In this document: positions 1 to 20,000 of the stretch, piece after piece
Layout of the letters: each line of letters opens with the position of its first letter
Numbering within the stretch: position 1 is the first letter of the stretch
IMG/VR virus record: IMGVR_UViG_3300032050_009172
Length of the DNA: 20,000 bases
Strand: one strand, 5' to 3'
Source: an uncultured virus (IMG/VR IMGVR_UViG_3300032050_009172)
Taxonomy: Duplodnaviria > Heunggongvirae > Uroviricota > Caudoviricetes
Notes under the pieces: generated by a model
What the model was told of the DNA's origin: nothing
Databases searched by the model: none
What the model saw: only the letters and a program-made list of their open reading frames with translations
Program-made: the position numbers and the translations under genes

Positions 1-1043
1 ATCAGCTGGCTTGTTCGAGACACAAACTGTTCTCGTTGAGCAGGTGAGTGCTGTATTGTTTCTAGCATACTACATGTATCAGTCATTAACTGTTTTTGTG
101 TTTTGGTAAGTTTTGCAACTGTTAGTTGTTTTTGTATAACTGCAATCAACTGCTGACGTTCGAGAGTGGTAAGCACTTCTGACTGTAGCCAAACAGGATA
201 AGATAAAGGGATCACATTAAATGGCAGTCGACGGACATTGGCGTATTCAAACAGTTCAATGATATTTTGCAAATTTAAAAATTGCAACACTGCCGACAAA
301 TGTATCTTTGCTCCGGGCAATGCCTGTTGTAGTGCAACAATGTTTGATTGCACAACTGACCATTGTGCCGGATAGCGTAAAAATTCAAATGTTGGCCCAG
401 TACCGTCTACACTAACCATCACATCAAGGTCAGATATTTTTTGTAACCGCTCAAGATGTTTTTTGGTTAGTTGAGTGGCATTGGTAATAATTCGTGTTTT
501 AAGATTTTTTTCAATAACCGCATCGAGCAATTCAATATTGTGTTTGGTTACAAAAAATTCGCCGCCAATAAAACCTATTGATTTAAGGTCTGGCAACTGT
601 TTAATAACTTCAAGTGCATGATCTTCGTGATTGATCACTATTGATTGTTTAATCCATCCAAGTTTGGCATATTCCTGACCTGATTTGGTACTATGAGAAG
701 GATTGCACGACAAGCAACTGAGATTACATGCGTTGCCAGGGAAAATTTCCAAGTCAACAATTTTAGTTTTGGTTTCATGCTCAAACACTTTAATATACTT
801 GTTTCGGATACTAGGCAAGTTATTATCTTCGTCTACTTTGCATGCCTTGCATCCATCTGGCAATGATTCTTTTGTAAGCAAATGTTGCTGAAGAGACGCT
901 AGTTCAGATGATTGCAAATAATCATTAATCGTTGCGTACTGCTTGATAGGTTTGTAATTGCAACAAGGCCTAACAGTTGGATTGAGATCTTTATCAGTAT
1001 ACATATGAATACTAACAAATGGTTTTGGACAATATTTGTTCAT
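1..1043 (-). CDS. Radical SAM protein with N-terminal twitch/SPASM-like Fe-S domain (3' end runs off window; absent from ORF track)
   Basis: Manual translation from ATG 1043: MNKYCPKPFVSIH...VRPCC...GCKAC...DLEIFPGNACNLSCLSCNPSHST...GFIGGEFF...IITNAT; CxxxCxxC and GGE motifs; no in-frame stop seen near position 1. Confidence 0.9.
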   Translation of the reverse strand, partial: MNKYCPKPFVSIHMYTDKDLNPTVRPCCNYKPIKQYATINDYLQSSELASLQQHLLTKESLPDGCKACKVDEDNNLPSIRNKYIKVFEHETKTKIVDLEIFPGNACNLSCLSCNPSHSTKSGQEYAKLGWIKQSIVINHEDHALEVIKQLPDLKSIGFIGGEFFVTKHNIELLDAVIEKNLKTRIITNATQLTKKHLERLQKISDLDVMVSVDGTGPTFEFLRYPAQWSVVQSNIVALQQALPGAKIHLSAVLQFLNLQNIIELFEYANVRRLPFNVIPLSYPVWLQSEVLTTLERQQLIAVIQKQLTVAKLTKTQKQLMTDTCSMLETIQHSPAQREQFVSRTSQL

Positions 1044-1104
1044 TCAAATACTTATTTTAAAAAGGAGAGTCTGTCATGAATAGTGACAAGAGTGACAAGA
1101 TACC

Positions 1105-1179
1105 GGGGGTGTGGTGAAACGGTATCACAGCAGACTTTTAATCTGCCAATTTCGGGTTCGAATCCCGGCGCCCCTACCA
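1105..1179 (+). tRNA. tRNA-Lys(TTT)
   Basis: GGGGGTG/CGCCCCT acceptor, GCAGA-CTTTTAA-TCTGC anticodon arm, TTCGAAT T-loop, CCA. Confidence 0.93.
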
Positions 1180-1270
1180 TATAAAAACACATTCAACTAA
1201 TGACACGGGTGGTAGCCGTGTATCTTAGTGGGCTAACGAACTACTACGCCTGAGTGTGTTCCTATATGGT
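1176..1270 (+). ncRNA. Putative structured RNA between tRNA-Lys and tRNA-His
   Basis: ACCATATAAAAACACATTCA (1176-1195) pairs with TGAGTGTGTTCCTATATGGT (1251-1270); two internal hairpins with complementary loops. Confidence 0.6.
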
Positions 1271-1342
1271 GACGTTAGTTTAGTGGCAAAACCGCGGGTT
1301 GTGATTCCGCTGTCATGAGTTCGATTCTCATACGACACCCCA
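1268..1342 (+). tRNA. tRNA-His(GTG)
   Basis: G-1 and C73 present; GCGGG-TTGTGAT-TCCGC anticodon arm; one A:A mismatch in acceptor stem; CCA. Confidence 0.92.
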
Positions 1343-1347
1343 GACAT

Positions 1348-1439
1348 GCCCCTATAGTTTAATGGTAAAACGGCGGATTTATATCCCGTAAGCAACAGAT
1401 AATTGGTTCATCTGGGTTCGACTCCCGGTGGGGGTACCA
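1348..1439 (+). tRNA. tRNA with TAT anticodon (nominally Ile) and long variable arm
   Basis: GCCCCTA/TGGGGGT acceptor; GCGGA-TTTATAT-CCCGT; ~22-nt variable region; TTCGACT T-loop; A73, CCA. Confidence 0.85.
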
Positions 1440-1444
1440 AACAT

Positions 1445-1519
1445 GGATGTATAGCATAATGGTAGTGCGCCTCCTTCATACGGAGTCAAGTGGTAGTTCG
1501 ACTCTACTTACATCCACCA
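1445..1519 (+). tRNA. tRNA-Met(CAT), elongator-type (Ile2 not excluded)
   Basis: GGATGTA/TACATCC acceptor with paired 1:72; CCTCC-TTCATAC-GGAGT; CCA. Confidence 0.88.
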
Positions 1520-1531
1520 AATAGTTTTTGT

Positions 1532-1605
1532 TCGGGTATAGTGTAATGGTAACACTACAGACTTTGACTCTGTCATTCTAGGTTCGAGCCCTAGTACCCG
1601 TGCCA
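1532..1605 (+). tRNA. tRNA-Gln(TTG)
   Basis: TCGGGTA/TACCCGT (U1:U72 mismatch), ACAGA-CTTTGAC-TCTGT, G73, CCA. Confidence 0.92.
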
Positions 1606-1611
1606 AGTTTT

Positions 1612-1686
1612 TGCCGTGTAGCTCAGAGGAAGAGCAATCGCTTGATAAGCGATAGGTCGACATTTCGAAACTGTCCATGGCAACCA
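1612..1686 (+). tRNA. tRNA-Ile(GAT)
   Basis: TGCCGTG/CATGGCA, ATCGC-TTGATAA-GCGAT, atypical T-arm GACAT-TTCGAAA-CTGTC, CCA. Confidence 0.88.
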
Positions 1687-1693
1687 AATGATC

Positions 1694-1722
1694 TTTACAA
1701 CAGTGTCTGAGTGTTGTATAAT
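1694..1722 (+). promoter_or_regulatory. Sigma70-type promoter inside the tRNA array
   Basis: TTTACA-17 nt-TATAAT upstream of tRNA-Gly. Confidence 0.7.
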
Positions 1723-1734
1723 AAGTATTTTAAC

Positions 1735-1808
1735 GCAGGGTTCGTATAGTGGTAATACCTTAGCCTTCCAAGCTAAAGCGAGGGGTTCGATTCCCCTACC
1801 CTGCTCCA
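1735..1808 (+). tRNA. tRNA-Gly(TCC)
   Basis: GCAGGGT/ACCCTGC, TTAGC-CTTCCAA-GCTAA, U73, CCA. Confidence 0.95.
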
Positions 1809-1821
1809 CAAGGAACAAACA

Positions 1822-2040
1822 ATGGACATGGATCAAGCGGCTGTATTCTTAGCTGGTAGTATTTTGACAGCAATAGGATTTGTAGTGATTGTGGCGGCGG
1901 CTGTTGCTGTCAACAACATCATAAGTCGTTACTGGAAGCCTGTAAAAATTTTCACAGCAGACAGTTGGAATCTGGGCCACGGCACAAGATTTGCTGAACC
2001 CCATGAACTTGACAAAAGTCAAGAACCCAAAGTAAAATAA
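1822..2040 (+). CDS. Small predicted membrane protein
   Basis: AAGGA RBS; hydrophobic N-terminal helix; fills the gap between two tRNAs exactly. Confidence 0.75.
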   Translation: MDMDQAAVFLAGSILTAIGFVVIVAAAVAVNNIISRYWKPVKIFTADSWNLGHGTRFAEPHELDKSQEPKVK

Positions 2041-2046
2041 AATACA

Positions 2047-2123
2047 CGGAGTATAGCACAGCCTGGTAGTGCGCCTGGTTTGGGACCAGGAGGTCCGAGG
2101 TTCGAACCCTCGTACTCCGACCA
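2047..2123 (+). tRNA. tRNA-Pro(TGG)
   Basis: CGGAGTA/TACTCCG, CCTGG-TTTGGGA-CCAGG, CCA. Confidence 0.95.
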
Positions 2124-2129
2124 ATAGAT

Positions 2130-2205
2130 GTAGGTGTGTGCCGAATGGCTAGGCGCCGGATTGCAAATCCGTATAATGCAGGTTCGAGTCCTGTCACCTA
2201 CTCCA
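2130..2205 (+). tRNA. tRNA-Cys(GCA)
   Basis: GTAGGTG/CACCTAC, CCGGA-TTGCAAA-TCCGT, U73, CCA. Confidence 0.92.
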
Positions 2206-2208
2206 AGT

Positions 2209-2392
2209 TTAGAAAAGATGTGTGAAAAACTCATTGACTATGGGCCCAACTGCTAGGGACCTTAACGTTATCCAGGTGCCGCTGGGATTAAGTTCCAGAC
2301 TGCTAGTCACAGTCGAACCATGTGCCAGGAAGGATGTGAGCTACCCGAAAGGATGTTCAGTACCTTTAAACGCAAAGCAGTATCTTTTTTAA
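2209..2392 (+). ncRNA. Putative ~185-nt structured ncRNA between tRNA-Cys and tRNA-Ser
   Basis: Closing helix 2209-2219/2382-2392, several nested hairpins, GAAA tetraloop, TGACTA/TAGTCA loop-loop complementarity; no credible ORF. Confidence 0.65.
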
Positions 2393-2399
2393 TTTTTTA

Positions 2400-2490
2400 G
2401 GAAGTGTGGCAGAGTTGGTTGATTGCAGCAGTCTTGAAAACTGCCGGCTCCGAAAGGGGTCCGTGAGTTCGAATCTCACCACTTCCACCA
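2400..2490 (+). tRNA. tRNA-Ser(TGA)
   Basis: GGAAGTG/CACTTCC, GCAGT-CTTGAAA-ACTGC, long variable arm with GAAA loop, CCA. Confidence 0.95.
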
Positions 2491-2495
2491 TATAC

Positions 2496-2570
2496 GGGTG
2501 ATTAGCTCAGCGGTAGAGTCGCTGCCTTACACGCAGTTTGTCGGGAGTTCGATCCTCTCATCACCCACCA
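2496..2570 (+). tRNA. tRNA-Val(TAC)
   Basis: GGGTGAT/ATCACCC, GCTGC-CTTACAC-GCAGT, CCA. Confidence 0.95.
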
Positions 2571-2575
2571 TTCAT

Positions 2576-2651
<76 letters not shown>

Positions 2652-2652
2652 G

Positions 2653-2856
2653 TTAGATTTTAGGTGTAAGATGTTTGATGCGTTGATTCACCACATGCTC
2701 GACTGAATTGTCGTTGTAGGCCATAGCAGCCAGCAAGCCTGTTAGATATCCGCGCTCGTAGGCCAACTGTTGTTGTTTGGTCACAAACGTTTTGCCCAAT
2801 GTTTCCATTGCAAGCAAACGCTCTATTTTTTTGATGGAGTCTTGTTTGGTTTGCAT
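2653..2856 (-). CDS. Hypothetical protein, 67 aa (MQTKQDSIKKIERLL...)
   Basis: C-terminal part of ORF 2653..3114; fits between tRNA-Phe and tRNA-Leu; TAAATA 4 nt upstream of ATG. Confidence 0.7.
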   Translation of the reverse strand: MQTKQDSIKKIERLLAMETLGKTFVTKQQQLAYERGYLTGLLAAMAYNDNSVEHVVNQRIKHLTPKI

Positions 2857-2867
2857 GATGTATTTAA

Positions 2868-2944
2868 GCCCCGGTGACGGAATTGGTATACGTGTTGGTC
2901 TTAGAAGCCAAATTTTAGGAGTTCGAGTCTCCTCTGGGGCACCA
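2868..2944 (+). tRNA. tRNA-Leu(TAG), short variable loop
   Basis: GCCCCGG/CTGGGGC, Leu-type D-arm, TTGGT-CTTAGAA-GCCAA, variable ATTTT only, A73, CCA. Confidence 0.9.
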
Positions 2945-2982
2945 AATTTAATGTAGCTTGCACAGACTTTTAAATACACTGT

Positions 2983-3756
2983 ATGGCTACAATTACTCAA
3001 ATAGAACAGTACTGGGATCAACAACCTTGTAATATAAAGCATGGGTTGGCACCAGAAGGCACAGAAGAATTTTGGAACAACATCAATCGTCGTAGATGGT
3101 TTGTTGGGCCGCATTTGTGGCAGTTGGCCGACTTTGAAAACTGCAAGGGACGGCGGGTGCTAGAACTAGGATGCGGCATTGGATCTGATGCTGAACAATT
3201 TGTACGGCATGGTGCTGAATACGTTGGGATTGATCTTAGCAGTCGTAGCATAGAACTTTGTGAGCAGAGATTTACTGTTATGGGATTAGATGCTGAATTC
3301 TATCACATGGACGCAGGCGACAGTCAGCGTGTTGCAGGGCTAGGACAATTTGATATGGTGTATGCTTGTGGTGTATTGCATCACTATCCCAATGTAGAAC
3401 AAGTGGTCAGCAATGCTTACGCAAGTCTAGCATCTGATGGGGAGTTTCGTTTCCTAGTGTATGCTCGCAACAGTTGGAAATGGGCAATGATTCAGTCTGG
3501 GCTGGACCAGTTTGAAGCGCAAGACAACTGCCCATATGCCAGAGTTTACAGTCAAGGAGAAATACAAAAACTGCTGGACGTACACTTTGATATCAAAAGC
3601 ATCAAGCAAGATTACTGTTTTATGTACAATGTAGAGCAGTACAAACAAGGAAATTATGTGTTGGAACCATGGTTTGCTGCCATGAGCGATGCACAACGCC
3701 AGGCTGTCAATCAACAGCTAGGTTGGCATTTAAGCGTGATTGCCGCAAAGCAATAA
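2983..3756 (+). CDS. Class I SAM-dependent methyltransferase
   Basis: VLELGCGIG motif I, GIDLS, FDMVYACGVLHH. Confidence 0.9.
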   Translation: MATITQIEQYWDQQPCNIKHGLAPEGTEEFWNNINRRRWFVGPHLWQLADFENCKGRRVLELGCGIGSDAEQFVRHGAEYVGIDLSSRSIELCEQRFTVMGLDAEFYHMDAGDSQRVAGLGQFDMVYACGVLHHYPNVEQVVSNAYASLASDGEFRFLVYARNSWKWAMIQSGLDQFEAQDNCPYARVYSQGEIQKLLDVHFDIKSIKQDYCFMYNVEQYKQGNYVLEPWFAAMSDAQRQAVNQQLGWHLSVIAAKQ

Positions 3757-3775
3757 ATACAAAAAGGAGATTATT

Positions 3776-4075
3776 ATGGCTATAGTTGCTAAAACTGTGT
3801 TGGTGTATGCGTCTGTAGAAGATCGAGAAACAGCAAGAACTATTATCCCTTGGAGTAATTATTTACAAATTGTTGGAGACGGTGGGCATGATGACTTTAC
3901 TGTGGTTGGTACCGCAGGTCTCGACCCGTCAGAACTAGGTCCCACCCATTTAACTGTAACTCGAAAATGGGAAAACAAAAAAAATGCAGAAGACTTTGTT
4001 GAATGGATGACTGCACAACTTTCAACTTTTAGTGTTGTTCCTGTGTCATTTACTGTAGAAGATTATACAGAATAA
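3776..4075 (+). CDS. Hypothetical protein, 99 aa
   Basis: AAGGAG RBS before ATG 3776; TAAATA at 3754; terminator downstream. Confidence 0.75.
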   Translation: MAIVAKTVLVYASVEDRETARTIIPWSNYLQIVGDGGHDDFTVVGTAGLDPSELGPTHLTVTRKWENKKNAEDFVEWMTAQLSTFSVVPVSFTVEDYTE

Positions 4076-4105
4076 CGCATGATCAGATTGTCTGACACAA
4101 GTTAT

Positions 4106-4140
4106 AAAAACAGTAGGCCAGTCCTACTGTTTTTTTTTTT
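4106..4140 (+). terminator. Intrinsic terminator, possibly bidirectional
   Basis: AAAAACAGTAGG-CCAGT-CCTACTG followed by T11. Confidence 0.85.
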
Positions 4141-4146
4141 GCAAAT

Positions 4147-4223
4147 GCCCCGGTGACGGAACTGGAATACGTGTCTCTCTCAAAAGGAGAATTCTGAGGG
4201 TTCGAATCCCTCCTGGGGTACCA
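4147..4223 (+). tRNA. tRNA-Leu(CAA), short variable loop
   Basis: GCCCCGG/CTGGGGT, TCTCT-CTCAAAA-GGAGA, variable ATTCT only, A73, CCA. Confidence 0.9.
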
Positions 4224-4252
4224 CTATCAATAAATATTTTTGAAAGTTGAAA

Positions 4253-4723
4253 ATGAAAAAGCTCGATATAGCATCAGTAGCAGAATTTATCCAGAAACAA
4301 ACGCCCGAAACTCGCATCTACCTTGGCTGCGACTCTGAACGAATCAAAATTGACGGTACCTGGTATGCCGACTATGTGTTGGCCATTGTGGTACACATCA
4401 ACGGCAACAACGGCTGCAAACTGTTTGGCGAAGTTCAACGCGAGCGTGTGTGGGACGTGAAACCAGGCAAACCTGCCATGCGTTTGATGACCGAAGTGTA
4501 CAAGGTTTCAGAACTGTATTTGAAACTGGCTGACGTACTAGAAGGCCGTCAAGTTGAAGTTCACTTGGACATCAACCCAGACGAACAATACGGTTCAAGT
4601 TGTGTGATCTCGCAAGCTGTGGGCTACATCAAAGGAACATGCAATGTGATTCCGTTTGTGAAGCCAGAAGCATTTGCAGCATCATACGCGGCAGATAGAT
4701 TTAAGAGTTTACGAGCTGCCTAA
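4253..4723 (+). CDS. RNase H-like YkuK (DUF458) family protein
   Basis: IYLGCDS, AIVVH, RLMTEV, EVHLDIN, KPEAFAASYAAD motifs. Confidence 0.85.
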   Translation: MKKLDIASVAEFIQKQTPETRIYLGCDSERIKIDGTWYADYVLAIVVHINGNNGCKLFGEVQRERVWDVKPGKPAMRLMTEVYKVSELYLKLADVLEGRQVEVHLDINPDEQYGSSCVISQAVGYIKGTCNVIPFVKPEAFAASYAADRFKSLRAA

Positions 4724-4736
4724 TAAGTAACGGAAT

Positions 4737-4810
4737 GCAGGATTAGTTTAGGGGTAAAATAGAACCTTGCCAAGGTCCAGTCACCAGTTCGATTCTGGTA
4801 TCCTGCTCCA
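4737..4810 (+). tRNA. tRNA-Gly(GCC)
   Basis: GCAGGAT/ATCCTGC, GAACC-TTGCCAA-GGTCC, U73, CCA. Confidence 0.92.
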
Positions 4811-4814
4811 CTTA

Positions 4815-4888
4815 GCTCTCATAGTATAAAGGCATTACACTACATTGGTAATGTAGAAACACTGGATCGTTACCAGTTGGGAGCACCA
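4815..4888 (+). tRNA. tRNA-Thr(GGT)
   Basis: GCTCTCA/TGGGAGC, CTACA-TTGGTAA-TGTAG, atypical T-loop ATCGTTA, CCA. Confidence 0.88.
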
Positions 4889-4893
4889 ATTCT

Positions 4894-4968
4894 CGGCCCT
4901 TGGTGAAATGGATATCATGCTTGTCTTCGAAACAAGCGGTGGGAGTTCGATCCTCTCAGGGCCGGCCA
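4894..4968 (+). tRNA. tRNA-Arg(TCG)
   Basis: CGGCCCT/AGGGCCG, CTTGT-CTTCGAA-ACAAG, A20, G73, CCA. Confidence 0.92.
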
Positions 4969-4990
4969 ATAAAAAACCTCAAACTCCGTC

Positions 4991-5046
4991 ATAGAAAAAT
5001 ACAATAGCAAAATGCCTTGACTTAGGTATGTTCTATACTATATACT
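4991..5046 (+). promoter_or_regulatory. Rubrerythrin promoter with upstream OxyR-like half site
   Basis: ATAG-N7-CAAT (4991-5005); TTGACT (5017)-18 nt-TATACT (5041). Confidence 0.5.
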
Positions 5047-5070
5047 AGTGATGTCACTATAGGAGGAAAC

Positions 5071-5508
5071 ATGACACAATCTGTAAAAGGTACCCGTACC
5101 GAAGAAAACTTGAAGGCGGCATTTGCCGGAGAATCGCAAGCCAATCGTCGATACTTGTATTTCGCAAACATGGCCGACGTAGCAGGCGACAATGACGTTG
5201 CTGCCTTGTTCCGTTCAACTGCCGAAGGCGAAACTGGACATGCACACGGTCATATGGAATACTTGATCGAAGGTGGTGCTGGAGATCCCGCCACTGGCAT
5301 GAGTGCCAAATCTGTTGAGCAGGCTCTGGAAAGTGCTATTCATGGCGAAACACATGAATACACTGACATGTATCCTGGCATGGCCAAAACTGCCAGAGAC
5401 GAAGGCTTAGACGAGATTGCTGACTGGTTTGAAACACTGGCCAAAGCCGAACGCTCACATGCCAATCGTTTCACCAAAGCCCTGGCTGCTCACAAAGAAG
5501 CACAATAA
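5071..5508 (+). CDS. rbr: Rubrerythrin (short form, no fused rubredoxin domain)
   Basis: [40 protein letters not shown] di-iron motifs; AGGAGG RBS. Confidence 0.95.
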
Positions 5509-5518
5509 GGAGACGGAA

Positions 5519-5647
5519 ATGGAATACGTATGCACTGTATGTGGCCATGTCCACAATGAAGAGACAGATGGTAAATTTGACGATTTGCCAAAATACTATA
5601 ACTGTCCAGAGTGTGGTTGCGGTAAGGAAGAATTCCAGGCAATGTAA
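5519..5647 (+). CDS. Rubredoxin
   Basis: MEYVCTVCGHVH...DDLP..YNCPECG..KEEF; two CxxC; AAGGAG RBS. Confidence 0.9.
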   Translation: MEYVCTVCGHVHNEETDGKFDDLPKYYNCPECGCGKEEFQAM

Positions 5648-5648
5648 C

Positions 5649-5696
5649 TTGACAACAATGTAGAACTGTGTTATACTGGTTCTACATTGTTAAATA
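5649..5696 (+). promoter_or_regulatory. Sigma70 promoter within a 13-bp inverted repeat, followed by TAAATA
   Basis: TTGACA-17 nt-TATACT; AACAATGTAGAAC (5654-5666)/GTTCTACATTGTT (5679-5691). Confidence 0.75.
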
Positions 5697-5701
5697 GTTA
5701 T

Positions 5702-5875
5702 ATGAACGATCCAAAATCTTCCAAACTCACTGACGCTGTGCGAGAGGCTCTTGCCAAAAAGCATGAGGCTGCTCGACCCACAGTAAAAACCAAAACTACC
5801 AAGACCAAACAAAACTACGGCGCACCAATGATCAAAGGAGCACCTGTTAGAAAAGCCAGCGGAAGAGGTGGCTGA
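5702..5875 (+). CDS. Small basic hypothetical protein
   Basis: ATG 5 nt after TAAATA; TGA/ATG overlap with next gene. Confidence 0.7.
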   Translation: MNDPKSSKLTDAVREALAKKHEAARPTVKTKTTKTKQNYGAPMIKGAPVRKASGRGG

Positions 5876-6180
5876 TGGCTAACGACTTTGCTAAATTCAA
5901 AAACTCAGCTCGCCGTCATAAAACAGATGTTGCAATTGCTAGACAAGTCAAAATTGCCAAAAGTCATAGCACCTACAACTTACGAAGCATTAGGCAAACA
6001 CATCGCCTGGCCAAACATCATGCCATGGACTGCGGCAATCCTGCATGTTACTTGTGTGGCAATCCACGTAAGACACATAAAGACAAACTTACAGCCCAAG
6101 AGAAAAAACTATTTCAAGATTTAGATTCCCTCAACCACCATCACTCAAACGGAAACAACAATGAAAATTATTCACAGTAA
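5875..6180 (+). CDS. Basic hypothetical protein with possible Zn site
   Basis: HAMDCGNPACYLCGNPR; coupled to neighbours. Confidence 0.75.
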   Translation: MANDFAKFKNSARRHKTDVAIARQVKIAKSHSTYNLRSIRQTHRLAKHHAMDCGNPACYLCGNPRKTHKDKLTAQEKKLFQDLDSLNHHHSNGNNNENYSQ

Positions 6181-6430
6181 CGACAGAACAGCCGGGTTGA
6201 CCAGCGAAGCCGCAGTAGCCGCAATTGGCAATCGCTATGACTTGGTGCTAGTGGCTTCTCGACGATTGCGCGAACTCAATCGCGGCGACATGCGAAAAGT
6301 TGCAAGTAAAAACAGCAACTCAGTGGCAGTACTTGAAGAAATTGAACAAGGCAAAATCACAAGAGACTATCTCTATCGCGAACAAGATTTAGAACCCCGA
6401 CGTAGACGTAGAACCAATGGATCTATCTAA
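6161..6430 (+). CDS. rpoZ: RNA polymerase omega subunit-like protein
   Basis: AVAAIGNRYDLVLVASRRLREL...VAVLEEIEQGKI resembles RpoZ ([21 protein letters not shown]...IALREIEEGLI). Confidence 0.88.
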   Translation: MKIIHSNDRTAGLTSEAAVAAIGNRYDLVLVASRRLRELNRGDMRKVASKNSNSVAVLEEIEQGKITRDYLYREQDLEPRRRRRTNGSI

Positions 6431-6842
6431 AGAAGACGGAGATAGAAGAAACAGTCTGCCTTACCCAATGGAGTTGGGCAGTCCTGCGTTTGCCCCTGTT
6501 CCTGTTGAACGAGAAAAAGATGTCATACTCAATGTAGGGCGAATGCATGCTCAACAAGAATATGACAGGATCATGCAACAAGTTGAAGTGTTAAAACAAC
6601 AGGCCGACGCACTTCAACAACGCCTGCATGTTAGTGAGATCATGCACGGCGTCAAGTACGGCTTACAACCTCGACATGGTAAAACTTACTATGTGTATTT
6701 TAACTCAATAAAAAACGAGCATTGGTTGAGTATGAATCATCCGCATCACTGGTGCGCTGGCCCTGGAGAACAGCACACCTACGTGATGGCAGTTAAAATG
6801 CTCGGCGACTCGACCTGGCAAGAAGTGCAATTAGACACATGA
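6417..6842 (+). CDS. DUF2452-like protein
   Basis: LPYP..LGSPAF, coiled coil, P..GKTYYVY, LSM...W, VKMLGDSTW. Confidence 0.7.
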   Translation: MDLSKEDGDRRNSLPYPMELGSPAFAPVPVEREKDVILNVGRMHAQQEYDRIMQQVEVLKQQADALQQRLHVSEIMHGVKYGLQPRHGKTYYVYFNSIKNEHWLSMNHPHHWCAGPGEQHTYVMAVKMLGDSTWQEVQLDT

Positions 6843-7708
6843 AAATACAACTACACGAAAATGGTTGGACTTCAATCATTACTGATATTGATTTACGTTC
6901 TGCTTCACAGCAAGAGATGAATACCATTGCTTGGCTTGCTGCCAAAGACACCGTGGTTGTGATACGCGATCAACACCTTTTGCCCGGAGACGAAGTTGAC
7001 ATCTGTGAAAAAATTGGTGCATGTGAGCAAGTGGCGCCGGCTAATACGCCAACACCGGGCACAAAATTAGTACAAGGCGGGCGTGGTAAAATTGTCAGAG
7101 TAGGTGGCGGTGGTCACCATCATGGACAACCAGGTGTGTTTGAACATGTGAGTGATCTAGATTGGCACTGCAATAGAACCGGTAGTGAAGACCGAGATCC
7201 GTTGATTTGGTTGTATTCAGTAAAAGATTCTGTTGGCAGCCGAACCAGTTGGATCAACAACATTTTGAGTTATCAAGATCTTGACCAAGAACTCAAAGAA
7301 CAAATCAAAGATTTAAAACTGGTCATGGGGTTTGATGCTAGGGTGATCTCTGAAGACACTTACACAATCACCAGTCGAGATTCAAATGCCATCAACCACA
7401 ATTGGTATCCAAGTTTGTTACACACCAACCAGGCTGGTGTCACAGGCATGTTTTTTTCGTTTTTACAAATTCATCAGATACTGGGTTTTGACAAAGACAA
7501 AAGCGATGCCCTAATTCAAAAATTACGACAACATGTGGAGCAAGAAAAATACACATATCACCACGATTGGCAAGACGGTGACATTGTGTTAAGTGAACAA
7601 TGGTTAAGTATTCACAAAAGATGGCGCTGTGAAAACATTCAGAATCGAGTGGTGCATCGCATTGCTCTTAACTTTGATCACTGCAACATTTCTAATACTT
7701 TAGTGTGA
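6839..7708 (+). CDS. TauD/TfdA-family Fe(II)/2OG dioxygenase-like protein
   Basis: VVVIRDQHL, WHCN, LY...GSRTSW, AYxxL-like SYQDL, YHHDWQDGDIVL...IHKR...RVVHR. Confidence 0.85.
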   Translation: MKIQLHENGWTSIITDIDLRSASQQEMNTIAWLAAKDTVVVIRDQHLLPGDEVDICEKIGACEQVAPANTPTPGTKLVQGGRGKIVRVGGGGHHHGQPGVFEHVSDLDWHCNRTGSEDRDPLIWLYSVKDSVGSRTSWINNILSYQDLDQELKEQIKDLKLVMGFDARVISEDTYTITSRDSNAINHNWYPSLLHTNQAGVTGMFFSFLQIHQILGFDKDKSDALIQKLRQHVEQEKYTYHHDWQDGDIVLSEQWLSIHKRWRCENIQNRVVHRIALNFDHCNISNTLV

Positions 7709-7737
7709 TTGACCAAAAATTCCTGATCTGCTATAAT
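7709..7737 (+). promoter_or_regulatory. Sigma70-type early promoter
   Basis: TTGACC-17 nt-TATAAT with extended TG. Confidence 0.8.
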
Positions 7738-7763
7738 TACACATTAACAGAAAGGAGTGCAAA

Positions 7764-7997
7764 ATGAGAATTGAAACTGTAAACGGTCGCAACCTTGTTT
7801 GTGGCCACTTCTTCCCGGCCGACGAGCTTGCAAGCGGTCAACGCTGGGCACCTGCCGACGGCAGTAACCGCGAAGTCAAAATTGTCACAGTAGACGGTGA
7901 CTGGATTGAATACGAATGGCAAGACAATGGTGAGAGAAAAACTCATCAAAAATTAGCATTTGCATTTCAGTGCCGTTATTGTAAAGTAGTAGAATAA
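7764..7997 (+). CDS. Hypothetical protein, 77 aa
   Basis: AAAGGAG RBS, downstream of promoter. Confidence 0.8.
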   Translation: MRIETVNGRNLVCGHFFPADELASGQRWAPADGSNREVKIVTVDGDWIEYEWQDNGERKTHQKLAFAFQCRYCKVVE

Positions 7998-8008
7998 AAA
8001 GGAGGCAC

Positions 8009-8629
8009 ATGATGCCAGCAACATTTTTGGTAAGCGACACGCATTTTGGTCATGTTGGCGTGTGCAAGTTTACACACCCAGATGATGACACTGTGAAATT
8101 GCGTCCGTGGGATGATCCTGCAGAGATGGATGAGGAAATGATCCGCCGTTGGAACGACCGTGTTCGTCCATCAGACAAGGTCTACCATTTGGGTGACGTG
8201 GTTATTAACCGCAAGGCATTGCCTACGTTACATCGCTTGAACGGCGACAAGGTATTGATCCGCGGCAACCATGATATCTTCCGTGATGATGAGTACCGCA
8301 GGTACTTTCGTGAATTGCGAGCATATCATGTGTTGAACGGAATGATCTTGAGTCACATTCCTGTGCATGAATCTAGCTTGGGTCGCTTTGGTGTAAACAT
8401 CCACGGACACTTGCACGCCACTCGAGTTAAGAAAGCTCGTGGTGTTGATGCCCGTACAGGAGAGATCTTGTATGGCACAGAACTGGATGTGCGGTATCAT
8501 TGCGTATGTGTGGAGCAGACTGATTTTGCGCCTATCTTGTTGGAAGATGTGTACAAACGCATTGAAGCAGAAGGTGGACGGATTGGCTTGCAAAACGGCA
8601 ATTTCAAAACTGAGCATCATGTAGATTAA
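8009..8629 (+). CDS. Calcineurin-like metallophosphoesterase
   Basis: SDTHFGH, HLGDV, RGNHD, LSHIP, IHGHLH; AAGGAGG RBS. Confidence 0.92.
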   Translation: MMPATFLVSDTHFGHVGVCKFTHPDDDTVKLRPWDDPAEMDEEMIRRWNDRVRPSDKVYHLGDVVINRKALPTLHRLNGDKVLIRGNHDIFRDDEYRRYFRELRAYHVLNGMILSHIPVHESSLGRFGVNIHGHLHATRVKKARGVDARTGEILYGTELDVRYHCVCVEQTDFAPILLEDVYKRIEAEGGRIGLQNGNFKTEHHVD

Positions 8630-8630
8630 A

Positions 8631-8733
8631 GGCGGCTTTCTGCCTAGCCCTCTGCTTGTGAAAGTATGGTGAAGTGATAGGGTACAGATCAGAACGGCTG
8701 ACACCATAGTTCAGCACCGGAGTCGTAACCGGT
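8631..8733 (+). ncRNA. Putative pseudoknotted structured RNA
   Basis: Several stems, GTGA tetraloop, TATGGTG/CACCATA 7-nt perfect complement to a hairpin loop. Confidence 0.55.
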
Positions 8734-8748
8734 AATTTTATTACAATT

Positions 8749-9660
8749 ATGAAATTAACTTTAGATCCAAACGGCTGGGTAGTGCATGTAGATCAACTAA
8801 ACGTGCTAGATGTAAACAGCACCGAACGCGATCAATTAAGAACGCTACCTTATACCAACTTGCTGGTTGTAATCCATAACACGCAACCGTTAACCATTGA
8901 TCAATATCATCAATTTACTTCTGGTGTGTTTGATGATCTCAATAACGATCTTCCAGCCAAAGAAAAAATATTTGTCGAACAAACCAACAAAGAAATTATC
9001 AGAGTCACTGGTAAGAAAGATGTCCACGGTGAAATCACTGGATTATTTGGCATGCCAGATGATTTGCCTTGGCACTGCAACGAACCAGGAAGAACTGCCG
9101 CAGAACGTCCCGATGCTTTGTGTTTGTACGGGGTAGAACATACTGAAGGCAGCATCACAGGATTTACCAACAGCATACAAGCATTAAACGATCTTAGGCA
9201 AGCAACCGATACACCAGTTGGACTATTAAGAAGTCTGGATCAGCTCATGTGTTATTACAATTACTCAGGCAGTACAGATAACGGGCCTATGGCTGCAGAC
9301 GTTAACTATCAAGGCAGAACAGGATTTAACAAATTTGTTACTCAAAACAAATCAGGGGCCACGGGCATCCATTGGTCACCCATGCAAAATCCAATATTCT
9401 ATATTGGCAAAACACCAGTTCCAAACGCTGGACAACAAGCATGGTTCAGTTATCTGTACAAATTTCTAACTCAGCCCAAGTACCAGTACGCTCATCATTG
9501 GCAAGACTATGAAATAATTATCAATTGCCAGTGGTTGAGCATGCATGCTCGTCCTGCATTTGAAAATATTGAAAACCGTCTGTTGTGGAGAGCCATGGGC
9601 TATGTTAGCCCATTTGATGGGTCAGCGATTGATACTGGCCAGCTTGAATTGCGCCAGTAG
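8749..9660 (+). CDS. Second TauD/TfdA-family dioxygenase-like protein
   Basis: WHCNE, LCLYG...GSITGF, YAHHWQDYEIII...MHAR...RLLWR; paralog of 6839..7708. Confidence 0.82.
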   Translation: MKLTLDPNGWVVHVDQLNVLDVNSTERDQLRTLPYTNLLVVIHNTQPLTIDQYHQFTSGVFDDLNNDLPAKEKIFVEQTNKEIIRVTGKKDVHGEITGLFGMPDDLPWHCNEPGRTAAERPDALCLYGVEHTEGSITGFTNSIQALNDLRQATDTPVGLLRSLDQLMCYYNYSGSTDNGPMAADVNYQGRTGFNKFVTQNKSGATGIHWSPMQNPIFYIGKTPVPNAGQQAWFSYLYKFLTQPKYQYAHHWQDYEIIINCQWLSMHARPAFENIENRLLWRAMGYVSPFDGSAIDTGQLELRQ

Positions 9661-10404
9661 TTCAATTATTCTGGCAGGTGGGTCAATTTCATACCAGCGT
9701 TGACTGAATCTATAGTTGGCTGCATTTTGATGATGGTTCTTGTGCCAAGCTTCGCCATTGTTGATGTTTAATAACACCATCAGCACACTGTTACTGCTGG
9801 TGTCATCATTGTGTATAGGTAGCAAGAACCAAGGTGTGCGATGACACAATGAATTGATTGTGTGAAGTTTGAACACTGTGAGTCCAATTACTGCTATCCA
9901 TAATCCTACCAGGGCAGGATCAATTGCAAATAACAATGCAAACCAAACTATGTTGAGGGCCCAGTACCAATGATAAAACCAAAGATGGCGAGAATCTCTA
10001 CCAAGGTCCACAATGTATTTGGTTTTGACTTGATTGAAATAGCTCAAAAATTGAATAGCCCACCGACTCTTATGATATGGAGAATGTGGATCACGGTCAG
10101 TGTCACAATGTGCATGATGTTCGCGATGAATTCCCACCCATCCAATGCTGTTGCCTACTAGGCACAAGGTAAATACAACAAGTCCATACAAATCAACTAC
10201 TGAACTAGGTTTCCAGGCGCGATGACACCAGGCGCGATGCGCAAACATAGTGATGTGAATTCCCATAAACCAACTGGTCAATAGCACAACAAAAAATGTA
10301 GTCCATGACCAGTTTATTGTCAACCAGATCACTGTCCAAATTGGAAATAACATGCCAACGGAACTGAGTGCCACTGGGTCGATCAAGGAGCGAGAGATTT
10401 TCAT
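9622..10404 (-). CDS. Membrane fatty-acid desaturase (delta-9/DesC-like)
   Basis: His boxes HRAWCH, HREHH, EAWHKNHH; DPHSP; W-x-x-DP. Confidence 0.9.
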   Translation of the reverse strand: MKISRSLIDPVALSSVGMLFPIWTVIWLTINWSWTTFFVVLLTSWFMGIHITMFAHRAWCHRAWKPSSVVDLYGLVVFTLCLVGNSIGWVGIHREHHAHCDTDRDPHSPYHKSRWAIQFLSYFNQVKTKYIVDLGRDSRHLWFYHWYWALNIVWFALLFAIDPALVGLWIAVIGLTVFKLHTINSLCHRTPWFLLPIHNDDTSSNSVLMVLLNINNGEAWHKNHHQNAANYRFSQRWYEIDPPARIIELLAQFKLASINR

Positions 10405-10410
10405 ATGAAA

Positions 10411-10440
10411 TATTTATTTGCTCGCACACTAACTTAAATA
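10411..10440. promoter_or_regulatory. Back-to-back TAAATA late-type promoters
   Basis: TAAATA on - strand (10411-10416) and + strand (10435-10440), 6 and 5 nt from the divergent ATGs. Confidence 0.65.
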
Positions 10441-10445
10441 ATCGC

Positions 10446-11147
10446 ATGCACAAACCAATTGTTTTTTTAGGCACCAGTACAAACTTAGAAATTTTTATAA
10501 GAGTGTGTACTCTTCGTAACATACCCGTTGCAGGTATTGTTGACAGTGATTATTACAGGAACACTGATACTAAAAATGGATTGCCTGTGATTGGAAGCGA
10601 AGACTCGTTTGATTTTGAGGCTGCTCGAGACCAGTATGATTTTTTTGTTGGAATGTCTTGGTCAAGTCTTGATCTAAGATCGAAATCCAAAAGACTTGCG
10701 TATATTGATCTGATTGATCAACATAAACTCAACTGTGCAACGCTGATACATCCAGCCAGTGAGGTGTATGACGAAGCAGAAATTGGCCCAGGGTGCTATA
10801 TTGGATTCAACGCCGGAGTAGCACATTATACAAAGATTGGTGCTCACAGCCGAATACATAATTCTACTACTGTTGCGCATCATACCACTATTGGAAAAAA
10901 TTGCATCCTACATGAATTTGTAAAAATTTGTAGTAGAGTAACATTAGGTGACAATGTGTTAATTCACCCTGACACTGCAATTGTAGGGTACGGCAAATTT
11001 AACAATGAGCGCGGACCAAATATTGGTAGTAATGCTGAACTACATCCTCGAATCACTGTTACTAGAGATGTAGAACCGGGAGAGATTGTTTCTTTGGCTG
11101 GTGGCAACAACACTAGAAGAATCTATGGCGAGGTAGTAAGATCATGA
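10446..11147 (+). CDS. Hexapeptide-repeat acyltransferase, PglD/NeuD-like
   Basis: N-terminal Rossmann-like domain (GLPVIG), ATLIHPAS, repeated IG hexapeptides; start reassigned to MHKPIVFLG. Confidence 0.85.
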   Translation: MHKPIVFLGTSTNLEIFIRVCTLRNIPVAGIVDSDYYRNTDTKNGLPVIGSEDSFDFEAARDQYDFFVGMSWSSLDLRSKSKRLAYIDLIDQHKLNCATLIHPASEVYDEAEIGPGCYIGFNAGVAHYTKIGAHSRIHNSTTVAHHTTIGKNCILHEFVKICSRVTLGDNVLIHPDTAIVGYGKFNNERGPNIGSNAELHPRITVTRDVEPGEIVSLAGGNNTRRIYGEVVRS

Positions 11148-11875
11148 AACGCATAAACTGGTTGTTTGTTTTTCAAACCATGTGCATAGCTGCCTTGGTG
11201 TGCCTAATGGTGAATGGTGAATGGTGGCAATGGGCCGTAGCGTTTGGCGTATACGTTGTAACTGGCAGTATTGGTGCCAGTGCAACTTTTCACAGACTAT
11301 TGAGTCATAGAAGTTATAAAGCACCTGCTTGGTGGGAATACCTTGGCACCATAATTGGCACTCTCGGTGGAGTGGGCTCTAGTATTGCTTGGGTTGCCAT
11401 ACATCGTGAACATCATAAATTTGTGGATACCGAACGCGATCCCCACAGTCCCTTGCACAAAGGATTCTTCCGTGTGCAATTTTTAATCATGTTCAATCAG
11501 CCCAGTCTTAGAATGGTTACTGATCTCATGCGCAGTAGATTTCATGCATTCATGCACAATTACTATTGGGCCATACACGGTGCGTATGCTGTGATACTGT
11601 ATGCTATAGATCCAATGGCTGTGGTCTATGCTCACTTGGTGCCTGCTTTGTTTTTATTCCATGCAGGCGGTTTGATCAACAACATTGGTCACACCATAGG
11701 CTGGCAAGATTATCCTGGCAAAGATACCAGTGTTAACAATCCTATTTTAGGTGTACTTGTGTGGGGCGAAGGATGGCACAACAATCATCATGCCAATCCC
11801 AGTGACTGGCGCTTTGGACTAAAGTGGTGGCAAATTGATGTTGCTGGATATTTAATTAGACTGGTCAAACAATGA
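11144..11875 (+). CDS. Membrane fatty-acid desaturase (delta-9/DesC-like)
   Basis: HRLLSHRSY, HREHH, DPHSP, GEGWHNNHH, WWQID. Confidence 0.93.
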   Translation: MKRINWLFVFQTMCIAALVCLMVNGEWWQWAVAFGVYVVTGSIGASATFHRLLSHRSYKAPAWWEYLGTIIGTLGGVGSSIAWVAIHREHHKFVDTERDPHSPLHKGFFRVQFLIMFNQPSLRMVTDLMRSRFHAFMHNYYWAIHGAYAVILYAIDPMAVVYAHLVPALFLFHAGGLINNIGHTIGWQDYPGKDTSVNNPILGVLVWGEGWHNNHHANPSDWRFGLKWWQIDVAGYLIRLVKQ

Positions 11876-12603
11876 AAACACGAAAACAACTTCCAGCGTT
11901 TGGCTATCTGAACAATTTTCACATAGACACACCACAATTGATCAAACACTTGAAAGACAACAGTCTCCTAGACTGGGATCACTATGTTGATGTCAAGGCC
12001 AGTACTGATGGTGCATTCACTCCATTCATCAAAGCCAACCAATGGACCTTGGATAATTTGTTTAAAGAAGCAGATGCACCCAGTTTGGAAAGTGAAAAAT
12101 TTAGACAGATACAACTTACTGAGTTTGACAAATCAAAAAGCCGTGGGCCTGTGGAAGTTAAAGCCACAACCATGATAGAACGAGTCAAGCGTCAGGATCC
12201 CAATGATCCTCGGTATGTGCCCGAAGCTGACGATCTCAACTACGGAGTACGCACCAACATGGTGACTGGTGAGATTGAACGGATTTTTGACATGTTTACC
12301 AGTCGAATTACTAGAGCAAGACTGGCATACCTAGGAGCAGGTCACGAAATCAAACCGCACTTTGATTATGACCCCAGTTATGTCACAAGGTTTCACATTC
12401 CTGTGCTGACTCACCCTGACGTCAGTATGTTTATGCTAACCAAACAAGGCATACAAGAACAGCACCTACCAGCAGACGGTCGTGTTTATTTTTTCAACGC
12501 AGGTCTAAAGCACTGGGTAAAAAATAACAGCCCACATCCAAGACTGCACTTTATCATTGATGTGCATGGGCAAAGCGAGCTGGAGCATTTGATCCCAATG
12601 TAA
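11872..12603 (+). CDS. Aspartyl/asparaginyl beta-hydroxylase-like 2OG-Fe(II) oxygenase
   Basis: IKPHFD, RFHIPVLT, FFNAGLKHWVKN, RLHFIID. Confidence 0.85.
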   Translation: MKTRKQLPAFGYLNNFHIDTPQLIKHLKDNSLLDWDHYVDVKASTDGAFTPFIKANQWTLDNLFKEADAPSLESEKFRQIQLTEFDKSKSRGPVEVKATTMIERVKRQDPNDPRYVPEADDLNYGVRTNMVTGEIERIFDMFTSRITRARLAYLGAGHEIKPHFDYDPSYVTRFHIPVLTHPDVSMFMLTKQGIQEQHLPADGRVYFFNAGLKHWVKNNSPHPRLHFIIDVHGQSELEHLIPM

Positions 12604-12645
12604 TACTAGAGTACTACATTTCAAAAGGTAATACTCAAGTGTTAC
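12600..12645. repeat. Two imperfect 18-bp palindromes (GTAATACT-NN-AGTRYTAC)
   Basis: GTAATACTAGAGTACTAC (12600) and GTAATACTCAAGTGTTAC (12628). Confidence 0.65.
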
Positions 12646-12648
12646 AAT

Positions 12649-12677
12649 AGCCCTACAACATGTAGGGCTTTTTTTTT
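12649..12677 (+). terminator. Intrinsic terminator
   Basis: AGCCCTACA-ACA-TGTAGGGCT followed by T-run. Confidence 0.85.
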
Positions 12678-12680
12678 GGT

Positions 12681-12709
12681 TTGACCAATAAATCCCTATC
12701 TGCTACAAT
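12681..12709 (+). promoter_or_regulatory. Sigma70-type early promoter
   Basis: TTGACC-AATAAATCCCTATCTGC-TACAAT. Confidence 0.8.
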
Positions 12710-12739
12710 AGTGGCATACAAAGCAAAAAGGAGCCTGGA

Positions 12740-13003
12740 ATGAAGCAACTAAATGAAAGTCAAAAACGCGATATCCACATGTATGGCATGACCGAAGCAG
12801 AATTGCGCGAAGAAGTTGAGCAAGACCTGATCTATCGTTATTCTAGTCCTGCTACGTTGGTAGCCAGTTTGATGAGTGATGCCCAGGAAATGATCGACTC
12901 GGAATATGGTAAGGTTAACGCCAAGCGTGCCGACTATGCTCGTCAATTTTTGAACCGCGCCAAGTGGGTTTTGTTTGAATATTGCATGAAGGAGACTGCA
13001 TAA
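12740..13003 (+). CDS. Hypothetical protein, 87 aa
   Basis: AAGGAG RBS. Confidence 0.8.
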   Translation: MKQLNESQKRDIHMYGMTEAELREEVEQDLIYRYSSPATLVASLMSDAQEMIDSEYGKVNAKRADYARQFLNRAKWVLFEYCMKETA

Positions 13004-13284
13004 TGAGTAATTTTTCTGAACTAAGAGATTTCTACGTGGAGCTGGTCACACAGACGCATTTTTACGATCCTTACACTCGCCTTGTCAAGGTGTTTAATCC
13101 AGCCGCTGTCACATACGAAGATTATAAAAATACTCTGCTTGCCAAATCACCCAGTGGACACCATATTTGTTATTACATGACACTGTCTGACTCTAGAAAA
13201 GACATTGACAGCTGGCTGTTGTGGACCGAAAAAGATTTCCGTCAAGCCAAACGAATTCAACCTTACCTTGAAGGAACTGTATAA
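13003..13284 (+). CDS. Hypothetical protein, 93 aa
   Basis: AAGGAG RBS; TAATG coupling at both ends. Confidence 0.75.
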   Translation: MSNFSELRDFYVELVTQTHFYDPYTRLVKVFNPAAVTYEDYKNTLLAKSPSGHHICYYMTLSDSRKDIDSWLLWTEKDFRQAKRIQPYLEGTV

Positions 13285-13460
13285 TGAGTAGAATGAGCGA
13301 ACTTAGCATTGACATCCAATCCATGCTGGAAGAAGGCCACGAACCTCGTGCCATTGCACGATATCTTGAGATCCCTGTGGAGTGGGTCTACGAACAACTG
13401 TCGCAAGAAAGCGACAATCACGAAGAATTGTTTAGTCCTTTTGAGACTTGCAATAGTTGA
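13284..13460 (+). CDS. Small acidic hypothetical protein, 58 aa (absent from ORF track)
   Basis: MSRMSELSIDIQSMLEEGHEPRAIARYLEIPVEWVYEQ...SPFETCNS; AAGGA RBS; TAATG coupling; HTH-like segment. Confidence 0.75.
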   Translation: MSRMSELSIDIQSMLEEGHEPRAIARYLEIPVEWVYEQLSQESDNHEELFSPFETCNS

Positions 13461-13485
13461 CCAATAAATCAACTTCAGTTATACT
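13457..13485 (+). promoter_or_regulatory. Sigma70-type early promoter
   Basis: TTGACC-AATAAATCAACTTCAGT-TATACT. Confidence 0.78.
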
Positions 13486-13519
13486 AACGGCTTACTAACA
13501 CATTTTAAGGACACAGCCC

Positions 13520-14605
13520 ATGTCAGATACCCGCACCGTCAATTCCGTCCAGGCACGTAAAAGCCTGCTCAAAGCATTTAAAGTTCAGCGTCCGTTGTTC
13601 CTGTGGGGTCCTCCCGGCATCGGCAAGTCAGAGCTGGTTGAGGGCATTACTAAAGAACTTGACGGACTCATGATTGACCTCCGCTTGGGTCAGATGGAGC
13701 CCACAGACATCCGTGGCATTCCCTATTACAACAAAGACAAAGGTGTCATGGATTGGGCACCTCCTGTGGAATTGCCTGATGAGGCTACTGCCAGCCAGTA
13801 TCCCATTGTGGTACTGTTCTTGGACGAGCTCAACTCTGCGGCTCCGTCAGTGCAGAGTGCCGCATACCAGTTGATTCTGAATCGACGCATTGGCAAGTAC
13901 CACTTGCCCAAGAACGTTGTGATGGTTGCCGCAGGTAACCGTGAGTCGGACAAGGGTGTTACCTACCGCATGCCTACTCCGCTTGCAAACCGTTTCCTGC
14001 ACCAGGAAATGAAAGTGGACTTTGCCAGCTACCAAGACTGGGCTGTTAAAAACAAAATCCACAAGGACGTGGTGGGTTACTTGAGTTTTGCCAAGCAGGA
14101 CTTGTACGACTTTGATGCCAAGAGTTCTAGCCGTGCCTTTGCTACTCCACGTACCTGGACCTTTGTGAGCCAGCTGTTGGAGGACGAGGATGGAGACAAT
14201 GATACCCTTACCAACTTGATTGCTGGTACTGTGGGCGAAGGTCTTGCAGTTAAGTTCATGGCCCACCGCAAGGTGTCCAGCAAGATGCCCAACCCTGCAG
14301 ATGTGTTGGCAGGCAAGGTCAAGGACTTGAACGTGAAAGAGGTCAGTGCCATGTACTCACTGGTTATCTCCATGTGCTATGAGCTCAAGGATGCAGTGGA
14401 GAAGAAGGTTGAGGACAAGAAGTTCCATGAGATGGCGGATAACTTCCTGGGTTTCATGATGAAGAACTTTGAGACTGAGCTCACTGTGATGGGTGCTCGT
14501 ATTGCACTTACCACATACGACTTGCCGTTCTTGCCCACCAAGCTCAAGAACTTTGACGAGTTCCACAGCAAATACGGCAAGTACATCTTGCAGGCATCAG
14601 CCTAA
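13520..14605 (+). CDS. MoxR-like AAA+ ATPase
   Basis: Walker A GPPGIGKS, Walker B LFLDELN, sensor AAGNR, Arg finger LANRF, TPRTW. Confidence 0.92.
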   Translation: MSDTRTVNSVQARKSLLKAFKVQRPLFLWGPPGIGKSELVEGITKELDGLMIDLRLGQMEPTDIRGIPYYNKDKGVMDWAPPVELPDEATASQYPIVVLFLDELNSAAPSVQSAAYQLILNRRIGKYHLPKNVVMVAAGNRESDKGVTYRMPTPLANRFLHQEMKVDFASYQDWAVKNKIHKDVVGYLSFAKQDLYDFDAKSSSRAFATPRTWTFVSQLLEDEDGDNDTLTNLIAGTVGEGLAVKFMAHRKVSSKMPNPADVLAGKVKDLNVKEVSAMYSLVISMCYELKDAVEKKVEDKKFHEMADNFLGFMMKNFETELTVMGARIALTTYDLPFLPTKLKNFDEFHSKYGKYILQASA

Positions 14606-14608
14606 TAT

Positions 14609-14666
14609 AAGAGAGGGCTGTGTAGATTAAATACACGGGCTGTGGACTACACGGCTCTCTCTTTTT
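14609..14666 (+). terminator. Long terminator-like hairpin with TAAATA in its loop
   Basis: AAGAGAGGGCTGTGTAG/CTACACGGCTCTCTCTT 17-bp stem (2 G-U), T-run; TAAATA at 14628. Confidence 0.65.
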
Positions 14667-14671
14667 AGAGT

Positions 14672-14980
14672 ATGTCCAAAGTAACTGTCAAAAAGAACTT
14701 GATCATCTTTCACAACCCCGGAGAGTGGTCGGACATCTATGCCATGATTCTTCGAGACTTTGGCATGAAAATGGCACTGCGGACTCAGCTTCGAAAAGAG
14801 ATGGGTTTCACGTATCGGCACCATCGTGGCTTGGTTGCAAACGAGCATCCATACAAAGACGGTCCCAGCATGCACTACGAACAGCAAGTGCATGTTGACT
14901 TCTTTAGCGAAGCCGCACAAAGTTGGTTCCAGCTCAAATACCTGAACAGACCCACAACTAATACTGAAGTCGTAAGTTGA
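14672..14980 (+). CDS. Hypothetical protein, 102 aa
   Basis: Fills the gap between ATPase and vWA genes. Confidence 0.75.
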   Translation: MSKVTVKKNLIIFHNPGEWSDIYAMILRDFGMKMALRTQLRKEMGFTYRHHRGLVANEHPYKDGPSMHYEQQVHVDFFSEAAQSWFQLKYLNRPTTNTEVVS

Positions 14981-15005
14981 CGAATAAATCATCTTTTGCT
15001 ATAAT
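14977..15005 (+). promoter_or_regulatory. Sigma70-type early promoter
   Basis: TTGACG-AATAAATCATCTTTTGC-TATAAT. Confidence 0.8.
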
Positions 15006-15030
15006 ATACACATCAACTAAGGAACAGCCC

Positions 15031-16341
15031 ATGCAATATTTCAATCCAGACATGTTATATGCCAAAGCAGGCACCACTGCTGACTCCAAAGAAGCAGACA
15101 AGTTTAAAAATCTATTGGGCAAGATGGATCCCAAACTGGATCGCGAGGTGCGTGAACAATTGATTACTGCCCGTGTGGGTTTGTTGCTTAAGGCCAGTTT
15201 CTTTGGCAATCTTGCTACTCGTTTGAAGTTGGTGAACGCTGACGAATGGTGTCCTACTGCCGCAACGGATGGACGCAATTTCTACTATAACTGCAAGTTC
15301 ATTAAATTGCTCAAGCCCAAAGAAGTTGAATTCTTGTTTGGACATGAGGTGTTGCATTGTGTGTATGACCACTTTGGACGCCGTGGCGAGCGGGACCCGC
15401 AGATTTGGAACGTTGCCAATGACTTCTGTGTTAACGCAGACTTGAAAAAGCACAATGTGGGTGAGTTCATTACTTCCGTGCCTTGCCTGTATGACAAGAA
15501 GTATGAGGGTATGAGTTCGGAGGAAGTGTATGATGACTTGATGAAGAACGCCAAGAAAATTAACTTGAGCGACCTTGTTGACAAGTTGTTGGACGACCAT
15601 CTGGACGGTGATGGCGATCCCGCAGATGGTGACGGAGACGGAGACGAGGAAGGCAAAGGCAAGGGTCGCCCCAAACTCACACCCGAAGAGCGTCAAGCAA
15701 TTAAGGACGAGATCAAGGAAGCCATGTTAGCGGCTGCCGCTACAGTGGATGGAGCAGGTAACTTGCCCGCAGGTGTCAAACGTCTGATTCAGGACTTGAC
15801 CGAGCCCAAGATGAACTGGCGCGAATTGCTCCGTATGCAATTGGAGTCAACCATCAAGTCAGACTACACATGGATGCGAGCCAGCCGCAAAGGTTGGCAC
15901 ATGGATGCTGTGATGCCAGGCATGAAGCTGGATCCTATGATTGATATTGCAGTGGCGTTGGATGCAAGTGGATCCATTAGCGAGAGCATGCTCAAGGACT
16001 TCTTAAGCGAAATCCAAGGCATCATGGAATCGTTCCCTGCATACCGAATCCATGTGGTTACCTTTGATACCGAGTGTTATAACCCTGCACAATACGACTC
16101 GGACAATTTGGACGGTATTTGTGATTACGAAGTCGCAGGTGGCGGCGGAACAGACTTTGATGCTATCTTCCGCTATCTCAAAGAAAATGAAATTGAGCCC
16201 AAGCGTCTGGTTGTGTTTACAGACGGCTACCCGTTTGGTTCGTGGGGTGATGAGAATTATGCAGACACTGTATGGATACTGCATGGCACCGACAGCATTG
16301 TTCCGCCCTGGGGTCAATACGCCTACTACGAGGAAAAGTAA
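15031..16341 (+). CDS. DUF2201-like protein: HExxH metallopeptidase domain plus C-terminal vWA domain
   Basis: TAATDG, HEVLH, WNVAND, MIDAS DASGSIS, GGGGTDF, VVFTDG; start reassigned to ATG 15031 after TAAGGA. Confidence 0.9.
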   Translation: MQYFNPDMLYAKAGTTADSKEADKFKNLLGKMDPKLDREVREQLITARVGLLLKASFFGNLATRLKLVNADEWCPTAATDGRNFYYNCKFIKLLKPKEVEFLFGHEVLHCVYDHFGRRGERDPQIWNVANDFCVNADLKKHNVGEFITSVPCLYDKKYEGMSSEEVYDDLMKNAKKINLSDLVDKLLDDHLDGDGDPADGDGDGDEEGKGKGRPKLTPEERQAIKDEIKEAMLAAAATVDGAGNLPAGVKRLIQDLTEPKMNWRELLRMQLESTIKSDYTWMRASRKGWHMDAVMPGMKLDPMIDIAVALDASGSISESMLKDFLSEIQGIMESFPAYRIHVVTFDTECYNPAQYDSDNLDGICDYEVAGGGGTDFDAIFRYLKENEIEPKRLVVFTDGYPFGSWGDENYADTVWILHGTDSIVPPWGQYAYYEEK

Positions 16342-16342
16342 G

Positions 16343-16567
16343 ATGACACAATCTGCAAACGGCGTGGAAGGGCATTTGATCTACAGTGCATTACTTGACA
16401 CCTATTTGTTTAGAGTATACAATAGCAGTGGAGACTTTGTTGACTACGACATCGCTCACAGTGATTTGTGTGTGACCATAACAGATCCAGATGCGCATTT
16501 TTATCGCCGCGATGATCAAGATGTGTTGGATCATGCTCCTGCAACATTAGGAATTGAAGATGTATAG
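16343..16567 (+). CDS. Hypothetical protein, 74 aa
   Basis: ATG 1 nt after preceding stop; GAGGA RBS. Confidence 0.7.
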   Translation: MTQSANGVEGHLIYSALLDTYLFRVYNSSGDFVDYDIAHSDLCVTITDPDAHFYRRDDQDVLDHAPATLGIEDV

Positions 16568-16787
16568 AACTATTACCACAGAAGTAGAAGTAGATGTTGA
16601 TCTTGGTGACTTTGATACTGAAGATCTCTTAGAAGAACTAGAGTCTAGAGCCGAGTTGCCTGTTGACAGTTCGCATGGTGCCAAAGATTTGTTGAACGCT
16701 ATTTGGCTTAAACGCAGAATGGGTCGTACAGATTATCAAACAGAGCTGGATCAACTTATCTATGCAGGACTAGGACAAATTGTATGA
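16560..16787 (+). CDS. Acidic hypothetical protein
   Basis: AGGA RBS; overlaps neighbours. Confidence 0.75.
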   Translation: MYRTITTEVEVDVDLGDFDTEDLLEELESRAELPVDSSHGAKDLLNAIWLKRRMGRTDYQTELDQLIYAGLGQIV

Positions 16788-16927
16788 TGGATTTATGGGA
16801 AGCCGTAAAGTGGTTGCTGTATGGATTTATTGCGGGCTTTTTCTTTATTCCTGTGGTGACCATGCTCCGCCGAGTGTATGCAGAGTTCAAACTGGCACGT
16901 GATGAATGGAGTCAGCCCCGTGGGTAA
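16784..16927 (+). CDS. Small membrane protein, 47 aa (absent from ORF track)
   Basis: MMDLWEAVKWLLYGFIAGFFFIPVVTMLRRVYAEFKLARDEWSQPRG; ATGA overlap, AGGA RBS. Confidence 0.65.
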   Translation: MMDLWEAVKWLLYGFIAGFFFIPVVTMLRRVYAEFKLARDEWSQPRG

Positions 16928-17159
16928 TCAAACTGATTATTTTAATCGTGTGGGATATAAGCCAACTTGGTTTATAGGAGACCGTGTGCAAGGCACTTGG
17001 AACAAAATTCCATTCCGAGGCACTGTAGGCAATGACACGCAGATAAACTTAGTAGAAGGTCCGCGTGTGAGTGTGCATTTGGATTTGCCTATCAAGCTGG
17101 ATGGCCGAGTGCATAATTTTATTTTTGTGAAACCCAAAGAACTAAAGGAGTTCAAATGA
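16920..17159 (+). CDS. Hypothetical protein, 79 aa, possibly small beta-barrel (GTG start)
   Basis: GGAG upstream of GTG; IGDRV...GTVG pattern. Confidence 0.7.
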   Translation: MGNQTDYFNRVGYKPTWFIGDRVQGTWNKIPFRGTVGNDTQINLVEGPRVSVHLDLPIKLDGRVHNFIFVKPKELKEFK

Positions 17160-17344
17160 GTGACCGTTTTGATTTTGAGCAAGAAATTATGGAGTGCTGG
17201 AAGATCACGAATGATTTGCAAATGTACATTGATCAAGGTGCCAGCATTGAAGACACCAAGGTCCTGATTGACTACTACGAACGCAAGTTCCAAAAAGTCT
17301 GGGATACCTTTGAAACACTGATCCACGAGCGTAAGATCCTGTGA
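17156..17344 (+). CDS. Hypothetical phage protein
   Basis: AAGGAG RBS; DRFDFEQEIMECW motif. Confidence 0.8.
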   Translation: MSDRFDFEQEIMECWKITNDLQMYIDQGASIEDTKVLIDYYERKFQKVWDTFETLIHERKIL

Positions 17345-17547
17345 GCGATCATCTTGACGTAATTGATCGAGCACGCCGCATGCAGGACTTTGAAGTGCAG
17401 GTGGAAGTGCCAGAAGATTTTTGTTTTACTGGTAGCATACCTTACGACATGGAGATAGTGAGCAACCAGGCATTTGTGATAGTGCCTGCGCTGACCATTG
17501 AAGAGGCTGTCCAAAAGGCCAACAAATTCTTCCAAAATACCCCATAA
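17341..17547 (+). CDS. Hypothetical protein (GTG start)
   Basis: GTGA overlap with preceding stop. Confidence 0.7.
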   Translation: MSDHLDVIDRARRMQDFEVQVEVPEDFCFTGSIPYDMEIVSNQAFVIVPALTIEEAVQKANKFFQNTP

Positions 17548-17585
17548 AAACATTTCCGTCAGATGTTTATATATTAAATATCTGT

Positions 17586-17780
17586 ATGGAAAATGTACAA
17601 CTTACCCTAGCCGATATGGCTTCAATGAAGTCGCTTCTCGAAGCGGCTTGCAATCGGGGTGCATTCAAAGCAGCCGAAATGAGCACTGTTGGTGGACTCT
17701 ATGACAAACTGTCTAAGTTTCTCGACCATAGTCAAGCTCAACTACAAGCACAACAAGCACAAGGAGATCAAAATGCTTAA
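17586..17780 (+). CDS. Hypothetical protein, 64 aa
   Basis: TAAATA 5 nt upstream; RGAFKAAEM..VG.LYDKL. Confidence 0.8.
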   Translation: MENVQLTLADMASMKSLLEAACNRGAFKAAEMSTVGGLYDKLSKFLDHSQAQLQAQQAQGDQNA

Positions 17781-18501
17781 ACACGTAGGACGTCACGGCG
17801 ATCGAAAGGTCGCAATTATATTCAGAGAGATACCTGGCGAAGATCACATGTGCCTTGTAATTTATCCAGATGTGTTGCCCACACACATTCATGATACCGT
17901 AATGAGAGTGTTAGAAAGTCCAACAGGACAACAAGAAACTTCATTAGCCAATGCATTACATCGTAGCTTGCTGCCTGATGGTCGTGCAATCCTTGAAGCA
18001 TTGCACAAAGAAGGCATGCTTAAAAAGATTCCTACCAATCAAGTTATTGTTACTCCTACCACAACCAGTTCAGTCAAGCTAGACGAACTCAATCGACTGG
18101 TCAAAGAAATGGAATCAGGTCAAGATGCTGCCAAACGCATGGCTGATCTAGATTCAAATTCTGGCTTGGTTGATCCTGCGCAAAAGCGCCAGGCCGAGCA
18201 AGAGTTCAAACGTCAACGTTTAGAACAAGAAGCTGCTCAACAACGTGCCGGCATGCCAGTCATGCAAGCCGATGCCTCCAATGCACTGGATGACAAAACA
18301 CTTGCATCAAATATGTTAACGCAAGCCAAGCGCATGGAAGCTGACGCACAGGGCTTGATCAACGAAGCTGCTAGAATGAAAAAAGAAGCTGAACGTATGT
18401 TTCCTGGAGTGGTTGTAAACAACACCGTGCAAGCACCTGTGGCTGCACCAGCAAAGAAACGTGGTCGACCTGCCAAGGTAACCGCACATGCCGTTCAGTG
18501 A
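17773..18501 (+). CDS. Hypothetical phage protein with coiled-coil and basic AT-hook-like tail
   Basis: AAGGAG RBS before MLKHVGRHG; C-terminal KKRGRPAK. Confidence 0.8.
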   Translation: MLKHVGRHGDRKVAIIFREIPGEDHMCLVIYPDVLPTHIHDTVMRVLESPTGQQETSLANALHRSLLPDGRAILEALHKEGMLKKIPTNQVIVTPTTTSSVKLDELNRLVKEMESGQDAAKRMADLDSNSGLVDPAQKRQAEQEFKRQRLEQEAAQQRAGMPVMQADASNALDDKTLASNMLTQAKRMEADAQGLINEAARMKKEAERMFPGVVVNNTVQAPVAAPAKKRGRPAKVTAHAVQ

Positions 18502-18793
18502 CGAATTTCTAGCCAAGTGGGAGCACCTCATTGATGAGGTTACCAAAACACAAATTCCACTTGAATGTATTAAAAAAGTGGTGATTCGGCAGAAAGGTGG
18601 CAAACAGAAAACCATCAATCTGCAGACACTGCGGCGCCAGGGTCTCGACAGTGAAGAACTAGAGATTGTTGTGGGCCGCACACTTAGTGAAATTGAAGCT
18701 GATCTTCATACCGTTAACTTTATTGTTGATGCCGCGGCTGTTGCCGAAATTGTACAACCCGAAACTGATAAAATTCTTATCAAATTAAAATGA
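18488..18793 (+). CDS. Hypothetical protein, 101 aa
   Basis: Overlaps both neighbours in an operon-like arrangement. Confidence 0.78.
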   Translation: MPFSDEFLAKWEHLIDEVTKTQIPLECIKKVVIRQKGGKQKTINLQTLRRQGLDSEELEIVVGRTLSEIEADLHTVNFIVDAAAVAEIVQPETDKILIKLK

Positions 18794-19482
18794 ATGTTAA
18801 GCTACTTTCCTACAGTCAACCAACTGAATCATTTAGATCCCAAGGTGTTGATGACGCTCAGGAACTCATTGCGTATTGCGCCCGTGTGTCCAACCCAGCC
18901 AATCAATTCAACACAGACACAAGCGAACGACTCATCAGATACCTTATCAAGCACCAGCACTGGAGCCCACTCGAAATGGTCTCTGCCTGCATGGAAATTG
19001 TCACCACCCGTGACATTGCGCGACAGATTCTACGTCACAGAAGTTTCAGCTTTCAAGAGTTCTCCCAGCGATATGCTGATCCTACAGCTGAACTCGATGA
19101 GGCGTTTGTGTTACGTGAGGCACGATTCCAAGACACCCGGAATAGACAGAACAGCGTAGACTTGGACATGGAGGATGAGGAGCAGAAGCTTCTTGCTTAC
19201 GAGTGGGAACGTGCTCAAAAGCGTGTGTTGTATGCTGTGAAGAAAGAGTACAAGTGGGCTATTGACAACGGTATTGCCAAAGAACAAGCTCGTGCAGTGT
19301 TGCCCGAAGGTCTCACTGTTAGCCGCATGTACATGAACGGTACATTGCGCTCGTGGATACATTACATCGAACTTCGTGCCAGCAATGGCACCCAAAAAGA
19401 ACACATGGATATTGCCCGTGCTTGTGCCCAGGCCATTACTGCAATCTTTCCAATGGCTGCAGACTTGGTTGCACAATCATAG
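18790..19482 (+). CDS. thyX: FAD-dependent thymidylate synthase
   Basis: HWSPLE, RQILRHRSFSFQEFSQRY signature, KEQARAVLP, LR..NGTQKEH. Confidence 0.96.
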   Translation: MNVKLLSYSQPTESFRSQGVDDAQELIAYCARVSNPANQFNTDTSERLIRYLIKHQHWSPLEMVSACMEIVTTRDIARQILRHRSFSFQEFSQRYADPTAELDEAFVLREARFQDTRNRQNSVDLDMEDEEQKLLAYEWERAQKRVLYAVKKEYKWAIDNGIAKEQARAVLPEGLTVSRMYMNGTLRSWIHYIELRASNGTQKEHMDIARACAQAITAIFPMAADLVAQS

Positions 19483-19497
19483 TCGGTGTGCTATACT
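19469..19497 (+). promoter_or_regulatory. Sigma70-type promoter, probably giving a leaderless mRNA
   Basis: TTGCAC-17 nt-TATACT with TG extension; ATG 5 nt downstream. Confidence 0.55.
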
Positions 19498-19502
19498 AGC
19501 AC

Positions 19503-19832
19503 ATGGGCATCACACAAGATCATACCAAACCCACTCACTGGCAACCATCTCAAACCAAATGGGTTGATGGTAAATGGATCAGTTTCCGTGATGTTATAGT
19601 ACACACCATCCGCATGGGCGATGTTGAAGATCCAGACCTGTTTGTGGCACAGCCCATTTACGAATGGCAAGAAAGTGATGCTGGTAAATTCGTCATGGAA
19701 CATGCTGTGGAAAAACCTTACTGGCACAGAACTACTGACTATGCCAGTTACGGGCATCGTTATGATATTGTGGCCAGACTCAGCGAACAGAATGAATGTT
19801 TCTGGAGGCTCAAATGGGGTGGCAACCAGTAA
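19503..19832 (+). CDS. Hypothetical phage protein
   Basis: GDVEDPDLFVAQPIYEW...GKFVMEH...F.LKW. Confidence 0.8.
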   Translation: MGITQDHTKPTHWQPSQTKWVDGKWISFRDVIVHTIRMGDVEDPDLFVAQPIYEWQESDAGKFVMEHAVEKPYWHRTTDYASYGHRYDIVARLSEQNECFWRLKWGGNQ

Positions 19833-20000
19833 TAGAATATGCCGACGAGTCAGATATAGTTCTCCCACCTCCGGTGCGCAAGCAGGTATGGGATGGTGAA
19901 AAGTTTGTGCCAATGACACTGTACAAACACAAAGGTGTGCATACTATAGAGCAAGAGCGTTGGTTGATCGAAACTTATGGCTATCCAGGACAATATATCA
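19814..20000 (+). CDS. Hypothetical protein, truncated by window end
   Basis: GGAGG RBS; MGWQPVIEYADESDIVLPPPVRKQVWDG... open to the end. Confidence 0.7.
   Translation, partial: MGWQPVIEYADESDIVLPPPVRKQVWDGEKFVPMTLYKHKGVHTIEQERWLIETYGYPGQYI

Follow-up and report, generated by a model that had tools for sequence, protein, structure and literature searches.

What occupies the 89 bases that separate tRNA-Lys(UUU) from tRNA-His in a phage tRNA array in which most neighbouring tRNA genes are spaced by 5-12 bases? The question is raised by a 20,000-nucleotide stretch of DNA from an uncultured member of the Caudoviricetes (IMG/VR record IMGVR_UViG_3300032050_009172), hereafter called the window. 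It comes from a complete phage genome of 364 kb (virus record G001) that has direct terminal repeats; the nearest cultured relatives are jumbo phages such as PA5oct, with about 45% identity in the one protein compared. The window contains 17 tRNA genes between 1105 and 4968, all on the plus strand, which were found by ARAGORN and confirmed by Rfam. The gap between tRNA-Lys(UUU) and tRNA-His is without a credible open reading frame. A sequence-only reading had proposed that it encodes a three-way-junction RNA with kissing loops, closed by a helix between the two tRNAs and acting either as a stand-alone small RNA or as a gate for the processing of its neighbours.

In this study, we find that the spacer is one copy of a widespread, uncatalogued and phage-restricted family of CCA-anchored stalk cassettes. 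We describe the structure of these cassettes, their conservation and covariation, their strand specificity, their modularity, their restriction to phages and their link to tRNA-Lys(UUU). The earlier reading was incomplete in three respects: the element represents a single cargo within a large modular family, it is the stalk and not the kissing-loop core that forms the generic conserved part, and the partner of the stalk is specifically tRNA-Lys(UUU). As to function, we favour a stalk that serves as a processing signal and releases a stable small RNA, a proposal that we regard as about equally likely to hold or to fail.

Structure of the element in the window

The tRNA-Lys(UUU) gene (1105..1179, plus strand; ARAGORN, and 64.5 bits with the Rfam tRNA model) ends in ACCA at 1176-1179, plus strand, and these four bases are the outer 5' end of the stalk. 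On the far side ARAGORN places tRNA-His(GUG) at 1269-1342. Because G1268 can pair with the discriminator C1339, as read from the sequence, G1268 is the encoded G-1 and the gene covers 1268..1342 on the plus strand; the UGGU at 1267-1270 therefore spans positions -2 to +2 of tRNA-His. Positions 1176-1195 (ACCATATAAAAACACATTCA) are complementary to 1251-1270 (TGAGTGTGTTCCTATATGGT) except for a 2x2 AA/CC mismatch (1184-1185 against 1261-1262) and one U.G (1192/1254). The 20-position basal helix of the sequence-only reading, with its AA/CC mismatch and single G-U, can be read directly from these letters, and sequence and ARAGORN gene ends agree that it joins the ACCA of tRNA-Lys to the UGGU at -2 to +2 of tRNA-His.

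Both the sequence and the minimum-energy fold give a stalk helix from C1177-G1269 to C1194-G1252. Its 5' strand (1176..1194, plus strand) is composed of N73-CCA, UAUA, the AA mismatch (1184-1185) and AACACAUUC, as seen in the minimum-energy fold, in the pair tables of the family and in pair counts over ten variants. The 3' strand (1252..1270, plus strand) reads GAGUGUGUU, CC and UAUAUGGU by sequence, fold and ten-variant counts, its last three bases being G-1, G+1 and U+2 of tRNA-His. At the mismatch site (1184..1185, plus strand), A1184 opposite C1262 is the fixed A.C of the family, located at the fifth base past CCA; A1185 opposite C1261 is a mismatch in the window and is A-U or G-C paired in most relatives. 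The helix thus conforms to the definition of the family, by which a helix of about 18-21 positions starts at C74 of an upstream CCA and closes 40-250 nt downstream. According to the fold, the stalk encloses two hairpins. Hairpin 1 (1196..1229, plus strand) has an outer stem ACUAA/UUAGU, an inner stem ACACGG/CCGUGU and a 7-nt loop, GUGGUAG, at 1209-1215, and hairpin 2 (1230..1251, plus strand) has a 4-bp stem GGGC/GCCU and a 14-nt loop in which CUACUAC (1241-1247) is complementary to the loop of hairpin 1.

The minimum-energy fold of 1176-1270 (95 nt) is exactly the three-way junction that had been claimed. It reaches -34.1 kcal/mol as compared to -20.7 +/- 3.4 kcal/mol for shuffled sequences (z = -3.96), with one of 200 shuffles folding as well, and z is -2.73 once the CCA/UGG ends, which are tRNA bases, are removed from the folded segment. 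GUGGUAG and CUACUAC offer seven possible kissing pairs, one of them G.U. Complementarity over all seven bases arises by chance in 2.3% of composition-preserving shuffles and in 0.8% of random loops; it is unusual, though the comparison was judged after the fact. Kinship to Y RNA/YrlA or another tRNA-associated motif, which the sequence-only reading had named as a point to check, found no echo in Rfam: in a cmscan of window positions 1-6000 at E values up to 1, all matches fell on the 17 tRNAs and none on 1180-1268. A cmscan over 47 kb from 14 related loci (E up to 0.1) gave, among the matches listed, tRNA or tRNA-Sec and three weak, sub-threshold matches to unrelated families. A hammerhead-like reading of CUAAUGA... 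was rejected by eye, there being no GAAA after the hairpin.

Natural variants of the enclosed RNA

The claimed structure was counted on ten natural variants of the window cargo. Of all cells, 99.7% are paired, compared to 23-50% when the partners are slid by 1-3 columns. Three pairs have changed on both sides. Two of them are G-C to A-U double changes in the inner stem of hairpin 1, with one G.U intermediate, and the third is a C-G to U-A change in the stalk. The outer stem of hairpin 1, the stem of hairpin 2 and loop 1 do not vary among the ten, and in the loop of hairpin 2 position 1237 (C/A) is the single varying one. With regard to the seven candidate kissing pairs, both loops are invariant in 10/10 variants and hence supply no covariation for or against the contact. 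The cargo is 96-100% identical across its ten contexts, the 150-nt flanks of which are only 48-79% identical.

These variants bear on the notion that the spacer is a decayed tRNA or a neutral stretch that folds by chance. Its 89 nt come close to the size of a tRNA, and some cargoes of the wider family described below contain T-arm-like hairpins. Nevertheless, ARAGORN and the Rfam tRNA model give nothing at 1180-1268, and among the matches listed no ARAGORN tRNA overlaps any of the 117 family units, the overlap threshold being more than 30 nt. A neutral spacer is ruled out by the cross-context conservation together with the compensatory changes. We therefore disfavour this explanation and regard it as extremely improbable.

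Distribution of the family

An exact 17-mer of hairpin 1 is present at 11 loci in IMG/VR, comprising seven true homologues and four chance matches in unrelated GC-rich DNA (L003, L005, L009 and L012). Several of the homologous loci contain tandem rows of units whose interiors are mutually unrelated, and all units start with CCA or UUA followed by UAUAAAAACA and end with UGUU, then U or C, then CUAUAUGG. A gapped pattern derived from the two 10-base stalk cores was used to scan IMG/VR for the family and gave at least 121 loci; since the pattern fixed 20 stalk bases for most of them, conservation at those positions is circular. The helix was extended by at least 4 pairs in 141 of the 163 pattern matches among those listed and by 3 or fewer in 22, which is a bimodal distribution. 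With one substitution allowed per core, the matches listed contain 149 distinct unit sequences, namely 117 sense units, 30 opposite-strand readings and 2 odd ones. The carriers of the family are more than 120 uncultured aquatic phage contigs.

Units are tightly placed with respect to tRNA genes. Among the matches listed, 78 of the 117 begin exactly at an ARAGORN tRNA end, 17 more follow a CCA and 11 follow UUA in tandem rows; 95 of the 117 abut CCA exactly. The next tRNA starts -1 to +2 bases past the ...CUAUA end in 36 of these 117 listed units, and in those 36 C74-C75 pair with a GG that belongs to the next tRNA, as its G1-G2 or, in the case of tRNA-His, as G-1/G1. Within 600 nt of the 117 units, the matches listed contain 566 tRNAs on the same strand and 0 on the opposite strand, and the orientation of the units relative to tRNAs is 117 to 0.

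A scan of prokaryotes with a stricter pattern, covering one genome from each of 185,579 species, gave five places. The single genuine one is on a 1.5-kb contig that carries nine tRNAs and is binned into a Planktophila metagenome-assembled genome; the other four (L135-L138) are chance matches without tRNAs. In 50,697 phage records, blastn detected no match to a family unit, in a search whose low-complexity filter may mask the AT-rich stalk, and further megablast and blastn searches of these records yielded tRNA matches only. No prior description of a stalk-cassette family was found in the literature searched. As far as the part of the source at hand goes, a catalogue of 8,495 candidate RNAs from IMG/VR may hold family members (PMC10690425).

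Architecture and covariation of the stalk

Counted from the tRNA inwards, C74, C75 and A76 form C-G, C-G and A-U. They are followed by U-A, A-U, U-A and A-U at positions 1-4 after the CCA, a fixed mismatch at position 5, three A-U at positions 6-8, C-G, A-U, C-G (or U.G or U-A) and A-U at positions 9-12, U.G (or C-G or U-A) and U-A at positions 13-14 and one variable pair at position 15. The stalk thereby attains a length of 18-19 positions, roughly two helical turns. Of 104 stalks, 79 have A.C at the fixed mismatch, five have U.U, C.A or C.U, and 20 are paired there. Position 6, the first of the three A-U, exchanges A-U with G-C via G.U and A.C (A-U 100, G-C 5, G.U 2, A.C 8; n = 115), and the CCA/UGG pairing is kept in 94-100% of stalks.

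As a control for circularity, we took the 99 distinct units, among the matches listed, that were selected by the pattern and a preceding CCA, without any pairing filter. Positions 11-14 are paired in 99% of these units. Position 15 is paired in 89%, as compared to 43% (maximum 57%) in 1000 shuffles, and this with all kinds of Watson-Crick pairs (A-U 29, C-G 22, G-C 14, U-A 12). Position 16 is paired in 55%, and pairing further in is at background. The inner end of the stalk is therefore sharp and fixed. On the tRNA-sense strand, the variable positions show roughly 107 G.U against about 4 A.C, and this excess, along with the 117:0 orientation, argues for an RNA structure rather than a DNA cruciform. 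The basal helix, its CCA/UGG end included, thus covaries over about 100 relatives; taken with the two compensatory changes in hairpin 1, this bears out the proposed structure as one conserved in related phages and on the tRNA-sense strand.

The stalk was also sought without any sequence pattern, as the best helix anchored at C74 of each distinct CCA-ending tRNA in the fetched loci. The resulting helices are bimodal, 104 of 852 tRNA 3' ends having 14-22 pairs, and with a control anchor 9 bases upstream of C74 the helix never exceeded 11 pairs. Among the stalks are unrelated sequence types of equal length, 19-21 bp, e.g. CCAUUUGUUU... and CCAGAUUUAAUU...; further types such as CCAUUUGUUUAGUGUUAUC/GAUAACACUAAACAAAUGG and CCAGAUUUAAUUGCAUUGGG/CCCAGUGUAAUUAAAUGUGG are found mostly behind tRNA-Glu(UUC) and display compensatory differences when relatives are compared. 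That unrelated sequences share one length suggests a structure-reading factor, one that recognises shape and length. A leader-trailer helix that encloses a single tRNA is disfavoured as an interpretation, since the tRNA-Lys of the window is without a matching leader and the pairing of the variable inner positions takes place inside units.

Cargo diversity and modularity

The interiors of the 117 units cluster into at least 77 cargo classes among the matches listed. Within classes, stems change and yet stay paired, and some single-stranded parts are invariant. One and the same class can occur behind different tRNAs, close relatives differ by the presence or absence of whole units, and one locus (L008) carries four tandem units without an intervening tRNA. 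Given a single cargo that is nearly identical in unlike flanks and these whole-unit differences, the units are portable modules, whose turnover would be accounted for by recombination between the repeated stalk halves. The T-arm-like word AGGTTC is present in 7 of the 77 classes as compared to 0.9 expected. A T-box-like UGGN/NCCA motif in the cargo loops was considered and dropped, as it is not enriched and the enriched words are T-arm-like.

Portability could also be the mark of selfish DNA, i.e. of a MITE-type element whose terminal inverted repeats are the stalk halves and which spreads in tRNA arrays without any RNA function. The near-identical inverted repeats of 17-19 bp at the ends would fit such an element, as would the unit-wise presence and absence between close relatives and the occurrence of one unit at 96-100% identity in unrelated flanks. 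Moreover, as the Correia elements of Neisseria show according to the portion of the source available, repeats of this type can also be RNase III substrates (PMC2649163). Set against this are the orientation, fixed at 117 to 0 among the matches listed in spite of nearly symmetric ends, and the flanks, which in those read contain neither a target-site duplication nor direct repeats. All units among the matches listed lie in tRNA arrays, and 95 of the 117 start exactly on CCA; the transcribed strand shows a strong preference for G.U over A.C; and the interiors fall into at least 77 mutually unrelated classes, unlike those of a MITE family. The unit turnover, for its part, is explained by recombination between repeated stalk halves. 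In view of the fixed orientation and context, we consider a selfish element very unlikely.

Alternatively, the enclosed RNA might be the functional product, be it a decoy, a sponge, a protein-binding RNA or a Y RNA-like molecule, with the stalk as a protein-binding or stabilising stem. This is suggested by the window cargo, in which both loops are invariant while the stem of hairpin 1 covaries, by the conserved single-stranded segments in many cargo classes and by the AGGTTC enrichment, which recalls tRNA-like Y RNAs and T4 species 1 RNA. An affiliation to YrlA, Y RNA or any other family is not borne out by Rfam at E up to 1, however, and a Ro/TROVE gene (PF05731) gave 0 matches in the 364-kb phage genome, a search in which the controls matched 2 of 14 genomes. 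Besides, at least 77 unrelated cargoes on one stalk indicate that the stalk is the selected common part. Taken together, a function centred on the cargo appears unlikely to us.

Link to tRNA-Lys(UUU)

Which tRNAs carry a stalk was determined in two samples. In the first, which is biased by how the loci were found, stalks follow 54 of 69 tRNA-Lys(UUU), 19 of 41 tRNA-Glu(UUC), 14 of 50 tRNA-Gln(UUG) and 4 of 14 tRNA-Thr(GGU), with other isoacceptors at no more than 8% each. The second sample consists of 80 loci that were fetched via a PF04308 protein, regardless of stalks, and holds 1097 tRNA ends. Here, 42 of the 1097 ends have a stalk, among them 31 of 38 tRNA-Lys(UUU), as compared to 11 of 1059 for all other ends (tRNA-Glu(UUC) 4/21, tRNA-Arg(ACG) 2/24, tRNA-Gln(UUG) 0/40 and five other isoacceptors with one each). 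The robust link is the one to tRNA-Lys(UUU); that to tRNA-Glu is weaker and that to tRNA-Gln depends on the lineage.

In the same context, a Lys-codon leader mini-ORF is located at 1076-1117 and overlaps the start of tRNA-Lys; a sigma-70 scan gave no promoter between 1043 and 1105. Such a mini-ORF is found in 35 of 108 tRNA-Lys(UUU) contexts and in 23 of 1822 contexts of other tRNAs.

The main rival of the processing signal is a maturation gate, in which the stalk would hold the CCA of tRNA-Lys(UUU) and the next 5' end and thus delay or condition the appearance of functional tRNA-Lys, the cargo being a spacer or stability element. The specificity for tRNA-Lys(UUU) in both samples supports such a gate, the mini-ORF on the same tRNA suggests special control, and the CCA/UGG pairing is retained in nearly all stalks. 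Furthermore, a helix that buries the CCA and the next leader should hinder RNase P and exonucleases, which fits a gate as well as a processing signal. However, the compensatory changes and invariant loops of the cargoes reveal a structural constraint that a mere spacer would not be under; tandem units without a tRNA between them, such as the four at L008, gate nothing; and the link to tRNAs varies by lineage, the zero of 40 for tRNA-Gln in the independent sample being an example. A gate is in our judgement rather unlikely. A further point against the processing stalk is that a sequence-specific partner, or homogenisation driven by recombination, could lie behind the very strong sequence conservation of the Lys-type stalk.

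Candidate nucleases and RNA-library contigs

None of 13 large stalk-bearing contigs yielded a gene for RNase III (PF14622), and neither did the 364-kb genome, so that a double-strand nuclease would have to come from the host. Inside the tRNA array, the window encodes a PF04308 RNase H-like protein (4247-4723). Its family is present in 11 of the 13 large stalk-bearing contigs and absent from one complete 367-kb phage with stalks, and this phage rules the protein out as a required stalk nuclease. Of 80 PF04308 loci, 79 have tRNAs within 7 kb, 1348 in total, and every one of these is on the PF04308 strand. The structure model of the protein has a pLDDT of 95, its invariant residues include D29, E83, D108, H50 and H106, and Foldseek gave weak matches within the RNase H-like superfamily (integrase core, Argonaute PIWI, endonuclease V; best E 3.3e-3). 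Host RNase III, RNase P or the PF04308 protein may be the cutter.

Contigs from RNA libraries of three studies contain the element, and X3 and X10, from two of these studies, run on into tRNA-His; an origin from DNA is possible for such contigs. They break at 1190-1193, which is the point at which cargoes diverge, and their loose ends show other cargoes. A reading of these breaks as RNA ends was rejected, and they are interpreted as branch points of the assembly graph.

Proposed maturation of the cassette

For the processing signal that we prefer, the following course can be envisaged. The cassette would be transcribed as part of the phage tRNA operon. In the transcript, the stalk would tie the tRNA-Lys(UUU) 3' trailer to the 5' leader of the RNA that comes next and act as a generic 'cut here' handle. 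An endonuclease would open the stalk a few bases past the CCA, upon which exonucleases could finish the 3' end of tRNA-Lys and RNase P could finish tRNA-His. The enclosed three-way-junction RNA would be freed as a stable small RNA with its ends protected by the inner half of the stalk. By analogy with the annotation of T5 RNA III, the predicted product is about 81 nt long, with ends near 1184 (5') and 1264 (3'), and its cargo would be one of many interchangeable, structurally constrained small RNAs.

The tRNA-Lys(UUU) is the target of known anticodon-nuclease defences, and phage tRNAs can evade such defences. One may speculate about a tRNA-Lys(UUU) RNA cassette system, in which a leader peptide senses the loss of host Lys-tRNA, e.g. 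upon anticodon-nuclease attack, and in which tRNA-Lys is followed by a handle that presents a recombination-shuffled library with at least 77 classes of small structured RNA. These RNAs, perhaps released by the PF04308 protein, would serve the phage as decoys or regulators in its arms race with the host. We regard this scenario as quite unlikely.

Comparison with known systems

RNase III stalks, such as the leader/trailer helices of 16S and 23S rRNA and the R sites of phage T7, are duplexes of about two turns that flank a stable RNA and include an internal mismatch or loop. The window family resembles them in its two-turn duplex with an internal mismatch, and its 18-19 paired positions plus one or two mismatches correspond to the duplex length of about 20 bp or more on which RNase III acts; the annotated ends of T5 RNA III, in turn, form the 2-nt 3' overhang typical of RNase III. 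In contrast to such systems, the family phages are without an RNase III gene (0/13 contigs), and the conservation of the stalk exceeds what RNase III needs. A structure directly behind a CCA can also be removed by RNase P: in E. coli valU and lysT transcripts, as described in the part of the paper available to us, RNase P takes off the terminator hairpin just behind the CCA (PMC4176162).

In their modularity, the cassettes recall the PeSL cassettes of T4-type phages, in which, according to the excerpts at hand, short, conserved and repeated motifs bracket small modules that are rapidly exchanged, with recombination proposed to take place at the repeats (PMC2839356, PMC4122927). In both cases, close relatives differ by the gain, loss or replacement of whole units; as far as these excerpts describe them, however, PeSLs are promoter/terminator motifs around protein ORFs, whereas here helix halves surround non-coding RNAs in tRNA arrays. 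Correia elements of Neisseria are likewise bounded by inverted repeats, and the hairpin of their transcript can be bound or cut by RNase III, as stated in the portion of the source consulted (PMC2649163). By that same account they are dispersed through the chromosome, occur in both orientations and possess a conserved core, while the family described here has a fixed orientation, is confined to tRNA arrays and has unrelated cores.

Closer in setting are the species 1 and 2 RNAs of phage T4 (rnaC and rnaD; NC_000866), which are small stable RNAs and, like the element in the window, lie directly behind a tRNA of a phage tRNA operon. rnaC has a T-arm-like hairpin, as do some family cargoes. The folds of rnaC and rnaD differ from the family in having no long CCA-anchored closing stalk, and rnaD folds no better than its shuffles (z -0.9).

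The closest documented case is found in phage T5, whose record (NC_005859) annotates eight RNAs in the tRNA region. Six of these are labelled as stable RNAs 'with unknown functions', a group that includes two tRNA-like ones; the others are a 'putative tRNA-like RNA' and RNA X, which is 719 nt long. T5 RNA III (106 nt), annotated as 'stable RNA', is co-transcribed with tRNAs and has no role assigned in the record, in which respects it is like the window family. Several differences have to be noted. T5 RNA III is without sequence similarity to the family (a family unit used as blastn query matched nothing in 50,697 phage records), its stalk is without the fixed mismatch, its upstream partner is a tRNA-like RNA and not tRNA-Lys, and it is not known to belong to a family of one stalk with swapped cargoes. 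Its geometry, on the other hand, is alike. T5 RNA III lies between the CCA-ending RNA I and tRNA-His, as the element does in the window, and it folds into three hairpins closed by a terminal stem which, with its flanks, makes 19 consecutive pairs; these begin at the CCA of RNA I and reach the UGG with which tRNA-His starts in the annotation. According to the database annotation, the ends of T5 RNA III form a 2-nt 3' overhang, the 5' one falling on the eighth stalk position from C74, which is the position of the fixed mismatch in the family described here. By analogy, this case agrees with the suggestion in the sequence-only reading that tRNA maturation sets free a stand-alone small RNA.

The small stable RNAs in the tRNA regions of T4 and T5 have long been annotated without a known role, and the family now adds a large natural data set to them, with more than 100 units, one stalk of fixed length and fixed mismatch, about 80 cargoes and a tight link to tRNA-Lys(UUU). 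The modular handle could serve as a natural scaffold for the expression of small RNAs from tRNA operons.

A mini-ORF overlaps the start of tRNA-Lys(UUU)

A strong Shine-Dalgarno site, AAGGAG (1062-1067), precedes a mini-ORF of 13 codons (1076-1117; whole feature 1062-1117) which encodes MNSDKSDKIPGVW*. Its 3' end overlaps tRNA-Lys(UUU) (1105-1179) by 13 nt. Counting mini-ORFs that are led by a Shine-Dalgarno site and end between -15 and +45 of the tRNA start, we found one upstream in 35 of 108 distinct tRNA-Lys(UUU) contexts, whereas the remaining tRNAs had one in 23 of 1822. The peptides belong to one family, M-x-SDKS(D/G)K..., with further lysine-rich members, for example MKRKSKTRKSMGVW. Variation is about twofold higher at the third codon position than at the first or second (22/29/54), and codons for D, S, G and K show synonymous changes among the variants. 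The product may be a leader peptide, a candidate for sensing Lys-tRNA supply.

A second complement for the CCA end of tRNA-Lys

The cassette behind tRNA-Lys (1176-1270) is a basal helix, or stalk, that is anchored on the CCA end and encloses exchangeable cargo RNA. Within loop 1 of its cargo, UGGUAG (1210-1215) is complementary to CUACCA, the last six bases of tRNA-Lys (1174-1179), so that this loop has two complements, loop 2 (CUACUAC, 1241-1247) and the tRNA 3' end. Judged by complementarity, there are thus two potential pairing partners for the CCA end inside the cassette. Words of the TGGT type are not enriched in cargoes overall.

Further stalk families follow tRNA-Glu(UUC)

Two other stalk sequence families, a second (CCAUUUGUUU...) and a third (CCAGAUUUAAUU...), are located 3' of tRNA-Glu(UUC) in related loci, among them L004 (367-485), L006 (104-249) and L010 (192-249; coordinates oriented with the tRNAs). 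Their helices of 19-21 bp are mostly perfect and enclose 20-200 nt; in one close relative the cargo is internally deleted.

Other elements of the tRNA array

An RNase H-like gene (PF04308/DUF458, phrog_11311; 4247-4723, + strand) is embedded in the tRNA array. Its protein shares 83-96% identity among more than 100 metagenomic proteins, and the invariant residues include D29, E83, D108, H50 and H106, whose invariance suggests a nuclease site. In 80 loci fetched via PF04308, all 1348 tRNAs within 7 kb lie on the same strand as the gene.

Two near-consensus sigma-70-like promoters, TTTACA-17-TATAAT (1694-1722, + strand) and TTGACA-18-TAAAAT (2009-2038, + strand), lie within the array, and a strong terminator-like hairpin (4106-4134, + strand) is present upstream of tRNA-Leu(CAA). 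No sigma-70-like promoter was found ahead of tRNA-Lys (1043-1105). Between tRNA-Cys and tRNA-Ser, a gap of 194 nt (2206-2399, + strand) folds with paired ends at -54.2 kcal/mol and contains a 56-codon ORF with a GTG start, for which Pfam and PHROG gave no match; the gap could encode an RNA or a small protein.

An unusual tRNA and a tRNA-like RNA

Directly 3' of a stalk, two related loci carry a 68-nt tRNA-like RNA (L110, 739-806; L128, 465-532; both - strand) which scores 41-45 bits with the Rfam tRNA model and is not called by ARAGORN. It has an odd anticodon arm, and its 3' end is TCA, not CCA. In the window, tRNA-Ile(UAU) (1348-1439, + strand) is 92 nt long, a form also called in L002, L004 and L007; its class II-type extra arm of about 23 nt is atypical for tRNA-Ile.

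What the first reader, a model, noticed from the sequence alone, without database searches (positions are those of the whole stretch)
2209..2392. Unrecognised ~185-nt multi-helix RNA with a kissing loop, embedded in the tRNA array
Seen: the spacer between tRNA-Cys and tRNA-Ser folds almost entirely. Helices: TTAGAAAAGAT(2209)/ATCTTTTTTAA(2382); ACTGCT(2249)/AGCAGT(2376); CTCAT/ATGGG hairpin (2230-2244); GGACCTTAA(2257)/TTAAGTTCC(2288) topped by TCCAG/CTGGG; GACTG-CTAGTCA-CAGTC (2298-2314); GAAC/GTTC enclosing two hairpins, one with a GAAA loop. TGACTA (2235-2240) is exactly complementary to loop TAGTCA (2304-2309). It lacks the signatures I know for tmRNA, RNase P RNA, SRP, 6S and hammerhead. 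Inference: a discrete phage ncRNA excised by processing of the flanking tRNAs, possibly a new ribozyme, decoy or antitoxin class.
Basis: partly seen in the sequence, partly recalled or inferred. Interest (0 to 1): 0.8.

Follow-up and report, generated by a model that had tools for sequence, protein, structure and literature searches.

The report
New structured RNA among phage tRNAs
The 190-base gap between two tRNA genes of this giant lake phage encodes an intricately folded RNA found in no catalogue, which a whole group of roughly 350-kb phages keeps as a single-copy gene, although its job is still unknown.

Summary
The spacer 2206-2399 is a real, conserved, structured non-coding RNA gene, and it matches no Rfam 15 family.

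- **Single sequence:** taken alone it is unconvincing. The MFE is -51.9 kcal/mol and z is -1.52.
- **Family:** I collected 42 distinct homologues from metagenome and viral contigs, with median pairwise identity 0.61.
- **Structure support:** these members support nine helices. 93.9% of cells are paired, against 36-52% in slid controls. 30 of 48 pairs show compensatory double changes, and 0 of 500 shuffles reach the observed values.
four are confirmed, namely the closing stem, ACTGCT/AGCAGT, the CTCAT/ATGGG hairpin and the GACTG...CAGTC hairpin. Two are not conserved. The 4-nt core of the "kissing loop" (UGAC/GUCA) is invariant in 42 of 42, so covariation cannot test it.
- **Coding:** the 56-codon ORF over the spacer stays open in only 8 of 42 members, and variation shows no codon periodicity.
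- **Distribution:** the RNA is single-copy in six long phage records. It lies in the tRNA orientation between at least eight different tRNA pairs, and between protein genes in three loci. It was found only in phage-like contigs.
- **Most likely role (inferred):** a stable RNA cut out of the tRNA precursor that acts in trans through 33 invariant unpaired bases. Its partner is unknown.
- **Closest analogues, not homologues:** T4 rnaC/rnaD and GOLLD/ROOL.

The parts
2009..2038 (+). Promoter-like site (TTGACA-18-TAAAAT) ahead of tRNA-Pro. It is the probable start of the transcript that carries Pro, Cys, the RNA, Ser, Val and Phe.
   Evidence: 11 of 12 consensus matches. The number of such sites in the region is not above chance (8 found, 7.5 expected), so this is a lead only.
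2130..2205 (+). tRNA-Cys (GCA) with encoded CCA, the upstream neighbour.
   Evidence: ARAGORN; Rfam tRNA 54.4 bits.
2209..2219 (+). P1 5' strand of the closing stem; pairs with 2382-2392.
   Evidence: helix 1: 10 of 11 pairs change on both sides, and at least six unrelated P1 sequences all stay complementary. One search suggests one further outer pair, 2207 with 2394.
2220..2229 (+). J1/2, GUGUG then AAAAA; the last three A's are invariant.
   Evidence: Invariant columns listed.
2230..2244 (+). P2 hairpin: CUCAU / AUGGG with a 5-nt loop UGACN (2235-2239). UGAC is invariant.
   Evidence: helix 2: 99.5% paired, with A-U changed to U-A or G-C in 3 members. The loop is invariant in 42 of 42.
2245..2248 (+). 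J2/3, CCCA, invariant. Together with the preceding GGG it forms the invariant GGGCCCAACU block.
   Evidence: invariant columns.
2249..2254 (+). P3 5' strand; pairs with 2376-2381, directly abutting the P1 3' strand.
   Evidence: helix 4: 99.2% paired. G-C becomes A-U in 12 members, and the innermost pair takes three Watson-Crick types.
2255..2270 (+). J3/4: AGGGAC (GGGA invariant) followed by 9-12 variable bases.
2271..2276 (+). P4 5' strand (UCCAG); pairs with CAGGA 2326-2330. The window copy has one A.A mismatch here.
   Evidence: helix 5: 94.6% paired. U-A becomes A-U in 6 members, and a second pair changes on both sides in the L059-type members.
2277..2297 (+). Conserved GCCKCUG (2278-2284), then a lineage-specific segment. 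In most members a GNRA-type capped hairpin (P6) lies here.
   Evidence: helix 6: 86.2% paired, 3 pairs covary; absent from the window type.
2298..2314 (+). P7 hairpin: a 5-bp stem and a 7-nt loop NUAGUCA (2303-2309). AGUCA is invariant, and GUCA is complementary to UGAC in the P2 loop.
   Evidence: helix 7: 100% paired and 5 of 5 pairs covary. Helix 3 (loop-loop) never varies.
2315..2325 (+). J7/4 with the invariant AUG (2320-2322).
   Evidence: The short reading frame starting at this AUG is broken in many members.
2326..2330 (+). P4 3' strand.
   Evidence: helix 5.
2331..2365 (+). P5 (AGG 2331-2333 / CCU 2363-2365), then P5a (2337-2340 / 2356-2359) and a variable tip that carries the GAAA loop in the window.
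   Evidence: In helix 8 one pair is A-U in 20 members and G-C in 22. In helix 9, 4 of 4 pairs covary.
2366..2375 (+). J5/3: UUAAAC (five of its six bases invariant) plus 4-6 variable bases.
2376..2392 (+). P3 3' strand (2376-2381) followed directly by the P1 3' strand (2382-2392).
   Evidence: helices 4 and 1.
2393..2399 (+). 7-nt U-rich tail before the next tRNA.
   Evidence: The gap from P1 to the next tRNA is 6-19 nt in 22 of 42 members.
2400..2490 (+). tRNA-Ser (UGA), the downstream neighbour.

Best explanation
The spacer is a single-copy gene for a roughly 185-nt structured non-coding RNA of a family not held in Rfam 15. A group of roughly 350-kb jumbo phages carries it inside their tRNA islands.

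**Fold (shown by covariation).**
- A closing stem P1 stacks on P3, with hairpin P2 branching off.
- P3 opens into a junction with P4 and P5.
- P4 opens into a further junction with a variable hairpin P6 and hairpin P7.
- 33 of the 50 invariant bases are unpaired. They lie in the junctions and in two mutually complementary loops, UGAC and GUCA.

**How it works (inferred).**
- It is transcribed on the + strand together with the tRNAs.
- It is freed by the nucleases that mature the neighbouring tRNAs: RNase P at the 5' end of the next tRNA, and an endonuclease or trimming at the 3' end of the previous one.
- The closing stem protects it, so it persists as a stable small RNA.
- It then acts in trans through its invariant unpaired bases on a partner not yet known. 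That partner is most plausibly a protein or RNA of the tRNA/translation machinery.
For: **Homologues.** Full-length copies occur in 22 of 23 metagenome loci and in 21 and then 27 viral stretches, giving 42 distinct sequences.

**Structure.**
- 93.9% of cells are paired, against 36-52% when the partners are slid.
- 30 of 48 pairs change on both sides.
- 0 of 500 shuffles reach any of the five measures.
- RNAalifold, run independently, gives 22 of 33 pairs with compensation.
- The top mutual-information pairs are the model pairs.

**Strand.** There are 154 G-U cells against 29 A-C cells, and the tRNAs lie on the same strand.

**Not coding.**
- The window's frame is open in 8 of 42 members, and variability by codon position is 0.219, 0.230 and 0.248.
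- No protein relatives turn up beyond one near-identical cluster.
- There is no Pfam or PHROG match.

**Selection.**
- 50 columns are invariant, 33 of them unpaired, at a median RNA identity of 0.61.
- A neighbouring protein is only 69% identical between two member lineages.

**A gene, not a repeat.** There is one copy in each of six long records.

**Position.**
- A same-strand tRNA lies within 14 nt upstream in 26 of 42 members.
- One lies within 71 nt downstream in 31 of 42.
- At least eight different tRNA pairs flank the element.

**Weak hint of transcription.** Contigs from two RNA libraries cover 2181-2333.
Against: - **No end mapping.** Only assembled contigs of RNA libraries were available. 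They show neither ends nor strand, may contain DNA, and run on from tRNA-Cys into the element.
- **Other contexts.** In 3 of 42 members the element lies between protein genes (radical SAM or methyltransferase genes). tRNA processing therefore cannot be its universal release route.
- **Dispensable in some relatives.** Two RNA-library contigs from close relatives join tRNA-Cys almost directly to a tRNA-Ser, without the element (tables 5, 5c and 8).
- **Unknowns.** No partner is known. The window sequence alone folds no better than shuffles.
Confidence: 0.55

Rival explanations
1. A cis-acting processing ribozyme. The RNA would cut itself out of the tRNA precursor, or trim the neighbouring tRNA's trailer or leader, as theta (HDV-like) ribozymes do next to gut-phage tRNAs.
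For: - The element is wedged tightly between tRNAs. P1 starts 3-9 nt after the upstream tRNA in 26 of 42 members.
- It has many invariant unpaired bases, as catalytic cores do.
- Ribozymes beside phage tRNAs have a precedent in PMC10879173, of which I saw only the listing and abstract.
Against: - No self-cleaving ribozyme family in Rfam matches it.
- All supported helices are nested under a 5'-3' closing stem, which is unlike the HDV fold.
- Distances to the flanking tRNAs vary: 6-19, 38-44 and 65-66 nt downstream, and 284-1140 nt upstream in some members.
- The flanking bases are not conserved.
- At about 185 nt it is far larger than known small self-cleavers.
Confidence: 0.12
2. A cis-regulatory leader or intercistronic element. 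It would be riboswitch-like or a message-stabilising structure that controls or protects whatever lies downstream, whether tRNAs or SAM-dependent enzyme genes.
For: - In L045, L056 and L038 it lies 25-45 nt upstream of, and in the same direction as, radical SAM, B12-binding radical SAM and methyltransferase ORFs.
- L038 has a promoter-like site with an extended -10 ending about 12 nt before P1.
- Its invariant junction bases resemble an aptamer core.
- The host phages carry many radical SAM genes. 13 of 14 element-bearing records have them, up to 14 matches in one, against 1 of 9 element-free tRNA-array records.
Against: - 31 of 42 members are followed by a tRNA, not an ORF.
- No terminator-like hairpin follows the element, and no conserved expression platform or ribosome-site pairing is seen.
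- The radical SAM association is confounded by common descent, because all long records look like one phage group.
- The promoter-like site in L038 is within chance expectation.
Confidence: 0.12
3. A self-assembling architectural RNA. The invariant complementary loops UGAC and GUCA would pair between molecules, building dimers or larger assemblies as in the phage RNAs ROOL and GOLLD.
For: - Both loops are invariant in 42 of 42 members and are exactly complementary over 4 nt.
- ROOL and GOLLD are phage RNAs near tRNA islands that form cages (10.1101/2024.12.08.627333, passages read).
- An earlier scan note on another tRNA-array RNA also suspected a dimerising loop (e1-5842295; unchecked).
Against: - Four base pairs make a weak contact.
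- The same loops could just as well pair within one molecule, or bind something else.
- There is no covariation to test either reading.
- The RNA is three to four times smaller than ROOL or GOLLD and matches neither Rfam model.
Confidence: 0.1
4. A small protein gene: the 56-codon ORF 2222-2392, or the 26-codon frame that starts at the invariant ATG at 2320.
For: - An ORF spans almost the whole spacer.
- Gene callers predicted a 50-aa product on four contigs.
- The short frame from ATG 2320 reads through in about 24 of 42 members.
Against: - The long frame is open in only 8 of 42 members, and the downstream peptides are unrelated because of frameshifts.
- Variation shows no third-position excess.
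- The short frame has a stop within 11 codons in 11 of 42 members and reads a different frame in 7 more.
- No protein family matches.
- Base-pair compensation explains the substitutions.
Confidence: 0.01

Closest known systems
Bacteriophage T4 stable RNAs rnaC (species 1, 139 nt) and rnaD (species 2, 119 nt)
   Same: Both are small, structured, non-tRNA RNAs encoded inside a phage tRNA gene cluster in the tRNA orientation. They directly abut a tRNA, as in the annotation of NC_000866. Their function is unknown, and release with the tRNAs is presumed (this last point is recalled).
   Different: There is no homology. My covariance model scores 133-205 bits on members and at most 3.6 bits within rnaC or rnaD. 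This RNA is also longer, has nine helices and 50 invariant positions, and occurs in a different phage group.
GOLLD and ROOL (large ornate phage and prophage RNAs, Rfam families)
   Same: They are phage-borne, often lie near tRNA islands, have elaborate conserved folds and no known function. Quaternary contacts are part of their biology.
   Different: They are roughly 3-4 times larger, GOLLD often above 800 nt. The Rfam library, which I recall holds both models, has no match in the element at E up to 10. Self-assembly of this RNA is untested.
Theta ribozymes (minimal HDV-like ribozymes next to gut-phage tRNAs; PMC10879173, listing and abstract seen)
   Same: They are structured RNAs placed directly beside phage tRNA genes, with a proposed role in tRNA maturation.
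   Different: This RNA has a fully nested fold closed by its own 5' and 3' ends, not a nested double pseudoknot. It is about three times larger (size recalled), has no Rfam ribozyme match, and sits at a variable distance from the tRNAs.
Other uncatalogued RNA families in phage tRNA arrays noted earlier in this scan (e1-5842295, e1-5898449, e1-5898182, e1-6109295)
   Same: They share the same genomic niche, conserved folds and unknown function, and often stop a few bases before the next tRNA (AI notes).
   Different: A sequence look-up found no look-alike of this element among earlier windows, so this is a separate family.

Membership tests
tRNA / tmRNA | Cloverleaf or tRNA-like domain detectable by ARAGORN or Rfam RF00005 and the tmRNA models | tested here: not met
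   ARAGORN finds 17 tRNAs in the window and none in 2206-2399. Rfam has no tRNA-clan hit in the spacer at E up to 10.
Any Rfam 15 family (4227 models, including RNase P, SRP, 6S, riboswitches and self-cleaving ribozymes) | Covariance-model match at or near the gathering score | tested here: not met
   - The window was searched at gathering thresholds and at E up to 10.
- Eight diverse members were searched.
- The element alone (206 nt) and L040 alone were searched with the laxest filters.
- The only hits were two chance miRNA matches at about 12 bits.
T4 rnaC / rnaD | Sequence and structure homology to the T4 RNAs | tested here: not met
   Model R1 was run with filters off over NC_000866 69000-75000. 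The best score anywhere is 12.3 bits, and the best inside rnaC or rnaD is 3.6 bits or less. Members score at least 133 bits.
T4 rnaC / rnaD | Stable RNA co-transcribed with tRNAs and released by their processing | not testable with these tools
   Only assembled RNA-library contigs were available. No read ends or abundances could be obtained.
HDV-like / theta ribozymes | Nested double-pseudoknot fold with the cleavage site at the ribozyme's 5' end directly after the tRNA | tested here: not met
   The helices supported by covariation are all nested under a 5'-3' closing stem, and there is no Rfam HDV-type hit. Self-cleavage itself was not tested.
GOLLD / ROOL | Match to the Rfam models; size of 500-800 nt or more | tested here: not met
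   There is no Rfam hit in the element. The element is 154-184 nt from stem to stem.
Cobalamin riboswitch (considered because of a recalled likeness in the order of three short core motifs, a loop-loop contact, and one member lying upstream of a B12-binding radical SAM gene) | Match to the Rfam cobalamin models; a four-way junction core; an expression platform | tested here: not met
   There is no Rfam hit of any kind in the element at E up to 10, even with the element searched alone. I recall that the library holds cobalamin models. No terminator or ribosome-site platform is present. The likeness is recalled, not measured.
Protein-coding small ORF | Reading frame kept among homologues; excess variation at the third codon position | tested here: not met
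   The frame is open in 8 of 42 members, and variability by codon position is 0.219, 0.230 and 0.248. See also for the short frame.

The most novel reading that the evidence does not exclude
The RNA could be an active core rather than a passive by-product. It might be a new natural ribozyme, or a metabolite- or tRNA-sensing RNA of jumbo phages.

Its 33 invariant unpaired bases would then form a catalytic or binding pocket. This would include a loop showing GAC and a loop showing GUC, which are the Asp codon and the Asp anticodon.

It might work together with this phage group's unusually large set of radical SAM and methyltransferase enzymes on tRNA precursors.
Probability: 0.12. Interest if true: 0.9.

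Novelty: new variant of a known kind. Interest (0 to 1): 0.66.

Why it matters
Phage tRNA clusters have been known since T4 to carry stable RNAs that nobody can explain. More recently GOLLD, ROOL and theta ribozymes showed that this niche hides remarkable RNA biology.

This element adds a compact family with strong comparative support:
- It has nine helices and 50 invariant positions.
- It is single-copy in each of the six long records searched, which belong to a group of roughly 350-kb jumbo phages.
- It is small enough for probing, cryo-EM and binding screens.

Its level of conservation in unpaired bases is typical of RNAs that bind a specific partner or catalyse a reaction. It is therefore a concrete handle on what phage tRNA islands do beyond supplying tRNAs.

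If it turns out to be only a processing spacer, it still improves annotation. Gene callers currently predict a spurious 50-aa protein here.

Tried and rejected
**Searches and tests that came back negative**
- **Known RNA family.** Five Rfam searches gave nothing.
- **Cultured phages.** blastn of 2130-2490 against 50,697 GenBank phage records matched only the tRNA-Ser part.
- **Protein gene.** There is no Pfam or PHROG match. One near-identical protein cluster was the only hit among 5.8 billion. The frame is not conserved.
- **Synteny route.** 23 further viral contigs (26 stretches, three of them the window's own phage) share the exact 3' half of tRNA-Cys but lack the element, by blastn and by covariance model. 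Relatives of the neighbouring methyltransferase in viral contigs were only the same phage.
- **T4 rnaC/rnaD homology.** None.
- **Cellular homologue.** A strict motif scan of 185,579 species genomes hit one MAG contig. The model found nothing in 150 other genomes of that MAG's order. That motif scan missed a second copy in the same MAG, so it undercounts.
- **Tertiary covariation.** Mutual information gave no convincing pair beyond the helices and an outward extension of P1 and P6.

**Literature**
- Four searches found no description. They used word terms, theta ribozymes, stable RNAs in tRNA clusters, and the literal motif letters.
- The catalogue of 10,006 viral candidate RNAs (PMC10690425) did not list six of the contig numbers in the supplementary files that could be searched. 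Two large files could not be read, so the motif may still be in that list.

**Weak, failed or unused**
- **RNA-library depth.** Depth over the element is low, and no contig covered 2334-2416. Nothing can be concluded from that.
- **Failed step.** My constrained-folding script did not apply the constraints correctly, and I discarded its numbers. One search replaced it: 34 of the 39 family pairs that the window can form are in its own MFE fold.
- **Promoter reading in L038.** The site exists but is within chance expectation.
- **Not used.** I ran no protein structure or complex predictions, because nothing here called for them.

Full report
**What is at the coordinates.** The window is part of a jumbo phage. 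The nearest held record is 364,404 bp with direct terminal repeats and shares all sampled words with the window. ARAGORN and Rfam find 17 tRNA genes on the + strand. The finding covers the 194-nt gap between tRNA-Cys (2130-2205) and tRNA-Ser (2400-2490).

Even so, the sequence alone gives no significant signal:
- The + strand MFE is -51.9 kcal/mol with z -1.52, and 19 of 200 dinucleotide shuffles fold as well.
- The - strand has z +0.23.
- A 56-codon ORF (2222-2392) spans the spacer.

At this point a plain spacer or a small gene was as likely as an RNA.

**Finding relatives.**
- *Dead ends.* Three viral contigs carry the identical sequence, which gives no variation to work with. GenBank phages match only the tRNA-Ser part. 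A further 23 viral contigs with the same tRNA-Cys 3' half lack the element.
- *The step that worked.* I used the ORF translation as a set of degenerate probes over metagenome contigs. This returned 23 loci. nhmmer with the window spacer then found the element at full length in 22 of them, with E from 7e-56 to 2.5e-10.
- *Extension.* A pattern built from the most conserved block found 21 viral stretches and one MAG contig. A looser pattern found 27 viral stretches.
- *Result.* After removing duplicates there are 42 distinct sequences. Pairwise identity ranges from 0.47 to 0.99 with a median of 0.61.

**It is not a protein gene.**
- The window's frame stays open to about the window's stop in only 8 of 42 members. 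Where it stays open, the peptides differ because of frameshifts.
- Variability by codon position is flat at 0.219, 0.230 and 0.248.
- A shorter frame from the invariant ATG at 2320 has a stop within 11 codons in 11 of 42 members, and reads another frame in 7 more.
- There is no Pfam or PHROG match. The only protein relative is one near-identical 50-aa prediction seen on 4 contigs.

**It is a structured RNA.** I tested nine helices on a MAFFT alignment that knows nothing of structure (A3). The results are:
- 93.9% of 1937 cells form standard pairs, against 36-52% when the 3' partners are slid by 1-3 columns.
- 30 of 48 pairs change on both sides.
- None of 500 shuffles reaches any of the five measures.
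- RNAalifold on the first 36 sequences independently gave 22 of 33 pairs with compensation.
- The highest mutual-information pairs are the model's own pairs.

The closing stem P1 is the clearest case. At least six unrelated sequences fill it in different lineages, and each is complementary to its partner.

The strand is settled too. G-U cells (154) far outnumber A-C cells (29), so the folded strand is the + strand, the same strand as the tRNAs.

**The fold, in window coordinates.**

| Element | Coordinates | Notes |
|---|---|---|
| P1 | 2209-2219 / 2382-2392 | Closing stem |
| P2 | 2230-2244 | Hairpin branching off, loop UGACN |
| P3 | 2249-2254 / 2376-2381 | Follows P1 with no gap on the 3' side |
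| J3/4 | 2255-2270 | Long strand beginning AGGGAC |
| P4 | 2271-2276 / 2326-2330 | |
| P5 | 2331-2333 / 2363-2365 | Abuts P4 directly; carries a variable hairpin |
| J5/3 | 2366-2375 | UUAAAC |
| P6 region | 2285-2297 | Inside P4, after the conserved GCCKCUG at 2278-2284. A variable hairpin in most members; a lineage-specific strand in the window |
| P7 | 2298-2314 | Inside P4; loop NUAGUCA |
| J7/4 | 2315-2325 | Inside P4; invariant AUG |

Fifty columns are invariant, and 33 of them are unpaired in this model. The window's own MFE fold contains 34 of the 39 family pairs that the window can form. Only P4 is missing from it.

- *Correct:* P1, P2, P3 and P7.
- *Not supported:* the pairing GGACCTTAA/TTAAGTTCC with TCCAG/CTGGG on top is possible in the window lineage but is not kept elsewhere. 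It competes with P4, which has two compensated pairs.
- *Not supported:* GAAC/GTTC.
- *Kissing loop:* it reduces to UGAC with GUCA, both invariant in 42 of 42 members. The base that makes a fifth pair in the window is U in only 12 of 42. Covariation can say nothing either way.

**Where it occurs.**
- *Orientation and neighbours.* Every copy lies in the tRNA orientation. A same-strand tRNA lies within 14 nt of the core upstream in 26 of 42 members, and within 71 nt downstream in 31 of 42.
- *Flanking pairs.* These include Cys>Ser, Gly(GCC)>Thr, His>Met, Gly(UCC)>Ser(GCU), Leu>Met, Cys>Met, Ile(UAU)>Met and Pro>Ser. The element therefore behaves as a separate unit that has been placed or kept in different slots.
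- *Protein-gene contexts.* In three loci it lies between protein genes in the same direction. It sits between two radical SAM genes in L045, upstream of a B12-binding radical SAM gene in L056, and upstream of a methyltransferase in L038.
- *Copy number.* My covariance model R1 finds exactly one copy in the 364-kb record and one in each of five further long records. It finds none in the 23 element-free tRNA arrays.
- *One phage group.* The completeness estimates of the 13 other long records all imply genomes of roughly 345-420 kb. 13 of the 14 element-bearing records carry radical SAM genes of one PHROG, up to 14 matches in one record. Only 1 of 9 element-free tRNA-array records does. I read this as a single phage group, not as a functional link.
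- *Not a cellular gene.* The only hit among species genomes is a MAG that has two copies on two contigs. Two of its contigs, C1 (which carries one copy) and C3, show the same radical SAM clusters, so at least C1 is probably a binned phage contig. None of 150 other genomes of its order has the RNA.
- *Loss in relatives.* Two RNA-library contigs from close relatives join tRNA-Cys, plus the first 7-10 bases of the spacer, to the 5' end of a tRNA-Ser. Some relatives have therefore lost the element.
- *Selection.* A neighbouring protein is 69% identical between the window lineage and the L041 lineage. The invariant RNA blocks are therefore under strong selection.

**Expression.** A promoter-like site lies ahead of tRNA-Pro (2009-2038), and no terminator-like site lies between it and tRNA-Phe. 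Contigs from RNA libraries of two studies cover 2183-2333 (151 nt, 2 differences) and 2181-2273 plus 2244-2331. These are assembled contigs, may include DNA, and show no ends. I count them as a weak hint only.

**Comparison with known RNAs.**
- No Rfam 15 family matches, even with the element searched alone.
- The T4 RNAs rnaC and rnaD are the nearest analogue by context but are not homologous.
- GOLLD and ROOL share the niche and the mystery, but not size or sequence.
- Theta ribozymes share the neighbourhood but not the fold.
- A recalled likeness to the cobalamin riboswitch core did not survive the Rfam test.
- Earlier notes of this scan describe other uncatalogued RNA families in phage tRNA arrays. 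None resembles this one by sequence.
- I found no publication describing it. One large catalogue of viral candidate RNAs could be checked only in part.

**How it most likely works.**
- *Shown:* a conserved fold on the tRNA strand, single copy, strong selection on unpaired bases, and tight packing between tRNAs.
- *Inferred:* co-transcription with the tRNAs; release when RNase P cuts the next tRNA's 5' end and the previous tRNA's 3' end is matured; protection by P1; and action in trans through the invariant junctions and loops.

I give this reading 0.55. The cis-acting ribozyme and cis-regulatory readings get 0.12 each, self-assembly 0.10, and a protein gene 0.01. That it is a conserved structured RNA at all I hold at about 0.95.

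**Limits.**
- All members may belong to one phage group, so many covarying cells descend from few events.
- The pattern-based collection is biased toward copies that keep the conserved block. One copy found later by the model had escaped it.
- No experiment or read-level RNA data were available.

Noticed in passing
window 1822-2040 (+): A 72-codon ORF with an ATG start and a hydrophobic stretch sits inside the tRNA array, between tRNA-Gly and tRNA-Pro. It has only a weak PHROG hit. Contigs from two RNA libraries cover it with 16 differences each.
   Followed up: partly
window 1348-1439 (+); also L035 9-100, L041 364-455, L043 640-731: A tRNA-Ile with anticodon UAU is called at 92 nt, which is class-II length and odd for an Ile tRNA. 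It recurs in related arrays. The long arm or insert was not examined.
   Followed up: no
G001 (whole phage record) and G002, G003, G012: This phage group carries many radical SAM genes of PHROG 14086: 7 matches in the 364-kb record and 14 in a 332-kb relative. Only 1 of 9 other tRNA-array phage contigs has any. One copy is at window 3-1043 (-).
   Followed up: partly
L042 1484-1571 and 2257-2446: One relative has a truncated 5' copy of the RNA (first ~88 nt; 63 bits) right after tRNA-Gly. A 186-codon ORF with no family match follows on the other strand, and then the full copy. This looks like a gene inserted into, or recombined at, the element.
   Followed up: partly
L078 / L109 (G024 contig C1) and L108 (G024 contig C90): A bacterial MAG labelled Haliscomenobacter holds two different copies of the RNA on two contigs. 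Two of its contigs, C1 (which carries one copy) and C3, hold phage-like radical SAM clusters. This probably means binned jumbo-phage contigs, and is at best a weak host hint.
   Followed up: partly
L046 1246-1647, L048 1973-2492, L010, L016: Several of these phage tRNA arrays end in a tmRNA gene of the permuted, betaproteobacterial type.
   Followed up: no
window 2983-3756, 4247-4723, 5071-5508 (+): A class I methyltransferase, an RNase H-like DUF458 protein and a rubrerythrin are interleaved with the tRNA genes. The DUF458 and methyltransferase genes recur next to the arrays of relatives.
   Followed up: partly
window 2652-2867, 1180-1268 and 4106-4134: Two other long tRNA spacers were not examined for conserved RNAs. 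A strong terminator-like hairpin (12 pairs plus a T run) lies just before tRNA-Leu(CAA).
   Followed up: no

Follow-up and report, generated by a model that had tools for sequence, protein, structure and literature searches.

Bacterial small RNAs derived from 3′-UTRs, such as CpxQ and DapZ, are processed from an mRNA whose terminator they share, and they depend on Hfq or ProQ. We have analyzed a window of DNA (the whole stretch under study, 20,000 nucleotides) from a freshwater jumbo phage which contains a structured element of about 105 nt, the length across the family being about 100–120 nt. The element resembles the 3′-UTR-derived small RNAs in several respects: a stop codon immediately precedes it, the little room upstream contains no separate promoter, conserved nucleotides occur in its loops or unpaired parts, and a U-rich stretch comes after its 3′ hairpin. 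With five helices it is, however, more structured than these RNAs.

The tRNA repair system of phage T4, in which Pnkp and Rnl1 counter the anticodon nuclease PrrC, is a second point of comparison. An Rnl1-type ligase (PF09511; PHROG 562), a PNK-like kinase (AAA_33; PHROG 505) and phosphoesterases are likewise found near copies of our element, but the healing phosphatase is calcineurin-like or DSP-like and not of the HAD type, and in the phage of the window the phosphoesterase alone is adjacent to the element. To our knowledge no dedicated noncoding RNA belongs to the T4 system.

Bacterial and phage Y RNAs (YrlA) are encoded beside the RNA-repair genes for Ro60 (Rsr) and RtcB (compare PMC4201824). 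Like YrlA, our element is a structured noncoding RNA of about 100 nt with conserved hairpin loops, located in the same orientation in an RNA-repair-type neighborhood, and the octaloop of its last helix, P5, contains the T-loop-like motif UCGUA. Unlike YrlA, it has no Ro-binding stem formed by pairing between its 5′ and 3′ ends. The YrlA model of Rfam does not match the element, a TROVE/Ro gene (PF05731) was found in none of five phage records in a search which did match the control genomes, and the ligase near the element is of the ATP-dependent Rnl1 type and not RtcB.

For jumbo phages, RNA-repair sets have been reported in which ATP-grasp ligases occur together with kinases and phosphoesterases, the latter being calcineurin-like in a few phages, and some jumbo phages encode a ROT/TROVE (Ro) platform with a tRNA-like partner (PMC7824862). 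These sets fit the neighborhood of the element, and the part of that study on which we draw here contains nothing on this RNA. As a covarying intergenic motif of uncultured phage contigs the element also resembles the csRNAs of IMG/VR phages (PMC10690425), which stem from the same data source. Neither the names of six carrier contigs nor the 10-nt core of P5, on either strand, occur in six supplementary files of that catalog; two large supplementary files were outside this search, so the element may already be listed there. Our literature searches gave no description of such an element.

The locus and its transcription unit

The element is located in a gap of 119 nt (8630–8748) between the stop codon of the open reading frame 8009–8629 and an ATG at 8749, both genes being on the plus strand. 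The upstream gene encodes a calcineurin-like phosphoesterase (Pfam Metallophos, E 9.4e-6; PHROG 547 “phosphoesterase”, E 1.2e-45) whose closest solved structure is only the hypothetical protein aq_1665 (E 5.8e-4), and the element begins straight after its stop codon. The downstream gene (8749–9660) encodes a dioxygenase of the TauD/TfdA family (Pfam TauD, E 5.8e-19). An open reading frame of 159 amino acids on the minus strand (8228–8707), which runs antisense through the phosphoesterase gene, has no Pfam match.

The phage has a genome of 364 kb, and nearly identical DNA is present in many lake and freshwater metagenome runs. For genome-wide counts we used the record nearest to the window (G001; 364,404 bp with direct terminal repeats), in which the gap maps to 351989–352109 on the minus strand. 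The element is present there in one copy and there is no repeat family of it in this genome. An earlier note made from the window alone had described a gap of about 120 nt in an otherwise tightly packed region. The size is correct, but the gap is not exceptional, as 73 of 416 gaps of the genome measure at least 100 nt, with the 75th percentile at 64 nt, when genes are called with a crude ORF caller. The same note had pointed out that the ATG at 8749 has no obvious Shine–Dalgarno sequence. This is correct for SD-like 4-mers, but with the same crude caller only 144 of 417 starts in the genome have one. The heads of operons in this phage carry sigma-70-like promoters and Shine–Dalgarno sites of the GGAGG type.

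A consensus scan revealed a TG-extended sigma-70-like promoter on the plus strand at 7709–7737 (TTGACC-17-TATAAT; 11 of 12 consensus positions matched), and the scan for terminators a canonical intrinsic terminator with a 9-bp stem followed by T8 at 12649–12677, also on the plus strand. Judged from these signals, the promoter probably starts and the terminator probably ends the transcription unit containing the element; since the two bracket the gap, the latter is probably located within one transcription unit. Auxiliary genes in the window encode a radical SAM protein, a methyltransferase, rubrerythrin, two TauD-like dioxygenases, a hexapeptide transferase, a fatty-acid desaturase, an Asp/Arg hydroxylase and ThyX.

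At gathering thresholds Rfam 15 matches in the whole window only the 17 tRNA genes at 1105–4968, which were also found with ARAGORN, and none of them is on the element. When the region 8500–8900 was searched at E ≤ 10, the only match was NrrF on the minus strand, which scored 21 bits where the gathering score is 60, and in seven other carrier loci there was no match on the element at E ≤ 5. ARAGORN detected no tRNA in the gap nor on the element in 13 carrier loci, and the tRNA model of Rfam had no match at E ≤ 10. The earlier note had likewise not recognized the family. The element is not coding either, since there is a 2-nt indel inside it when the window is compared with its close relatives L007 and L008, the reading frame is not conserved among the homologs, and the short peptides starting with UUG or CUG differ between copies in length and sequence.

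Homologs of the element

The family occurs in uncultured freshwater jumbo phages and comprises 14 distinct solid copies as well as two doubtful ones (L243 and L245, with weak scores of 16 bits) which have only a P5-like hairpin. The close relatives L007 and L008 were reached through the TauD protein (93–95% protein identity). Their gap is that of the window except for one block, in which the stem GCUGA/UCAGC of helix P4 is replaced by GCAAG/CUUGC and the loop is kept. TauD relatives with about 64% identity have unrelated DNA upstream. Pattern scans of IMG/VR added G002 (L047), G044, G045, G047, G049, G050 and G051, and of these G044, a contig of 252 kb, contains two tandem copies separated by 8 nt. 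With the covariance model R1 a diverged copy in G017/G074 was found among 95 related records, and three of 78 RNA-ligase loci proved to carry the element (L297, which is identical to L298, and L307). A search of 90 other phosphoesterase loci with the model R2 yielded two loci with the element, both of the G017/G074 lineage.

Searches of the phage GenBank collection with megablast, blastn and tblastn gave no match, and an nhmmer profile of the first four copies retrieved only the same phage from 160 loci. Several candidates were rejected: L040, L044 and L212 are chance pattern matches, ten of 22 loci from a pattern scan (L215, L216, L218, L219, L227, L228, L231, L232, L234 and L235) are coding DNA without the other helices, and L246 and L247 score 15–16 bits in coding DNA.

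Among close relatives the element is distributed sporadically and looks like an insertion at the stop codon (L047 compared with L091; L226 compared with L055), and on inspection of the compared loci neither terminal repeats nor clear target duplications were seen around it. Its rarity (two of the 90 other phosphoesterase loci and three of the 78 RNA-ligase loci) means that it is dispensable for these genes and that its linkage to them could be inherited synteny rather than function.

Conserved secondary structure

Folding of the single sequence does not distinguish the element from chance: the minimum free energy is −33.6 kcal/mol (z = −0.93) with 31 of 200 shuffled sequences being as good, and the minus strand is likewise unremarkable (z = −0.69). 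The comparison of the copies, however, supports five helices, which we designate P1, P2, P2a (a hairpin enclosed by P2), P4 and P5. The coordinates given below refer to the plus strand of the window.

P1 (8630–8645) is predicted to be a hairpin AGGCGG-CUUU-CUGCCU. Its AGG/CCU foot is conserved, with the foot pairs retained in 15 of 16 rows of the alignment, and the upper pairs covary; the pair 4-15, for example, is UG in six, CG in four, UA in four and GC in one of the rows. P2 (8646–8671) would consist of G8647·U8670, C8648–G8669 and C8649–G8668, A8646·G8671 being a mismatch, and two of its pairs vary from AU (5) to CG (5) and GC (4) and from CG (7) to UA (7) and UG (1). The enclosed P2a (8653–8666) is variable. 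In the window it reads UGCUU-GUGA-AAGUA, the GNRA hairpin of the earlier note, which the comparison bears out: other copies have at the same place a hairpin of different sequence such as UGC-GCAA-GCA or CUGCA-CUGGUC-UGCAG. Only the two basal pairs of P2a can be aligned, and these are 100% paired.

The alignments place between P2 and P4 a junction (8672–8696) with a conserved purine-rich motif of the type GGGU(G/A)A, here AGGGUA at 8679–8684, and the sequence GAACGGC leads into P4. P4 (8697–8715) is formed by GCUGA/UCAGC and an inner pair C8702–G8709 which closes a hexaloop ACCAUA (8703–8708), with U8710 bulged. Five of its six pairs change on both sides, two of them with the types AU (9), UA (5), CG (1) and GC (1) and AU (10) and GC (5), and even the inner closing pair covaries (AU in seven, CG in five and GC in one). 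Immediately adjacent is P5 (8716–8733), ACCGG-AGUCGUAA-CCGGU with the loop ANNCGUAA, whose stem is 100% paired and occurs in compensated variants such as GCCAG/CUGGC (L244) and ACCGU/GCGGU (L297 and L307). The loops of these two neighboring hairpins are ACCA(U/A)A, a closed hexaloop, and A-N-N-CGUAA throughout the family. Across the alignments the stems covary and the loops stay fixed. Between P5 and the TauD start there is an A/U-rich tail AAUUUUAUUACAAUU (8734–8748), which together with P5 has some likeness to a weak intrinsic terminator. P5 with AATTTTATTA passes a loose terminator consensus scan, the stem having only 5 bp, the loop 8 nt and only some copies a U-rich tail.

When 12 copies were aligned to the model R1 (alignment A7), 98.9% of 178 cells were paired and nine of 15 pairs changed on both sides; these values were not attained in any of 500 shuffles, and slid controls were 16–43% paired. 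The corresponding figures for alignment A10, made with the model R2 from 16 rows (the 14 solid copies and the doubtful L243 and L245), are 95.2% of 374 cells, 19 of 26 pairs, none of 500 shuffles and 23–40%; both alignments were fitted to covariance models, which favors the modeled structure, the shuffle figures are not to be taken as probabilities, and they overstate the significance of the pairing because many rows are close relatives. The range of pair types in P2, P4 and P5 would nevertheless be difficult to account for without RNA structure.

The middle domain of the element differs between two subtypes, and the alignment across the subtypes is without confidence in this part. In the seven type-1 copies P2 is made by UUGNN right after P1, which pairs with NNYRA of a conserved “..UGAAG”. 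Type-1 copies also have an extra hairpin P3b in the junction (eight of 16 rows, 96.8% paired). As a separate lead, the P1 loop of the type-1 copies may contact GAYG before GGGUGA (in seven sequences 92.9% of this contact is paired, and one pair changes on both sides); this contact is absent from type 2.

All the complementary segments which the earlier note had listed are present in the window at the coordinates given there. Of the six pairings proposed, three are supported: besides the GNRA hairpin, GCTGA/TCAGC and ACCGG/CCGGT are retained as P4 and P5. Two others did not survive the comparison. TTCTG/CAGAA is lost in L007 and L008, where the CAGAA arm vanishes in the exchanged block; its 5′ arm is inside the conserved P1, and the 3′ arm lacks conservation. 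For GCCCT/AGGGT, considered as a helix P3, no consistent register of GGGU exists across the copies and its 5′ arm is taken by the conserved P2, which we therefore preferred. The note also proposed a pseudoknot between the P4 loop (CACCATA) and TATGGTG at 8665–8671. The 7-nt complement is real, and when the 67 nt upstream were shuffled by mononucleotides 20,000 times, only 1.5% of the shuffles gave a complement of at least 7 nt. The pairing, however, is not conserved in the family: the complement is found in three of 14 copies, which all belong to one near-identical lineage and have identical letters, whereas the other 11 copies contain only complements of 0–5 nt at scattered positions. This is the chance level, as at least 4 nt were obtained in 81% and at least 5 nt in 30% of the shuffles. 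Since 8665–8671 is invariant among the window, L007 and L008, there is no covariation behind this pairing, and this 5′ partner also supplies the 3′ strands of the family's conserved helices P2a and P2. The contact may be a lineage-specific alternative, but it is not a family feature. The gap does contain a structured, noncoding and conserved RNA, and to this extent the reading of the note is supported; the 7-bp pseudoknot is not conserved.

Genomic neighborhood

Every copy of the element is on the coding strand, its start coinciding with a stop codon, overlapping one or lying next to it. In eight of the 14 copies (window, L007, L008, G002, G049, G050, G051 and G017) the gene directly upstream encodes a calcineurin-like phosphoesterase (Pfam Metallophos; PHROG 547) whose stop codon is 0–3 nt away from the element, and in five of the 14 an operon with an Rnl1-type RNA ligase ends with it. 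In G045, the one contig of these scanned upstream, the cassette also contains a PNK-like kinase and a phosphoesterase. The order of genes there is a DSP-type phosphatase (DSPc), an ORF of 77 amino acids, a phosphoesterase with 39% identity to that of the window, the kinase (AAA_33; PHROG 505, polynucleotide kinase), the Rnl1 ligase (PF09511; PHROG 562), an ORF of 69 amino acids and the element. On contig G044 the same ligase (79% identical), a kinase and a phosphoesterase (42% identical) are located within about 4 kb upstream. In the first copy of G044 as well as in L297 and L307, a conserved small ORF extends into P1 with its last five or six codons and is terminated by the UGA located at the 3′ foot of this helix. 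No Rnl1 homolog was detected in the window phage (none in five records), and its PNK-like kinase lies far from the element.

The downstream side is variable. A TauD-like gene follows in four of the 14 copies, one of them being L229, where a terminator-like hairpin and a promoter-like site are in between. Other downstream genes encode a TctC receptor-like protein (G044 and G045), an AAA ATPase (G049), or a tRNA-Thr followed by DUF7338 (G017), with different genes again among the remaining loci scanned; tRNA genes adjoin the element in only one of 13 loci. A separate terminator and promoter between the element and the next gene are present in G002, G044, G049, G050, G051 and L297. In most cases a U-tract or a terminator comes after the element: a U-rich tract comes after P5 in the window, L214, L307, L244 and L245, and in L226, L230, L297 and G044 a canonical terminator follows within about 60 nt. 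In most of the phosphoesterase relatives which lack the element, either tRNA genes or an AT-rich palindromic hairpin, a canonical terminator and a promoter come after the stop codon. The earlier note had placed a riboswitch- or ribozyme-like RNA upstream of the second TauD-like gene of the window, but it is the 3′ end of the upstream gene to which the element is attached, and the genes on the other side are not functionally consistent. Because of this variation a TauD riboswitch is not supported; the TauD gene (8749–9660) is the downstream neighbor in this lineage only and is outside the conserved unit.

Possible function

We think it fairly probable that the gap contains one copy of a structured RNA family unmatched in Rfam, which is the 3′-terminal domain or a processed noncoding RNA of an RNA-repair-type operon. 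With the promoter of the window at 7709, the element would be transcribed as the 3′-terminal domain of the mRNA of the upstream operon, and it would act as an RNA in its own right. The fixed loops ACCA(U/A)A and A-N-N-CGUAA on covarying stems suggest that the element is recognized by a protein or RNA partner. More tentatively, and at somewhat less than even confidence, we propose a stable 3′-UTR-derived or processed noncoding RNA whose two invariant loops would be the recognition sites for a protein or RNA partner linked to the repair of RNA or tRNA ends. In this phage P5 with AAUUUUAUU would in addition form a leaky terminator before the TauD gene.

P5 with its U-tract may be used as a weak terminator, and a purely cis-acting 3′-end element, that is a compound stabilizer, a site for RNase processing or a leaky intrinsic terminator of the upstream mRNA, has to be considered, although we regard it as less probable. 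The window element would then attenuate read-through into the genes for TauD, hexapeptide transferase, desaturase and hydroxylase. The invariable location on the coding strand just behind a stop codon, the U-rich tracts after P5, the ordinary terminators at the same position in relatives without the element and an RNA-library contig which reads through P5 into the TauD gene would all agree with this. Five helices, invariant loops and a covarying closing pair of the hexaloop, however, go far beyond what a terminator or stabilizer needs, and the tandem duplication suggests that the dosage of a product matters. Furthermore, where a separate canonical terminator follows within about 60 nt (L226, L230, L297 and G044), the element is not needed for termination.

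A more specific form of a functional RNA, which we consider rather improbable, is that the element constitutes the RNA part of a phage RNA healing-and-sealing system, either as a new class of self-cleaving RNA that is healed and ligated or as a tRNA mimic or a tRNA-binding scaffold or decoy. If it were self-cleaving, unit-length products would be healed, ligated and perhaps circularized by the phosphoesterase, the kinase and the Rnl1 ligase, tandem copies being present in one phage. As a decoy, it might with its adjacent P4 and P5 loops protect or present tRNAs attacked by anticodon nucleases of the host.

Also quite improbable is that the element represents a new class of small self-cleaving ribozyme, which may be selfish or mobile and whose products, ending in a 2′,3′-cyclic phosphate and in a 5′-OH, would be handled by the neighboring healing and sealing enzymes. 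The sporadic, insertion-like distribution, the tandem copies only 8 nt apart, the conserved junction and loop nucleotides alongside variable stems, and the phosphoesterase, PNK-like kinase and Rnl1 ligase in the neighborhood could be explained in this way. Against it stand the missing terminal repeats and target duplications and the window phage being without the ligase, and none of the ribozyme models of Rfam (hammerhead, twister, HDV-like, pistol, hatchet and others) matched the element even at E ≤ 5–10.

The element is very probably not a ligand-sensing switch dedicated to the TauD gene. Such a pseudoknotted riboswitch or cis-regulator of the gene at 8749, using P5 and the U-tract as expression platform and the contact between the P4 loop and 8665–8671 as switch, could draw on the element ending 15 nt before an ATG without Shine–Dalgarno sequence in this lineage, on the 7-nt complement, which is unlikely by chance and competes with P2/P2a so that alternative folds are possible, and on L229 with its TauD-like gene, but it has become hardly credible and is largely refuted already by the variable downstream genes, to which are added the unrelated upstream DNA of the TauD relatives at about 64% identity, the pseudoknot partner missing in 11 of 14 copies and the lack of a match to any riboswitch family of Rfam.

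Few structured RNAs of uncultured jumbo phages are well supported, and the element shows clear covariation, has two loops that do not vary and recurs at the 3′ ends of phosphoesterase and RNA-ligase operons, which are of the RNA end-repair type. Should it be a partner, decoy or substrate of the repair enzymes, then phage counter-defense against host systems which cleave tRNA or RNA would gain an RNA component, for which the bacterial arrangement of Ro60, Y RNA and RtcB would be a parallel. If its role is confined to the 3′ end, it remains of use for recognizing where operons end in these phages. Moreover, a pseudoknot that looks plausible in a single sequence can, as here, be lineage-specific.

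RNA-library contigs over the region

Three metatranscriptome runs contain small parts of the region 7700–9700. An RNA-library contig of 266 nt with no mismatches and a depth of 2 covers 8660–8925 and thus runs through P4 and P5 as far as the TauD gene. Read-through transcription would be compatible with this contig, as weak evidence in view of possible carry-over of DNA and because contigs do not show RNA ends. Two further RNA-library contigs touch the region: X18, which represents diverged phosphoesterase-gene relatives, ends near 8639, and X20 covers 8988–9176 only.

Tandem copies and a possible tertiary pairing

The phage contig G044 carries two diverged copies of the element in tandem on its minus strand (G044:232235-232467, corresponding to positions 500-732 of locus L222), which are separated by a spacing of 8 nt. 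Each subtype is represented once in this pair, by a type 1 copy with P3b and the loop AACCAAA and by a type 2 copy with the loop CACCAUA. In the alignment of type 1 copies (A9) the P1 loop (CGUC, CGCC or CGUU) was compared with the sequence GAUG, GGCG or GACG found just 5′ of the GGGUGA motif, and these positions (columns 9-12 with 49-52) are paired to 92.9%, with one compensated change. Judged from this complementarity, the P1 loop may form a tertiary pairing with the tetranucleotide in type 1 copies. The pairing was not seen in the subtype to which the copy in the window belongs.

Conserved sequences next to phosphoesterase and TauD-like genes

Many relatives of the phosphoesterase gene have a conserved AT-rich palindromic hairpin of the type GTAATACT-NN-AGTACTAC directly 3′ of the stop codon (loci L052, L056, L058-L060, L116, L128 and others), where it stands 5′ of the canonical terminator. 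The same hairpin is also present 3′ of the element in L226, L230, L297 and contig G002. It may act as an operator or mark a site of processing.

A different conserved block lies in the approximately 110 nt 5′ of the TauD homologue in L004/L010, L006 and L012 and is common to these loci even where the upstream gene differs. Its 3′ end reads TATTTAAATAAATA and is followed by the ATG. The block contains a short ORF-like frame of 27 aa in L004 and of 19 aa in L006; in L012 the loss of a single nucleotide interrupts this frame.

Gene content of the window and of other contigs

Contig G045 encodes a cassette of the RNA healing-and-sealing type (L251, 519-2505; L241, 378-1489), consisting of a DSP-type phosphatase, a 77-aa ORF, a calcineurin-like phosphoesterase, an AAA_33/PNK-like kinase, an Rnl1-type ligase and one or more small ORFs. 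Its phosphoesterase, kinase and ligase also occur in G044 (L239, L250, L253), and the ligase has about 240 relatives in IMG/VR.

Within the window, the ORF with an RNA polymerase Rpb6/omega-like domain (6161-6430, E 1.4e-10) and the rubrerythrin-like ORF (5071-5508, E 8.6e-26) both represent auxiliary genes that are unusual in a phage. An ORF of 260 aa without Pfam match (9622-10404, minus strand), a candidate gene, runs antisense between the TauD-like and hexapeptide-transferase genes in an otherwise plus-strand block.

The window also contains 17 tRNA genes clustered in three blocks (1105-4968), with a methyltransferase gene (2983-3756) and the ORF of an RNase H-like protein (4247-4723) interspersed among them. 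One of the 17, 92 nt long, is annotated as tRNA-Ile(tat). From about position 1441 an indel within the tRNA block puts the window out of register with G001, the nearest record used for comparison, so that these assemblies differ from each other.
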